Shown: positions 1-64,000 of the stretch, in pieces
Layout: each line of letters starts with the position of its first letter
Numbering within the stretch: position 1 is the stretch's first letter
Virus record (IMG/VR): IMGVR_UViG_3300035698_014446
Coordinates: 28,206 to 92,205 of that record
DNA length: 64,000 bases
Direction: 5' to 3' (one strand)
From: a virus
The notes under the pieces: model-generated
The model's database searches: none
Told to the model about the DNA's origin: nothing
The model's input: the letters and a program-made list of their open reading frames with translations, nothing else
Program-made: the position numbers and the translations under genes

Positions 1-523
1 AATCATCATCATCCGTAATGAATTTGTTTACCTTAAGACCATCGAATACCGTCCTGTCTTGTTTTATTTTACCGTATAAACTCCTAAATAGATCATGTAT
101 TCCAACGACCTTTACGTTGTCATTCTTAAAGCATTTACCAGCTAACGATACTGCAGGAACTCCCTTAGGACCGTCAATCAGTACCGCTATTCGCTTATCG
201 GAAAATACATCTATTATCTGGGATAATAGTGTATGCGCATCACCATTTATTATGGTTATGTTATGAAAAATGGATGTTCTTACTATAGCTTCCATTTTCG
301 TTTTCAAATCCATACTTATTAACGGTATCTTAGTAAAGTACTTACCAAGTATGGTGGTGGAACCACCATTACATATACCGGATTCGACAATAAGTTCAAC
401 ATCATAATAGTCTGCCAATGCACAAAAGGCAAACCCCTCACTGTTAAGTATACCTTTCGATAACTTAACGTTAGGCATAACTCTCAAGTTAAACCTCTGT
501 ATTCTTTCGTTCATTATGTCCAT
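1..523 (-). CDS. Class I SAM-dependent methyltransferase-like protein (runs off the left edge)
   Basis: Translated by hand from ATG 523: MDIMNERIQ...IVESGICNGGST...LIDGPKG...GIHD, which are Methyltransf_24-type motifs. No stop before the window edge. Confidence 0.6.
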   Translation of the reverse strand, partial: MDIMNERIQRFNLRVMPNVKLSKGILNSEGFAFCALADYYDVELIVESGICNGGSTTILGKYFTKIPLISMDLKTKMEAIVRTSIFHNITIINGDAHTLLSQIIDVFSDKRIAVLIDGPKGVPAVSLAGKCFKNDNVKVVGIHDLFRSLYGKIKQDRTVFDGLKVNKFITDDDD

Positions 524-528
524 TACAT

Positions 529-1257
529 TCATAATACACTGTCCATTCCTAATCTTAATAATACTGCATCTGTCCCAACAGCTATCATTCTGTAACCTTC
601 GACTACAGCCGCTTGCAAAAGGATTTTGTTTGGTTCGACTATGTGTATTCCTGCGGGGCTACCGGCATCTTTACACATGTCTAAATACCTACGCATATAT
701 TTGTCAAACAACATATCATCCATATTTATGTCTATCGAACCTTTAAGATCAAGAGGTCCAATAAACGAGCCATCAACACCGTCTACCCTGAGTATCGAAT
801 AGAGATTATCCATAGCTATACTATGTTCTATCTGGACAACTAATGATATGTTGTTATTAGCATTTTTTATGTAGTCTTTAAATGTCCGCCCGTATCCATT
901 ACAGTGTGAGTAACCGAATCCTCGCATACCCTTAGGTGGGTATTTTGTGTATCTAACAGCGGATTCCGCTTGTTCCACATTATTAACCATCGGCACGATT
1001 ATACCTTGTGCGCCAGCATCTAATGATCTACCTATCCATTTGTAGTCATTTTCCGGCACTCTAACAATCGGGGCTACACAGTGTGATGATATAACAGTAA
1101 CCAAGTTTGCTACCGACTCTATACTTATAGGTCCGTGTTCCAAATCGATACATATCCAATCGAAACAGTTGGAACCGGCCATTATGTCGGCAATAATAAC
1201 TGAGCCTGTTTGAATCCAACCACCAACAGTCGTTTTGTCTGATTTAAGAATGTTCAC
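529..1257 (-). CDS. HpcH/HpaI aldolase family protein
   Basis: Motifs FDWICIDLEHG, LDAGAQGIIVPMV, YPPKGMRG, VQIEH, FIGPLDL. Confidence 0.9.
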   Translation of the reverse strand: MNILKSDKTTVGGWIQTGSVIIADIMAGSNCFDWICIDLEHGPISIESVANLVTVISSHCVAPIVRVPENDYKWIGRSLDAGAQGIIVPMVNNVEQAESAVRYTKYPPKGMRGFGYSHCNGYGRTFKDYIKNANNNISLVVQIEHSIAMDNLYSILRVDGVDGSFIGPLDLKGSIDINMDDMLFDKYMRRYLDMCKDAGSPAGIHIVEPNKILLQAAVVEGYRMIAVGTDAVLLRLGMDSVL

Positions 1258-2233
1258 AGATGTCTCCTCTTTCGAAAGGAACTAAGTTGCCCGGCGCAGG
1301 TGGGTGACCATTTAATACACTCATACAATCCCTTGCCGCCTGTGTTTCCATATCAATTCTCGTACTAAGAGTCATGGACCCGACGTGTGAGGATAACAAT
1401 ACTTTGTCGTGAAGAATTAAATCACCTTCGTACGGTTCGTCACTGAACACGTCAATTGCTACACCGGCCAATTTCTCCGAATTGATTAACCAGTATAGTA
1501 ATGCTTCTTCATCGAGTATTTCACCACGCGATGTATTAATTAGATACGACCCTTGTTTCATCTTACCGATGAAACCGTGGTCTACCATGTTATGGTTATG
1601 TTTACTCATTGGTACACTAACTGATATTATATCACTTTCGGCCAACACCTTGTCCAGACTTATTGATGGTACAAAAGCATAGTTTGATTCGCCCCACCAC
1701 GAAGTAACCATGGCATCATTTGTATCGTATGCCAGTATGTCTTTTGGGCTGAATGGCTGTAATCTTTTAATTACCCTTTTACCAATTCTACCCACGCCTA
1801 CCACACCAATTACTAACTCAGATATTTTTCTACCAAGAGGTCTATCCCACCGTCTGTGATGGATGGAATTGTTCATTGTGTGTAGTTGTCTTGTCATATT
1901 AAATATTTGGGCAATAATCAATTCGGCTACGCTACCGGCTGGGGCATCCGGGGTGTAGGTTACAACTATTCTATGTTTCTCACAGTACTTTAGGTCCACA
2001 TTATCGAATCCCACACCCATTCGTGAAATTACTTTTAGTTTAGTTGCCGTAGATAATACTTCGGAATTATACGATTCTGTTCCAGCTATTACTCCTTCCG
2101 CGTCCTGTAAACAACTAACTTCTTCCATCCCCGCATCTGCAAGAAGATATCTCGCCGTAAGGTCGAAAGTACCAAACGTGTTGTCTCCCACAAATATTTT
2201 CATTTCATCAGTCATGCCAATAAGGCCTCGCAC
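1244..2233 (-). CDS. D-isomer-specific 2-hydroxyacid dehydrogenase (phosphoglycerate dehydrogenase-like)
   Basis: SRMGVGFDNVD, GVVGVGRIG Rossmann motif, INTSRG, DVFSDEP, SHVGS. Confidence 0.9.
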   Translation of the reverse strand: MRGLIGMTDEMKIFVGDNTFGTFDLTARYLLADAGMEEVSCLQDAEGVIAGTESYNSEVLSTATKLKVISRMGVGFDNVDLKYCEKHRIVVTYTPDAPAGSVAELIIAQIFNMTRQLHTMNNSIHHRRWDRPLGRKISELVIGVVGVGRIGKRVIKRLQPFSPKDILAYDTNDAMVTSWWGESNYAFVPSISLDKVLAESDIISVSVPMSKHNHNMVDHGFIGKMKQGSYLINTSRGEILDEEALLYWLINSEKLAGVAIDVFSDEPYEGDLILHDKVLLSSHVGSMTLSTRIDMETQAARDCMSVLNGHPPAPGNLVPFERGDICEHS

Positions 2234-2862
2234 TTGTAAATCCTTCCAACAATGTCCATGAACTCTCTCGGAGCAAACTCATTTATAAACACAAAATCAC
2301 CAAAAGACGAGTTTGGCTTACGCGCATTTCCAAGAAATCGAAAAGTACCGTTTGTTACGATATATTTACACACTTCGTCAACCAGTGGTGCATCCTTATA
2401 AAAAGGAGCAAAGAATACTTCTACCTGAATACACCATATAGTATTCAAGTATTTACCCAAACTTTTGATAACTTTTAAATCATATCCTTGTGTATCCACT
2501 TTCAAAAAATTAAAATGTGGCTCCATCGAATCGAGTATCGTGTCCAACCTGATTCTGTTTACCTTAATAACCTGCTTTATATCAAGGTCCGTTGGGCTTT
2601 GTGGCCTCATAGACGCAGCCGTATCTTCTACCTCAAAAAAGGATGAGCAATCCTGTTTTTTTAACACGTTAAAATCGGTTATTCCTTCCTCGTCCGAGAT
2701 AGCAAGTCGTAAATGACAATGATTCGTAGTATTGAACGAATTGTACAACGGATTAAAGGATAATATATATCCCATTTTATCCAGTTCTTTTTTCCACTGG
2801 TTATTCATGTCACCAGTAAATCCAACATCGATCAAATTGAGCTTAATATTATTAGTGCCCAT
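2212..2862 (-). CDS. FkbM-family methyltransferase
   Basis: IDVG, SSFF, RLDTI, FLKVDTQGYDLKVIK, IQVEV. Confidence 0.85.
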   Translation of the reverse strand: MGTNNIKLNLIDVGFTGDMNNQWKKELDKMGYILSFNPLYNSFNTTNHCHLRLAISDEEGITDFNVLKKQDCSSFFEVEDTAASMRPQSPTDLDIKQVIKVNRIRLDTILDSMEPHFNFLKVDTQGYDLKVIKSLGKYLNTIWCIQVEVFFAPFYKDAPLVDEVCKYIVTNGTFRFLGNARKPNSSFGDFVFINEFAPREFMDIVGRIYKCEALLA

Positions 2863-2908
2863 ATTATATAACTTTCTTTATTCTTTCACTAAATACTTTA
2901 GGTATTAA

Positions 2909-3571
2909 CTAATTAAGTTTATCACCTTTTTTACAATTACAACTAACACAGGTAGGTACTACATTTTCTGGGGAATGTTCACCATTTTTATTAAGCGGTA
3001 TTACGTGATCTTGGGTTAGATATCCCTGTTTTGTTTCTATATCACTAATACTACAATACGCACATCTGTAATTATATTTTATTAAAATTTCTTCCCATTG
3101 TTCCGCATCAACACCAGTTCCGTTAGTTCGTTTTAGTACTTTATGATTTTTAGCATATGCCTTACATTTATCTTTGTTATTTTTACGCCATAAACTATAT
3201 GTTATACTTAATCTATCCTTATTATTTTGATAATATTTTTTATGTTTAATACGTACTTTTTTCTTATTTTTATTATACCATTTCTTTTTTCTATCTGATT
3301 CTTTTTCAGGGTTAACTTCACGGCGTCTTTTAACTTTTACTGCTATTTCTTTTTTATTATCACTATAATATTTTTTCTTTCGTGTAAGCAATTCTTTATT
3401 GTTCCTACGGTATTTCTTTGTTCGTTTACTAACACATACTTTACATTCCGAATTAAGTCCCGAACATTTACTGCTTTTTACATGAAAATACTCGGTAGTC
3501 GCCGGTAACTCATCACCACAACCCGTGCATTCTACAGTTAAATTAATTACTTTATTTTCCTTGCTACACAT
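2909..3571 (-). CDS. HNH homing endonuclease
   Basis: N-terminal CxxC...CxxC, basic linker, RCAYC...DHVIPL...H...NVVPTCVSCN. The stop TAG falls where the paralogues have Trp. Confidence 0.85.
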   Translation of the reverse strand: MCSKENKVINLTVECTGCGDELPATTEYFHVKSSKCSGLNSECKVCVSKRTKKYRRNNKELLTRKKKYYSDNKKEIAVKVKRRREVNPEKESDRKKKWYNKNKKKVRIKHKKYYQNNKDRLSITYSLWRKNNKDKCKAYAKNHKVLKRTNGTGVDAEQWEEILIKYNYRCAYCSISDIETKQGYLTQDHVIPLNKNGEHSPENVVPTCVSCNCKKGDKLN

Positions 3572-4131
3572 AGTCCGGCCCTTGTTGCACTTTTATATAT
3601 TAGTTCCCATTCATGTCTACTGTCCAATATTTCCTCATACGCCCGGTGATTCTTTATGCTTTTCGGAAAGTGTATATCATGAAGGGCTATAAAACCACCA
3701 ACCGGTAACATATCCTTCATTATCAACCATTCCGAGTATCCACAATATTCACCAGTGTCACAGAAGAAGAATTGTGGAAGACCATACGTTTTTATAGTCT
3801 CTCTTATAAGATCGGTTCTACCTTCCATTTTACACTTACCAAGAGCCACATCTTCATCCGGTGTATTTTTGTATCTTGATTCCTCAAAATACTTGTGTTC
3901 AGGACCTATTACATCTCCCGGTGCTATAGACCAACCTGTTATGTATGTCTCAAGCCCCATTACTGGTTTATGATCGAGTTTTGGTTTAATTAAATCGATA
4001 GACATTACCCTGACAAGACTTCTGGCAAAACACCGCGTAGAATAACCACTACCTGTTTCCAATACATAATTACAGTTCTTAGCAAGACTTATCAATACTG
4101 TTAATTCACTATCAGTCGGACTACCCATCAC
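3547..4131 (-). CDS. Class I SAM-dependent methyltransferase-like protein
   Basis: VLETGSGYST motif I, SID, LPVGGFIALHD. Confidence 0.7.
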   Translation of the reverse strand: MMGSPTDSELTVLISLAKNCNYVLETGSGYSTRCFARSLVRVMSIDLIKPKLDHKPVMGLETYITGWSIAPGDVIGPEHKYFEESRYKNTPDEDVALGKCKMEGRTDLIRETIKTYGLPQFFFCDTGEYCGYSEWLIMKDMLPVGGFIALHDIHFPKSIKNHRAYEEILDSRHEWELIYKSATRAGLCVARKIK

Positions 4132-4711
4132 TTCTCCTCTTACTCGTAACTATCCAATGTTTATTGTTAAGAAAACGAATATCTGATATATCTAACAGAC
4201 CATCGTATCTGTCATGAATTTCATCTTTATTCCCAAAATGTCTAACATGACATTTCGCTGGTTTATTTGGCACTGAAAAGAATACCCAAGTCCCTGCTTC
4301 TATTTCCTTAACAAATTCCAAATCCCATATTATATGTTCAAATATTTCTTGTGCAATCACACAATCATACTTGTTGAGATCAGCTGAATACCTAAATGTA
4401 TAATTGATTAGATCAATTGTACAATCTTCGTTATTAACACCCTGTAGCATAACCTCAGCGTAATCAAAAGAATCAGAAAATTCGTAACCAGTATACGTCT
4501 TTGGTCTAATCTCGTCCACAACCATAGCAATCATGTGCCCAAAACCAAATCCTACTTCCAGTACATGTTTCGGTTCGCAAGTAGCCTTTATTATTTCAAG
4601 CATTGGCCTCATGTACGGAAGTATTTCTCCGTATTTTGGATTTCTCGACCAAAATTCACTGTAGTAAACATGGTCTTTTTCGTTTTTGTCTATGTCAGGT
4701 CTACGTATCAT
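4121..4711 (-). CDS. Class I SAM-dependent methyltransferase
   Basis: VLEVGFGFG, YTGYEFS, YDCVIAQEIFEHI, FSVPN. Confidence 0.85.
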   Translation of the reverse strand: MIRRPDIDKNEKDHVYYSEFWSRNPKYGEILPYMRPMLEIIKATCEPKHVLEVGFGFGHMIAMVVDEIRPKTYTGYEFSDSFDYAEVMLQGVNNEDCTIDLINYTFRYSADLNKYDCVIAQEIFEHIIWDLEFVKEIEAGTWVFFSVPNKPAKCHVRHFGNKDEIHDRYDGLLDISDIRFLNNKHWIVTSKRRSDG

Positions 4712-4723
4712 ATTTTGTCCCTG

Positions 4724-5353
4724 TCAAGCAATTACCCAGTTTACTTTATTACCTTTTTTAGTGTTACATAGTATACAACACAGTACAATGTTATTTATTT
4801 CGTGCCTACCATCTCTGTCCAATGAAATAACGTGATCTTTACTTATACCATTCGGATTATATTTAAATTGTACATTTTCCTCAAGCACCACATTACAATA
4901 CACACAACGACCATTATACTCAGTTATTTTATCAGCCCATTCTTGTGCAGTTATACCTTCATCGCCTACTAATTTTAGTAATCTACGATTGTCGTTATGA
5001 ATTTTTAATGACTCTTTATTGTTCTTACGCCATTTCTTTTGTTGTAATTTTATTTTCCTACAATTCACCTCTCTGTATTCTTTTTGTTGTATGGCTATTT
5101 TATTTTTATTATTATCGTACCACACTTTTTTCCGTTTTACTTCTTTTTCTTTATTTTTATTACGCCACTTTTTACCATAAATTTTCATTTTATTTTTATT
5201 TTTACTACGCCACTCTTTACTATGGACAGCAGCACATTTTTTACATCGTTGTTGAAAACCAAATTTTCCCTTTTTATTTTTATAAAAATGTTCAGAAATA
5301 GCTAAAAACTTTATATTACAATCAGAACATATTATAAAATTATATGTAGTCAC
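4724..5353 (-). CDS. HNH homing endonuclease
   Basis: RCVYC...DHVISL...H...NIVLCCILCN. Paralogue of 2909 and 6039. Confidence 0.85.
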   Translation of the reverse strand: MTTYNFIICSDCNIKFLAISEHFYKNKKGKFGFQQRCKKCAAVHSKEWRSKNKNKMKIYGKKWRNKNKEKEVKRKKVWYDNNKNKIAIQQKEYREVNCRKIKLQQKKWRKNNKESLKIHNDNRRLLKLVGDEGITAQEWADKITEYNGRCVYCNVVLEENVQFKYNPNGISKDHVISLDRDGRHEINNIVLCCILCNTKKGNKVNWVIA

Positions 5354-6031
5354 TTATAACCGTACTCCTGTAATAATAAGTCTGTGTCCACGTATTGAGT
5401 TTTGGAGAGGATTATTATTAGTGTAATATTTTACCCAATAATCATTGAATTCCATTACCTCACTAGTTTCCTTTATTAATACATGCGCTGAATCAATGAT
5501 AGCATGTCTCTTTATCTCGTTAATCAGTTTTATTATGTCAAAATTAGACGAAAAATACCTAATACCTTGTCTATCCTGACGAATAATAGAACGTAAGCTA
5601 CCACCTACACTCCACTTAAACAAAGTAATATGAAATCGTCTAGCGCAAGTTGTTATGTTCTTTATCGCCGTTACTACAGGATACGTGTGTTCAACCACAT
5701 CACACACTCTCACCAGATCATACAAAATAACTGGTTCATTGACAAATCTCTCTATAACGCCTTTGATAATGTTAACGTCCGGATACATCTTAGCTATGTA
5801 ATCAATAAACGATTTTGACGTTTCCAACACGTTATACTTTATAGTTCTTATCTTTCTTATCTCCGGGTATTCTATTAATTGTCCGGGTCCTATTTCCAGA
5901 ATTGATTTTATATTTTCATGTTTTCTAATATACTCTATATACATTTTATGATATAAATCTTTTCTGTTATGTTCGATAAACCCTACATCACCGGGCTTAT
6001 ATTGATCCCACTTTTTAAGTAATTCCGTCAT
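5354..6031 (-). CDS. Class I SAM-dependent methyltransferase
   Basis: SILEIGPG, YDLVRVCDVVEH. Confidence 0.75.
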   Translation of the reverse strand: MTELLKKWDQYKPGDVGFIEHNRKDLYHKMYIEYIRKHENIKSILEIGPGQLIEYPEIRKIRTIKYNVLETSKSFIDYIAKMYPDVNIIKGVIERFVNEPVILYDLVRVCDVVEHTYPVVTAIKNITTCARRFHITLFKWSVGGSLRSIIRQDRQGIRYFSSNFDIIKLINEIKRHAIIDSAHVLIKETSEVMEFNDYWVKYYTNNNPLQNSIRGHRLIITGVRL

Positions 6032-6038
6032 TTGGTTC

Positions 6039-6602
6039 CTATGCCAATTTTAATTCTTTACCAAATATTTTTAGTTTTTTCCAATCTAATTTATTTTTCT
6101 TTTTTGTATTATAATCTCTACAACATGGAACAACATTATCTATTTCATGTTTACCACCCTTATCTAAAGGAATAACGTGATCTTGACTAATACCATTTGG
6201 GTTATAAATATTAGGTAAATTTTCTTCCAACCTAATACCACAATAAGCACACCTACCATTATACTCAAGTATTTTGTGTGCCCATTCCTTAACAGTTGTC
6301 CCTTTGCCAGATAATTTTTTAAGAATTTTACGATTTCTTGTTTTTATTCTTATTGTGTCTTTGTTAATTTTATAGTATTTTTTATAGCGTTTTCTATTAC
6401 GTTTATTCGCCACTTCTTTGTTTTCCTCATACCATTTTTTATTACGTTTGTTTATTGATTTTTTATTTTTCTTGTATTGTATTCTATAGCGTTTTCTCGT
6501 GCATACCTTACAGTCTAATCTTAATTCGTTACCTCTTCTGTGAAAATATTCCGGCGTATCCGGAAATTCATCACCACATTTTATGCACTCTTTCATTATC
6601 AC
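6039..6602 (-). CDS. HNH homing endonuclease (last Zn-ligand Cys replaced by Tyr)
   Basis: RCAYC...DHVIPL...H...NVVPCCRDYN. Confidence 0.8.
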   Translation of the reverse strand: MIMKECIKCGDEFPDTPEYFHRRGNELRLDCKVCTRKRYRIQYKKNKKSINKRNKKWYEENKEVANKRNRKRYKKYYKINKDTIRIKTRNRKILKKLSGKGTTVKEWAHKILEYNGRCAYCGIRLEENLPNIYNPNGISQDHVIPLDKGGKHEIDNVVPCCRDYNTKKKNKLDWKKLKIFGKELKLA

Positions 6603-7288
6603 TCAAGTATTCCCATCACATCTTTAAAGAACTTACTATGCACAGTCGGGGTTATAATATTAAAGTTTACACCAGCTACCCTTAGTAATTGCATCCCTTC
6701 ACGAGTTAATTTATCTTTAACAATACACTGTTCATAAGTAGCATCATCTGTAAAGCCATTACCATAGCAATGTTGATTTCCTTCACCATTAATTAAATCT
6801 TTTCGTGTATGAAGACAAAAACCGTCAAACCCTACTGCGTAAATCCTTTTTGCACCAAGTACTTTAGCAATGGCTATCGCGAGAACCCCGGCTATCCTGA
6901 AATGTCCATACAGAATACCACCTATATACCTGTATGGTACACCCGGTTCACTTTTGTAATTCACCTGAATATAATCACCACCTACCGCTGCTCTCAAACT
7001 TTCAACGATTCCTATACCAAGCATCAGTTTGGATTGAGAACGTATGCAGTTTCTTTGATCATGTAATCTCTGATTATTAGTCCATAAATGATAATCAGGG
7101 ATGAAAAAATCAGTCATTTTATTTATACCAATGGTTACCAATCTTTCATCCTTTATAAAGTGACGAATTTTTTGATAATACTTCCTTGTACCATCACCAG
7201 CACCAACAATCACAAAATCTCTGTCTTGTTCCGTGTTTTCATACCAACTTAGGCGGTTCACGAAGCATCCTTTCAAATCCCCACTCAC
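6599..7288 (-). CDS. DUF115/Maf-like (sialyltransferase-like) glycosyltransferase
   Basis: VIVGAG, TIGIN, PDYH, AIAIAKVLGAKRIYAVGFDG...HCY. Confidence 0.65.
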   Translation of the reverse strand: MSGDLKGCFVNRLSWYENTEQDRDFVIVGAGDGTRKYYQKIRHFIKDERLVTIGINKMTDFFIPDYHLWTNNQRLHDQRNCIRSQSKLMLGIGIVESLRAAVGGDYIQVNYKSEPGVPYRYIGGILYGHFRIAGVLAIAIAKVLGAKRIYAVGFDGFCLHTRKDLINGEGNQHCYGNGFTDDATYEQCIVKDKLTREGMQLLRVAGVNFNIITPTVHSKFFKDVMGILE

Positions 7289-8189
7289 GAGTTAATTTGC
7301 GATAATTAATAGAAGATAATCCAAGTCTCGGACATCTTTGGCACTCTACTGGTAATTCTGATACTTTGGTTGAATTGTAAAATTTATTCTTAAATTCAGA
7401 CATAATGGGATTTTGATTATTATAAGTCCCATATTTTTTGTTGGAATGAATGTGACAACACGGAGTAACATATCCGTTTAAACCAATAGTAATTCTATGG
7501 TTTATTATTTGAACACATAAACATCTTTCATGGTACTGACCCGGTAAATTCAACTTTATGTTAATGTTAAAATCGTTTCGAGCAGTTAATTCGCTAATAA
7601 AGTTTAAAAAATTAGAGTCTGGTTTTATTGTTTTGTACTTATCTACTACAGGATTATACTGGTGAAATCTGATTGTGTTGACACCCAATTCTTCACAAAA
7701 TTTAATCACATCAATTACATCCTCGTGATCGCCTGACATGAGTATGTAATTAATGGTTATCTTCTTTCTGTCAGGAGTAGACACAGCCAGTTTTATATTC
7801 TTAATTACTCTGTCAAATTGTTTTTGTGTTCCACCACGACGTACGGCATACTTGTATGCTGTGTACCCGTCAAGACTAATTACCATGTGCATATACTTAA
7901 TCATATCAACAAATTTATCGAGCAATTGACCATTAGTTATTACTTTGTTAACAATTACTCCGTTTTCGTTGGCATAACTAACCATTTCCCTGTACCGGGA
8001 ATGCATCAGTACTTCACCCTCGCTTTGTAGTAACAATTTATTGTAACCACAACCCTTCAAATAATCAATTATTCTCTGATATTCAGACATCGGCATTTCG
8101 GAATCAGTCTTCTCGTTATGTACCCATAAACAATGAGGACATTTGAGATTACATTTATCCGTAATATGTATGACCGCTACTTTATTCAT
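7239..8189 (-). CDS. Radical SAM protein with SPASM/twitch domain
   Basis: CNLKCPHC (CxxxCxxC), GEVLMH, ITNG, ISLDG, C-terminal C...GYVTPCC...CQRC. Confidence 0.9.
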   Translation of the reverse strand: MNKVAVIHITDKCNLKCPHCLWVHNEKTDSEMPMSEYQRIIDYLKGCGYNKLLLQSEGEVLMHSRYREMVSYANENGVIVNKVITNGQLLDKFVDMIKYMHMVISLDGYTAYKYAVRRGGTQKQFDRVIKNIKLAVSTPDRKKITINYILMSGDHEDVIDVIKFCEELGVNTIRFHQYNPVVDKYKTIKPDSNFLNFISELTARNDFNINIKLNLPGQYHERCLCVQIINHRITIGLNGYVTPCCHIHSNKKYGTYNNQNPIMSEFKNKFYNSTKVSELPVECQRCPRLGLSSINYRKLTREWGFERMLREPPKLV

Positions 8190-8614
8190 TATATTACGTA
8201 ATCGCCCTCTGGTACTTTGGTTTTGTTATTCACGGAGTCAATTATCTCCCTAAGTCTGTCAACACTTTTTTCTATTGATAATGTATCAGTATCAATAGTT
8301 AGATAATCATATAATTCCTCATAAAAGTGACCTTCTCTGTACGGCATCATTTTTCTGATATAAACAAAACTTATCATCGGGTAATTGGCACTTATCGTTC
8401 TTCTCGTGTATATCACCGGAGCAATTACTGATACAATTACATTAATTTGTTTAACGAGTTCCCTCACCAACCGAGCTACTCTATAGTTATGTTCTGATCT
8501 TTCATCAAGGGAGAATCCAGCGCCCAATAATATACTGTCCCTCATTTCGTCCCCATCAACTATAACAGTAATTGATGTCCCACAAGTTTTAAGTATGTGC
8601 GTGTAAAGTAGCAT
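8189..8614 (-). CDS. Adenylyl-sulfate kinase-like protein with a sulfotransferase-like N-terminus in place of the P-loop
   Basis: The body DGDEMR...GFSLDERSEHNYRVARL...VIVSVIAP...R...YEE is CysC-like. The N-terminus HILKTCGTS resembles the sulfotransferase HIPKTxGTS motif. Confidence 0.65.
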   Translation of the reverse strand: MLLYTHILKTCGTSITVIVDGDEMRDSILLGAGFSLDERSEHNYRVARLVRELVKQINVIVSVIAPVIYTRRTISANYPMISFVYIRKMMPYREGHFYEELYDYLTIDTDTLSIEKSVDRLREIIDSVNNKTKVPEGDYVI

Positions 8615-9071
8615 TATTATTCCTCATAACTTGACATACTACCTGTTTATTTCCTAAAATAGCCCAGCATACTATTCTGTGGTGTCCATCTTTAATACTA
8701 AATGATCTTCCCTCTTGAGCAATAACTACTGGTGGTTTAGTAATTCCCTTAATTCTTATGTTATTGAATAACTTCATAAAATTTGCAGCTTTAAATACGG
8801 CCACAGGATGCGATTTACCATACAATCTTTGCATCCTATAATAATCAGTATCCACGTAATCAAACTTAGTACCTGTAGTAGCACACTTTACGTACTCAAG
8901 GATGAATCGGTACATAGGTGATATTTTTAAACCGAGTACGTCGTCACATTTTGCCGGGAACAATGATTTATACAACTCATACCTTTTGGGGTTATACTCA
9001 ACAGTAAGACTATCGATATCTACCATGTTAAGTGATGACATTTTTCCGTTTGGTATTACAAATTCAACCAT
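8589..9071 (-). CDS. ParB/sulfiredoxin N-terminal-like protein
   Basis: IRIKGITKPPVV...IKDGHHR. Confidence 0.6.
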   Translation of the reverse strand: MVEFVIPNGKMSSLNMVDIDSLTVEYNPKRYELYKSLFPAKCDDVLGLKISPMYRFILEYVKCATTGTKFDYVDTDYYRMQRLYGKSHPVAVFKAANFMKLFNNIRIKGITKPPVVIAQEGRSFSIKDGHHRIVCWAILGNKQVVCQVMRNNNATLHAHT

Positions 9072-11673
9072 CAGTGTCCGATAATTTAGATATTAAGTTA
9101 GCTACGTTGCTCGGTACTCTCTTTTTCGGGTCGTTCTTACCAAAGATAACACACATTTCTTTGTGTTTACTCGGTACGTTTTTCATGATATTTTCTATCA
9201 CTTTTTTCTCAACGACAAATAAACCTTTACTCACAAACAATTCAATTATCTCCTCTTCTGTTTTGATAACTGTATGTCCGTTCTTTGGTTTATCATTAAG
9301 CGGATGATTAAAAAATAGTAATCCACCCGGTGTCATTATTCTGCAGATTTCGTTAACACCCGCCTCAAAATGATTGTGTGTTAACGCGTGATCAAGGACT
9401 TCCCAAGCAAAAACAATGTTTGTGGAACTGGTATTAATTGGTATATTGGAAAAATCACCCTTTAAACAATTGATTTTATATGGTAACTTATCCATTTCCA
9501 AGAATTTGTCCATCAGTATATCAATTGAGTATTTTTCCGCCTTAAACGGGAAAAATCTTAGCGCACCACCATACGCTCCCCCACCTATCTCAACTACTGT
9601 TTCTATAATTTCGAGGTCCATATTATCAGTAATCACCTGATCAACATTAAACTGGTTATATACTCTCTTGATGTCCTCTATATAATACTCATCCTTATTG
9701 CCCTCCCAATACTTCATTTCGAAGTCTGGCGACCATTTACCTAATATTTTGTGTCTTCTCTCCCGCCACATTTCAAGCACTTTGTTGTTTAACTTGTACA
9801 AAACTCCGCAAAGAGCCTTTGGTCTTCTTTTGGAATAGACACCCAATCTTAATAAACTTTGCCAAGACTCGCCCTTATAATGAATTATGTGAGTTTTAGT
9901 TGTTGGAACAATTCCCCTTGATTCATTAAAAAACTTCATCGGGAAACCTTGAAATTTTAAACCACTCACAACCATACCTTTTGTGAACTGATTCGGGTCG
10001 CGCGTATTAAGTATGAATCCAAATGATACCTGATCACCACCACCCCACAAAATATAACCATTCTTTTTTGCTGATTTATCAGCTTTCTGTGTTTTTATGG
10101 TTAATCTTGACCATTCCTTAAGAAAACTCCTAACTAACTCGGAATTTTTGGCCAACACTATGCCACAATTTATCGGCCAACTTATATTTTCATCATCACG
10201 TTCCTTATAACAAAAACCGACGTCAAAATCAGTAGTAAAGAACTTACCCATTTTCCTGACAACCATCATGTCTGCGTCCATTAATACTACATTCTGTAAA
10301 TCTTTGTTATCCTCAAGTATTTCATGCCATATTAATGATTTCTGCGCCGTTTTGTATTCTTTGTCACCAGCCTCACACCCTCCGTGTTTCGATTCCTTTA
10401 GTACCACGTATGGTAATATCTTTTTTATTTCATCAATGTACTCCGGGTCGATGTTATGGTAATAAAATATAACATTTGCCTTACCATCATACACCTTATC
10501 AATGCTCTGTAACAGAACGAACACGTTATCGATAAACTTATCGCCATAAGCGGAAAAGGCAAAAGTTATTTTGTTATCTTCTACATTCGCCAATTCTTCT
10601 TTCGCTACTGCCGTATCAATAATCTTATGAAAAACGTTGACCATGGAAGTACCAGCATCCTCCATACCAAAACATTCTTCGGCCTTAGACCTACAATCAG
10701 CGGATATCTTCTCCCTGTTCTTTTTGATTTCTTCCCACGCTATGTGTATCGTATCAGCAAACATTTCCGTATTACGTGGGTTACTACTGAATAGTGCATA
10801 TGGATTACCACTACCACCTATAATAGGTAACCCACAAGCCAATGCTTCCCTGATTATTCGCGTAGCTATTATATGCGGAGTAACTAATAAATCAGCCGCT
10901 CTATACTGTTCCCCCATATTAGGCATTAAAGTACACACATCGCCTAATAATCCCCTTTTACTCAACTGATTAATTATTATGTATATTGGGTCTTTTTTGT
11001 TGGAAGGAACACCATACATATGTATTCTTCCAGTTTGGCAATACTTTTCAATAAATCGTACAGCCGCAAATAAAATATTAAACGGTGTTGTATCTTCCCT
11101 CCACATATCGGCAATCATTATGTTGGGATTACCCCTACGTGTATCATAGTTACGTTTTTTCCCAACCGGTTTGTACTCATTCATATCAACCATTGATGGA
11201 ACAAATGCCATCGGTTTTTCTGGTATTAAATGTTGAAAATAGAATATATGTTCTTTCCAGAACGTAACCACGGCCTTGTATAGATCGTTATTAGCCACTT
11301 CTCTTATGAACGAATACACAGGTATTTGCCCATATTTTTCCAACAGGAATGAGTTTTCCGGTCTACCGTGGAGACACAGAATTATCGGTTTCCCCATACC
11401 TTCTAATTCTATTGGTATAACCGAATGTCGTACGAATATGTCAGCATTTGCAGCCCAATCCATGGACTGTGTGACTATATCGTTGTCCTCTTTGTCCTCA
11501 CACCCCTCGTTTTTCAAACACTTGGGACATACTGCACAATCAATGAACTGAGCATCTACCCCAAACATCCGTTCTGCGCGAATCAAGTCCCTTACTGTGG
11601 CATACTGTCCCGATCTTCCGGGTCCGAATGCCGCAAAATGTGCTACTTTTAGTCCATTTAGATCAGTCGCCAT
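9064..11673 (-). CDS. Multidomain protein: GT-B (GT4-like) glycosyltransferase, GT-A glycosyltransferase and C-terminal class I methyltransferase
   Basis: LHGRPE, YRAADLLV...REALACGLP (GT4). MDADM, INCGIV, GDQ, HYKG (GT-A). VEIGGG, EVLDH, MTPGG (MTase). Confidence 0.85.
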   Translation of the reverse strand: MATDLNGLKVAHFAAFGPGRSGQYATVRDLIRAERMFGVDAQFIDCAVCPKCLKNEGCEDKEDNDIVTQSMDWAANADIFVRHSVIPIELEGMGKPIILCLHGRPENSFLLEKYGQIPVYSFIREVANNDLYKAVVTFWKEHIFYFQHLIPEKPMAFVPSMVDMNEYKPVGKKRNYDTRRGNPNIMIADMWREDTTPFNILFAAVRFIEKYCQTGRIHMYGVPSNKKDPIYIIINQLSKRGLLGDVCTLMPNMGEQYRAADLLVTPHIIATRIIREALACGLPIIGGSGNPYALFSSNPRNTEMFADTIHIAWEEIKKNREKISADCRSKAEECFGMEDAGTSMVNVFHKIIDTAVAKEELANVEDNKITFAFSAYGDKFIDNVFVLLQSIDKVYDGKANVIFYYHNIDPEYIDEIKKILPYVVLKESKHGGCEAGDKEYKTAQKSLIWHEILEDNKDLQNVVLMDADMMVVRKMGKFFTTDFDVGFCYKERDDENISWPINCGIVLAKNSELVRSFLKEWSRLTIKTQKADKSAKKNGYILWGGGDQVSFGFILNTRDPNQFTKGMVVSGLKFQGFPMKFFNESRGIVPTTKTHIIHYKGESWQSLLRLGVYSKRRPKALCGVLYKLNNKVLEMWRERRHKILGKWSPDFEMKYWEGNKDEYYIEDIKRVYNQFNVDQVITDNMDLEIIETVVEIGGGAYGGALRFFPFKAEKYSIDILMDKFLEMDKLPYKINCLKGDFSNIPINTSSTNIVFAWEVLDHALTHNHFEAGVNEICRIMTPGGLLFFNHPLNDKPKNGHTVIKTEEEIIELFVSKGLFVVEKKVIENIMKNVPSKHKEMCVIFGKNDPKKRVPSNVANLISKLSDTDG

Positions 11674-11704
11674 GTTTCTTGTCCCTTAATTTTGTCTCGT
11701 TCTT

Positions 11705-11734
11705 AAAAAAGCGGACCCCCCACGGGGGGTCCGC
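11705..11734 (-). terminator. Rho-independent terminator after the major capsid gene
   Basis: Stem gcggaccccc/gggggtccgc followed on the minus strand by T6. Confidence 0.85.
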
Positions 11735-11768
11735 TCGCACTCATACTAATCGCAGTTGTCGAAGCAAT

Positions 11769-12800
11769 TTACGCAATGGCTGAAACCCTCTGCCACTGGG
11801 TTTCATTCAGGTACGCACCGTAACGACCCCACCCGGCAACAGTCTCGGCAAAGGCCAGAATGTCTGTCTCTGCGAGCAGAGTCAGGTCCATTCTGTTACC
11901 GATCTTGTTTTTGCGACCCGGAATCGTCAGATAGCCAAGAGGCTTGGACGAACCAGCATCACCGGTCCACTTCGTTGCTCCATCGTCATTGACGGTGGTC
12001 CAATCGAGGTAGGAGGTGTAAATCGGCGTGATGTTGTAGCTAAGCCCAACACCAGAAACGGTAAGAGTCCTTGCGGGATTCAATGCCATTTCGACACGAT
12101 GCTTCATCGACAGGTCAGTGTACAGAATCAGCGGCGTACCAGCGGTAACGCCAAGGCCTGTATCCCGGTGACGATTGATCAGCGTGTACGCTGCGTCATT
12201 AATGGTGTACCGGTCTTTGTCAGTGGTCGTAGTGGCCAGCGACGTATACACGGTATTGTACGTTTGGGATAAGGACTGAATCATATCATAGAACAACACG
12301 GCCTTTTCCTCAAACCATTTGCGTCTGAACTCAAGGGCGTTGTCCTCGATGGTCCACCATTCGCCATCGTCAAACCACGTTTTGAGCCATTGCAAGGCAC
12401 CACCGTAAAGATTCAACGAAACGGTAACCTCTCCACCAGAAACGCTGTAAATCCGGGCTTTGTCGCCATCGCGGACCTTTTTGAAGGTCAGGCCGGACTG
12501 AGAACTTCTGACGGTGAAACTTCCCGTCTTAACGTTGGTCAGATCGATCGAGTCGAAAGCTGCTTCGTACCCGGTATCCAACTCAGCGATATCGATGTGA
12601 AACTTGTCAACGATTTCAAGGACGGAATCAGGGAAATTCTGAGAACTTGTGAACTCCGTGATACCAGCCTTCCGAAGTAGCTGTCCAGCCCGCATAGCCT
12701 GCGAGAAATTATGCTGGATAGCACCAATAAAGGCATTACGGCCTTTCTTGGTTCCGACATTGATCATGTCGTAATTGTGAAAAATCTTACCAGTCTTCAT
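11769..12800 (-). CDS. Major capsid protein (HK97-like)
   Basis: 343 aa, follows the protease/scaffold/decoration genes, GC-rich codon usage typical of a highly expressed gene, strong terminator downstream. Confidence 0.75.
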   Translation of the reverse strand: MKTGKIFHNYDMINVGTKKGRNAFIGAIQHNFSQAMRAGQLLRKAGITEFTSSQNFPDSVLEIVDKFHIDIAELDTGYEAAFDSIDLTNVKTGSFTVRSSQSGLTFKKVRDGDKARIYSVSGGEVTVSLNLYGGALQWLKTWFDDGEWWTIEDNALEFRRKWFEEKAVLFYDMIQSLSQTYNTVYTSLATTTTDKDRYTINDAAYTLINRHRDTGLGVTAGTPLILYTDLSMKHRVEMALNPARTLTVSGVGLSYNITPIYTSYLDWTTVNDDGATKWTGDAGSSKPLGYLTIPGRKNKIGNRMDLTLLAETDILAFAETVAGWGRYGAYLNETQWQRVSAIA

Positions 12801-12865
12801 TGCTAAATCTCCATAACAGAAAATTGTGAACTCACTTCAACACGAATATTGCTTGTTAGGCAATA

Positions 12866-13288
12866 TTAAGTAATAGTCAAGGCATCACTCGGAGACTTAT
12901 CATCTTCGAAGCCGTAACCATTGAAGTGAACCATCAGTTCCGAAACACCAACGGCTTTTGCCTCAAGAGCAATAGCCGTGGCCTTAACCTCGGAACCCTG
13001 AGTCTCGAATTTCCCAGTACTCATTCGGAGACAAAGCTTCTCCCCTGCGTAAATCGCAGAAGCGGGGAATGCAGTAACCTGCAGCTTTGGAACCTCGTAA
13101 GCAGCGACGATAACACCGCTCGTTACAGTCTGCAACGGGAGGATGATCGCATCACTCCGTACTGCAAACGTACCGGCGGTAAAACCTTGTACATCCGAAA
13201 CCTCATAAACCTTAGCCTCGCCCACCGGGCATCGGAATCCGAGGACATCCGAACCAGTGGTCGTACTAACATCACCAATACTTCCCAT
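12866..13288 (-). CDS. Head decoration/cement protein
   Basis: 140 aa, beta-rich (AIYAGEKLCL...AIALEAK), immediately upstream of the capsid gene. Confidence 0.6.
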   Translation of the reverse strand: MGSIGDVSTTTGSDVLGFRCPVGEAKVYEVSDVQGFTAGTFAVRSDAIILPLQTVTSGVIVAAYEVPKLQVTAFPASAIYAGEKLCLRMSTGKFETQGSEVKATAIALEAKAVGVSELMVHFNGYGFEDDKSPSDALTIT

Positions 13289-13397
13289 GATGTTATCCTT
13301 CCGTATTTAAACACTTATCAACATTATTGACTGTCGTCAAACGAAAACATCAACTGCCGTTGACAAATATCCTATGCCGCTGACGCGACGTTACTAA

Positions 13398-14009
13398 TTA
13401 ATCATCCTTCTTACTATCACCACCCCCGATTAAGGGGTTGTTCTTCGGGTCCGTCATGTCCACGTCTTCATCACCCACTTTATCCTTGAACAAGTCCGGG
13501 TTATCCTCTGGTTTCTTGTCGTCTTCCTTTACTTTTAGTTCGATACCGTGTTTTTCGATCAGTTCAAGTTCTTCCTTGACGGCATCGTTAACTTTTTCCT
13601 GACGCTGATCATTTGTGAGATCGCCTGACAAATCAACACCACGACCGGTAGATAGTCTGTCCTTGATATAATTGACTACCTGTGAAGACTTGTCAGCCAA
13701 TTCCTTCGAACCGTCAACGAGAGAAGTTGTCTCCGCCTTGTCGCGAAACTTTTGGAGTTCCACACACCGTTGTTTGAGGACGACAATTTCCTTCTCAAGT
13801 TTTGTTTTGATCTTTGTCTCGGCGTCATGAGCAAGTTCAATGACGGTTCTATTCGTCGATATATCCTGCTTGTTGTACAACTCACTCATAGGAATGTCCT
13901 GCTTAGCGATAGCTGCCTTGATATCTAGTAAAGACAACTCATCCTCTTCACCCTCTTCGCTAATGAATGCTCTTCTCAATTCTAACTCTTTTCTGTCCTT
14001 CATGTCCAT
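13398..14009 (-). CDS. Capsid scaffolding protein
   Basis: Acidic coiled-coil protein between protease and capsid genes. Confidence 0.55.
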   Translation of the reverse strand: MDMKDRKELELRRAFISEEGEEDELSLLDIKAAIAKQDIPMSELYNKQDISTNRTVIELAHDAETKIKTKLEKEIVVLKQRCVELQKFRDKAETTSLVDGSKELADKSSQVVNYIKDRLSTGRGVDLSGDLTNDQRQEKVNDAVKEELELIEKHGIELKVKEDDKKPEDNPDLFKDKVGDEDVDMTDPKNNPLIGGGDSKKDD

Positions 14010-14797
14010 TACTCCTTATTCATTTCTTGAATTGTTGCTAACACACCAGCCCCGGAGAATCCCGGATTATTAACAGAAGAACTGCCAATGGCCAGATTAG
14101 TAATTTTGTCTACATCCTTCACAAACCAAGTACTAAACTTATCTTCTCTCGCCAGTAATACATTCCCTTCAATAGAACATATGTTAAGTTTACCACTCTT
14201 AATATCATCAATTATGTCCGAATCGGTGATATGTGCTACAGCAAGAGCGTGTAAACTGTCTTTTATAGTTTTGGTGAAAGAATGAATTACTCTTCCCACC
14301 TTACGTTTTATATCTTCGCCCGGAGCATTATGTCCGTGTATAATCCCTACTGCTCCTTCTTTGATTCTTCTTGACAATTCTTTTATAGCACGAAAAGACC
14401 ATATTTTTCTTTCCTTCTTATGGTCAATCTTTCCACTGGAAACACCTTCACCACCGACATCGTATACAACTAAAAATGGATGTGGGTCTGTTCTTTTTAT
14501 CTGTTGAAGGAGTTCTGAGGATATACAGTCAGATGCACTCATTTCTGAAATATGCGCAAATATTCTTACATCCATAGACTTGTTAACAAGTGCATTACCG
14601 CGCCTTTTAGATACAGCCACTTTTTTCCTATTTACATACTGTATTCTTAGTAATAGCTTATCGGCAGCGTTTTTCGCACACAGCACATCACCAGTTAGGT
14701 CCTCAACCCTTTCAAACTCACGTACATAAGCTTTTTGAACATGAGCAGGTTCGTGCCTAACCGCTTTCGGAGGTACTGTAGAGTATACTATAGCCAT
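14009..14797 (-). CDS. Putative prohead protease with a ChaB-like N-terminus
   Basis: Position in the head module. HGH and CSIEG could supply His/Ser. N-terminal YSTVPPKAVRHEPAHVQKAYVREF resembles ChaB. Confidence 0.45.
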   Translation of the reverse strand: MAIVYSTVPPKAVRHEPAHVQKAYVREFERVEDLTGDVLCAKNAADKLLLRIQYVNRKKVAVSKRRGNALVNKSMDVRIFAHISEMSASDCISSELLQQIKRTDPHPFLVVYDVGGEGVSSGKIDHKKERKIWSFRAIKELSRRIKEGAVGIIHGHNAPGEDIKRKVGRVIHSFTKTIKDSLHALAVAHITDSDIIDDIKSGKLNICSIEGNVLLAREDKFSTWFVKDVDKITNLAIGSSSVNNPGFSGAGVLATIQEMNKE

Positions 14798-14810
14798 AAT
14801 ATTCCAGTCT

Positions 14811-15401
14811 TTATATTGCAGTAATTATCATTCCAACGCCGGGGCACTCACCACCCACACCCCCATCAGCTTCCCATACGTAAGGATAAAGGTATCTAAT
14901 ACCGTTTGCGTCGAACCGCATCCACAGCATCTTGTTGTCACCATCAGCAAACACATTTACACCGCCAGGCCATTCATCATTAGTTAAGGTAAGTGTATCC
15001 AACCATCTACCTGTTTCCGTAGCCCCACCATCGCCAGACGCTCGTGCCGTACCTACTTGAGCAGCCTTAGTGGCGGCACTACATATTCGCATAGGCGGAT
15101 TAAACCCGTTTGCAGACCCGGCCCAACCGCCTCTATTGGGTGATCTGTACCCAATCAAATCAAAAGCAAACGTATCATCGTCAGCACATACTTGACCACC
15201 AAAACTCTGACCGAACATGGCAATAATCAGGTTTGAAAACTTGAACTCAAATAATGAAAACAAATCGATACAGTTTGCCTTTTGCTGGTGAAACGTAAAG
15301 CCAGTCAATACATTAGCTGCAGCCGCATCGTTTTCTGCCGCAACCGCCCTCAGGATTTCCTAAGGATGCATCGGCGTCATTAAAATATTTTCATCCGACA
15401 T
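14811..15401 (-). CDS. Virion-associated protein with an in-frame TAG at codon 14
   Basis: GGAG RBS and ATG at 15401 are in frame with ORF 14811-15308. TAG at 15362-15360. Confidence 0.5.
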
Positions 15402-15441
15402 GTTAATAACTCCTACTAAAAATAGAATTTATTACCGATTA

Positions 15442-16230
15442 TTACGGAGCAGCCCAAGTATAAGCTGCACCAAGATCAAGATACGTGATTATTATTGCAT
15501 ACCGACCAGCGGTAAGAGTAGTCCAATTGTCTTCGGGCTGCATATTAATCCAGATCGCTTTCGGGGATTGGGTTGAAGCAATAATAGGGGACCCAGCAGC
15601 AGCAGTTGTTATAAAATTATCCAAATCGTCAATAGTGTCCGTTGCGAGAACATCACCTGCACCACTTGATATACCTATATCAAGTGATATAATATCATCG
15701 GGGTCAGCCTCGGAAGATACTACAGCCTCTATACATCGTACTTGCGCACTTATAAGTTCACCCCAACCCGGTACTAGTTGACCGAGATTGATAAATTGTT
15801 CATTATTATTGGCTTGAGTATCATCAAACTGAAAATCATCCGCTGATGCGGCAACCACTATTGATATCGTTTTTACAACAGTTTTCAGACCCCATATTTG
15901 ATCGACGGCTACTATTTCCCCAGATGAAATGACTACGTTACCAGAAGAAGCAACGATATCGCCTAATACTGCTTGAACATCACCCGCACTCGCAACTATA
16001 TTCCCGGTAGTGGCGGTTATGTCACCGGATGAAACCGTATGGCCGCCAGAAGCAGTAAAAGTACCATTTGTTACTTCTACATTTCCGCGCGAATACCGAA
16101 GAAGGCCGCCGCCTCTTACCACCCACGGTCCGCTTCTTCTGCCTCTCTGACCAGCGGCGAATAAATACACTATCGACATAAAGCACAGTACGAACAACAG
16201 ACTTATTTGTTTTTTCCTTCTTTTCGACAT
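15442..16230 (-). CDS. Putative virion/membrane protein with an N-terminal TM or signal segment and short beta-repeats
   Basis: Basic then hydrophobic N-terminus, GDI/GNI..A..G repeats. Confidence 0.45.
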   Translation of the reverse strand: MSKRRKKQISLLFVLCFMSIVYLFAAGQRGRRSGPWVVRGGGLLRYSRGNVEVTNGTFTASGGHTVSSGDITATTGNIVASAGDVQAVLGDIVASSGNVVISSGEIVAVDQIWGLKTVVKTISIVVAASADDFQFDDTQANNNEQFINLGQLVPGWGELISAQVRCIEAVVSSEADPDDIISLDIGISSGAGDVLATDTIDDLDNFITTAAAGSPIIASTQSPKAIWINMQPEDNWTTLTAGRYAIIITYLDLGAAYTWAAP

Positions 16231-16464
16231 CGTTAATTCCTTTTTTTTTTTTAGTTACGGACCGATTCTTAACTCTGTGGACCGACATCAACAGAGTTAG
16301 GTGATACTGCGCCACCCGGACCCAATATAACTGCCACTTGCTTTGGGCTGGTTCCACCTGCTGCTTCTGGGTTTATTAAAGGTTTTGATTCCGGTGTTAC
16401 ATGACCTATTGTATCAGCCGTTCTTGCACCTTCACCAGCACCTAAGTTCCTACTTCTCTGTCTG

Positions 16465-16785
16465 TTAGCCATTACTATCTCCCTTATCTAAATTATCAAG
16501 AATATCCCAAACTACTCCAACTATTGTGGCTCCGTGTACTTCACCCACATAATCACGTAGTTTTTTAAGATCGTTTATAGATATATCCGGTTCATCAGAG
16601 CAATTAACAAGTGTTGCTAACTCGTACCTCTTGTATTTTAATTCGCCGGTTTCTCTCTGTGACTGAGGAGTATTCGCTAATATAGCATTGGTAAGTACGG
16701 TCCTAAGAATTATATTCTTTTTCTTATTGTCCTTTAGTGTGTCGTTGTTAAAATTTTTTAACTCTTGGGTTACGTCCAATTTCAT
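16465..16785 (-). CDS. Conserved phage protein (tail/appendage chaperone-like)
   Basis: GELKYKRYELA...L motif of a kind seen beside fibre genes. Confidence 0.35.
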   Translation of the reverse strand: MKLDVTQELKNFNNDTLKDNKKKNIILRTVLTNAILANTPQSQRETGELKYKRYELATLVNCSDEPDISINDLKKLRDYVGEVHGATIVGVVWDILDNLDKGDSNG

Positions 16786-16802
16786 ATCATCACCTTTTTT
16801 AC

Positions 16803-17135
16803 TTAGTCCGGGGTCGGTGCATCTGTTCCAGTTATAATATTATCAGGAATACTATGTTTAGGGGGATTAATAATACTTATTTCATCATTAAACCTAACCT
16901 TATCCTCGTGCAGTTTAGAAAGACGAACTAAAGCACGTATTGTTTTAGAGAATACTCTTTTAACAAATTCAGGATTTGTTTCTAACGCCGATTTATTTGC
17001 AAAAGAAAATTTTTGTGATGTCCTGTACACATCACCTTTTATTCTAATATCAAGTTGATTATTAACAAGTAACTTTATAGCCTGTAATACTACAATATCA
17101 TATTGATCTGGAATTTCTATACTTATTACAGACAC
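16803..17135 (-). CDS. Hypothetical protein
   Basis: ORF with RBS in the late operon. Confidence 0.4.
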   Translation of the reverse strand: MSVISIEIPDQYDIVVLQAIKLLVNNQLDIRIKGDVYRTSQKFSFANKSALETNPEFVKRVFSKTIRALVRLSKLHEDKVRFNDEISIINPPKHSIPDNIITGTDAPTPD

Positions 17136-17148
17136 GTTATTCTCCTAT

Positions 17149-17259
17149 TTATCTTTTACCTTTACCTTTTGATCTTGTTTTTTTACATCCACCTCGACCA
17201 CGATTAGCCCTTACACCCTTACCACTACCATTTCTTTTTGGTGTCCCTTTTTTATTCAT
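17149..17259 (-). CDS. 36-aa Lys/Arg/Gly-rich basic peptide
   Basis: MNKKGTPKRNGSGKGCKANRGRGGCKKTRSKGKGKR with an AAGGTGA RBS. Fills the gap between two late genes. Confidence 0.6.
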   Translation of the reverse strand: MNKKGTPKRNGSGKGVRANRGRGGCKKTRSKGKGKR

Positions 17260-17276
17260 AATCACCTTTTTAATTC

Positions 17277-20036
17277 TTATGGTGCATTAAGTTGTACTAT
17301 CCAATCTACATCATCACTATCAGTATACATAAATATTGTTGGATCATCATCCTTAACCCACAATTGACCGTATCCCGCAACTACGGCAGGAGAAGCAGCC
17401 ATTTTTGGCATATAATATGAGTACGCGTACATCGCAGTAAATGATGTACCAGCTAAACCCACGCTACCTTCATCATCATTATACGGAATAATTTGATCAA
17501 CATTAATTAAATTGTTTTCATTCATGTCAATATTACCACTACCCATAGTTATAGTATCACATATAACTAAAGTATCAATAGTAGCGGTATCCAGAACATG
17601 TAAATTACCCGCGAACACTGATCTACTGGCTATAGATGTTTCGTAATAACCAACATCAAGAGATGTCATTGCATTAAGGCAACCAAGCTCATGAATTTGT
17701 AGTATTTGACTTATAGATAATACAACATCATAAATTCTTACCTCATCAAGCCAGCCATCAAAATCGTTTCCATCAGGAGTATCGACATCTTCACCCAAAC
17801 TTATGTCTGTATCTGTAGTATTTATTGTTATACCTGCTGCTGACGGGCCCCCATCAACAACACCATCTATATAAAATATTATTCCATCAGAACCAGCACC
17901 ACTGGAAGTCACAGCTATAGAATGCCATTTACCATCCCTTAAATCTACTGCCCCAGCCCTACCTCCTCCAGCAAGCTCTACTGTTTGTACACCGGCTGCA
18001 CTTATAACCCAAGAGAATCGTTTTCCTGCACCAGTAGCAAATACTCCGTATTCGATAATATATTGATAACCAGAACCTATTGGAACTTTGATTCTCGCAA
18101 CATAAGTTCTGGCATCAGCACCATTAGGTATATTTGATGGTCCACCTATTGTGTGACTATGAACACCCCCGCCATAATAGAAACATTGACCAATTATACC
18201 AGTCGCTTTTGTTGGTGGCCCGGTAACAACAGTACAATGATTACCATTACCAGATAAATCTTGAATAAATGAAGCTCCGTCAGTAGTATCCATATCCCAC
18301 CACGCAACGAGTCCTGCGTCAAGTGCGAAGCCATGGTCTATGTGTTCGGTAGTTATAAAATCAGTAAATGCATCGTGACCTGTGCCAGGATTAACTATAT
18401 TATTACTACCCATGTCAAGAGCGCCAGTCATTGCCCTTATACCATCTACTAAAACGTATTGTGCATGATCATCATCAGATAAACCCGATAATGCTCCATG
18501 ATTATTAGCTATAGCCGTAACTCCAGTAATTGATGAACCACGAAAATCAGTAACATCTACTATCTTTGCATTATAAGTACCACCATAACTATCTTTAGTC
18601 TGCATTACAAAACGATATAAAAAGATAATTTCAGCAGCAGGCAATGAACCGAAACTTAGTATTTCGTTTTGTGCATCCTCGATAGCTGTAGCTTTAGTAG
18701 TATATTCTGACTGACCAACTATCATTTTAATAGGATACTGCCAATCATTAGTAGCCATTAATGTGTATCCAACCCACTGACCATCAGTAACTTCCGTTAA
18801 TGTTCCAGCATTATCATATGCTAATCTATCCTCACCACCCGCACCTGTTTTAACCCACGGTAACACAGATGCAGCTTGTTCTACCCAATTTAATGAACCG
18901 TCACGGTATAGCACAGGTATTTCAGCAATACCCGTTGCTCCACCACTTGATAATATTTGCTCATATTGTCCAGCAGCAGTTACTGCATCAGATATTTTTA
19001 TATTTATATCTTCATCAAAAAACTCACCATCTTCAATATCCATTTGTAATGCAGCATCTGTTTCCGTATTTTTAATATATTTACTTGCTGCAAAACCAGA
19101 TTTATAACTTGCACCTAAATTAAAATGTATCCAAGAATGAGTTTCACCAGACATTTGTAAATCATGAATTTCGTTTGCAAGTAAAAGAGCAGCATTAATT
19201 AAAGTGTTCCAATATACAATAATTACTAATGCTTTAGATATAAAAATCTCACTAAGTAATTCATCCGAAGGATTAATTATTTCAGAAATTACTGCCCCAT
19301 CATAATATATATAGTGTAGTCCAGTAGTATCAGCTATAGTAATTGTTTCCGTTCCACTGTCTGTATACCGAATTCCATCAGACCACCACGCAACAGTACC
19401 AGTAAATGTAAGAGTAATAGTTGGAGGATTACCACTATCAGTAGATAGTGCTATAGAACTGGCATCTTCAAATCCATTTAAATTATGTACTCTACGTTCT
19501 AATCCTGCTTCCTGTAATGATGCTTCTACAGTAGTACTAACATAATAATTACCTACGTCTTCCACACCTACTAATGAAGCACCAGAAGGGGCTACTATAG
19601 CACCAGTTTCTATTTCAGTATAATATCTTCCATCATGATCAGCAACGACTGCAGATGGCATATCAACTAAATCTACATGATTAATCGAACCAATACCACC
19701 ATAAGGACCGGGGTCACCCTTCGGACCACGACGACCTTTAGTATGTGATTCTTTAAGATAATCTTCTATTTTTTCCTTCATCCCCAAATCTAAATGAATT
19801 GATTCATCAAGAACATGTGCAGTACCTAACTTAATTTGGGTAAGTATGTCCTCATTTATATGTATTATTGTACTGAAAGTGTGTTCACGTAAATCTTTCA
19901 GTTCAAACTCGTGCTTAATCAATTCTTGTTTTTCTTCGACACTTAAATATAGTTTACCTCCACCTTCCGGAATATCGGAAGTAATAAGATTCACAAAACC
20001 TTGCTTACCTTGTACTGCATCAACTGACAATTGCAT
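17277..20036 (-). CDS. Large virion appendage/fibre protein with LamG (concanavalin-like) domain
   Basis: GLVAWWDMD...DLSGNGNH, DGKWHSIAVT, FYIDG, FDGWLDEVRIYD. Short collagen-like GxxGPKGDPGP. HGALSGLSDDDHAQY. Confidence 0.8.
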   Translation of the reverse strand: MQLSVDAVQGKQGFVNLITSDIPEGGGKLYLSVEEKQELIKHEFELKDLREHTFSTIIHINEDILTQIKLGTAHVLDESIHLDLGMKEKIEDYLKESHTKGRRGPKGDPGPYGGIGSINHVDLVDMPSAVVADHDGRYYTEIETGAIVAPSGASLVGVEDVGNYYVSTTVEASLQEAGLERRVHNLNGFEDASSIALSTDSGNPPTITLTFTGTVAWWSDGIRYTDSGTETITIADTTGLHYIYYDGAVISEIINPSDELLSEIFISKALVIIVYWNTLINAALLLANEIHDLQMSGETHSWIHFNLGASYKSGFAASKYIKNTETDAALQMDIEDGEFFDEDINIKISDAVTAAGQYEQILSSGGATGIAEIPVLYRDGSLNWVEQAASVLPWVKTGAGGEDRLAYDNAGTLTEVTDGQWVGYTLMATNDWQYPIKMIVGQSEYTTKATAIEDAQNEILSFGSLPAAEIIFLYRFVMQTKDSYGGTYNAKIVDVTDFRGSSITGVTAIANNHGALSGLSDDDHAQYVLVDGIRAMTGALDMGSNNIVNPGTGHDAFTDFITTEHIDHGFALDAGLVAWWDMDTTDGASFIQDLSGNGNHCTVVTGPPTKATGIIGQCFYYGGGVHSHTIGGPSNIPNGADARTYVARIKVPIGSGYQYIIEYGVFATGAGKRFSWVISAAGVQTVELAGGGRAGAVDLRDGKWHSIAVTSSGAGSDGIIFYIDGVVDGGPSAAGITINTTDTDISLGEDVDTPDGNDFDGWLDEVRIYDVVLSISQILQIHELGCLNAMTSLDVGYYETSIASRSVFAGNLHVLDTATIDTLVICDTITMGSGNIDMNENNLINVDQIIPYNDDEGSVGLAGTSFTAMYAYSYYMPKMAASPAVVAGYGQLWVKDDDPTIFMYTDSDDVDWIVQLNAP

Positions 20037-20565
20037 CCTCCGGTTCTTCTTCCAATTTTTCTTTTAATGTCCTATTTTTTACTAAATTCAGTAAAAAATC
20101 AGCTTCCAAATCATCCTTTACTGTCCTACTACCGATGATACGTTTCTTCATACCCAACATTTTAGTAAGTATTTTTATGTACATTGTGTAGATGTTGGAT
20201 ACTATAACTATTTCCTCAACTTCATCCTTTTTCCATTTCTCTACAGACGCACCTACGTCAAGACCAGTAGTAGCAAGCTTCGCAGCCATGCACTTCGTAG
20301 GTGATGTAATAAAATCTCTGCAAGCCTGAGGCCGTGTCTCGTAGATTCCACAGCCATCCATAACATGATAAAAAGGACACGCTGAAATAACATTCCCAAC
20401 CATCTTATTAATAAACCCGTCTTTTTCCACCTCAGTAAGTCGTGGTTCATTAATTAAGTCCTCATCAGTAACTGGTATTTTCCACGCTATACAACATGTG
20501 CCACATTTACGACAATCATACTCGTCATTCATTGCGGCTATAAATTTGTCCGGGTCCATGTTCAT
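20020..20565 (-). CDS. YkgJ-family CxxCxxCC cysteine cluster protein
   Basis: CRKCGTCC...CPF...CGIYETRPQACRDF. Confidence 0.85.
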   Translation of the reverse strand: MNMDPDKFIAAMNDEYDCRKCGTCCIAWKIPVTDEDLINEPRLTEVEKDGFINKMVGNVISACPFYHVMDGCGIYETRPQACRDFITSPTKCMAAKLATTGLDVGASVEKWKKDEVEEIVIVSNIYTMYIKILTKMLGMKKRIIGSRTVKDDLEADFLLNLVKNRTLKEKLEEEPEDAIVS

Positions 20566-20840
20566 TTTTTCTCAATAGTCTCCAATCTTTTGTCAATTCT
20601 GTCAAAACCTTCTTTTACCGTTTCAACAAAAGTATCTGTTTGCTGTTTTTGAGCCTCAAGATGCATTTCAAACACCTCTTTATCAACTTTATTGATCTTA
20701 ACTTCATCTATTTGCTTACACTGGTTTACTTGTTCGTTCCTCATTACCCCCCACGCGACACCAACTAATAAGGTAGCCACCATTATCGTCCATAACAAAT
20801 GGATTAGTTTCAAATCCCTTGATTTTTCTTCCTTAGCCAT
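20562..20840 (-). CDS. Small single-TM coiled-coil protein (holin-like)
   Basis: One N-terminal TM helix followed by a coiled coil. Confidence 0.4.
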   Translation of the reverse strand: MAKEEKSRDLKLIHLLWTIMVATLLVGVAWGVMRNEQVNQCKQIDEVKINKVDKEVFEMHLEAQKQQTDTFVETVKEGFDRIDKRLETIEKK

Positions 20841-20861
20841 CGGTCTACCTTTCGTAGTTGT

Positions 20862-22325
20862 TTATCCTTGAGTTTCATTAAATCTTGTACTACCCGTGTT
20901 TGGCTGGTCAATATCATCACGTGCGTTAGGACTTATGTTAGTTTGTTTCGTTTTTTCTACGGCTACATTCCTTGCATCGTCCTCTTTTTGTTGCGCTGCT
21001 AATCTTTCCCTTTCCTCGGCAGGATTAAATCCTGGTATCTTATCCCAGAAACCTTCTCTGGAAATTATCTTGTTTTCAGCGGCTACCATCCAGAATCTCG
21101 TTAACTGTTGCCAGATTCTGTCACTCATAGGTTTAAGTCGAGGCTTAATAATACCTGTTTTTAATTGAGTACCGTTAGGGCCTATGTTGAAATTTCTTAT
21201 GGTAATTACATTATCAAACATCTGCTCATAAAACGACTTCCACGAAGCAATATCGTTCGCGGCCACTATCTCTAATGGTTCCCCAAGACTATCGGCTACA
21301 GCCCTGTTACTCATCAAATCCGGAAATCCCAGCCAACTCACGGCTAACCCGGTAGCCCCAGAGACAAGCTGTAAGTTAAGTAATATTGCTTCCTTAATTG
21401 TTTCATAAAAATTGTCCGGAACAACCATTTTTAATTCACCCGATGAAACCATCATCTGCCCTAAAGTCCATCCCGAAGCAGTAATTTTATTAGTAAGTGA
21501 CTCAGCTTCATCGGCGTCAGCTATTTGTACAGCCGGTGTCGGGTGTGCATACAGTTTGTTCGATTTTCGCCAATAGATAAGATCATTACCTATATCGTCA
21601 AGACGAGACAAAACATTAGCAAGTGATGGACTACCTTCTATAGTATCATCATCGTTTAATATTTTATTAAAGGCCACAAATGCTATATTTTCATTAACTA
21701 AAGCACCAGCCGGGATTGTGTAACCTGTTTTCTCACCAGTTTCATCAGCAACTTCTACTTCTTCCCAGCTAACAGCGTACGGCGAAGTCATGTTGTTAAG
21801 ACCCACTGGATAAACAAAATACTTGTATTTATTCCATGACATATATTTAACTTTAACCATATTATCAGTGGAGTCCCAAGGAAGATTAACAAGACACTGA
21901 CCTTGTTTTTCCGCCTCTTTACTCAACTCAGTACACATTCCCTCGTTAAGTTGGTTTTTGTCTATAAAGCTTTGTATGTACTCCCTCTCTGGGGAATTTT
22001 TATTACCACCTTCGATTTCTAAACCATTCGGTATTTTCAAAGCAGCAGATACATTAATTATTCTCTTGACAAGATCACCTCCTATACCAGTGTTAGCGCG
22101 ATACATACTCATTATTTCTTGTATCTGCAACCCACGAGTCTGGTATTCATTACTACCAAGATTACCGCTGCTATCGTCTTGAAGCCGAAGCATAAGGTTT
22201 GCATTGGTTATCTGAATCGCTTCGATAATTATAGCATACTTAAGTTCCATCGCAGCAACTTCCTCAGTATGCATTTTCTTAAGCGTCCTTTTGCTAACCC
22301 TCTTGGTTCTTTTTATACCAAACAT
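20862..22325 (-). CDS. Portal protein
   Basis: 487 aa, helical, downstream of terL. SGATGLAVSWLGFPDLMSNRA resembles a portal motif. Confidence 0.75.
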   Translation of the reverse strand: MFGIKRTKRVSKRTLKKMHTEEVAAMELKYAIIIEAIQITNANLMLRLQDDSSGNLGSNEYQTRGLQIQEIMSMYRANTGIGGDLVKRIINVSAALKIPNGLEIEGGNKNSPEREYIQSFIDKNQLNEGMCTELSKEAEKQGQCLVNLPWDSTDNMVKVKYMSWNKYKYFVYPVGLNNMTSPYAVSWEEVEVADETGEKTGYTIPAGALVNENIAFVAFNKILNDDDTIEGSPSLANVLSRLDDIGNDLIYWRKSNKLYAHPTPAVQIADADEAESLTNKITASGWTLGQMMVSSGELKMVVPDNFYETIKEAILLNLQLVSGATGLAVSWLGFPDLMSNRAVADSLGEPLEIVAANDIASWKSFYEQMFDNVITIRNFNIGPNGTQLKTGIIKPRLKPMSDRIWQQLTRFWMVAAENKIISREGFWDKIPGFNPAEERERLAAQQKEDDARNVAVEKTKQTNISPNARDDIDQPNTGSTRFNETQG

Positions 22326-22337
22326 CTTTGCTCCGAT

Positions 22338-22727
22338 TTAGGATTTCGTACTATCGGTTTTAACTTCGCCGTCCTCATTGGCTTTGCGATTTATAGGGTC
22401 ACCCAACGCAAGTCCGCCTTTACAAGGTCGATGCATTCTTATATCACCTTCCTCATTCTTCATTTCGACGGGATAATCTACCTTCTCGTCGTTTTTTGCC
22501 TCCTGTTTCTCAGCTACCCTGTCAGCGTTCTTCTGTCTTTGCTTAGTCTCGGCAGCTTTCGATTCCTCTTGTGATTTCATGTCAGCAATGTGGTCCTTTT
22601 CTGCCTTTTTAAACTTTTTGACCACCTGCGGTCTACTATTCTTTCGGTTGATGGTTACTCCGAAATTGGCAAGAGCATAATCAGCCAGTCCCGCTTTTGT
22701 GTAATCTTCTACATTAATCTTAGTCAT
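22338..22727 (-). CDS. Hypothetical charged protein
   Basis: ORF with RBS between terL and portal. Confidence 0.5.
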   Translation of the reverse strand: MTKINVEDYTKAGLADYALANFGVTINRKNSRPQVVKKFKKAEKDHIADMKSQEESKAAETKQRQKNADRVAEKQEAKNDEKVDYPVEMKNEEGDIRMHRPCKGGLALGDPINRKANEDGEVKTDSTKS

Positions 22728-22742
22728 GTCCTTGTCCTTTCA

Positions 22743-24098
22743 CTATGCAGGGTATCGGTTACCCATATTATAAGCAAAATTTGCCACTTTATGTGACAAC
22801 CAATTATCAACTACGTATCTCTCTCCGTCAAGTAAATGGTTCCACGTATCAACTGGTTCATTCATGTACTCACCGTCTTTGTCTTCCATCCATTTGTAAT
22901 TACGCTTCTCTTTGATCAAGTTATCAGAATCACCATAAACGTGAACGTGATAGTCTTTCACCAACGATATTCCGTTCCGAATGGAATCCGGGCCTTTTCT
23001 ACACTCGATAATTTTAAACCCAGCCCGTCGTATTTCTTCAATGGACTTAGGCTCAGCACAGTCGGCGATTATTTTATTTTTCTTAGTAATTCCAAGTTTT
23101 ACAAGTTCTCTCGCTATGTCCTGATTGGTTAATTTTAGTTCAAATAACCGCTCTCTCTCCCATATTTCATCCCCTATCATACCCATTTCAATAACGCCGG
23201 TCGGGGCATTACTATAACCAAAGTCAAGACCAAAAGCATGTTTCTCAAACGATTGTCTGGCTGGCCATTCGTTACACACGCTCCAATTAAGGTCTTCCTG
23301 ATAAACCAATCCCTTAGGAGAACCCCATTGACCAAGTGCATAAATCCGATAAGCAGTTATATCCTTTCGCTTTAAATCCTCAAGAATTACCTTATATAAA
23401 TCATCAAGGAACCGGTTATCTTCGTAAGTAGTCAATAAAGAAGTACCGTAAACTTCACGTAGTTCCCCTTTAACAAGAGAAACTTTTTTGAATCTACGAT
23501 ATCTGTCGGTCGCTTTACTCGTTACATCGATTAACCCGGTCCCGTTTTCTTCCGTTTTAAACTCAAAAAATTCTTCCCGTAACCACTTTACCTCAATTGG
23601 GTTAAAGGTAATAACTATTTGTAAAAAAGTACTGGATAAACCCCTAATACGTCTGTCAAGTTCTCTGAAATCTGCCTCAGTAAACTCGGTTGCTTCCTCC
23701 ATCCACGCCCCGGTAAGACCTTCGATCGATTTGATTTTTTCCGGGTCGTCCAGTCCACAACATAAAATCATTGACCCGTCAGTAAAAGTAAAAGTCATGT
23801 CCTTTCTATTAATATGAACTATATTTTTGAGATTCCACAAATCGACGTATTTGTTAAATAACGAAAAAACAGATCGTCTTACCGCCGGTTGAGTCTTTCG
23901 AAGGGCTAATAGTTTATGGCGTATTCCTCTTTTCATTCCAACAAGGATGCGAAGAAGCCACCGTCTGGCGACTTCTTCGCTCTTCCCAGAACCCGCACCA
24001 CCGAACATAACCAAATACCGATCTCTAATACTCAACGCCGGTATATAAACTTCGTTGGAAGTTTCACAATACTGAGATAAGTTACAATTTATAGGCAT
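22743..24098 (-). CDS. terL: Terminase large subunit, PBSX family
   Basis: GGAGSGKS Walker A, GLDDPEKIKS, WMEEATE, TFNP, GLDFGY, ADCAEPKSI, NHLLDGERY. Confidence 0.95.
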   Translation of the reverse strand: MPINCNLSQYCETSNEVYIPALSIRDRYLVMFGGAGSGKSEEVARRWLLRILVGMKRGIRHKLLALRKTQPAVRRSVFSLFNKYVDLWNLKNIVHINRKDMTFTFTDGSMILCCGLDDPEKIKSIEGLTGAWMEEATEFTEADFRELDRRIRGLSSTFLQIVITFNPIEVKWLREEFFEFKTEENGTGLIDVTSKATDRYRRFKKVSLVKGELREVYGTSLLTTYEDNRFLDDLYKVILEDLKRKDITAYRIYALGQWGSPKGLVYQEDLNWSVCNEWPARQSFEKHAFGLDFGYSNAPTGVIEMGMIGDEIWERERLFELKLTNQDIARELVKLGITKKNKIIADCAEPKSIEEIRRAGFKIIECRKGPDSIRNGISLVKDYHVHVYGDSDNLIKEKRNYKWMEDKDGEYMNEPVDTWNHLLDGERYVVDNWLSHKVANFAYNMGNRYPA

Positions 24099-24655
24099 TA
24101 GTTGATTATAGCCTCCGTTAATTCCGCCGGTAATTGCACTTTTACCTCAACCTTGCCCACATTAATCAAATTCTCGCTCAAAAGACCAAGATGTCGCATC
24201 GTCAACTCGATACCCTTTAATTTATCATGAAGCTTAAACTCAAAGCTTTCGGTTATTGAGTCTTCATCAGTGCTGACGATGCGACGTTTGATAGACTTAA
24301 TTCCTCTGGTGTCTATATCTTTGCTCGGTAGTAATACTACATTGCCATCTTTGTCATATTTCGCAAAGTCACTGAACTTCATCATTGCGATTGACTTAAG
24401 TTCGGCTAATACAGCGTCAGCAGTAAGGTCCAATCTTTCAGCCCGTAAATCCATTAATCTTTTAACTTCAATACGGATTAGCTTTTGTTTCATCAATTCA
24501 ACGGAACGTTTTCGAGCTGTCTCCCTCTTCATACCCGGAGTAGCCATCGTGTCGAGATAAGTTTGAGTTTGATTCATCTTAATATCGGCTATAAGAGTTC
24601 TACAGAACATCCGATGCATATGATTCAATTTTCTCAACTCAGTTTTTCTTGGCAT
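24098..24655 (-). CDS. terS: Terminase small subunit
   Basis: N-terminal HTH-like region, TADAVLAELKSIA, KLHDKLKGIELTMRHLG. Confidence 0.85.
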   Translation of the reverse strand: MPRKTELRKLNHMHRMFCRTLIADIKMNQTQTYLDTMATPGMKRETARKRSVELMKQKLIRIEVKRLMDLRAERLDLTADAVLAELKSIAMMKFSDFAKYDKDGNVVLLPSKDIDTRGIKSIKRRIVSTDEDSITESFEFKLHDKLKGIELTMRHLGLLSENLINVGKVEVKVQLPAELTEAIIN

Positions 24656-24659
24656 ATCT

Positions 24660-25010
24660 TCAACTCAACTTCTCGCGTACGCGCGCGCCCGCGCGATGCG
24701 CTGCGCTTTCCCGTGCTCCCTAAGACCTCGTTTCGGTCCCACTCTTCCCCGGTCTTTTCCATCGGATATATCCAGTGGGTTTCGACACGGTATCGAGTAT
24801 GGCTGCGGGATAACCCGCTACCATATCCCCTTAACAGCGCAAGTATATTATATATATTATAAATACCCCGAAGGGGGTAGTCCGGAAACCCCCCGAAAAC
24901 CCCATAGAAAATTTTTCCTGAAAGGGAAGGTATACAGACGTACCCGGATGGTGTACGGACACCACATGAAACCGAATCAATGCGCCGGTCGTTATATTTT
25001 ATGAAAGGAT
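24660..25010. promoter_or_regulatory. Divergent control region between the late operon and the rightward accessory operon
   Basis: Intergenic. GC-rich arms flank a nearly pure A/T core (aagtatattatatatattataaata, 24841-24865). Confidence 0.55.
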
Positions 25011-25015
25011 TCTAT

Positions 25016-25459
25016 ATGAATGAGAAAAAGTTTCGCGAGACGCGGAAGAAAATTACGTATCGATATCGAAAAAATAATGCTGAAAAAATTAGAAAACAAG
25101 ACCGGGAACGGAAGCGAAAAGCCCGGTTAAAAAGGCAATTGATTGCCTCCTGTGAAAAAAGTATGGACGAAACATTCCAGACTATGAGGCCCGCATTATT
25201 TAAGTGGGCACAATTTTTTGCGCATTGGGATAAAAATTTTGAAATAAATGAGTTGGTAAATGTTGCTTTCGCTAATGGTAGTCTTCGGAGGATAAAAAAT
25301 CCCAAACTCTTATCTAAAAAAGTAAAATGGACAATGCAAAATTATATGTGTAAAATTAGACGAGAACACGACCCTGATAAACTTGTACAAATGTATGTTG
25401 ATATGTACGGGAGATTACCTGCTAACGTTGAGGAAAAATCAGATAATGATAATGATTGA
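25016..25459 (+). CDS. Hypothetical basic protein, weak resemblance to sigma-70 region 2
   Basis: AAAGGA RBS. LFKWAQFF...ELVNVAF...WTMQNYMCKIRR. Confidence 0.3.
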   Translation: MNEKKFRETRKKITYRYRKNNAEKIRKQDRERKRKARLKRQLIASCEKSMDETFQTMRPALFKWAQFFAHWDKNFEINELVNVAFANGSLRRIKNPKLLSKKVKWTMQNYMCKIRREHDPDKLVQMYVDMYGRLPANVEEKSDNDND

Positions 25460-25913
25460 TGAACTCACTAAACAAGTACAAATAAACGAGACAGAGTATA
25501 TTTATTATATAGGTGGTTCTGATATATATGGGGAAATGATTGTAGCATTAAAGGAATGTGATATTTCTAACGAAGCAATGCTTGATCTTGAACGTAAAAT
25601 TAGACAAGCGGAAGCAGGACCACGTATTAAAAAGTGGAGACAAAGAAATCCTGATAAATGTCGTAACTACACAAGAAATTATAATATATTAAAACGAGCA
25701 AATGGTATTGGCCTTAATACTGAACAATGGAAGAATATTCTCGAAAAGTACAATTTCAGATGTGCTTATTGTGGTGTTAAAAATAACCTTACCAGAGATC
25801 ATGTGATACCTATTAACAAAGGTGGTGAACATTCTCTAGTGGATGGGTTCCTCATATTTATGGAAAAATATAGATGGCAAGATGTGATCAAATGTCAATA
25901 TTCGACGCGTTGA
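25446..25913 (+). pseudogene. Truncated HNH endonuclease fusion
   Basis: RCAYC...DHVIPINKGGEHS, then lacks the NVVPxCxxCN half present in the paralogues. Confidence 0.6.
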
Positions 25914-26224
25914 ATGTTCTGGAAATGCCAGTTGGTTCAACGATGGAGAATATAAAGAAGAAATATTACGAGTTAGCGATGGTATTTCACCCGGATAAAA
26001 ATCCTGATAATAAGGAAGCAGAAAAAAGGATGAAATTAATTAATGTTGCTTATGAAGTGTGTTGTAAATATGTAGCGTCTAAATTAAAACCAAAACCAAA
26101 ACCAAAACCAAGGCCACAACCGACAAGAAGATCGGGAATACATCCCATTAGATACGTAACATTTACAGTAATGGGTTGTAATGTTAGAAGTAACATCAGT
26201 GGAGTAACGATTACTTTCGTATAA
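25874..26224 (+). CDS. DnaJ J-domain protein
   Basis: IKKKYYELAMVFHPDKNP...INVAYEV, followed by a PK repeat. Confidence 0.9.
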   Translation: MARCDQMSIFDALNVLEMPVGSTMENIKKKYYELAMVFHPDKNPDNKEAEKRMKLINVAYEVCCKYVASKLKPKPKPKPRPQPTRRSGIHPIRYVTFTVMGCNVRSNISGVTITFV

Positions 26225-27238
26225 TGGACAAGTTAGAAAGTAGTAAATGGATTACGATTTTCCGGACGATATTGTTAAGACCCGTACAGGGAGAAGGGCG
26301 TTTTTAGAATTGGGTGTAATAGGACTAAGAGTTAGGGCTCCTGACAGATTAACTATCGAACAACATCAGGAAAGGATAAGTGACGAAATGGGTGGAATGA
26401 CAGATAAGGAAAGGGCAGCAACATTCGACCCACAAGTGCTTGTTGAACATATAGACGCATTTGGCAAAGGGCTATCCCCTTGGGAAATAAAGTTTATTAA
26501 TGGAAATATTGATTATCCCCCGGTAAGGTATACTAAACTACAAGTAGACGTAATTCATCGTATATACTTGGAGAAGTGCGGTTAATGAAAACGAATCTTA
26601 TCATAGTTTGTGAGACATGCGGTGAGGAATTAAATGTTACGGACACAGTATGTGATATAACTAATCGGATAAAGTTTACTGTTCAACCATGTGCTAACAA
26701 AAAGTGTAATAAGGATTTTTGTGCGAATTGTGAGGATGTACAGAATCTTAGTGATAAATTAAGCATACTGGAACAGAGGATAAGAGACGCAAATTTAATT
26801 ATGATACCCATTAAAAGGAAGTTGAAGTTAGTGGAACTCCCTGATTGCTTCGGCGAGCGGGATGCTGAAAAGGCGAAAAAAGAAGATTGTCAATGTAAAG
26901 ATGAATGTGGATATGTTGAGGAATGTATCGAAAAAACGGCTGTTAGTTGAGAATATGTTATGAAACTTACAACATTACAACATTACAAGATTTTCAGGAC
27001 GCATTGTTAGCCTCAGAACTGGAATTAGCTAATCTTAAAGATGCTAATCGAGAACACCAGTATGGGGGAGCTATTTTTCACGCGAATTGTCCGTATTGTA
27101 ATTCTAAATTAAGTATGCCTCAAAAAATGAGTGTTAATAATTTTATGGATGATATAATGCGTATAGTTCCATCAATAATGGCTACCTGTAAAAAATGTGG
27201 TCCTGTAAAAATAGGGCTTAAAAGAATGGAGATACTCA

Positions 27239-27643
27239 GTGAGGAAAAAAGCACCAGTTAAGAAGAAAAAAGTGAAAAAGCGACCTAATTTCGGTCAAAT
27301 ATACATAAAACTGTTCAAGACTAATATATACTATGTATGTTGTAGTAGAAGAGACTACGATATTTTAATAAATCATGTCTTCAACGCTGTAATACCGGAG
27401 GATAAAGAGGGATTTGGTGGTACTACCGAAGGGTATGAGAAAGACAATCAAATAATTGATGTAATATGGATTAACAAAAAATGTGGCAAAGATTCCACAG
27501 TTATAGCACATGAGTCATTTCATGTGGTATTCAATATATTACAACGTAAGGGAATATGGCTTACCCAATCGTCGGAAGAATTGTATGCTTATCTTATGCA
27601 ATCAATAATGATAGATATACTGAATGATTGGAAAAAGAAGTAG
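27239..27643 (+). CDS. Phage HExxH metallopeptidase-like protein
   Basis: VIAHESFHVV...EELYAYL. Confidence 0.55.
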   Translation: MRKKAPVKKKKVKKRPNFGQIYIKLFKTNIYYVCCSRRDYDILINHVFNAVIPEDKEGFGGTTEGYEKDNQIIDVIWINKKCGKDSTVIAHESFHVVFNILQRKGIWLTQSSEELYAYLMQSIMIDILNDWKKK

Positions 27644-28462
27644 TGGAAGACGCTAAGGAAATATTCTACAAATTTATTGACAAAACTGGTTTTTGTTTTG
27701 ACGCATTTGCCGAGGTTAAAGACGATACTGATTATCACAGAATGGTAGCAGCAATGCTTAAGGCAAGTGAAGGTGGAGATCATAAATTTAGTGTAGGCGA
27801 CATGCTTGCCTTTCGTGATGAACTGTTTGAAGCAGGATTTAAGTGGAATATTGATTTTTATATGAGGAAGATTGAATAATGGGACATAAACTTATAATTA
27901 CTGCTCGCGTAACAGTCGACGAAGAAGAATACAAAGAAGCAATAGTCAAAGGTTGGGCGGATAAATTCCACGGAGAGGTATTGGACCCAGACACAATTCA
28001 GTCGTTAGATAACGCAGAGGATTTCATATGGGCCGTACCTTATTTAGATAAGGATGATTTTGACATAGGAGTTGTATGATGACTGAATTAAAAATGATGA
28101 TTGTTATATGGTTGGTGTGTGGTTTGATTCAATGTATAATTACCACAAAACATATCAGCAAATACGACGGTGATTATCTTGGTTGGGATGGAGTATTTGT
28201 GAATTTTGTGTGTGGTCCAATAAAATTATGTTGTTGTATAATTGCACAATTGTTAAGGAATATATAATGACTGGATTAAACATGAGAGTTGGCGACGAAG
28301 GTCAAAAATACGAGGTAAGATGTACTGACAGTGATGGGAAACCAATGGTTATGGGGTGGGCAGGAACTATGAAAGGTACAGGTGGTTTTGTTGATTCGGT
28401 AAAGCTACACCCGGTATTACATAGTCCGAAAATAACAGATAGAGAAACTGGAGAAGTAACAG

Positions 28463-28665
28463 ATGGGTGAGAAAAAATTTGAGTATGTATGTATCAACAC
28501 TTGGAAGTTGATCAGGCATTATTCGTTGATTGTAGAACCATAGTAATATGGCTTAATGAGTTGGGTGAACAGGGTTGGCAAGCAGTTGGTAATATGAGAT
28601 AAAGTGACACTGACCACGGAAAGATAAAATATACTATGCTACTAATGAGAGAAATAAATGGATAA
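28463..28665 (+). pseudogene. DUF4177-like pseudogene (frameshift plus internal TAA)
   Basis: KFEY in one frame. WLNELGEQGWQAV...LLMRE in another frame, with an internal TAA. Confidence 0.55.
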
Positions 28666-29149
28666 ACTAATTCCTCCCGATCTTGAGTTTATATTATATC
28701 TACGATTTAAACGTGGGCTTTTGGCATGTACCCAAGTAAGTGTAGGTGGTGGTATAGCTGATGTAATTGCTATCGACAAAAATAAGAAAATGGTGCTTGA
28801 GTTCGAATTTAAGAAAACCAGCCATGATCTAAAAGTACTTGAGAAAAAGAAAAGGAAACACGATTCTCCGTACAGAAAACCGCATAAATTTTACTATGTA
28901 GTACCCACTAAACTTTGGAAAAGAGAAGAAGCATATCTCCGAGAACAGAAATGTGGGGTAGTAGTGTATAACATTCCGCATAACAGTCTTCATGGTAAGC
29001 GGGAATTTATTACTGAAATCAATTGTCGACCAAATAAAAATATACCTATTGATTATGATTATGTATATCGTCAATTAATGATCAGGTGTACAAGCGCGTA
29101 CGCAAACATGATTATGGATTGTTATGGCCGTAAAAGGAGTTGGTATTGA
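28658..29149 (+). CDS. PD-(D/E)xK nuclease-like (MmcB-like) protein
   Basis: ADVIAI...EFEFKKTSHDL...KFYYVVP. Confidence 0.65.
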   Translation: MDKLIPPDLEFILYLRFKRGLLACTQVSVGGGIADVIAIDKNKKMVLEFEFKKTSHDLKVLEKKKRKHDSPYRKPHKFYYVVPTKLWKREEAYLREQKCGVVVYNIPHNSLHGKREFITEINCRPNKNIPIDYDYVYRQLMIRCTSAYANMIMDCYGRKRSWY

Positions 29150-29517
29150 AAAAGAAACAAAGTAATAAAGAAAAGAAAAAGGTTAAAAAGAGAAAACAAA
29201 AAAGTGCTAAAAGAATAAAAGAAGAATATTTAGCTGCACGTGATGCTCTAATTAATTATTAGAACAATTTTTGTGGAAAAAATCATGGTATTAAAAGAAA
29301 TATGGAAATTTCTTGATCTCTGGAATTATTTTAAGTATTTAGTTACTCTTAATGAAAAATATACATTTGATGATTTACCTGACGAAGGACACAAATGCCG
29401 GTTCTTAATTCCTTATGGTGAAACAGGTTATGTGGATAAAAAAAAAAAAAGAAAATCACATGAATTGTCGGTAGTATACCAATGTAAATGTGGTGAGTTA
29501 GCGGAGATTAATAAATA

Positions 29518-29778
29518 ATGACTGTGGATGATGTAAAAACAGAACTGTCGAGGTTGTTTCCCAACCGGGCTAAATATTTTGATGTGAGAGAACACAGGTT
29601 TGAAGTTGGGCAAAAACCAAAAATTAAAATAACACTGAGAATCGCTGGTGATCTTATTATTGGAGATCACGATGATTGTGGAATACTTTTTAGGCACGAA
29701 CTGAAAGGTTTGATGGTATCGGCGCAAGCTGCTATTATTAACGAACTCGGTTCAATGATAAGGGATATTGATGCATAA
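29518..29778 (+). CDS. Hypothetical protein, paralogue of 30050-30340
   Basis: MTVDDVKTELSRLFPN vs MTVDEVKGELVKLLPN. Confidence 0.6.
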   Translation: MTVDDVKTELSRLFPNRAKYFDVREHRFEVGQKPKIKITLRIAGDLIIGDHDDCGILFRHELKGLMVSAQAAIINELGSMIRDIDA

Positions 29779-30049
29779 TCTACCACAGTGTAAAACGTGT
29801 ATTTTTTATGAAACGAATACCGGTGATCTGGAAGAATACGAGGCTCACTGTTGTCGTTCGCCAAAACATGAGTGGACCGAATTGGACCTTAGGGAATGGA
29901 GAGATAAAAATCCTGACAGAAATGAGTTTACATTAAGGAATACGATACCTCCATTTAGAGTAGAGAGACATTGCGATTATATAGAGGGTGCAGGTATAGG
30001 TATGGGAACCGACCCAAGAATTAATCAGTATTGTTGAAAGAAATATATT

Positions 30050-30340
30050 ATGACTGTAGATGAAGTGAAAGGTGAATTAGTAAAATTGTTACCTAACCAT
30101 CATAAATTATTTGAAGTGGATGAACATGAAACTATGGCTGGTAATGGTACTATGGAGATAACAGTACGTATGCGGTTTGGTAGCGGATTTGTCAAGAGAG
30201 AAGATATACATCTTGATGTAGAACTATCAATGTTGATTGCAGAATTTCAGGGTTTTGTATATCTTAAGTTACGGGAAATGATTGATAAACTTAATTTGGA
30301 AAGGGAAAGTAATGGCCAAGAAGAAAAAGACAACAAATAA
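30050..30340 (+). CDS. Hypothetical protein, paralogue of 29518-29778
   Basis: Shared N-terminus and C-terminal L..MI. Confidence 0.6.
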   Translation: MTVDEVKGELVKLLPNHHKLFEVDEHETMAGNGTMEITVRMRFGSGFVKREDIHLDVELSMLIAEFQGFVYLKLREMIDKLNLERESNGQEEKDNK

Positions 30341-30650
30341 AAAAGCAACAAAGAAAGCGACGAAGAAAGCAACGTCTGAGAAGATAGCGCCGAAGGAAAA
30401 AGTAACGCCGAAAAAGACGGGGCCGTTGAGAAATGTAACCATGCGGGGTGTTGGTTCAAGCAATGCTCAGGCGGCAGGTTATGACGCATTAAGAAAGGAA
30501 CTGTTCGTCACTTTCAGAGGCGGAGCCACGTATAAATACAGCAACATTCCGGACTCCATCTATAAAGGGTTGTTGCAGGCCGAATCCTTCGGGAAATACC
30601 TTAATGATAAGATCAAAGGGGTGTATTCCTTCGAAAAAGTCATAAGTTAG
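30312..30650 (+). CDS. KTSC-domain protein with a histone-H1-like N-terminal tail
   Basis: KKATKK repeats, then SSNAQAAGYD...LFVTFRGGATYKYSNIP...LLQAESFGKYLN. Confidence 0.9.
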   Translation: MAKKKKTTNKKATKKATKKATSEKIAPKEKVTPKKTGPLRNVTMRGVGSSNAQAAGYDALRKELFVTFRGGATYKYSNIPDSIYKGLLQAESFGKYLNDKIKGVYSFEKVIS

Positions 30651-30903
30651 GTGAAACGCAAAATAGATTAGTCGTGTGTAGTAGACACAATAATTACCTA
30701 TATGGCGGCGGCTATTATTGTAATTATTGTGTGGTTGTGGGTTTTGTTATAGGAGAGAGATATGGCGAGGGCGACTAACTGTGATAGAACGTGTACAGCT
30801 TACGATGTATGTGATGAAGAAGGATGCTTGGATATGTTCATCCCTAATATTACGTGTACTGACAAAAACGTGGAAGAAGACGATGAGGAGGACGAAGAAG
30901 AAC

Positions 30904-31065
30904 TTGCCCGTGTACGTTGATAAAATGAGGAAATGTGTACCGAATAGTAAATGGAGATATACACAGTGTTGTCATTTAATAGCTGACACTGTTGACGAAC
31001 TCCATCGTATGGATATTGGTACAGGAACAGTTATTTGGAGTATTGGTGAGCAAACTCGACCCTAA
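30904..31065 (+). pseudogene. Truncated DUF4031-like protein
   Basis: PVYVD...W...CHLIADTVDELH, then diverges. Confidence 0.45.
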
Positions 31066-31395
31066 AAAGAGAGCAATATGTATTTGTTGTAGTCACGATA
31101 GAGATATACCTATGTGTGTACACACAGATTGTCCACATTTTAAAGGCGGACAGAGTTGGAAACACGATAATGATGGAAAGAATAAGAAAGATAAATAAAA
31201 CATAAATTAAAATGTTTTGGAGAATACGTGATTTAATGGCTTTACTGTTTGCTGTATGGTTGGTATTTGTATCTATAGTTGTAATTATATCCGTAATTGA
31301 CTGGTTATTATCACTTTCATTGTGGTTGATGGTTGTTATTATATCGGGACTGGTTATACCAATGATGTTACTTTGTTATTATAGAGATGAAATTG

Positions 31396-31626
31396 ATGGA
31401 TAATAATACATTTGTTAAGCAGTTAGCTGATGAAGCTGAGAAGGAATATTATGATATTCAGAATGTTATATATAAACTCGCCCAAGAGACAGAAAAATAC
31501 AAACATTAGGCTTTCAATTATGTATTGAAATCACTACATGAGAGAATGAATGTTCTTGGTAGGGATATAGGACATATAGTACATATTATTAAGAAACAAG
31601 ACAAAAATGGAGATAGTGATGATTGA
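31396..31626 (+). pseudogene. Small gene interrupted by an in-frame TAG (31507)
   Basis: Overlaps the upstream stop and the downstream start only if read through. Confidence 0.5.
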
Positions 31627-32260
31627 TAATTTTGACAGACTCAAAAAATTAGCTGGTGGTGGTTATACATGTAATTGTGACAGCGTTACACATATGGTAT
31701 GTGTTGGGTGTATGGCTAATAATGCTTTACGTGATTTGTCCATTAAGGCTTCTGAAAAGTTGGCTGAGATTAAAGAATGTCATCCGGATGTAATTATACC
31801 CATGTAACGGAGAAAAAATGGCAAGGGTAACTAACTGTTCCACAAAATGTATATATCGTTTAGTTTGTGAGGTGGACGGGTATATAGATAAATTGGTTAC
31901 TGGTTAAGATGGAAGTAATCAATGGTTAGTACATATAGTATTTCGGAATAATTGTGTAGCAATTCGAGAATCTGCTTTGTTTCGTTAGAAAATAAAGTAT
32001 GATTCGAGAATATTTTCAACCTTAAAAGGTGTATTTTACGTTCTATAAGGTATATTTTTATATCTCATATACGTTCTAATATATCTTTATACCCATTTAT
32101 GTTGAAAATATTTGTACTCCAGTTATAGTTTTATTATTGCCTACATATATATATACTCAATGTTGACCCGGTATTTGTCAATATTCAGCACCGTCCGTTC
32201 TCTTACCCCGGTCCCGGCATCTGCGCGGCTGAGTCTGCGCCGCCGCCCGGCTTCCCGCCC

Positions 32261-32628
32261 GCGCGCTCCCCGTCCGGCGCGCGCCCGCGCTGCTCTGTGC
32301 GCATACGTCTAGCGCGCCTCGGTGCGATGCACGACTCGGCGCGCTGGTCTTCCCCCGCACCTGTCCGGCGCGCCTCGGTGTGGGGTCTGGCTGGGCGCGC
32401 CGGTCCGCCGTCGCCGCCCGTCCGGCGCGCCCGCCTTCCGTGCGCGCTTGGGCGCGCCGGTCACTTGTTCAAGGTGTCTCCTCGCGCGCTCCGGGTTGGC
32501 GCTCCAATCCGTGTCTCGCGCGCCGCCCTGCCAATGCCGCCTGCGCCAGCCGGGTAGCCCTGCCGTCCCCACCAGCTGAGCACCGCTAACCTGAACGCAC
32601 CAACCGGACCCCCGCCAATCGGGCGCGC
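32261..32628. repeat. Array of ~12 GCGCGC-core motifs with ~27-34 bp spacing (iteron-like), A-depleted on the + strand
   Basis: GCGCGC at 32261, 32277, 32312, 32339, 32368, 32395, 32425, 32442, 32452, 32484, 32518, 32623. Confidence 0.7.
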
Positions 32629-32640
32629 TCTGTTGGGAAA

Positions 32641-33150
32641 AACCAGCCAAGCCGAAAAAAGGCGGGTTGGCAAAACAAAAAGCCAAGCCAAGCCAAACCA
32701 TACCCCCGCTCTCCACCAACCACGCACCCCCCGCCAGCGCAAGCGGGCACGAGGAAATGCTACACGCCAAGGCGAAAAACCAGCCCCCACCGGGAAAAGC
32801 TAGCCGGGAAAAGCCACACCCGGTTACGCAAAGCCAGCCGTTGGGACGAAAAGCCAGCCTTTGCCAGCAAAGCCCCCGCTGAGGAAACGCGCCAACCGAG
32901 GCAGAGAGCCACTAAACCGGGTGAAGCCCCACGGAAAAGGGGCCGCCGCACCCACACCCATAGGGCCGCCGCACCGACGCAAACACCCCCGCCGCACCAA
33001 CACCATCGCCCCCCGCCGCAACCCCGCCCAACAGACCGAGAAGCACCCACCCGCGCCAACAACGCCCGGCAAAGCGAAACGGAAACACAAAACCCGAGAG
33101 CCGAGGCCGAGCGATAAGGCCGAGCAACAAGGCTGAACCGCCAAAGCGGG
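32641..33150. other. T-depleted, probably non-coding GC/A-rich tract with AAGCC(A) and GCCGCACC repeats
   Basis: 21 T in 32641-33120 (480 nt) by hand count. Confidence 0.75.
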
Positions 33151-33323
33151 TTAAGTTGTGTGGCGTCCGCACCACGCCGCTCCACCGCACGGGAAGCCGC
33201 GCCCGGGGCCAAGAATCACCGGGGCGTCGCCCCCACCTCGACCGCGCCAACGTAGACGGGAAGCCAAAGGAAGGGCCACGCCGAGGTCGAGGACAGGGCA
33301 ACACACCAAGACGGGCGCAGAAA

Positions 33324-33362
33324 TGTGGTCCGCTCGACACATCGCGTAGTCCCGACACTACG
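33324..33362 (+). promoter_or_regulatory. Tandem upstream activator-like palindromes (TGT-N12-ACA and CGT-N12-ACG) for promoter 1
   Basis: tgtggtccgctcgacaca (33324) and cgtagtcccgacactacg (33345), 21 bp apart. Confidence 0.55.
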
Positions 33363-33413
33363 CCACCGGACCGCGCACCCCCTCTCCTGGCCTCCCGTGA
33401 AGGGTACGCGCTC

Positions 33414-33428
33414 TGGCACGCGGGTTGC
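33414..33428 (+). promoter_or_regulatory. sigma54 (RpoN) -24/-12 promoter 1
   Basis: TGGCACG-CGGG-TTGC, followed by tcttttttagg. Confidence 0.85.
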
Positions 33429-33497
33429 TCTTTTTTAGGTGGGGGCCGCCCACCGGGCGGCTCCCGCCGCCCCCCTGTCGGGGGCGGACCACGAATC

Positions 33498-33535
33498 GGG
33501 GCCACCCGTCCCCACGAGTCGGGCAGAATAGGAGC
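33498..33535 (+). ncRNA. 5'-UTR pseudoknot motif copy 1 with SD
   Basis: P1 gggg/cccc, P2 cccg/cggg, loop acgagt, then cagaataggag. Confidence 0.6.
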
Positions 33536-33542
33536 ACCAACC

Positions 33543-34016
33543 ATGACCACAAAACAAACGAACGAAGAAAGGGCCGCCGCACACCGTGCCGCCGCCACCG
33601 AACACGAAGCCCGTGCTGCCGGACCCGCCACAGGAGGCCGGACCGACAACCACGAAGCCCGCGCCGCCGAACACCGGGCCGCCGCCCAAACACACACAGC
33701 AGCCGCCGCCGCACAACGAACAGCAGCCGCACCGGCAACCAGCACCGAGAAAAAGTGCACCGACGCCAACGCCGCCGACGTCACAACGACACACGCCACC
33801 GACGCCACGCTCGCCGCCGCCGACGCCCGCAACGGCGTACCGGCAACCAGCACCGAACAAGCCGCCGCCGGAGCCGCCGCCGAAGCCGCAGCGGCGCAGA
33901 ACGAAGCCGAGCGCCAGACGGACCGGGGTCGCCCCGACCATGCCGCTCGCGCCCGGACCGAAGCCGCCGAAGCGCACGATGCAGCAGCAGCACATCACCG
34001 CACCGCCGCCGAGTAG
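33543..34016 (+). CDS. Ala/His/Thr-rich early protein encoded almost without T
   Basis: AGGAG RBS, first gene after promoter 1, 14 T in 474 nt, HRAAA repeats. Confidence 0.75.
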   Translation: MTTKQTNEERAAAHRAAATEHEARAAGPATGGRTDNHEARAAEHRAAAQTHTAAAAAQRTAAAPATSTEKKCTDANAADVTTTHATDATLAAADARNGVPATSTEQAAAGAAAEAAAAQNEAERQTDRGRPDHAARARTEAAEAHDAAAAHHRTAAE

Positions 34017-34136
34017 CACAACAGCCCCGCCCCTCGGCCAGCGAGCCGGGGGGCCGTCGGGCCAGCCCCCGCAACAGCGGGGGCGAGCCCGGCGCGACCG
34101 AGCGACCCGCACAAGCGGGAAGCCGACGACGCCAAA

Positions 34137-34177
34137 CGGGACCAGTCCGGACCCGACCAAACCGGGCAGAACAGGAG
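34137..34177 (+). ncRNA. 5'-UTR pseudoknot motif copy 2 with SD
   Basis: P1 cggg/cccg, P2 gtccgg/ccgggc, then agaacaggag. Confidence 0.6.
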
Positions 34178-34185
34178 CAACGATC

Positions 34186-34755
34186 ATGGGAACCAGACAA
34201 AGCAAGAACAGCACAGGCCGCAAGGCCACAGAGGCCAAAACAGGAACCGCAACCCCCAACACGATCAGCAAGGCCACGCCGCCGAGCGCACCCGCGCCGA
34301 CCCCCGCCGAAACCACCGTGCCCACCTCATCGGTCGTCGATGTCCGCGACCTCTCAGTTGCCGAGCTTCGACTACTGCTGACAGAGGCCAAAACACGCGA
34401 AGCTCCCGCCAAGGCCGCAGCCAAAGGACAGGCTAAGCTCGCCAAACTCCGGACCTATGCGGTCCGGCAGCGGGCGTGGGCCGAGTCGCAGACTGCCAAA
34501 GCTAGCACGGCGTGCGACCGGGCCGACAAGGCCGAGGCCGCACTGGCGACCTACGAGGCCAAGTTGGGCATCGACCCCGCGACGGAGGCCGAAATCGCCG
34601 CGACTCTCGCCGCGCTGATCGCCTCCGGGCGAGTCGTACAAGTCGATTCGTCCTCTCTCGTCGGGCCAGAGCCGGAGGGGACCGAGGCTGAGACCGCAGT
34701 CGCCGACGTCGAAACCGCCAAGACCGACGACAAGGCCGACTCCGCCGCCGCGTAG
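34186..34755 (+). CDS. Early coiled-coil protein, GC-rich paralogue of 37239-37847
   Basis: LSVAELRLL...KLAKLRTYAVRQRAWA...YEAKLG...GRVVQV aligns without gaps to the paralogue. Confidence 0.85.
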   Translation: MGTRQSKNSTGRKATEAKTGTATPNTISKATPPSAPAPTPAETTVPTSSVVDVRDLSVAELRLLLTEAKTREAPAKAAAKGQAKLAKLRTYAVRQRAWAESQTAKASTACDRADKAEAALATYEAKLGIDPATEAEIAATLAALIASGRVVQVDSSSLVGPEPEGTEAETAVADVETAKTDDKADSAAA

Positions 34756-34975
34756 TGCGGAACCAGCTCCACCGACGCCCCCGCCTCGTGCGGGGGCCAT
34801 CGGGCCGACGCCCCGACCAACCGGGGGCGTCCGCCCGGTGACGGACCGCCAACGGGGACGGTGCACGTCCGCTGCGAGCGGACGCCGCCTCCGGGGGCCG
34901 ACTGCGCCTCCGCTACGAGCGGGGAGCGTCGGGGGCCAGCGCGCGAGCGCGGGCCGCCCCGCCAAGGCGGGCGAA
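34756..34975 (+). other. Cluster of about six GC-rich stem-loops in an intergenic spacer
   Basis: e.g. gcccccgc/gcgggggc, gacgcccc/ggggcgtc, cgtccgc/gcggacg. Confidence 0.55.
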
Positions 34976-34982
34976 CAGACAC

Positions 34983-35019
34983 GGGCACGGGTCCGCCCAC
35001 GAACGGCCCAGAACAGGAG
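34983..35019 (+). ncRNA. 5'-UTR pseudoknot motif copy 3 with SD
   Basis: P1 gggc/gccc, P2 gggtc/ggccc, loop acgaa. Confidence 0.6.
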
Positions 35020-35027
35020 CAAGAACA

Positions 35028-35288
35028 ATGGAACACGAACAAGAACAGAAAAGAGCAATCGTTATCAGCTATCGCGAGCTGTACAAGCTTGGTATGCCCA
35101 ACGACGAGATACACGGTATTCTCGTTGTGGGACACGACAAGTGGGCAGCTATCGGGGCTACGGTTGACCTCTACATGGATCCCAACGAAAACACAGCGTA
35201 TCTCGTCGTCCGGGGTGTTAGCGAAGCAATCATAGCGCTAGTACACGAAATGACTGACCAAATGATAGACATCAGCTACACTGACTAA
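35028..35288 (+). CDS. Hypothetical early protein
   Basis: AGGAG RBS and pseudoknot leader. Confidence 0.7.
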   Translation: MEHEQEQKRAIVISYRELYKLGMPNDEIHGILVVGHDKWAAIGATVDLYMDPNENTAYLVVRGVSEAIIALVHEMTDQMIDISYTD

Positions 35289-35399
35289 GCAACAACCGAA
35301 TAATCAACAACTAACGTTTCCCCGGCTTGCCGGGGCCACCGGGTCATCATCCGCGTATGCGGGCATCCGCTCGGTGTGTAGGTGTACACCAAACCAAAC

Positions 35400-35436
35400 G
35401 GGTATGGACCGGCCCACGAATGGTCCAGAACAGGAA
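35400..35436 (+). ncRNA. 5'-UTR pseudoknot motif copy 4
   Basis: P1 gggt/gccc, P2 tggacc/ggtcca, loop acgaa. Confidence 0.6.
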
Positions 35437-35444
35437 CAGGAACC

Positions 35445-35939
35445 ATGAGACACAAACAGAAACAGGCGCAAACAACCACCTCAATGCACATTGATGCAGC
35501 ACAGGCACTTGACGCGTTGGCTACTGCTACTGATGATGCAGAACAGACCGCATCATACGTCGCTGATGCCGCTGAACACCGCCGCGCTGCCAGTGTAGCT
35601 AATCAAGCCACAGTTGTTAACAACTTGGTTAAACAAGCACAAAAGCAAGATAACGCAACAAAGGCTGCAGGTGGTATCGGGCATATTGCAGTAGCAACCG
35701 AACATCGTGTCGCTGCTGCCGCACATGATCAGGCAATGAAAAATGAGTTGGTGGAGCACATTAACGGACCAGATATAACCATCGAAGAAGTAATTGCCCT
35801 GTACAACGTGTTAGCACAGAACGAAATCCTTGAAAAAAGAGCATTGGATGACATGGTGGAAGAGATAGTGGAACATCTTTCCGGCGGTGACGTTACTAAG
35901 GAAGAAGTAATACGAATGTATTGCACATTAACGGAATAA
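35445..35939 (+). CDS. Ala-rich early protein related to 33543-34016, with a duplicated C-terminal motif
   Basis: AAEHRRAA and TEHRVAAAAHD. ELVEHINGPDITIEEVIALY repeated as EIVEHLSGGDVTKEEVIRMY. Confidence 0.65.
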   Translation: MRHKQKQAQTTTSMHIDAAQALDALATATDDAEQTASYVADAAEHRRAASVANQATVVNNLVKQAQKQDNATKAAGGIGHIAVATEHRVAAAAHDQAMKNELVEHINGPDITIEEVIALYNVLAQNEILEKRALDDMVEEIVEHLSGGDVTKEEVIRMYCTLTE

Positions 35940-36020
35940 AAACCACGTTAGCGGTAAATAGCGTTAACGTGCTGTGTGTACGTTGTGTTAAAACAACATG
36001 TATCAATGACTGTTGATGTA

Positions 36021-36194
36021 CATATACCACCGGTTGTATATGAGACATCATGAGAAGCATTGACATACAACCGATGGTATATGATGAGCATGTTACGTAC
36101 AAACAACATAATGTTGTGTTGAAACAACATGCCCAATGTACCAACCACAACCGGTGGTATACCGAACAGTACAATATACAACCGGTGGTATATG
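36021..36194. repeat. Four palindromic operator-like boxes, consensus ATAC(A/C)ACCGGT(G/T)GTAT
   Basis: Copies at ~36021, 36064, 36146, 36174. Confidence 0.75.
36091..36129 (+). promoter_or_regulatory. Tandem TGTT(A/G)-N8-CAACA upstream activator-like sites for promoter 2
   Basis: 36091 and 36112, 21 bp apart. A third copy at 35981. Confidence 0.7.
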
Positions 36195-36202
36195 TGGCTT
36201 TC

Positions 36203-36217
36203 TGGCACGCGGATTGC
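36203..36217 (+). promoter_or_regulatory. sigma54 promoter 2
   Basis: TGGCACG-CGGA-TTGC, followed by tcttctttagg. Confidence 0.85.
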
Positions 36218-36294
36218 TCTTCTTTAGGGTGGAGGCACAATCTCCAAGGGCAGGTCGCCAGTCTCGACGAATCTGGCAGATAGGAGCACGAACC

Positions 36295-36606
36295 ATGTGT
36301 GAGGAACGAACAGGGACTCCGGCTGAGGAACACGCCCGCGATCATGCGGACTTCGTGGCTGGACAGGAGGCCGTTACTGTTCTTGCCGGACAGGTCAGGA
36401 TGGGTCCGGTCGAGCAAGCCGCTGCGTGCGGCTACGCGGTTGATTGCAACGACTGTCAGCAGAGGCACAAATGCGCAAGGCACTCCATCAACGAACTGTG
36501 GCTTGTGGTTCACGCTAATCGCGACCACGACGCTATTCTTGAGGCGGCTGAAAGTAGGGCCATGACCGCAGAGAACCTGATCGGGGTCATCAAGCGGCTG
36601 CTGTAG
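36295..36606 (+). CDS. Hypothetical early protein with CxxC
   Basis: AGGAG RBS. First gene after promoter 2. Confidence 0.7.
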   Translation: MCEERTGTPAEEHARDHADFVAGQEAVTVLAGQVRMGPVEQAAACGYAVDCNDCQQRHKCARHSINELWLVVHANRDHDAILEAAESRAMTAENLIGVIKRLL

Positions 36607-36685
36607 CACTGATATCGTCCCTTGCTGATTGCAGGGGGCGTCAGGCCTACGTCCGCGATGGCGGACGTTAACCTAACGCAAATGA

Positions 36686-36722
36686 GGGTATGGGTTGACC
36701 CACGACAGACCCAGAACAGGAG
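36686..36722 (+). ncRNA. 5'-UTR pseudoknot motif copy 6 with SD
   Basis: P1 gggt/accc, P2 tgggtt/gaccca, loop acgaca. Confidence 0.6.
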
Positions 36723-36727
36723 TAGTC

Positions 36728-36925
36728 ATGAATGACAATATAACAGCAAAAGACATGGAAAACATCCAAATCGTCGACAAACACACCTATTATATTGTAA
36801 TTGTTGGCCAGGTGTACTTGTCGGCTAACAACAGCCTTACGCCAATATTGTCCGCAGCAAAACAATACCCCAATTATAACGCCGCAAGTTATGCTGCAGA
36901 TTTATGGCTCGAGAGTACGTATTAA
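36728..36925 (+). CDS. Hypothetical early protein
   Basis: AGGAG RBS and pseudoknot leader. Confidence 0.6.
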   Translation: MNDNITAKDMENIQIVDKHTYYIVIVGQVYLSANNSLTPILSAAKQYPNYNAASYAADLWLESTY

Positions 36926-37238
36926 CCACTATAACCTTTTTATGGGAATAGAATTATGATACTTGATTTAGACTCACGCAAACACGAAATAACTAACGAA
37001 AAGGAACAGATTGTCCATGTTGACAATGCAAAAGTATTTTGGATTAACGGCGAAGTCGAAGATTGCTCATTATCGTTTCAACGACTGGCAAACTTCAACT
37101 TTGATTTTGATAAACTCGACGACTTCTATAATAATAACTAACTTTCGCCGCTCCTAGCCCCAGCCGGTTCAATTCCGACAAGCGGTTTAATGAGTAAGAA
37201 ATTGAAAACTTAATAATACTTTTGAAAGGAAAAGAAAC

Positions 37239-37847
37239 ATGAGTAAAAGTAGAAAAAACAAAAGCAGTCAGAGTCCGAAACAGGTCCCAAAACGTGCTAG
37301 CGAAAAGGCAATGCGTGAAAGCACATCCAAGAAAGGGCCAAAACTATCGCCAAACACCCACGGAACTGAGAATAACCCAAAACAGGTTGACGAAAGTAAA
37401 ATTGCCGCCATCGACGCTGCTGCAGCCGATAAGCCTGAGAAAATAATCGACCCAAAGATTGCGGTAATACTGGCTAAGCCGCCAACTGAATTAACCGTCA
37501 AAGAGTTACGAATCCTGATCAAGTACAAGGAAGGCGACAAAATTGCAGCCAATGCTGCAGAGCGAGGCAAAAACAAGCTTGCCAAAATGCGAACGTATGC
37601 TATCCGTCAACGAGCGTGGGCAGACAGACAGACGGAAAAAGCCGAGGCATCCGAGAAGAAAGCCACAACCGCGGAGGCCAAACTGACTGAGTACGAGGTA
37701 AAGATTGGGGTTGAAGAATTGACTGACGAGGAGATTGACAAGGTACTAAAAGAATTGATGAGTCAAGGTCGTGTGGCTCAGATATCAATTAAGAAAATTT
37801 TGGAACCACACGAGGATGATCAAGCAGCAACAACGGTAATCAGTTAA
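37239..37847 (+). CDS. Coiled-coil protein, normal-composition paralogue of 34186-34755
   Basis: LTVKELRIL...KLAKMRTYAIRQRAWA...YEVKIG...GRVAQI. Confidence 0.85.
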   Translation: MSKSRKNKSSQSPKQVPKRASEKAMRESTSKKGPKLSPNTHGTENNPKQVDESKIAAIDAAAADKPEKIIDPKIAVILAKPPTELTVKELRILIKYKEGDKIAANAAERGKNKLAKMRTYAIRQRAWADRQTEKAEASEKKATTAEAKLTEYEVKIGVEELTDEEIDKVLKELMSQGRVAQISIKKILEPHEDDQAATTVIS

Positions 37848-37850
37848 TGA

Positions 37851-37902
37851 ATAGCTACGGTACGGCAGAGTTATAAGCTCTGTCGGTCCGTAACTGTTTT
37901 TT
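37851..37902 (+). terminator. Probable rho-independent terminator
   Basis: Imperfect stem tacgg..cggcagag/ctctgtcg..ccgta followed by a T-run. Confidence 0.55.
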
Positions 37903-38646
37903 AATTTTTAAAAGGAGCAGAAACATGAGTGCAAAATACGTAATATACCATAAAGGTGGTGGGTACTTACAGGAAGACGGTAACTACACTAATGATATTA
38001 AAAAAGCATGGATTTTCAACACCAAAGAAGATGCCGAAATTGAAATTGCTGGGTGTAGTGAAAAAGTGGAAACTGTAACTATATAATAATATTGTTTTAA
38101 TCAACACGATTAAAACATAAAAATAAAATTAGAGAGTTTAGACTAAAATGAAAGGAAATAAAGATGGAAGCTTATTTTTGTAAAAATTGTAAAGTAGTTA
38201 TTCTTGAAGATGAATTAGAGAATGACTGTTGTCCTCATTGTGGTAATGGGGAGCTAGAAATAGTTCCTAAAGAAACTCAATAACTTTTACCGGAAATACT
38301 GTAGTGATAACGCGTTAAATTGCGGAATCATCAGCTTAAAATCGAAGGGGTGGACTCTTGACAAAAGATCACCCACCCACGATCGCTTCATTGTGGCTTA
38401 CAAACCGGTTTTAACGATTCACAAGTGCTAATTAACAGAAGGACAAAATAACATGGCAACTATGGACCCAATACTGAAAAAAGAGATAAAAAGCGTTATA
38501 GAATCGTTTGAATTGTTTGCTGAGGAAGTACTACCTCAGTCCGGTTCAATAGTCTTTGATATCGGCAATCTGAACGATGGTCTATTATTGGCTAAAAAAG
38601 TGAAACACTACTTAGATGGTTTGGACTAAACAAAAGGAAGGACAGA

Positions 38647-39024
38647 ATGATGCAGATAGGTAATATTGAAAAACATTTAGAAGACAACTGTAGTCTTGAG
38701 GACATACAGGAGTTGAGCAAGGCTTTGGGTATAGCAATAAAGCACCTACCGAATATACTGGTGTCGGAATTGTACCTCAGGGCATTAACCGCCAGCGTTA
38801 ACATGATCGGACACAAGAAAGGCGATGAACCAGCAGCGGACCTGATCAAGCGGTTGTGCAAAGAGCATAATGAAACAGAAGAATACATCCGCGGGACAGC
38901 TATTGACGCAGCCATGCAGACGATATCAAGCTTAAAACATGGCGATATTTTTGACATGCTGGGTCTTGAGGATGATGATGAGTTATTCAAGTTTATTGAT
39001 ATTGCGATAATACTAAACCTGTGA
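38647..39024 (+). CDS. Hypothetical protein
   Basis: ORF with AAGGA RBS. Confidence 0.6.
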   Translation: MMQIGNIEKHLEDNCSLEDIQELSKALGIAIKHLPNILVSELYLRALTASVNMIGHKKGDEPAADLIKRLCKEHNETEEYIRGTAIDAAMQTISSLKHGDIFDMLGLEDDDELFKFIDIAIILNL

Positions 39025-39037
39025 ACAGTAGTGGGCG

Positions 39038-39142
39038 TGTTGCGTCGGTGCAACATGTGTTTATTCGGCGCAACATGGCCTACCGGGATATATACAACGG
39101 GTTGTATATTGGGTATCACTAACATACTACCCGTAGTATATG
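39038..39142 (+). promoter_or_regulatory. Tandem TGTT-N9-CAACA-type sites (39038, 39058) and two ATAC..GTAT palindromes (39089, 39123) upstream of promoter 3
   Basis: Same order and spacing as at promoter 2. Confidence 0.7.
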
Positions 39143-39148
39143 CCATCT

Positions 39149-39163
39149 TGGCACGAAGTTTGC
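39149..39163 (+). promoter_or_regulatory. sigma54 promoter 3
   Basis: TGGCACG-AAGT-TTGC, followed by tctttttagg. Confidence 0.85.
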
Positions 39164-39181
39164 TCTTTTTAGGGTAGAGAT

Positions 39182-39220
39182 TGGCGGCGGACCGGCCAGT
39201 GACAGGTTCGAGATTTGGAG
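39182..39220 (+). ncRNA. 5'-UTR pseudoknot motif copy 7 (fully covaried)
   Basis: P1 tggc/gcca, P2 ggacc/ggttc, then GGAG SD. Confidence 0.55.
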
Positions 39221-39225
39221 CAGTC

Positions 39226-39654
39226 ATGAGTGAGTATTTTAAAGTAGTTGAGTTTAAGCATGGTGGGAACAATGAACACGTAGAAACAGTACAGCGTGTG
39301 TCAGGACTTCCTATAGAACAGATCAAGGGTGAACGGTTTAAAGGACAGGTATGGTTCACAACTCTTGGCATCATCGTCTCAACCTACGATGGTGAAAATC
39401 AACGACAGCTAATTGTAAACGCTGATCAGAGTGGGAGAACAGAAGTATTGATGATCTACTCACCAGTTGACAGTCCGATGATCATCGAACACACGGTGTG
39501 TGAAGGGCAAACCTATCAACAGAGGCAGGAAGGGATTATGGTCGACAGGGCGGGCATCATCAACCCAAAGATTGAGGAGTTTATGACTTCTATCCCAGAT
39601 GAAGCGGCCAAGATCATAATGGACTCCGAACTATGGCAGTATATGACATACTGA
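39226..39654 (+). CDS. Hypothetical early protein
   Basis: GGAG RBS. First gene after promoter 3. Confidence 0.65.
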   Translation: MSEYFKVVEFKHGGNNEHVETVQRVSGLPIEQIKGERFKGQVWFTTLGIIVSTYDGENQRQLIVNADQSGRTEVLMIYSPVDSPMIIEHTVCEGQTYQQRQEGIMVDRAGIINPKIEEFMTSIPDEAAKIIMDSELWQYMTY

Positions 39655-39951
39655 AAGGAGCAGTCATGAGTACTTATCGAACAATAGGTGGTAAGAAGGT
39701 TGATATAATGATGGAAGCGGACATCATAACCCGTATTGAGGTGGATTTCCGCGATCAACAAGACAGAATGAGAGACGCGACGTGTAAAGAAATATATGGA
39801 CCAATAGGAGAAATGGAACATATGTTGCAAATTTTAGGATTTACTATTGTACAAACATCTGATAGTAAATTACTAGTAATCGGTGATGCCGGTCTGTTGC
39901 GAGTAATGGAGATATTGGCTAACCAAGCACCAGATGTAAGGTGGGTGTGAT

Positions 39952-40221
39952 ATGAATACTCGCAGACGAGTAAGAGAACACGGTACTATGGAAACAGTAG
40001 CCGGTAATGGCAAAGACAGAATGAACGCAATCCGCACAGTGGTCCACGAAAGTCAGTTTGCAAAGATCGACGGAGTGATGATGGATCTATTCACCGCAAG
40101 TATCATTTGTCAGGTGTACGATGCGTTAAGTGATGCAAACAAAGAGAAGTTCGCCAACCACCCGGCCCCAGCCATGGCCAACATCGCGTACAAACTGGTC
40201 GGGAAACGGGGTGGAAAATGA
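39952..40221 (+). CDS. Conserved phage early protein
   Basis: KIDGVMMDLFTASIICQVYDALSDANKEKF, a motif I recall from phage early proteins. Confidence 0.55.
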   Translation: MNTRRRVREHGTMETVAGNGKDRMNAIRTVVHESQFAKIDGVMMDLFTASIICQVYDALSDANKEKFANHPAPAMANIAYKLVGKRGGK

Positions 40222-40776
40222 CATTAGCGCAATTGTACAATAGATGGGTTAATGCACTGGTCAAACAGTTAAAAGACCGTAAAGCGTACGAGGTAATCCT
40301 CAACAAAAGGGATAGTACAAGATACAACATCATGTTTAGTAGCTGTAATAAGTCAGATTTTGAATCTGTGTGCAGCATAACCATGTTCTTCAAAGAACCG
40401 AAGAGATTACATCTTACAGCTTTAACCGTGTATGGAAAACGGGGGATAGAAATGGCCATCGACGACACTGATAGTGTGATCGCATGGTTTGACAAACAAG
40501 ACGTACTTAAATGAAAGGAGCAAGAAGTGGGTTATTACGGCTACAACAGAGGAGTCAAGTTACTAAAGAAGGATGAATTAGGTAACAGTTGGGGACATGA
40601 TAGACTGATTACCCACCGTGAGTACGTCAGTGCGTACTCCGCTAAACACGCGGTCTTTGCACTGAAATTACACGGGTGGGACGTTAGCAACGCCTATCCG
40701 ACGAAAGATTATAAAGTGGTAGCGTCCAAACGAGTGTAAGTCCAAATGTTAATACTAATTCTAAAGGAGAGCAAAA

Positions 40777-41619
40777 ATGGTAGCACCGGGAACCGAACAG
40801 ATGTTCAAACAGGGAATGGTGTGGGAAGTTAACGACCGATTTGGTCACGCCCGCGCAATCAGGATTAAGACACCGGATGGGAAAGATACGAGTTTTTCGA
40901 TGGTATACGGCAAGGACGAGAAAAGGAACTGGATTCCCGTCCGCCCGGTGTCTGACCGGTTCACACCAATCGGAACAGAGAAGATCATCGACAAGGTGAT
41001 CGAGAGACTCGGCGGTAGAAAAGAGATTTTCAGCGAAAGGCTGAGACTCGAACGTGGCGGGGTTTCTCAACAAGTAGAACTGGTTCTCAAAAGCCATGAA
41101 ATCAAGATTGGTAATGTCGTCGAGCCCGAAGATTCGGACCTGATATCCGAAGGCCTCATCAAAAGGAACGGCGATATTTGGCGTCCGACAGTGAGAGTGA
41201 ATAATGCTCTCGACGGAACCAAATCTATCTCTGTGATAGCCGGATGGTTTCGGCTGGTCTGCTCCAACGGTATGATTGCTGAGGCGTGGGAAGGGTCGTC
41301 GTCTAAGACGATCAAGATTCATACAGTACATCAGGTCGAGAATGCGTTGGATGAGATCAAGAATTTCGATTTCAACGTGAAGGAATTTGCCAAGATGTTC
41401 AAAAAGTTGCGGGGCGTGGTGATTGATAAGCCCGAACTCAAACGAATACAGAAGGCCTTACCTAAAAATTATATGAAAGGTCTGGAAGATATCCCGGAAA
41501 AGACGGCGTATGGCGTGATCAATTACATCACGTACATACAGTCTCATCAAATGTCACTGACTCGTGGTAGCATTGTTCAGCCGATAATCAACAGCATGTT
41601 GAAGAAAGCGGCTGCATAG
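40777..41619 (+). CDS. DUF932/DUF945-family protein
   Basis: VSDRFTPI, NNALDGTKS, GWFRLVCSNGM, KIH. Confidence 0.8.
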   Translation: MVAPGTEQMFKQGMVWEVNDRFGHARAIRIKTPDGKDTSFSMVYGKDEKRNWIPVRPVSDRFTPIGTEKIIDKVIERLGGRKEIFSERLRLERGGVSQQVELVLKSHEIKIGNVVEPEDSDLISEGLIKRNGDIWRPTVRVNNALDGTKSISVIAGWFRLVCSNGMIAEAWEGSSSKTIKIHTVHQVENALDEIKNFDFNVKEFAKMFKKLRGVVIDKPELKRIQKALPKNYMKGLEDIPEKTAYGVINYITYIQSHQMSLTRGSIVQPIINSMLKKAAA

Positions 41620-41635
41620 TGTGACTGCTCCTTTA

Positions 41636-41670
41636 GCCTTGGCGGTGCGTAGCCGCCAAGGCGTCTTTTT
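41636..41670 (+). terminator. Rho-independent terminator
   Basis: gccttggcgg/ccgccaaggc followed by T5. Confidence 0.8.
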
Positions 41671-41735
41671 GAAAGGGAATATGAAGTCTAAACAAGCAAT
41701 CATAGCTATAAGCGCAATCAGATGGAGTTGACTTA

Positions 41736-42047
41736 ATGGTTAAAGTAAATATAGAAACTAAGTACTTTTCTGGTGAAGTAAAACTGACATTCGTTAGATA
41801 TCCCCACGATAATAGTATGTGTATTGTCATGACCGACAAAGAAGGACCGGTGGGTAAAGCCACGGTATATATCGATGGTCACCCCCCGCCGTACAATTAC
41901 GTACTCCTCAAAGGTTGGTCTGAAAATGAAGGAATACCAGAGGCTCTTGAGAAAGCTGGAATCGTTAAGCTGACTGGACATACTGTATCGACTGGCTTTT
42001 GTGAAGCACAAGTAGGAAAACTACTTATTGATTATAAGGATATGTGA
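41736..42047 (+). CDS. Conserved phage protein (DUF4313-like)
   Basis: KATV...VLLKGWSENEGIPEALEKAGIV...TG...GF. Confidence 0.55.
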   Translation: MVKVNIETKYFSGEVKLTFVRYPHDNSMCIVMTDKEGPVGKATVYIDGHPPPYNYVLLKGWSENEGIPEALEKAGIVKLTGHTVSTGFCEAQVGKLLIDYKDM

Positions 42048-42673
42048 TGGATAAAATACCACCAGATATTTTCAAAGTTGACTACAAAAAACTTAAGTTG
42101 ACAGTATTGTTTCAAACAACCGAGTTTGATGAGCAAATAGTTGGAAAAAACAAAAATATGATAAAACACATACTGAAAAGTATACATACTAAATTTGTTG
42201 ATGATAAGGAAACAGCGGGTGTTCTGCAGGTTTATGAATGTGCTGCTCTTAAAGCTGGATTGACTGTTACTGAAATAAAGGAATGCTATGTCCAAGATAC
42301 GTAAACAGACAAGGTTGTGGAAGACACGTGATAGAGGTAAAGTCCGGATATGTGATATGTCCGACCGCCACCTTGATAACACTGTCAAAATGTTCCTCAG
42401 GAGTTATAGAATTTTGCTGTACAGGAGTTGGTGCGATATAATGGTATACCTATCTAACGACCCACCAGACGGGGCTTATTTCGCCGCCAGTGGGGAAGAA
42501 GCCCAACTGGCGGCGCTAATCTGGGGTACTGAGGAAGATTATGGTTTAAGCCTTGAAGAACAGGCAGAACGGGAGATATCCGAATTACGGAGTATGCTGC
42601 TTGAGAAATTACGTAGAGTAAACGCTAACAAACAAACATGGGATAATCTTACTACCAAATTAGGGAGCAGGAA

Positions 42674-42898
42674 ATGCAAGAAGCGGAAGTAACTTATTAT
42701 GGTGTATTTGATATGTAGGTATGCGTACCTCGACACTGGACTGACAAACAAGTGTTAGAGTTCGCCGAGAGAGCGTACCCGTCCGCAACAAGTGGGTGGT
42801 GTGTCAGGAAAGAAGGCGACGAGGCGTTGGACGGTAGTCACGAACGAGTACCGTGTAAACGGGATAAAAGCAAAATTCACATAATGTTGGATGCATAA
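42674..42898 (+). pseudogene. Conserved small phage protein with an in-frame TAG (42716)
   Basis: DM*VCVPRHWTDKQVLEFA...ERVPC...HIMLDA. RBS and end position fit the neighbouring genes. Confidence 0.6.
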
Positions 42899-43562
42899 CT
42901 ATGGCTGTAAACATGCAGGAATTGCAAAAGAAGTGCGACGAACGCGGCATAAGGATACTTAAGCTGCAGGAAATGTTATTTTGTATCAGAGAAGTGGCTG
43001 TCGTGGATTTTAACGACATAATGGTATGGTTGGCTGATAAAGAATTGGACAAGGATTTCCATATAACCAAAACAAGGTTCCGGAGTATATTAGGAGAATA
43101 CCCGAAATCCAAAGGAACAGCCCCGGGAGGTGTGCCGGATATATAGATGAAACTGAGTTCATATTTCAGACGTTATAACTATAGAGGGATTGTTCTCTGG
43201 GTTAGAGGAATTGTTCCTTTAGTTTTGGTAAGACGGGATTTCTTGTGGGGGGTGACTCCCACAGGAATTTCCTGTCGAAAGGAAACCTTTGGACGGACAA
43301 CCAAACGACGTTTATTTGTGGGTGTTGCTCACCTTTTGGATAATAGTTCCATTCGCCGTTAACTTAGTATGGTTTATATTTTTTGTCAAACAAACCAGAA
43401 AGTACAAATATTTCGATGAGATGTCAGAAAACATAAATTACAACGTTAAATGGGGTTACAAATGGTATGGAAAACCATACATCAAAAAACAAGGGTACGG
43501 AATAAATTATTCCCAACTATCCAAAGAGGAATATTTTAACGAATTAGTGGCCAAGAGAGAAA

Positions 43563-44177
43563 ATGAACAAAGATAAACAAAGAAAATACTTTAAAGAATG
43601 GTATACAAAAAATGTTACACAAGTAGCCGTTAGAATGAAAAAGCACAATACCAAAAACAAAATAACGGTTATTAGTCATTACACTGACGACAATTGTTGT
43701 GTTTTATGTGGTGAATCAAATATTAATGTATTAACAGTTGATCATGTAGGTGGTGGTGGAAGAAAACAACAAAAAGATATAAACTGTGGTACTGGTTACA
43801 AATTGTATAGATGGTTGATTAAAAAGAATTTTCCATCAGGGTATAGAATTTTATGTGCAAATTGTAATCATAAAGATGAAATAGTAAGATTAAAAAGAAA
43901 TAGAAACATACCTTGGAGTAGACAAGTAGTTCTTAATGATAAACGTAAAATATTAGTTTTTAACCAGTATGGTGGTAAATGTGTCAAATGTCACATAAGC
44001 GATTATGATATGTTACAAATGGACCATGTAAACAACGATGGTGCAACCCATCGTCGTGAAAGAGGAAATAAAAGTGGTATAAAATATAGTTGGATTATCA
44101 AAAATATGTTTCCTAAAAATTTACAACCACTATGTGCTAATTGTAATTTAATCAAACAATTAAAAACATACAAATAA
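43563..44177 (+). CDS. Tandem HNH-like endonuclease
   Basis: Two copies of CxxC...DHV..G...W...FP...LCANCN. Confidence 0.75.
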   Translation: MNKDKQRKYFKEWYTKNVTQVAVRMKKHNTKNKITVISHYTDDNCCVLCGESNINVLTVDHVGGGGRKQQKDINCGTGYKLYRWLIKKNFPSGYRILCANCNHKDEIVRLKRNRNIPWSRQVVLNDKRKILVFNQYGGKCVKCHISDYDMLQMDHVNNDGATHRRERGNKSGIKYSWIIKNMFPKNLQPLCANCNLIKQLKTYK

Positions 44178-44254
44178 CTTAAGTATTTTGATTACTCTAT
44201 GTTGAGTAATTACACAATACTTCAATAATTTAGCTGAGGAAAGGAAGGACTAAT

Positions 44255-44710
44255 ATGGCAAGAACGAACAGGTTTTCAAAGATTGACAAGATTCTCCCTG
44301 TTACATTGAAGGGCAAGGGTAACAAGAAGACCCGGAGAATCGCAACGGACCGGACAATTTCCGACAAGTTGGCCGATGAAATGGCAGCATGCGCAACGCC
44401 GTCGGCGCTAGCTATGCTGGCATCAAAATTTGGCTTCACGGATGAGGACATCAACAAGTGGGCCAAGGATGCCCCGAATTTCGGCATGTTCCGGATGCGG
44501 GTTGGCAACAGGCTCCGTGGCGTCATGGCGAGAATCGCCAGAGCCAAGAAAAGCAACATCACGCTGAGCGTGAAAGACGCAGCGTACGCCAAACAGTCGA
44601 GGTCGAAGGTCAAGAAGTCGGCCAAAAAAGCAACCAAGAAGGTCGCCAAGAAAAAGGTGGCCAAGAAGTCGAAGAAGAAAAAGAAAAAACGCGCCAACCG
44701 CGTCACCTGA
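44255..44710 (+). CDS. Basic DNA-binding protein with an H1-like C-terminal tail
   Basis: NFGMFRMRVGNRLRG core, then KKSAKKATKKVAKKKVAKK. Confidence 0.7.
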   Translation: MARTNRFSKIDKILPVTLKGKGNKKTRRIATDRTISDKLADEMAACATPSALAMLASKFGFTDEDINKWAKDAPNFGMFRMRVGNRLRGVMARIARAKKSNITLSVKDAAYAKQSRSKVKKSAKKATKKVAKKKVAKKSKKKKKKRANRVT

Positions 44711-44820
44711 GAGTAAGCAAGATGATCACCTCGACTCCGGGCTCCTTTTGTTGCTATTCTGTGACCCAGTGAAACAGATATAACCGGGAGTCCGGAGTAT
44801 ACCAAAACTAAGGGAGTGAT

Positions 44821-45471
44821 ATGGACTTAGAACGGATAAATAATACGTATGGTAAAATGATTTGGTCTATTGCCGGTAGATACAGTACAGGGGTATGGGA
44901 CCAGATGGACGTGTACAATGAGTTATTGTTACAAGTACTCATTGGTATGGAGAGAGGACAGATTCCGCCAGACGGTTCTGAGGAATCCAAATCCAAGGTT
45001 GCTCAATTTGTAATTTGCAGATCAATAGATATTGTCAGAAATGAATATCGACGAAAAGGAATGTGGAGTCTGTATACCAGTAGAAAACTAATAGAAGAAT
45101 TTGACGAAAATTCCGTCGAGGCAAGATCGTCAGAGTACGATTACGAAATGGAAAAGCGATTTATATGGGAAATGTTGCAAACGTTATTACCTATTAAATC
45201 AGCCATATTTGTATACGAATTAACCTTTCCCCGACAAAAAACAATAGAAATAGCTATGCGAGATAAAATCAACGCTGAAAACGACCCAAAGTTGAGGATG
45301 AACAGTGCCAATCTTAAAATTCTCCCCCGACACGTGGCCGAGGCTTTGGGTCCTGATTTTAAGCTGTCCAAAGCCACAATGAGCAGAATCAAACAACAAG
45401 CCAGAACAGTAATTGAAAAAGCTCTAGATTTGGAAATGGAAATCAAAAAATGTTATGTAAGTGGTGAATAA
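44821..45471 (+). CDS. Phage sigma-70/ECF-like sigma factor
   Basis: Region 2-like YGKMIWSIA...DVYNELLL...RSIDIVR. Region 4 HTH HVAEAL...SKATMSRIKQQAR. Confidence 0.65.
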   Translation: MDLERINNTYGKMIWSIAGRYSTGVWDQMDVYNELLLQVLIGMERGQIPPDGSEESKSKVAQFVICRSIDIVRNEYRRKGMWSLYTSRKLIEEFDENSVEARSSEYDYEMEKRFIWEMLQTLLPIKSAIFVYELTFPRQKTIEIAMRDKINAENDPKLRMNSANLKILPRHVAEALGPDFKLSKATMSRIKQQARTVIEKALDLEMEIKKCYVSGE

Positions 45472-45907
45472 TATAATGGATAGACAAGACTTAATAAGTG
45501 CTGCAAGAGACTTGTTAATCGTGGTTGATAACCCGAAGTCTCTTTGTCCTCAGGAAATAGAGAAGATAAGAATAAGATTTATTAAGGAGTTGGAGGCAGA
45601 GAAAGAGAGACAATTATCACGGGCAAGTAAAGTCTGTGTCAATTGCGGATTCTATATGTTGTCTGCAAATGGATGTGATACTAAGTATATAGCAATGGAC
45701 GGCAGTTACTATCTGCGAATATTGGTTGAAGAAAAAGGCCTTACCAAGGAAGGTAGATGCCATGATTGCGGTGCTTTTCTGGGTAAAATTCACCACATGG
45801 GTTGTGATATGGAGAGATGTCCTATATGTAAAAAAGGTCAATTTATAACCTGTGATTGTATAATTGGTAAAGAAGTATCAACGGTGAACGTAAACGAGGA
45901 AAGGTAA
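45461..45907 (+). CDS. Cys-rich Zn-binding protein
   Basis: RCHDCG...HHMGCDMERCPIC...CDC. Confidence 0.6.
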   Translation: MVNNIMDRQDLISAARDLLIVVDNPKSLCPQEIEKIRIRFIKELEAEKERQLSRASKVCVNCGFYMLSANGCDTKYIAMDGSYYLRILVEEKGLTKEGRCHDCGAFLGKIHHMGCDMERCPICKKGQFITCDCIIGKEVSTVNVNEER

Positions 45908-46396
45908 TGCCACCAAAAAAGAGGAAAAAGGAAGCACCATACGTTAGTAAGAAGACGTGCGATGTAAAAAAGTGTAAAAATAAAATTATTTGTATGTGGG
46001 GTGATTTTCCTGATATAGATAAGGGTAATCATTTTGGAATATGTAGTAAACATTCTACTAAACATCGAGACGAAAAAGATAAATTCTCCTTGTACGAGGA
46101 ATTTAGTGTTAATAGGCAAGGGATGGTTGGTAGTGTTGATCGATTTGGATTTCCTATGGCAAGAGATCATAACGAAATGATTAAAATGTTGAGTGTAAGG
46201 GAAAAGAAGGACAATTCTGAAAGTATCCAAAGACTCAAAGATTGGAAAGAAAGAAATAAAGATAAAGATAAAGAAAAGAAAAAGAAATTCAAGCCTAAAC
46301 AAATAAAAACCAGAAGAAGTCGAGAAACATTAGCTAACATGAAAACCAAAAAAGTGTCTAATGATGATATGGATGATGTATTGGCGGGTATATTAG

Positions 46397-46615
46397 ATGG
46401 ATGACACAAAAAGAATAGTTTTTGGTTATCATAACCTTACTGCAGCGGCTATGGAGAACGTTAAAAAGAGAATAGCCGATGAGAAATTACCTATTAAGGT
46501 GCGCATGCAAATACACGACGAGGTAGTTTTTGAAGTACCGAAGGATAAACTTGCGGAGTACACCAAACTGGTATCCGAAATGATGAAAGTGGAAATTTTT
46601 AGATTACAATGGTAA
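46397..46615 (+). CDS. Stand-alone PolA C-terminal (motif C) fragment
   Basis: AMENVKKRI...MQIHDEVVFEVP...LVSEMM. Confidence 0.6.
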   Translation: MDDTKRIVFGYHNLTAAAMENVKKRIADEKLPIKVRMQIHDEVVFEVPKDKLAEYTKLVSEMMKVEIFRLQW

Positions 46616-47333
46616 TGGGAGATAGTTATGTTTGTGGTATGTAAAAATGATTATCCGTGGTTTGTTTGCCCGGAAGACACAACAGAAGTACAGGCACAAT
46701 ACGTAAGGAAAATAAAACAGATAGAAGTTGATAAAGACTGTACCCAAAACCATACAAAAGTTTACGTACATGTTCAAGTCGTGGACATGTTATCCGACAC
46801 ACAAATGAATGCTCTTCTAAGTAGAACTGAATAAAATGAGTGATATGTGCGATTGGAGTGAGCAAGCGGATGATTGCGTAGTCGATCGTGATGATTGTGA
46901 AGATGGTATCGACATAGGCAATGCGTTTGAAGTCGAACGTAGAAATATTCCGTTTAAGATAGACAGGAGAGCCAGCATATACCGAAGCCTTACACCATTC
47001 GAACGAGACATAATGGGAGCCTTTGAGCGGGCGGGTCTTGGACCCCGTATTTGGTGTTTAGCTGCAGGTGGGTCTTGTTATATAAAATTTGGGGAATCGC
47101 GGTTACGCAGCCTCAGGATAGGTGATCACAGAGGACGAAAGAAGTACAGATACAAGTGGAATCTAAGGGTTAATTACAAAATGTTCAAACGTGAACAGGA
47201 TGGGAAAGTGGTGAGGTTTTACTACCCCATATTGGAATACAACGATATGGTTAGGCATATGGTTATGTACCGAAATAAAATACTCAGGGATGATGATAAC
47301 AAGAAAAATTTGCCATATTAGAAGGAAAATACT

Positions 47334-48071
47334 ATGGCTAAGTTACACCCCACAGATGGTGGTTGTTGGTTCTGTCACAAAGACGATGAAGACAAACCTC
47401 TTGTTTTAGACACAGAGTTTGATACATTTGTTCATATAGAATATGTTAAGCACAACCTAAAGAACGCCCCTGATTTTGATACGTTTCGTGAAGCAGAAAT
47501 AATGTCTTATTTACTTGAATCAGATAAACCTAAATGGAAGGAGCAGCAAATGGAATATCTACCTCTCGAAATCAAATTTTATATTGGGGATGGACCGTGG
47601 GCAACAACTGTAGACAAAGTAATACGTCTCCGGTCCGACAAGACCCACGTTGAAGCCAAATTTCCTGATAGAATTTATGAATTGGTGGGGCGTAGTTTCT
47701 CATCGTCCATCCGGAAAGATATATCCTCCGGCAAAAGCGAAGGCGTGAGACTCAAAAACATCATGTACTCACACCCGGAACGGTGGGTAACTTATATTCT
47801 GTGGGTCACCAGAGAAGAATTGGATGTGATGTACAGAGTAGCAATGGTTATGAATAGACTGGATATCAAGTATGACAAACGGGCTATACTTGGATTCCTT
47901 ATCACTGGTAGACATAACCCAAGAGCTTACTTTTGTTCCGAAGTTGTGTACGCATTGCTGGCTACGTGTTTCTTGTTCCCCGGAATGAACCACAAGATGC
48001 ACCCGGATGCGCTGGAAAAAGTAGTGAAGAAATTAGCAGACGTGCTGCTTGATAGAAAAATGGCGGCATAA
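47334..48071 (+). CDS. Permuted NlpC/P60 (YiiX/C92-like) protein with an N-terminal Zn-finger-like segment
   Basis: THVE...KYD...YFCSEVV...HP. Confidence 0.6.
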   Translation: MAKLHPTDGGCWFCHKDDEDKPLVLDTEFDTFVHIEYVKHNLKNAPDFDTFREAEIMSYLLESDKPKWKEQQMEYLPLEIKFYIGDGPWATTVDKVIRLRSDKTHVEAKFPDRIYELVGRSFSSSIRKDISSGKSEGVRLKNIMYSHPERWVTYILWVTREELDVMYRVAMVMNRLDIKYDKRAILGFLITGRHNPRAYFCSEVVYALLATCFLFPGMNHKMHPDALEKVVKKLADVLLDRKMAA

Positions 48072-48412
48072 ACGAGTAGCAATCGTTTTCGTTTCGGTTG
48101 GCCCGCTCGGTGCGAGTCAGCCACTATTTTAAAAGGGAGAAAAAATGAATAAAGATACCGTACGGATGTTAATTACCGTGTTAATCGGTGTTGCGGTGAT
48201 GGCTGCCTCAATCATGTGGCTTCGCAGCATAGCACACCGTTATTGAGGAGAAATTATGGATGAATTAGAGGGAATAACACCCGGACCAACATCAGAAGAT
48301 ATACGAGAAGATGATGATGACGAGTATTGCCTCCGTTGTGGGGAAATTTGGGTGTATTGTTCCTGTTACGATTATAACCATTATTATAGTGTCGCAAATT
48401 GGAGTCAATAAT

Positions 48413-48658
48413 ATGAATTGTCCATTATGTGGATGTAGCACAACAGTTATTGACTCAAGGAATAGTCAAAGTGTAAAAAATGCAAGAAATCGCAGAAGAA
48501 AATGCGTTAATTGTGGACACAGATTCTCCACTATAGAAATAGATAGGGACGTGTATCACAAACGTAAGATGTTCAACAATAGATACGCGAGCTTGAAGAA
48601 AAAGATTATGGGAATTATTGATGCTGACATCAAAAAATATAACGAAAATCCAAGTTAA
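48413..48658 (+). CDS. NrdR-like Zn-ribbon protein (no ATP cone)
   Basis: MNCPLCG...VIDSR...RRRKCVNCGHRFSTIE. Confidence 0.8.
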   Translation: MNCPLCGCSTTVIDSRNSQSVKNARNRRRKCVNCGHRFSTIEIDRDVYHKRKMFNNRYASLKKKIMGIIDADIKKYNENPS

Positions 48659-49929
48659 GAAATTACTTGATCTCCTTGAAGAATACACAAGGTCTGATAT
48701 AGCCGCCCGGCTGGGCGCTGTTCCCGGTGATGTGTTTGTCAATCTCACTCAGATGACCGTTGACAAAATGGACGAGTTACGTACACTTTTGTACGGTACA
48801 GATGATATGGTAAAATTAGGATTAAATTTTGGTATAATCAAACCACGGACTAAGAAGAAAAAGAAAAAGAAGAAAAAGAGGATAGACAGAGTATGAATAA
48901 AAAGAAACAAAAGAAAACAAAGAAAAAAGGTAACTGTAATGCCTTATTTAATCTATGTCATCCACACGATGTGGTAAACAGAAAACAATATTACGGCAAA
49001 AAATCCGAAAAATAAAGAGGACAAACAAGATATGATTGTGTATATGATACTTTGGGCCATCTTCATGATCTTTATAGGATGGTTTACTATTGGTTGTATT
49101 GTATCAGTTTTGTTCGGACACATGGTTACTAAAATAAACCCCCCAAAACGCAATTATACTACTGGCCCAGAAGACTTAAGAGAAATAATGACATGGCCTT
49201 ACATATTTTATAATATTTGTAAATATCGGAGAAAACATGATTAGTAGCGTACAACCAAACATACCAACAGACATACCAACAGACATACCATTAAGCTGGG
49301 TGATAGTTTCTGGAGTGATTTGTGCATTATTTCTGTTGTGGGTTGCCTATCAGTTCTATGAAGGTTGGGTAGGTGAGAAATGCAAACACTGTAAGTGTAG
49401 ATCGGAAAAATGGTTACAGTGGCATCAAATGGATAAAGATGATTATCGGGGTTATATCTGGTGTCCTGTTTGTTTTCACGAGTGTTGGCAGGGATTTCAA
49501 GATAGAGTATTTGGTTAATAAAATCTAAAGAAAAGGACAAACAGAATATGAACAAGGCACAATTCGACCAAATAAGGGAACATATAGAAATACGACACCA
49601 AAAACGAATAGCAGAGATAACCGCAATACGGGACAAAGAATTAGCGGTTATCGAATTAGTACGTAGATTGTCCGGTCCAGTATCCCGCACAAGAGTGCCT
49701 ACTCCTTTAAGGAATGTAGTTGATAAAATGACCGGAATGTTTACAAAGCACGATTTACGAGATTATATAATGGAGAATTGTCCACAAATATTGAATGGTC
49801 ACCCCAGCGATTGTTATTTGGCCGATGCGTTGGCTCGATATGCAAAACAAGGTTTTATACAGGTAGTATTAAGTGGTGCTGGTAGACGGGTTACCAGGTA
49901 CGCAAAGATAGAAGAAGAGGAAGTAACAC

Positions 49930-50100
49930 ATGACTGAGAAAATTAAGGAACTCATTAGAAACATCGATAAACGGATTGAAAAGACTTATAACAAAAAGAT
50001 GGGATAGTTAAAAATGAAGTTGAAGGAATTAACCTCTTATTAGGGAGGCGTAGTAGACGCACTTATTGATTTCAAAGAACATTTTTTCGGGAGAGAATAA
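49930..50100 (+). pseudogene. Small gene with two in-frame TAG codons (50005, 50041)
   Basis: MTEKIKEL...KMG*LKM...TSY*GGVVDAL...GRE. Confidence 0.4.
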
Positions 50101-50454
50101 TCAAAAAACTATTATTATTACTACCACTTACACTGTTTGTTTCCGGGTGTTTACCGACATTAGTGCTTTTCTTTTTTGCTACTAGAGAACCAGCTTGGGC
50201 GCGTGAGCAAAGGTTGGAAAAAGAGGCAAGAGAAACAAGAGAAACTGTTGTCGCACCAGAAGATCATACTAAAAAGTAAACACTACCGCCGGTCGTTCGC
50301 CATTCGTGTCTTCCAACCGCTGAATCTCTGCATCGCTATACGGTGGGGCTATAATATTGGAACACCCGGTTATGTACATCAAAACATACCCCACTAATAA
50401 TCCCAATAAAATCCCAACAAATACTCTCATTATAGTCTTGATCATCATTTCTCC

Positions 50455-51390
50455 TCATACACAGGTCACATGGATTGGTTGAAATATAGTCCTCTTTTTC
50501 GACAGTAATTCCTCAGTTATCAATTCCATCTTTTCCCGCCCCAAATCACCGGGGTCCCCTTCCATGTGTACAAACACAGGAAATGCGTTCAATCTAAAGT
50601 TTCTTAATTTTTGTGCAACCATCATAATAGTTATGGCTGCGTCAGGGTCCCCTATAACAAAAACTGTTTTTACTTCATCGTCTCTTAGTTGGAGAATTTG
50701 TGTAGAGTTGATGCTTGAACCCATTATCGCATATGAAAACGGAGTCACAAAATGATCGAATACCCCTTCCACCAGTGATACCACGTCCCGGTGAACTTTT
50801 ACGTGTCTACCAAACAGAGGCTTTTCTGTGTTCTCCGCATCTTTCGTCCTTATGTCTTGGTTCCCCATCATCTTCCGACCCATATAGTAGACTATCTCTC
50901 CTGTCCCATCCCAGTACGGGAAGTACACACGGGGGTCCATAGGACACACGTATACCCTGTAGTCCCGTATCTGTTCCTTCGTGAGTCCCCTTTTGAGGCA
51001 ATACTTGAAAGCTCTCTCGCACAGAGACAAACTGTTCTGTATGTGTCTGGCCGTCGCTGGTTCTGATGGGTACAAAACACTGTATATAACAAATGCGTTC
51101 TTCGGTAGAACAATTTTTCCGGTAGACTTACTACCGAGTAAGTCTTTCGATAGCAAATTTTGAGTTAATTTCTTCCATTGTACCCTATTACTAAGTATTA
51201 CACTGGATAACCGTCCACCACAAGGGCACTTAAAACAGTTATATCTACCATTTGATATGTTAACGCTGAAATGAGATTCATCACCGCATTCTGGACAGGC
51301 TATGAATAACTCTCTACCTGCAATATGGTACGCTCCGTCATGTATGTGTGCCACTACGTACTGATATACTTGCTTGAGATTATTCATCAA
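50455..51390 (-). CDS. DNA primase (Zn finger and TOPRIM)
   Basis: CPEC...H...CFKC, LVEGVFD, GDPD, DPGD. Confidence 0.9.
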   Translation of the reverse strand: MMNNLKQVYQYVVAHIHDGAYHIAGRELFIACPECGDESHFSVNISNGRYNCFKCPCGGRLSSVILSNRVQWKKLTQNLLSKDLLGSKSTGKIVLPKNAFVIYSVLYPSEPATARHIQNSLSLCERAFKYCLKRGLTKEQIRDYRVYVCPMDPRVYFPYWDGTGEIVYYMGRKMMGNQDIRTKDAENTEKPLFGRHVKVHRDVVSLVEGVFDHFVTPFSYAIMGSSINSTQILQLRDDEVKTVFVIGDPDAAITIMMVAQKLRNFRLNAFPVFVHMEGDPGDLGREKMELITEELLSKKRTIFQPIHVTCV

Positions 51391-51552
51391 TCATGAACCT
51401 TCATCAGTCTATACATATGAAAATTGATCATTAAAGACATGGCTTCGTCGTGGGTAAATCCGGCTTTTATCAAAGCAACAAAATAATTCCTGAGATATGT
51501 AGGCCACACCTCACAAACCATGGCCATTTCCTGATCAATGTGCGATCTGACT

Positions 51553-51909
51553 TCATCGTTTATCATGTGCTAAAACCCATAAATCAATCATTTTGTTCAT
51601 TTCTACACCTATAGAATGTATCAACGACGAATTAACATCGTCTCTTGGCTCAAATATCTGATGTAGATATTTATCATATAATACTTCCCAAGGTACACCA
51701 TACTGTAATGCTATACTTATGGTTATGGCAAAAGCTTCGACAAATCCAGATATGGCACTACCTTCTTTAGCCACAGTAACAAACAATTCCATCGGTTGTA
51801 CGTCTACGAAATTAACCGTCAGATAATACGTAAGGCCACACGCATCTACCCGTTTGGTTAGCCCAAATCTCACCTCTGGTAATTTGGTCCTATTACTTCC
51901 GTGTTTCAT
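51553..51909 (-). CDS. Stand-alone TSCPD-domain protein (class II RNR C-terminal domain)
   Basis: CG..YYLTVN...PMELFV...KEGS...ISIALQYGVP...FEP. Confidence 0.8.
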   Translation of the reverse strand: MKHGSNRTKLPEVRFGLTKRVDACGLTYYLTVNFVDVQPMELFVTVAKEGSAISGFVEAFAITISIALQYGVPWEVLYDKYLHQIFEPRDDVNSSLIHSIGVEMNKMIDLWVLAHDKR

Positions 51910-53631
51910 ATTGTCTATTTCCTTTTTCACCATTACATCTTTATCAAATCCCACATTGGCGTCCCATAACAAGTCTCATGCCAGTCCGGAACACCAAATC
52001 TGTCATTATGATCTAATTCTCTTTTACCGCACCTCTTACATTTTCTCCAGTGTGGTGGAAATCCCGATAAACCGTACTCTTTCCACAGATGATCTCTTTT
52101 TAGCTTACACCATATCGGAGCAAGATAGATGCGCTCAATTATATCCACACATTTGTAGTACTGATCTTTTATCCACAGAAATTCAGGGACATAAAACGAA
52201 ATATGTATTGTTTTCTTTTTCATTTCCTTTTCCAATGTACCCTTCTGTTAAAATGTCTCCCCCGATTCATTGGCGGCGCACCAGCACGAAACTGATTTGT
52301 ACGCAGACTACGATTTATTCTTACTTTGTTTCTTTTGACAAATACTGGAGTCCAGTATATAATAGATAATATGTACTCGTCCCAACACTTGCAATATATA
52401 GTTCTTACTACAGCACCGAACGCTTCCAGAGCAAGCATCGCTTCCTCTATACTGGCAATAAGCTTTGCAAGGTCAGATTCAAATTCCCTAACTACCTCTA
52501 CAACAATAGTTCCATCAGCTATTCCATTGGCTATTTCACTGTCTGTATTTGCAGTACCATCATCACTTAGAGGATTCATAGCAATCATTACCAACTCCTT
52601 TAGCGAGATTCATATATTATTTCGGCAAAGCAATCATCGCACTGATCATCACCACATGATAACCCGTTATTAAAATGCTCAGTTGCCAATTTACCGCATT
52701 TACATTGCTTAAGGGAGCCTTGAACCATACCACCTAACACACCCGAATCACAGGTACACTATGCGTATCCGTTAGTCGGACATGGCGGCTGGTGTTTTAC
52801 CATTTCGAAGTCTATCCGTTTTCGTCCTTGTCCTGATGCCCCTGCGGTAAAGGGTGTTCACCCAACATCGTTTCGGTAACCGTCGGTTCGATACTGGATT
52901 GTGCCTGCATTTCCGCAATTACACCCTTTTCGATAGCGGTGTTCTTGTTAGCGGTGGACAATACCCGTTTCGCATAAAGAACACGTGTTTTGAACTCCAA
53001 CGTATTCGTCCCTTTGTCGCTACCCTTAAGCATAGGCTCATCACTTGCTAGCCTTTTTAATGCCTCTTGAAGTCGCGCTTGTATGTTCATCATTTAACCT
53101 TTCAAAACTGGAAAGTGGACAACCGTTAGATAAATCCACCTTCCATGATCACATTCATTTAATCATTCGTCGAAACAACAACAAATAATGGTCGCTAATA
53201 ATGCATAATACACCTCTCTTTCTGCATTTTAGAATCTCCATTTCCATTTCCACTTACCGCCACCAGCATACAGCAGTAGCTGGACGTAAAATCTAAAAGC
53301 CCACAATATCAAGAATATGATGATCAGTAATGGTCCGGATAGCAACGCAGCAATTAATCTTTTAAATTTCGTCCATGTACTACATTCGTGCCACATTCTC
53401 CTATCACTACGCATTCTTATCCCATCGTCCGGCCTAACCATCTTCTTTTCTCCTAAAATAGATACATTCTTCACTGATAATCCTATACATTTTATCAGTA
53501 GGTCCCGTCCGTGACGTAGGCTTAAATATCTTTATGTGTCTTTTTAACGACTTAATCAGTTTATCAATAATCTTACATATACAAAAATGTATGCAATCTT
53601 TGCATGTCTTATTTTTTCCCACTTTTTCTCT

Positions 53632-53952
53632 CTAAAAATTATATACAATATAACATTGTATTATATGCCACAACTGATCAAGATAAAAGTACCATGTTGG
53701 AAAACTTTTATCTTTAGGTAACCGTTTTCTGGAATTAAAGACCCACTGATCACAAATAACATGACCTAAAAATAGAAAGTAAAATTTCCAATCAGCCATT
53801 CGATCTTGGTATTGTAGTGCGGTACAGATGCAAAATGTCCATATCATACCATGACATAACATAGTATACCGGTACTTACCTTTGTTAAGGGCAATCCATT
53901 CTTTTTGTAGGGCAAAATCACCTATATAGTGTGCAAAAATTAACCAAATCAT
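53632..53952 (-). CDS. DUF3307 membrane protein
   Basis: AHYIGDFALQ...H...H...D...DQLWH. Confidence 0.85.
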   Translation of the reverse strand: MIWLIFAHYIGDFALQKEWIALNKGKYRYTMLCHGMIWTFCICTALQYQDRMADWKFYFLFLGHVICDQWVFNSRKRLPKDKSFPTWYFYLDQLWHIIQCYIVYNF

Positions 53953-53955
53953 ATT

Positions 53956-54252
53956 TTACCAATCTAATGCGTTTGAATCAATACAAGCTATAGCAAAAGT
54001 ACAAGATACGCCTAAATCTTCTAATTCCTTTTTTACTTCTATTAACGATTTTCCGTGAACTGCATCAATCAGTTCATCATACTCTTCAACGATTATTCCC
54101 AACAATTCGTGTCTTGACAACCACGCACCCGCTCCCTTTTCTTGAAGTCTCATGCGTAATTTAGTAAGTACTTTTGAATGCGCCACACGAATAGTTTCAT
54201 CTTTTATTTGTGACCGGTGATCTTTGTCGCTCCTTTTTTGAGTCTTACTCAT
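53956..54252 (-). CDS. MazG-like nucleotide pyrophosphohydrolase (MazZ candidate)
   Basis: EEYDEL...KELED all-alpha NTP-PPase motif, 98 aa. Confidence 0.7.
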   Translation of the reverse strand: MSKTQKRSDKDHRSQIKDETIRVAHSKVLTKLRMRLQEKGAGAWLSRHELLGIIVEEYDELIDAVHGKSLIEVKKELEDLGVSCTFAIACIDSNALDW

Positions 54253-54845
54253 GTTTTTCTACCTATCACATTAACAGAAAATCTAACTCGTTTCCTTTCC
54301 CCCGGCTTTATTTCAAAACCGAACAACCGTTTAAAAGCAGAAGAACAGAGGCGGAAATATTTAGGTAAATTAAACACTTCATCTTTTCCTATAACCACAT
54401 CACCCACCCCACCAATTACAACATATCTCATTACCTCTTTACCATACGATATTGTACTACCTATTCCCTTATACCGAACTTTTACATCCGTATATTCAAT
54501 CGGTTGTGGAAATTGATTATAGTCCCACACATCATAACAAGTATCCCCGCCACTGTCCCTCGTTATCCAAAAAGTTTTAGTTTTTGCTTTTTGTGTCTTA
54601 CTCATTTTGGTTCCACCACCCAACTAACATCAATCTAGTACAATTTTCCCGTTTTAAAATTAGCTATATACAATCTTCTTTGGTAGCCTATACGATTAAG
54701 TATATCACCTGTCTGTACAACGCCGTCCGTTTTTCTTCGAAATTTTACCATATCCCCAACTTTGAATAATCTACAAAATTTAGCATTTGTAGTTGTTTTT
54801 GCTTCCTCTTCTCTTTCAAGAACTTTTTTGTATTCAATCCAATTT

Positions 54846-56105
54846 TTATTCATGTTTTTTCTCCAATGGGTCCCACACATGTTGTACGGCAAAATCAACC
54901 GCCAAATCTCTTTTCTTGTGAGCCTCACTGTCCCGCACCTTAGACGTAAACAATGATATACTTCCTCGTTGTTCGTCCTCAAGTGTACGACCAAATCCAA
55001 TAACTATATCCGGACTTTCCATAGAACCCCATGATTCACCAGCATGCTCATAACCAATTACATCTTTACCTACTTGTGTCTTATTTACCTGTCTCGCTGT
55101 CCAGTGTACTAATTTCATACTTTTAGCCATCTGTTTACAGTCTTCAAATATTTCCCGTAATGCGTGTCGTGGTTCGTTGTTTCTTGTCATAGCCTTGAAT
55201 CTGTCTGCGTAATCAGTAACAACCAAATCCACTTTTCTTTCCCTTACTTCCTCCACTGTCCTTATGAAGGCTGCTGCGTCACTAACGGTTGATATTCTGG
55301 TAGACAAATCTTTGATTTCACAAGAACCGCCGTATTTCACCAAAAATCTGGTTCTTTTACTAAGAGATTGCTTGTGTTTATTAGCCAAATCCTTCTTTGT
55401 CATTCGACAGATCGTTTGCATTATGCGTCGTTTGATCTTACGTTCTCCATCCTCAAACGTGAAATATACCACCGACTTACCTAACAGTAATGCGTGTCTA
55501 ATAATGTTACATAATACTGTAGTCTTACCTCCACCTATCACGGTGAGTACTACACACAAATCGCCTATTTCTGGTCCACCCTCCAGTTGGTCATTAAGCC
55601 ACCCCCAAGGTGTGGGTATAACTTCTTTTCTTTCATGCTCGGTGTCTTTGTCCAAAGAAGTATGAGAGAATAATAAGTCGTCCCCAACCTTGGAGGCTCG
55701 TTGGATACTATCGGCTAATTCACTTGGGTTTTTGATACCTAAATTCAGTATGTCTTCAATAGCTGTCCATTTTGCCCAATTGAGTATTCTGTCCTGTATA
55801 TACTCTATATTTTCACATGGTTCTGCACCCTCAATTATACCAATGGCGTCTGCTTTATTCCTGAACAAACTCCTCCTGATCATATCGGATAAAGTACCGT
55901 TTATGGGGTGTTCACCATACTGTTCATAATATTCGTGTACTGTACGAACTATGAATTTGTTTGTGTCGTCTATAAATGCATCCGAACTTATTACAGACTT
56001 GAACTTACCCATAAACTCTGGGTTTTTTAGCACAGCCTGAATTACAGTCTTCTCAAAATCAGGTCCTAATTCCTGATTGCCATACCCAACGATCTTGTCT
56101 TCCAT
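54846..56105 (-). CDS. Replicative DnaB-like helicase
   Basis: GGGKTT, FTFE, VTDYAD, TARQVNK, KVR. Confidence 0.9.
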   Translation of the reverse strand: MEDKIVGYGNQELGPDFEKTVIQAVLKNPEFMGKFKSVISSDAFIDDTNKFIVRTVHEYYEQYGEHPINGTLSDMIRRSLFRNKADAIGIIEGAEPCENIEYIQDRILNWAKWTAIEDILNLGIKNPSELADSIQRASKVGDDLLFSHTSLDKDTEHERKEVIPTPWGWLNDQLEGGPEIGDLCVVLTVIGGGKTTVLCNIIRHALLLGKSVVYFTFEDGERKIKRRIMQTICRMTKKDLANKHKQSLSKRTRFLVKYGGSCEIKDLSTRISTVSDAAAFIRTVEEVRERKVDLVVTDYADRFKAMTRNNEPRHALREIFEDCKQMAKSMKLVHWTARQVNKTQVGKDVIGYEHAGESWGSMESPDIVIGFGRTLEDEQRGSISLFTSKVRDSEAHKKRDLAVDFAVQHVWDPLEKKHE

Positions 56106-56117
56106 GGCTTCCTTAGA

Positions 56118-56573
56118 TTAGTTTTTTGTAGAACCGAATCCTTTCTCTCCACGAACAGTCTCCGGCATTTCCTCCTCAACTACTGTTAACACCGGAGTGG
56201 CAACAATTATTAGTTGCGACAGACTTTCCCACGGTTTAATCAATACCGGTCTGTCAATATGCATAAGATTTGGATGCCAAACAAATGAAAATATAGGTCC
56301 GGTGTACCCACTATCTATCAGGCCGCCTACCACGAACAGCTTTTTCTTAAAGAACGTGGATGATCTTGCCCGGACCAGTCCACAGAATCCGTCCGGGATT
56401 TTAACCCGTATTCCGGCATTAACCTGTATGCTCTGGTATGGTGCAAGGGTTAATGTTTCATCTGTAGCATTAAACAGATCAAACCCGGCATCACCTTTCA
56501 AAGCTTTACTAAATTCTGCTCTGTCACGTACTTCATCGTTATCGTATTGAACAATTATCTGCGGATTACTCAT
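56118..56573 (-). CDS. dut: Trimeric dUTPase-fold protein
   Basis: DAGFDL, RSS, GLIDSGYTG, SQLII, RGEKGFGST. Confidence 0.85.
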   Translation of the reverse strand: MSNPQIIVQYDNDEVRDRAEFSKALKGDAGFDLFNATDETLTLAPYQSIQVNAGIRVKIPDGFCGLVRARSSTFFKKKLFVVGGLIDSGYTGPIFSFVWHPNLMHIDRPVLIKPWESLSQLIIVATPVLTVVEEEMPETVRGEKGFGSTKN

Positions 56574-57214
56574 ATTTGCATTTCCTTTATTGACAAAGCT
56601 TTATAGTTCCCAGAAGCAATCATCTTCTTTGTTAATTGGTGTATTTCAATCATCGATGCTCGGTCTGTGTCGATTCTCTGTTGCAAGAACTCTTTTTCCT
56701 CACTACTACCACACAAGGCCATCCGCCCACTGATTCTGTCTTTGTGGTCGTTCTCGTCCACGTACAAAAATCGCATTTCAACATTTACGTTCCGCGTGGA
56801 CGCGAAAGAACTGTTCATCAACCACAATAACTGTTGTGGCTTTCTGGGGAATGAATCAGTTATTACATCCATGTCATTATAATACGCAAGATTCATAGCG
56901 TGGTGCATCATGCTATTTACCCAATGATCTGTCGCCTCCGGAGAACCCGGATTAGGCAAATCCTTGAAAAATTCAGCACCCACTGTCTCTCGGAAGAATC
57001 TACCTATACTTAAGGTAAGTGGTCTATTTTTCCCTTCGTACTCCGACGCATACCGACCATCCAGATCGGCGATAGCTCTCATATACGTTGTTTTTCCTGA
57101 ACACGCTACGGCATTCAGACAAATTAAATTTATACCCTTCATAACATCCTTTCCTGTACTAAGAGGCGCTGGAACATAGCCGCAACTTTTACAATCATCG
57201 CGTGAATCAACCAT
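56570..57214 (-). CDS. Adenylate-kinase-like nucleoside monophosphate kinase
   Basis: ACSGKTT P-loop, SIGRFFR, DSFPR..QQ (DGFPR in AK). Confidence 0.75.
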   Translation of the reverse strand: MVDSRDDCKSCGYVPAPLSTGKDVMKGINLICLNAVACSGKTTYMRAIADLDGRYASEYEGKNRPLTLSIGRFFRETVGAEFFKDLPNPGSPEATDHWVNSMMHHAMNLAYYNDMDVITDSFPRKPQQLLWLMNSSFASTRNVNVEMRFLYVDENDHKDRISGRMALCGSSEEKEFLQQRIDTDRASMIEIHQLTKKMIASGNYKALSIKEMQI

Positions 57215-57220
57215 GGTGCA

Positions 57221-58375
57221 TCAATCCTCTATATATTGAAATTCTTCATTTTTCATAAATCGGTCATGTCCGCACTGTATACAACTGTCATGCTTATCGG
57301 AAATCGTACCACATTGACAACACTTCCAGTCCATCACTCGAAGTACTCTCATATCCTTGTTCATCGCCCCGGTCCCCAACAGCGTCAGCTTACATCCGTG
57401 GTCCGCCAGCAGTTTTCCCTTATCACTCAAAAACTCTTCCAATTCGTGCTGGTTGATGTAATTAACGAAATTCAGGAACGCGTAATCCGGTTTTACCGCA
57501 CACAAGAACCGTTCAACCTGCTTGTCCGACCATGTAAACAATCGGCGAATCCGTTTAGTTACCGTGGTCCTCTCTTCCACATTCATCCCAATCTTCGCAC
57601 TCAAATCAACCCACGTCATTTCGTGCTGATCATGGTAGAAAGGGCCGCTGGTCCCGCCGGGGGTATTACCTACTCGTATGGGGTAAGTCCTGAGGCTTGC
57701 GAAGATGGAACCGCAATCCTTCACGCTTACTCCGGCGTTATCCAGCACCCTTCCCACCATGCAATCTCTGCTCGTGCAATACGGCCACTCGAATCCGTTG
57801 TTTAGCCCAAGGTCAAAACCTTGTGCTGTCTCCAGTAACGCTGTCTTGCCGTGCTTGAGCAGTCTCTGCATCAACTTATGTGTATCGCATACAAACTCTC
57901 TCAGTTTGGGATTATCTTTAGCCAAATGCGCCTTTTCTGGACTTCTCCACATTTTCCTAATCACTGACGCACAGCTACCCTGCATAGTACTGGATATGCT
58001 GTTTAGTTCTTCTCGCTCCGTAGCTGCGTCTGCATCACACAAAACGGTTACTAACGGGTGTATATGTAGTGAAAATTTCCTCGTTGCAAACTGTTCACGC
58101 AACAATTCCTCAAAAACCCTTGCTTCCTGAATCACTGCGTGGGGACCGACGATCACATTTTCTATGTAATCAAAACTTATTGCCGATGGTAGGGCTTTGG
58201 TGATGTGTGATACCCCATCATCACTTACATATGTATGCCCGGCGTTCGGCATGAAATCACACACAGCGACGGTTATTTCTGGATACGTATTATACAAATA
58301 TGCAGCCAATTTTCCTTTTCCAGTTGACCCCCACTGTCCATCGATAATCACGTTGGCTTTTCCTGTTTGAATCAT
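57221..58375 (-). CDS. purZ: N6-succino-2-amino-2'-deoxyadenylate synthase (PurZ)
   Basis: GQWGSTGKG (Ser in place of the PurA catalytic Asp), PNAGHT, YCTSRD, RTYPIRVG, TTVTKRIRR, LNFVNY in place of PurA TKLD. Confidence 0.92.
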   Translation of the reverse strand: MIQTGKANVIIDGQWGSTGKGKLAAYLYNTYPEITVAVCDFMPNAGHTYVSDDGVSHITKALPSAISFDYIENVIVGPHAVIQEARVFEELLREQFATRKFSLHIHPLVTVLCDADAATEREELNSISSTMQGSCASVIRKMWRSPEKAHLAKDNPKLREFVCDTHKLMQRLLKHGKTALLETAQGFDLGLNNGFEWPYCTSRDCMVGRVLDNAGVSVKDCGSIFASLRTYPIRVGNTPGGTSGPFYHDQHEMTWVDLSAKIGMNVEERTTVTKRIRRLFTWSDKQVERFLCAVKPDYAFLNFVNYINQHELEEFLSDKGKLLADHGCKLTLLGTGAMNKDMRVLRVMDWKCCQCGTISDKHDSCIQCGHDRFMKNEEFQYIED

Positions 58376-58406
58376 TTCATCAGTTCCTTTTTACGAAAAA
58401 CTTATT

Positions 58407-59570
58407 TTATGCCTTAATCACGGCTAACGGTTTTAGTTCAACCACTATATCTACTAAATCTTTTTGATTTTCCATGACAACTGTTATATCTTTATACGCG
58501 CCGGATGCCTCATCCAAATCTGTTACTGATCGAATAGAATGGATAATGTTGGAATCATTGAGAAACTTAATTTCTTTCTCAAGATCAAGTTCACGCCTTG
58601 CTTGATTCCTGCCCATTTTTCTACCAGCACCGTGGGAACAAGACATAAAACTATCACGACAACCCTTACCCTTAACAATGTAACTTGATGTACCTTGTGA
58701 CCCAGGTATTATTCCAATTTCACCATCTTTGGCGGACGTTGCACCCTTACGATGAACTATAACATTTTTACCAAAATGATTTTCCCACCGAGCATAATTA
58801 TGGTGTACATCAATTGGGGAATCGTTAAAATTTTCTGATGTTGGTCCATCGAGGCAGTACTCTACTTTTTTCATCATTAATGCTCTACTATTTTTTGCAA
58901 ACATTAGTGCGTAATTCATAGCCTCTATGTATTCTTTAGCTTCGTTTGTTTCTATCGGTAGAAACGCAAGACCATCCTCACCTTTACAGACAGGAATGTT
59001 AGAATACCATCTTTCACAAAGTGATTGTGCGATTTTGTTGTACTCTTTAGCTATTTTAAGTCCGAAATTACGACTTCCGGAATGAAGCATTATCCATATA
59101 TAACCATCAGACCCCTGTTGTATTTCTATAAAATGGTTTCCACCACCAAGCGTCCCCATCTGCTTTCTCGCTGACGCAAGTTGTTTTTGTATTACTGGTA
59201 TATCTGGTGCGACAGCAAACCCCGACCAGTATTGGTTTTCTTTATGATGATTGAATCCTAACGGTATTACTTCTCTAATAGCAGACATAACCATCTTTAA
59301 TTCTGCAGTAGTAATAGATTTTCTGGCAGTTTTAACAGCACACATACCACAACCAATATCCACACCTACCGCGTTAGGAATTACTACGCCGTTTGTGGCT
59401 AAAACTCCTCCTATTGGCATGCCGTACCCTCTGTGAGCATCCGGCATTATAGCTACGTGTTTAAACGTAAATGGGAGATTTGCTAAATCTATAGCTTGTT
59501 TCACAGCCCCATCCTCAATGTCGTCTAACCACATTTTTATAGGTTTGCTCTCTGTTATTAATACTTTCAT
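58407..59570 (-). CDS. rtcB: RtcB RNA ligase
   Basis: MPDAHRGYG, VGVDIGCG, GTLGGGNHF, HSGSR, HRKGA, SHGAGR, DEASGAYKDI. Confidence 0.95.
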   Translation of the reverse strand: MKVLITESKPIKMWLDDIEDGAVKQAIDLANLPFTFKHVAIMPDAHRGYGMPIGGVLATNGVVIPNAVGVDIGCGMCAVKTARKSITTAELKMVMSAIREVIPLGFNHHKENQYWSGFAVAPDIPVIQKQLASARKQMGTLGGGNHFIEIQQGSDGYIWIMLHSGSRNFGLKIAKEYNKIAQSLCERWYSNIPVCKGEDGLAFLPIETNEAKEYIEAMNYALMFAKNSRALMMKKVEYCLDGPTSENFNDSPIDVHHNYARWENHFGKNVIVHRKGATSAKDGEIGIIPGSQGTSSYIVKGKGCRDSFMSCSHGAGRKMGRNQARRELDLEKEIKFLNDSNIIHSIRSVTDLDEASGAYKDITVVMENQKDLVDIVVELKPLAVIKA

Positions 59571-60193
59571 TTTCCACTCTTTAGTCTTTCTACCATTTTA
59601 TTGAAACCACAAGTACATTTAAATGGCTTATTATCAAGTCTTGGCATACGATTTATATGACAATTTGTTTCGTGTCTCATATACCTTTTTACATCTTTTA
59701 ACTGTCTTCGCATTATTAACCACGATATACAGATAGAGTATCCTTCCTCGTCAAATGCTTGTCTACACCCACTCTTGTAGTATTTAACCATCGAAACTAA
59801 TACTTTAAGTACTTTCACTGGTATCCCTCATACAACACTGAACACATTCACCCATACCTATTATATGTATTTTACCAAAGGGCATATTTGATTCTTTCGG
59901 TCAACATGTTATCACCGATTTACGTTTACAGACATATTCATCCATCCCGTCTTCATTCACGTCCCCTACATTATGTGCATGTACACAATCAGCCATTTTT
60001 CTTTCTCACTATGACAGGATAAGAACCATGTTCGTCTATCCTGATAATAGTCCATGTTTTACCATTACTCGGTAATACTACATCATCCCCCACTTTTGGC
60101 CACCCATCAAATAACACCGTTCCTTCCGGTTCTGGGGCGTCGTCCGGATACTCACACATTACGCCAAGACCAATTTTCATACTATTATCCTAT

Positions 60194-60239
60194 AAAAAAT
60201 GGCAAGCGTGGGCAACTTCCGGTTAACCCACGCCGCCAC
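60194..60239 (-). terminator. Rho-independent terminator downstream of the SSB gene
   Basis: Stem tggc..gcgtggg/cccacgc.gcca followed by T5 on the minus strand. Confidence 0.65.
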
Positions 60240-60382
60240 CCGTACGAGGATACATTTATCGCTCCGTCGCTATCTCGCATGCAGTAGCACATTTGCTACT
60301 GTACTCACACTTTGCACATTCCTTGTCTTTCAAATCGAAACATGCAGGGTTCCCCAAACACATCGGGGCCTGTTCGTCACCA

Positions 60383-61492
60383 TCAAAAGTCACCCGCCGT
60401 TAAGGCAAGTTCCTCCAACTTGACATCGTACTGCTCACTGTTTCCATCTTCGATAACGACATCATTACCGTCAATACTCTTTACGGTGCTGATTTCCTTT
60501 TCGCCGTCGTAATGGACTTCGGAACCTACTTTAATTTTTGGCTTCGGTTCAGGCTCTTCTTTAACGTAGAGCTTCAACTGGTTCATCGTCGCGTCGTACT
60601 CATCACCCTTCTCGTCCTCAATAACTACGTAGTCGCCGTCTACCTTGTTGACATGGTAGACAACTTCTTCGTCTTCATAGAGAACAGCCACACCGACATC
60701 AATCACGTTCTCGTCGGCAGGATGGTCTGGCTCAGAAGTCTTGTTCTTCTTGGATTTGGTTTTGGCCTTTGTAGTCTTGGACTTTGCGGTCTTTGAAGTC
60801 TTAGCTTTGGCCTTACTACCGCCTTTAGCCTTGTCTTTCTTACCCGCCACCTCAAGTTCCGCGTCGTCGAATAATTCACCGACTTTGTAGCCCAATTCCT
60901 CACATTGTGACTTAAGGCCTACGTCACCGAAATCACCAAGTGGGTCCGATACCTGTTTCATCAATGCTGGACTTACCGGCCACGGTTGTCTCTGTGGCTT
61001 TGCGGTGTAGGTAGTATCGAGTCCCGAACCCTCACGCTTGCAATTCAAAGCTGTACCGGGTTTCGGTTCCAGAATATCCGCCCAATCCTCGTCCATAACG
61101 TACTCTGCTACTTGATCATATAAGGTAGTGGGTAGCATCCACTTTCTTACGGACGGTTGTTGATCGTTAATGTCAACGCCGTTCACCGTGTACCTTGTCC
61201 GTGTGTTGTACAACAGTTCATCACCGGCATCACGTCTTTTCTTGTTCACCTGACAGAAAGCACACGGTTCACCGAATGTTTGCTCCCTGCAGACACCAAG
61301 AGCTTTGCCACCCTGCGCATTGACCTCGCGGTGTTCAGAAAAAGGACGTGCGAAAATATTCTCGCCTTCCTCATCCTTAAATTCAAGGATTCTTAGGGTG
61401 GTAGTAGAATCCTTCTTAAGGTATCGAAACTTGCCCGATCGCTGTTTACTGTCGGCCATCTGTTTCTTAACCTTGTCCCTGTTAACAGCCAT
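60383..61492 (-). CDS. gp32-like single-stranded DNA-binding protein with two C-terminal acidic SH3/Tudor-like repeats
   Basis: LRIL...H...C...PCAFC, KREGSGLDTTY, Lys-rich linker, duplicated I.VG..V.Y....V..VDG..VVIED..G.Y. Confidence 0.7.
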   Translation of the reverse strand: MAVNRDKVKKQMADSKQRSGKFRYLKKDSTTTLRILEFKDEEGENIFARPFSEHREVNAQGGKALGVCREQTFGEPCAFCQVNKKRRDAGDELLYNTRTRYTVNGVDINDQQPSVRKWMLPTTLYDQVAEYVMDEDWADILEPKPGTALNCKREGSGLDTTYTAKPQRQPWPVSPALMKQVSDPLGDFGDVGLKSQCEELGYKVGELFDDAELEVAGKKDKAKGGSKAKAKTSKTAKSKTTKAKTKSKKNKTSEPDHPADENVIDVGVAVLYEDEEVVYHVNKVDGDYVVIEDEKGDEYDATMNQLKLYVKEEPEPKPKIKVGSEVHYDGEKEISTVKSIDGNDVVIEDGNSEQYDVKLEELALTAGDF

Positions 61493-61893
61493 ACCCGTAC
61501 TCCTTCTTTAACATAAAATTTCATCTATTAAATTGATTTGCCAGCATCAATCATCGCTACTATCTCTTTGATGGCCTCAGTGGCTTCCTCAACACATACG
61601 TTTCTTGCTCTGTTAAAATCACCCAAGCTGGCTCCTGCCTCCAGAGCCATACCCTGTCCCACTTCCACCCGTATAGACTCGAAATTACCTATATTACAAG
61701 TCTTCCCTATAGAGAAGTATACGCGGTTTCCGTTTTGTCCGTCCGAAGCCTGTGCGAAATCACCGGCCATTACATTAATTCCGCTGGAAGATTTCTTCTT
61801 TTTCTTACTTTTCTTACTTTTTGCCATAATACACCCTATCCTTTCTCATACTATAACGTTCGGCGCATTGACTCGGTTTCATACCCCCTCTTT

Positions 61894-62187
61894 CTATATC
61901 ACGATAACATCCACGACCATATCGCCCGCATCGAGGTCCATGACTCGAACCCCCTGACTGTTCGCGGTAAGGACTCGCATCTCCTTGACCGGCCACACAG
62001 CCAATTGTCCGGACTTAGCGACAACGACGACCTTCTGCGACATTTTCTTCACTTCCCGCACAGCAATAACATCACCGTTACGCTCGTTAGTGATGATGCT
62101 TTTGTTGCCTTTTTTGCCGCGATGTCTGACAGTGTACTTGTTTTCCATCAGCAGCCCGTACCCACACTCGGTTACAACTAATAACAT
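61894..62187 (-). CDS. Stand-alone GyrA/ParC C-terminal beta-pinwheel repeat protein (~2 blades)
   Basis: LLVVTECGYG, RHRGKKG (GyrA-box-like), SQGVRVMDL..GD.VVDV. Confidence 0.75.
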   Translation of the reverse strand: MLLVVTECGYGLLMENKYTVRHRGKKGNKSIITNERNGDVIAVREVKKMSQKVVVVAKSGQLAVWPVKEMRVLTANSQGVRVMDLDAGDMVVDVIVI

Positions 62188-62190
62188 AGC

Positions 62191-62493
62191 CTACCCTTTC
62201 AACAGAAACTCTTTTATAGTTTCGGCGTGACACCTTTTCGGTACACACCAACAGAATAATCTCAACTTTCCAAATTTTTCGTATACCTGCTTCATATCAT
62301 CCAAATATTTCATACACCTTTTATCGTTTATTACTGTACTAACGAACCAATCCTCATATTGATCACACACTTTATTACGATTTTCCTCTCCAGCAAGTAC
62401 AAAAGGATTACCTATGGGCGATCTTCTATCAACAACTATATCCCACGGGTGAGTAGGGCTACTATTCCCCATATTTTTTATTTCTATATTCAT
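62191..62493 (-). CDS. DUF4326 protein
   Basis: VDRRSPIGNPF...R..VCD.YE.W...LFCWCVPKRCHA. Confidence 0.9.
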   Translation of the reverse strand: MNIEIKNMGNSSPTHPWDIVVDRRSPIGNPFVLAGEENRNKVCDQYEDWFVSTVINDKRCMKYLDDMKQVYEKFGKLRLFCWCVPKRCHAETIKEFLLKG

Positions 62494-62981
62494 TCTTTAA
62501 TTCTCCAATATTGACATTTTTTACCTATTTCTTCATTCATCCACACAAATTTAGCGTGTAATTCATCAAGATGTTTTTCCGACCACCCATCAACACGAGT
62601 ATTAAAAATAGACTTAATTATTACCCCTACGGCTTTAGCCATAACGGTGTACATATTACAGTTAGGTAAACATTCACAGTTACAACACGATCTAACTGGT
62701 TCTTTTTCAGTACTCATATATATATATAACCTTTTATTTACTAAAATTTTGATCAAGTGGACACAGTTTTTCACGATGTGGAATACTAATAGTACCATCA
62801 GGAATGGTAATTCTCATACTTAAAGGGCAATCATCACATTTTCTGTTTTTACCACCGGGCAGATGTATACATGTTTCTGGTTGACAAATTTTAAATAACG
62901 CTTCTCTTACTGTCTCAGAATGTACCAATGCACTACGTTTCACATAGCTTTCCATTTCCTTTGCTGTCAGTAAAAACTGCA

Positions 62982-64000
62982 TTACGCTGCCTCCTTCAAT
63001 TCTTTATAGTTGGGACCAGTAGTTATGTCTATTTCCATAGGAACTGGTTTATCTCTCCAATAATCTTCTGTGTTATGAATTAACATTCCTTCATTTACCG
63101 CCTGCATTACTTGTCTCTGGTGCGACTTTTTAAAGTCAACTATTATACTATCATGAACTGTGCCAACCACTAATGCTGGTAGTTTTCTCTCTTTAAATAA
63201 ATCCATCACTCTACACATACCTATCAAACAAAAATGATTTCCAGTTGACTGAATTGGGTAATTGCTTGCTTGTCTCTCCGCTCTCTCTTTTAACATTCTA
63301 TTAGACAGCATCGCATTCGGAAGATGTCTTGTACCACTGAATAGATCGTGTGATTTCCCTGTTCTACGTGCTATCTTGTGAAATTTCACTCTGAAATCTT
63401 TTATACCACCAAATCTTTCAAAGTATACTTTTTGTAATTCTCTTGCATGTTCAAGGGAAATACCGGCTGCCAATGCTAACCCTTCTGGAGTTTGACCGTA
63501 CATCTGACCAAGATTCATCCTCTTACCTAATTGCCTTTGTGTGAAATTCACATCTTCATACAACACATTGTGTATCTTCGCGGCAACGAATTTATGTAAA
63601 TCAAATCCTCCATTCAGTGCCTCACACATAGCTGGGTCTTCCGACCATCCCGCGAGAATCCTCGGTTCAAGCTGTTTGTAATCTGCACTTAGTATTAACC
63701 CAAACTTACCAAATCTTGACGAGAAAACGATCTTTATTATAGATTCAGTCGGTATATTCTGCAGATTTGGTTCTGTAGAAGATAGTCGCCCGGTGAGAAC
63801 TACGTCCTGATTATAATTGGTATGTACACAACTATTCGGTCCTGTAAAAGTTTCCCATTTCTCAATAAAACCAGAGAACATTGCATTAATCGATCTAAGT
63901 GCGTTCAAATCCTTTACTATCGGGTGTGATTCCTCAAAGGGTTCTAACGCTCTTTTATCAAATGAAAAACTCTCTGATTTAACTCCATCTTTCCATTTGA
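62982..64000 (-). CDS. polA: Family A DNA polymerase, C-terminal part (starts beyond the right edge), DpoZ candidate
   Basis: TGRLSS..PNLQNIP, motif A DYKQLEPR, motif B RQLGKRMNLGQMYG, NYPIQ, motif C VHDS. Frame open to the window edge. Confidence 0.93.
   Translation of the reverse strand, partial: KWKDGVKSESFSFDKRALEPFEESHPIVKDLNALRSINAMFSGFIEKWETFTGPNSCVHTNYNQDVVLTGRLSSTEPNLQNIPTESIIKIVFSSRFGKFGLILSADYKQLEPRILAGWSEDPAMCEALNGGFDLHKFVAAKIHNVLYEDVNFTQRQLGKRMNLGQMYGQTPEGLALAAGISLEHARELQKVYFERFGGIKDFRVKFHKIARRTGKSHDLFSGTRHLPNAMLSNRMLKERAERQASNYPIQSTGNHFCLIGMCRVMDLFKERKLPALVVGTVHDSIIVDFKKSHQRQVMQAVNEGMLIHNTEDYWRDKPVPMEIDITTGPNYKELKEAA

Follow-up and report, generated by a model that had tools for sequence, protein, structure and literature searches.

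A PurZ-type locus with a candidate dZMP kinase and a DutZ-like dUTPase gene in a complete uncultured phage genome

A minus-strand gene cluster in the 92,205-bp genome of an uncultured phage appears, with a probability that we put at about 60%, to be a true PurZ-type operon for the supply of 2-aminoadenine (Z) nucleotides, situated in the replication module and representing a variant undescribed in cultured PurZ phages; Z is accordingly a predicted component of the phage DNA. The gene directly following purZ most likely encodes a phage dZMP kinase, for which its position, fold and conserved residues make it a candidate.

Results

Layout of the locus

The phage genome is complete (terminal repeats, 100% complete). 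The window analysed here is a 64,000-nucleotide stretch of it (positions 28,206 to 92,205 of IMG/VR record IMGVR_UViG_3300035698_014446), and the coordinates below count from the first nucleotide of that window. A preliminary description of this DNA had named purZ, a kinase gene, an overlapping dUTPase-fold gene, a helicase gene and a MazG-like gene, and all five lie on the minus strand exactly where it had placed them, the MazG matches being sub-threshold. The features of the locus and the neighboring polymerase are as follows.

57221..58375, minus strand: purZ, predicted N6-succino-2-amino-2'-deoxyadenylate synthase of the PurZ type, 384 aa (Pfam, PHROG, NCBIfam, PDB, tree)
56570..57214, minus strand: adenylate-kinase-fold NMP kinase, candidate dZMP kinase (family profile, AF2 model, Foldseek)
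56118..56573, minus strand: trimeric dUTPase-fold dNTP pyrophosphatase, DutZ-like (Dut), 151 aa (PF00692, five motifs)
54846..56105, minus strand: DnaB-like replicative helicase (PF03796, 1.1e-10; phrog_19, 1.2e-50)
54249..54623, minus strand: 124-aa ORF without an assigned function (ORF only)
53956..54252, minus strand: putative small MazG-like all-alpha NTP pyrophosphohydrolase, 98 aa (EExxE...ExxD motif, PDB profile matches)
62982..64000, minus strand: family-A DNA polymerase, C-terminal part (PF00476, 2.2e-71 for the part in the window)

The helicase gene sits between the nucleotide genes of the locus, as it does in a second environmental locus (L008), and the surrounding replication module includes the helicase, an SSB and a primase. 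The stop codon of the 124-aa ORF overlaps the start of the MazG-like gene by 4 nt; this ORF has no match in Pfam, PHROG or NCBIfam and no usable match in the Atlas. The polymerase gene spans the contig ends. A UDG-superfamily domain (PF03167, 1e-13, on L089) lies in the N-terminal part of the protein, and the same UDG-PolA fusion occurs in L008. Any dZTP would have to be used by this polymerase.

The synthetase is of the PurZ type

The synthetase matches PF00709 (3.8e-26), phrog_1211 ('2-aminooxy adenylosuccinate synthetase', 1.2e-55) and the NCBIfam model NF038379 (PurZ, 1.5e-63), which NCBI types as an 'exception' model; the NF038379 score of 214.8 bits is under the curated cut-off of 300 but makes this by far the top-scoring model. 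Its best solved relatives in the PDB are PurZ of phiVC8 (6fm1, 1.2e-52) and of S-2L (7odx, 8.3e-39), compared with 9.4e-17 for the best PurA. Residues S17, T270, F303 and Y306 align with S14, T262, F295 and Y298 of phiVC8 PurZ, placing a Ser at the position of PurA Asp13 and supplying the ATP-stacking Phe/Tyr pair. F303 and Y306 lie within the motif LNFVNY, where PurZ0 has Met/Gln and E. coli PurA has TKLD further upstream. The counterpart of phiVC8 F12 is W15, as in E. coli PurA, and the C-terminal tail is an additional CxxC...CxxC element. A phylogeny of PurA, PurZ and PurZ0 contains a 97/92 split that sets 56 PurZ rows, including this protein and four cultured PurZ, apart from PurZ0 and PurA; together with the Ser and the Phe/Tyr pair, it bears out the PurZ signature read in the preliminary description. 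By these sequence criteria the synthetase is PurZ-type and not PurZ0 or PurA, and its use of dGMP is predicted from homology and the signature residues.

A rare adenylate-kinase-fold family follows PurZ

The kinase gene has two candidate start codons, the ATG at 57214 (214 aa) and that at 57142 (190 aa); a purine-rich stretch precedes both, and homologues point to 57142. On its own the protein has no Pfam match (the gathering score of PF00406 is not reached) and only a weak match to the TIGR01351 adk model (9.4e-5). A profile of the 26-sequence family matches Adk and UMP/CMP kinases in the PDB (4e-10), and PF00406 is matched by 21 of the 26 relatives at E<=0.01 (best 6.3e-10). The AlphaFold (AF2) model, with a pLDDT of 95.1 and a pTM of 0.90, predicts an adenylate-kinase/UMP-CMP-kinase fold, for which the top Foldseek matches are the UMP/CMP kinases 5ukd and 1uky and AK1 (probability 1.00).

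Similarity to the short-LID Adk and UMP/CMP kinases (Aquifex Adk 2rgx/4jlo, 1uky, 5ukd, AK1 2c95/1z83), with Foldseek E values of about 1e-6 and TM scores of 0.6-0.65, extends to the catalytic set: the P-loop Lys, the NMP-site Arg, DGFPR...Q and the LID Args are kept throughout the family. K17, R51, D96, Q104 and R136 (190-aa numbering) are invariant in the 26 relatives, and R100 and R140 nearly so. In contrast, the kinase is only 13-20% identical to these enzymes, and a family-specific conserved motif, NPxAPxxTExWV, replaces the Adk segment in the NMP-binding region. The motifs AVACSGKT and DSFPR, described earlier as altered, are present, but as lineage variants they depart only slightly from GVxCxGKTT and DGFPR, the consensus of the family, and leave every AK-family catalytic residue in place. 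In Adk the Gln of DGFPR...Q reads the N1/N6 face of adenine; its retention here thus fits dAMP as well as dZMP.

This family is very rare, with 87 representatives at E<=1e-3 among 1.84 billion; no relative was found at E<=1 in 50,697 deposited phage genomes, and our literature search found no publication on it. Among 43 non-redundant loci with a Ser-type PurZ, the kinase is encoded directly downstream of PurZ in 35, mostly overlapping the PurZ stop codon; these loci were fetched with patterns from relatives of the present PurZ, so the proportion is not an unbiased frequency. In the reverse direction, a search with kinase patterns alone yielded seven loci: PurZ lies upstream in all four that have upstream DNA, and a Dut lies downstream in six of the seven. 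In the loci retrieved, the kinase occurs exclusively beside PurZ, unlike its Adk and UMP/CMP relatives. The kinase is also fused to a dUTPase in L055 and to the all-alpha dUTPase_2 in L039-L045, so that its fusion partners come from two pyrophosphatase folds that are unrelated to each other. Its association with PurZ goes well past what chance would give, which upholds the earlier suggestion of a dedicated phage kinase as far as the association goes; dZMP is its presumptive substrate. The kinase-Dut partner set is the commonest arrangement, and the majority layout, among the environmental PurZ loci retrieved. The set had been called atypical, a description that therefore holds only against cultured PurZ phages.

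The dUTPase-fold protein resembles DutZ

The dut gene lies one gene away from purZ, its ATG overlapping the kinase stop codon in a 4-nt ATGA. The protein matches PF00692 (1.1e-13) with all five dUTPase motifs intact, and its closest relatives in deposited phages are the DutZ proteins of PurZ0 actinophages, enzymes that hydrolyse dATP, dGTP and dUTP (PMC12884076; NAR 2026). In a tree in which only eight ordinary Duts were sampled, an 87/92 split sets Dut and DutZ against seven of these eight; the ordinary, long-branched Dut of a Moorella phage falls on the DutZ side, and the clade joining Dut to DutZ is moderately supported. Monophyly of the DutZ group including Dut is not rejected by the AU test (p = 0.29), which is no proof of it. 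F95 of Dut occupies the position of E. coli M98, where a Phe or Tyr is found in 5/5 DutZ and 16/18 PurZ-linked Duts and in 0/8 ordinary Duts; the Dut of L057, the only PurZ-linked Dut beside a DatZ, does not have it. This signature is only a correlate of dATP/dGTP hydrolysis. Judged on these sequence features, Dut is more like DutZ than like ordinary phage Duts. The proposal that a dUTPase fold has been repurposed has a published precedent in DutZ (PMC12884076), activity of the present protein on dATP or dGTP being suggested by that likeness.

A putative MazG-like protein and genes missing from the genome

The 98-aa MazG-like protein scores 18.9 bits against PF03819 (cut-off 22), and all five members of its family are likewise sub-threshold. 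E56, E57, E60, E76 and D79 of the EExxE...ExxD motif are invariant in this five-member family, whose profile matches 2p06, 7yh5, 2yxh and 1vmg in the PDB. The motif is in register with that of ZP6/QH MazZ, against which hhalign gives E = 0.008 and a probability of 5%; the sole PHROG match, phrog_9157, has no assigned function. With scores below threshold, the MazG assignment is putative.

Searches of the complete 92,205-bp genome gave no match at E<=10 to HD-type DatZ (phrog_7076, PF12917, PF01966), and tblastn with three DatZ proteins returned nothing credible, which extends to the whole genome an absence noted previously for the window. The complete genome has no match to DUF550 (PF04447) or phrog_9860 MazZ, and no NDT, dUTPase_2, PurB, NDK or RNR was found in it; as a positive control, the same genome search recovered Dut. 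An unusually high Z load, also proposed earlier, reduces to an A+T content of 60%, a figure for this DNA alone.

Discussion

A Z-nucleotide pathway can be proposed from these genes. PurZ would join dGMP and aspartate using ATP or dATP, as homology and the signature residues suggest, and host PurB would release dZMP, the phage having no purB of its own. The kinase encoded right after PurZ would turn dZMP into dZDP, a step credited in published pathways to host GMP kinase (guanylate kinase), according to bioRxiv 10.1101/2025.10.22.683976. Host NDK would then make dZTP, NDK being likewise missing from the phage. By analogy with DutZ, the translationally coupled Dut may hydrolyse dATP, dGTP and dUTP, in which case dATP hydrolysis would keep A out, a task that the missing DatZ would otherwise perform, and dGTP hydrolysis would feed PurZ with dGMP. 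The small MazG-like enzyme may be a second dNTP pyrophosphatase, conceivably with a MazZ-like role (dGTP to dGMP). The kinase would have to prefer dZMP over dAMP to avoid a futile cycle with the pyrophosphatase.

The locus differs from both known arrangements. With the PurZ-MazZ-DatZ cluster of Vibrio phage phiVC8/QH, Alteromonas phage ZP6, Acinetobacter phage DMU1, Burkholderia phage Bm1 and cyanophage S-2L it shares the PurZ type and tree group (35-42% identity) and the placement of purZ beside a family-A polymerase and replication genes. Unlike that cluster, the genome lacks HD-type DatZ, phrog_9860 and DUF550 MazZ; PurZ is followed directly by the AK-fold kinase and the trimeric dUTPase, a different small MazG-like gene lies 2 kb downstream, and the polymerase, a UDG-PolA fusion, shares only 26% identity with that of QH. 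The PurZ0-DutZ(-DmtZ) cluster of actinophages (PMC12884076), known from Gordonia phage Ghobes/Archimedes, Arthrobacter phage Wayne/Preamble and Microbacterium phages, resembles it in lacking DatZ and in encoding a dUTPase-fold enzyme close to the synthetase. In contrast to those phages, the synthetase here is PurZ (F303/Y306 versus Met/Gln) and NDT/DmtZ was not found, while the fetched actinophage clusters contain no match to the AK-fold kinase.

A Z-genome phage might instead have ordinary housekeeping neighbors around purZ: a broad dNMP kinase recycling host DNA breakdown products, functionally like those of T4 and T5, a strict dUTPase protecting a uracil-sensitive replisome, and a house-cleaning MazG-like protein. 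In such a phage dATP would be excluded by a selective polymerase and by its consumption in the PurZ reaction. Many phages encode dNMP kinases, the five Dut motifs are intact, and the genes lie in a module with helicase, SSB and primase; since the polymerase carries a UDG-like domain, plain uracil exclusion would suffice to explain a Dut. We nevertheless consider this unlikely, as a general salvage kinase should not turn up solely right after PurZ whichever of the two genes the search starts from, and some, at least, of the deposited phage genomes should encode it; moreover, Dut is nearest to the dATP/dGTP-active DutZ, sharing a Phe/Tyr signature that the DatZ-accompanied Dut lacks.

Distinctly improbable, in our view, is that the kinase acts on adenine nucleotides and not on Z, as a (deoxy)adenylate kinase that disproportionates the dADP or ADP coming from PurZ (2 dADP to dATP and dAMP), so that kinase, PurZ and pyrophosphatase jointly run the deoxyadenylate pool down to dAMP while restoring the phosphate donor. 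Adenylate kinases are its closest solved relatives and the adenine-reading Gln is invariant. The preprint bioRxiv 10.1101/2025.10.22.683976 also states that PurZ-type enzymes take ATP or dATP as donor and that DatZ, missing here, removes both dATP and dADP. Against this, hosts invariably have an adenylate kinase of their own, leaving the selective gain unclear; an enzyme that also makes dADP from dAMP works against adenine exclusion, and NPxAPxxTExWV points to a changed NMP substrate. Very little weight falls on the possibility that no Z-DNA is made and that these enzymes reshape host nucleotide pools, for example in counter-defence or dGTP depletion: the sub-cut-off NF038379 score would fit it, but the residues that mark phiVC8 PurZ as a user of dGMP and ATP are conserved, purZ is embedded in the replication module beside the polymerase, and its PurZ group also holds all four cultured Z phages sampled.

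The proposed phage kinase and host guanylate kinase would carry out the same reaction, and both are P-loop NMP kinases; the candidate is, in contrast, phage-encoded and belongs to the adenylate-kinase family, not the Gmk family. With this rare kinase gene and a dUTPase-like gene beside purZ, the phage probably supplies its own dZMP phosphorylation, the step so far credited to the host.

Gene content of the PurZ locus

The source record is 92,205 bp long (G+C content 40%), with a 127-bp direct terminal repeat at its ends and a CheckV completeness of 100%; the window covers its bases 28206–92205. The PurZ locus sits within a block of minus-strand replication genes. The preliminary description had read purZ, an adenylate kinase (AK)-like gene, an overlapping dUTPase gene, a helicase gene and a MazG-like gene as a locus for synthesis of 2-aminoadenine (Z); coordinates and profile matches confirm this gene set, while the interpretation placed on it is borne out in part.

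Genes in and around the PurZ locus (window positions)
62982–64000 plus genome positions 3–1631 (L089; the gene spans the contig ends), minus strand: UDG-PolA fusion (family-A DNA polymerase) with an N-terminal UDG-superfamily domain (PF03167, 1e-13)
62191–62493, minus strand: DUF4326 protein
60383–61492, minus strand: gp32-like SSB (PF08804, 1.1e-10)
58407–59570, minus strand: RtcB RNA ligase (PF01139, 9.4e-107)
57221–58375, minus strand: PurZ
56570–57214, minus strand: AK-like kinase
56118–56573, minus strand: dUTPase (Dut)
54846–56105, minus strand: DnaB helicase
54249–54623, minus strand: 124-aa unknown ORF
53956–54252, minus strand: MazG-like protein
53632–53952, minus strand: DUF3307 protein

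The PurZ stop codon and the first ATG of the kinase gene are 6 bases apart, the kinase gene ends and the Dut gene begins in a common ATGA, and the 124-aa ORF overlaps the MazG-like gene by 4 nt. No minus-strand terminator-like site was found between 53400 and 60400, and promoter-like sites were no more frequent than in shuffled sequence. By megablast the locus matches no deposited phage, and an Atlas search with the 124-aa ORF gave no usable relative.

The RtcB gene immediately precedes purZ on the same strand, and its product may act in tRNA repair against host anticodon nucleases. The gp32-like SSB has a long C-terminal extension, rich in Lys, Ala and Thr and in acidic residues, with two similar repeats. 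The UDG-PolA fusion, which is also found upstream of PurZ in the environmental locus L008, shares only ~26% identity with its counterparts in QH and ZP6, both phiVC8-like phages, and may therefore represent an additional kind of polymerase working with Z-DNA. Elsewhere the TSCPD domain is found joined to class II ribonucleotide reductases; here it occurs as a stand-alone protein (51553–51972, minus strand; PF12637, 4.2e-8) in a genome without a ribonucleotide reductase. An island of 60–65% G+C with strong AT skew occupies 32000–36000 within this 40% G+C genome.

The synthetase belongs to the PurZ group

The 384-aa synthetase matches phrog_1211 (1.2e-55) and the NCBIfam model NF038379 'PurZ' (1.5e-63), the latter at 214.8 bits, below the curated cut-off of 300. 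Its closest solved structures are the PurZ proteins of phiVC8 (1.2e-52) and S-2L (8.3e-39), with any PurA far behind. Residues were compared by alignment to PurZ of Vibrio phage QH, which has the diagnostic residues at the phiVC8 positions (residue roles in phiVC8 PurZ from bioRxiv 10.1101/2025.10.22.683976); the phiVC8 F12 position corresponds to W15 in the studied protein, and two ATP positions are Met/Gln in PurZ0 proteins. In a maximum-likelihood tree of 62 sequences, a branch with 97/92 support sets the PurZ group, which unites the four sampled cultured PurZ proteins with the studied protein and 51 more from environmental sources, apart from PurZ0 and PurA-like sequences, a placement that upholds the PurZ signature first read from the gene. 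Because the profile and structure matches, the residues at the ATP positions and this split agree, we classify the synthetase, by sequence, as PurZ and not PurZ0 or PurA. Its C-terminus (57221–57330) forms a tail of ~35 residues with two CxxC pairs (CCQCG...CIQCG) that looks like a zinc ribbon; most PurZ homologues are 345–360 aa long and lack this tail.

A kinase family travels with PurZ

By itself, the kinase protein yields a single weak match to adk (TIGR01351, 9.4e-5) and none in Pfam or PHROG. No match at E<=1 came from tblastn against the 50,697 deposited phage genomes, scans of viral contigs with single proteins as queries gave no relatives, a word-indexed search across 5.8 billion proteins yielded two, and only 87 of 1.84 billion cluster representatives matched in a profile search at E<=1e-3. 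Alignment of 26 relatives, 21 of which match PF00406, revealed the consensus motifs GVxCxGKTT, GxFFRE and DGFPRxxxQxxWL, with K17, R51, D96, Q104 and R136 invariant and R100 and R140 nearly so (numbering of the 190-aa version). The altered motifs noted in the preliminary description are thus real, but are only minor variants of the family consensus; the Ser of DSFPR is confined to the studied kinase and its closest relative. Since homologues start near M25, translation may in fact begin at the ATG at 57142. The family profile matches Aquifex Adk, yeast uridylate kinase and AK1 (4e-10 to 1e-8), with the P-loop, the NMP-site Arg and DGFPR...Q in register, and an AlphaFold model built from the 26-sequence alignment (pLDDT 95.1) retrieved UMP/CMP kinases and short-LID adenylate kinases in Foldseek with probability 1.00.

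PurZ alignment retrieved 68 IMG/VR loci, whose ORFs were scored with local HMMs; the census set comprised the 43 non-redundant loci, the studied genome among them, in which Ser occupies the position of Asp13 and the sequence extends >700 nt past PurZ. The kinase gene lies immediately 3' of PurZ in 35 of these 43, mostly with a spacing of -3 or -9 nt, while a trimeric Dut occurs in the flank of 19/43 and DatZ, the HD-domain dATP triphosphohydrolase, in only 2/43; the retrieval patterns came from kin of the studied PurZ, towards which these frequencies are biased. The L008 kinase shares only 30% identity with the studied protein, yet the gene order UDG-PolA ... PurZ-kinase-Dut-DnaB-primase is kept. 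In the reverse test, seven JGI metagenome loci were retrieved by kinase patterns alone: PurZ was upstream in all four that had upstream sequence, and Dut directly downstream of the kinase in six of the seven.

Fusions add to this linkage. Directly after PurZ, locus L055 (11121–12125) encodes kinase and trimeric dUTPase in one 334-aa protein, and loci L039-L045 (e.g. L041:11093-12235) encode fusions of the kinase with an all-alpha dUTPase_2 (323–380 aa); L038 and L046 instead carry an unfused all-alpha gene 3' of the kinase gene; in L038 the two are adjacent. A PurZ-kinase sub-clade (L017, L018, L021, L024, L027-L032) has neither trimeric Dut nor dUTPase_2 within 10 kb and may use another pyrophosphatase.

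The dUTPase resembles DutZ, and DatZ is absent

The studied Dut has all five dUTPase motifs and matches in 806 deposited phage records. Its best matches are in Microbacterium, Micrococcus and Arthrobacter phages (38–43% identity, 1e-17 to 7e-22), which recur among the PurZ0-type matches of the PurZ query, as against 1e-6 to 1e-12 for ordinary phage Duts. In the Dut tree an 87/92 branch divides seven ordinary Duts from a group that holds all Z-linked Duts (18/18 PurZ-linked, 5/5 PurZ0-phage) together with one long-branch ordinary Dut (Moorella phage); with eight ordinary Duts sampled, the AU test did not reject monophyly of the Z-linked Duts (p = 0.29). Archimedes gp53 carries a dUTPase annotation but formed a long branch like that of a non-homologous sequence and was left out of the tree.

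The column of E. coli Met98, whose backbone we take to contact uracil, holds Phe/Tyr in 5/5 PurZ0-phage and 16/18 PurZ-linked Duts (F95 in the studied protein) and in none of eight ordinary Duts. The two exceptions are the Duts of L063, which has no kinase, and L057, where Dut adjoins DatZ. In the latter (L057:9863-12014) the order is PurZ-Dut-DatZ without a kinase, and the Dut has Ser at this position, which fits the idea that the Phe/Tyr signature accompanies takeover of the DatZ role. Hydrolysis of dATP and dGTP as well as dUTP has been shown for the Dut-like enzymes of Ghobes and Wayne, with the proposal that in PurZ0 phages these take over from DatZ and MazZ (Poubanne et al., NAR 2026, PMC12884076). 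The studied Dut is, in its sequence, similar to these DutZ enzymes, whose activities give the earlier suggestion of a repurposed dUTPase fold a published precedent.

The search for datZ was extended beyond the window, where no HD-domain DatZ had been visible: DatZ (phrog_7076), YfbR-like proteins and HD domains are absent throughout the complete genome, as are NDT/DmtZ, DUF550, dUTPase_2, PurB, NDK and ribonucleotide reductase, in a procedure that recovers Dut as a positive control. A tblastn match of Bm1 DatZ (57164–57334, plus strand, E = 0.002) was dismissed as chance, being antisense to the kinase/purZ junction and lacking HD profile support, and one of ZP6 DatZ to the MazG-like ORF (E = 0.27) was rejected.

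In the MazG-like protein, an EExxE...ExxD motif is invariant across five relatives, all of which give sub-threshold MazG and PRA-PH matches. The best solved matches of the family profile are MazG-type proteins (2p06 at 1e-3, then 7yh5, 2yxh and 1vmg), and the motif is in register with MazZ of phages ZP6 and QH in a weak profile comparison (E = 0.008, probability 5%). The flanks of other PurZ loci contain no relative of this gene. A MazG fold is a reasonable assignment; a MazZ-like role is only a guess.

A proposed pathway for Z synthesis

By homology, PurZ would make the succinylated intermediate from dGMP; the published pathway and the gene content imply that host PurB and host NDK would be required. 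Linkage, fusions and fold suggest that the kinase converts dZMP to dZDP, and the likeness to DutZ that Dut removes dATP and supplies dGMP in place of DatZ. Two unrelated dNTP-pyrophosphatase folds join the same kinase, which argues that kinase and pyrophosphatase share one pathway but act on different nucleotides. It is unlikely that an ordinary salvage kinase here accompanies an ordinary Dut. We regard a kinase that drains the adenylate pool as improbable, and a non-Z role for the whole gene set, PurZ included, as a still more distant prospect.

In the PurZ tree the cultured clade, with its DatZ genes, is nested among lineages that carry the kinase, and the earliest-branching locus, with the root on long branches, is L055 with its kinase-Dut fusion; these positions hint that the PurZ-kinase pairing is old. 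We put at somewhat under one half (about 0.45) the probability of a reading in which this AK-fold family is a dedicated dZMP kinase discriminating against dAMP, and PurZ, kinase and a DutZ-like or all-alpha pyrophosphatase form a largely self-sufficient cassette that, given the tree position and the L055 fusion, may be the ancestral and commonest means of Z-DNA synthesis in nature, the DatZ/MazZ set being a later replacement.

The locus is a variant of the known Z system, and its most interesting part is the undescribed kinase family bound to PurZ. In published Z-DNA pathways the phosphorylation of dZMP to dZDP falls to host kinases; the word 'kinase' is absent from PMC12884076, and host GMP kinase is the sole kinase mentioned in the metaGPA preprint (bioRxiv 10.1101/2025.10.22.683976). 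Full-text searches of papers from outside subscription journals yielded none on a PurZ-linked kinase, which is no proof of novelty. DutZ-like enzymes reach beyond PurZ0 actinophages to PurZ-type phages, which suggests that in the environment another solution is more frequent than the DatZ/MazZ set of cultured phages. A phage kinase travelling with PurZ would, if confirmed, be a new enzyme in the Z pathway; it would offer synthetic biology a small PurZ-kinase-pyrophosphatase module with which cells could be made to produce Z-DNA, and would explain how such phages cope with hosts in which dZMP is a poor substrate for guanylate kinase.
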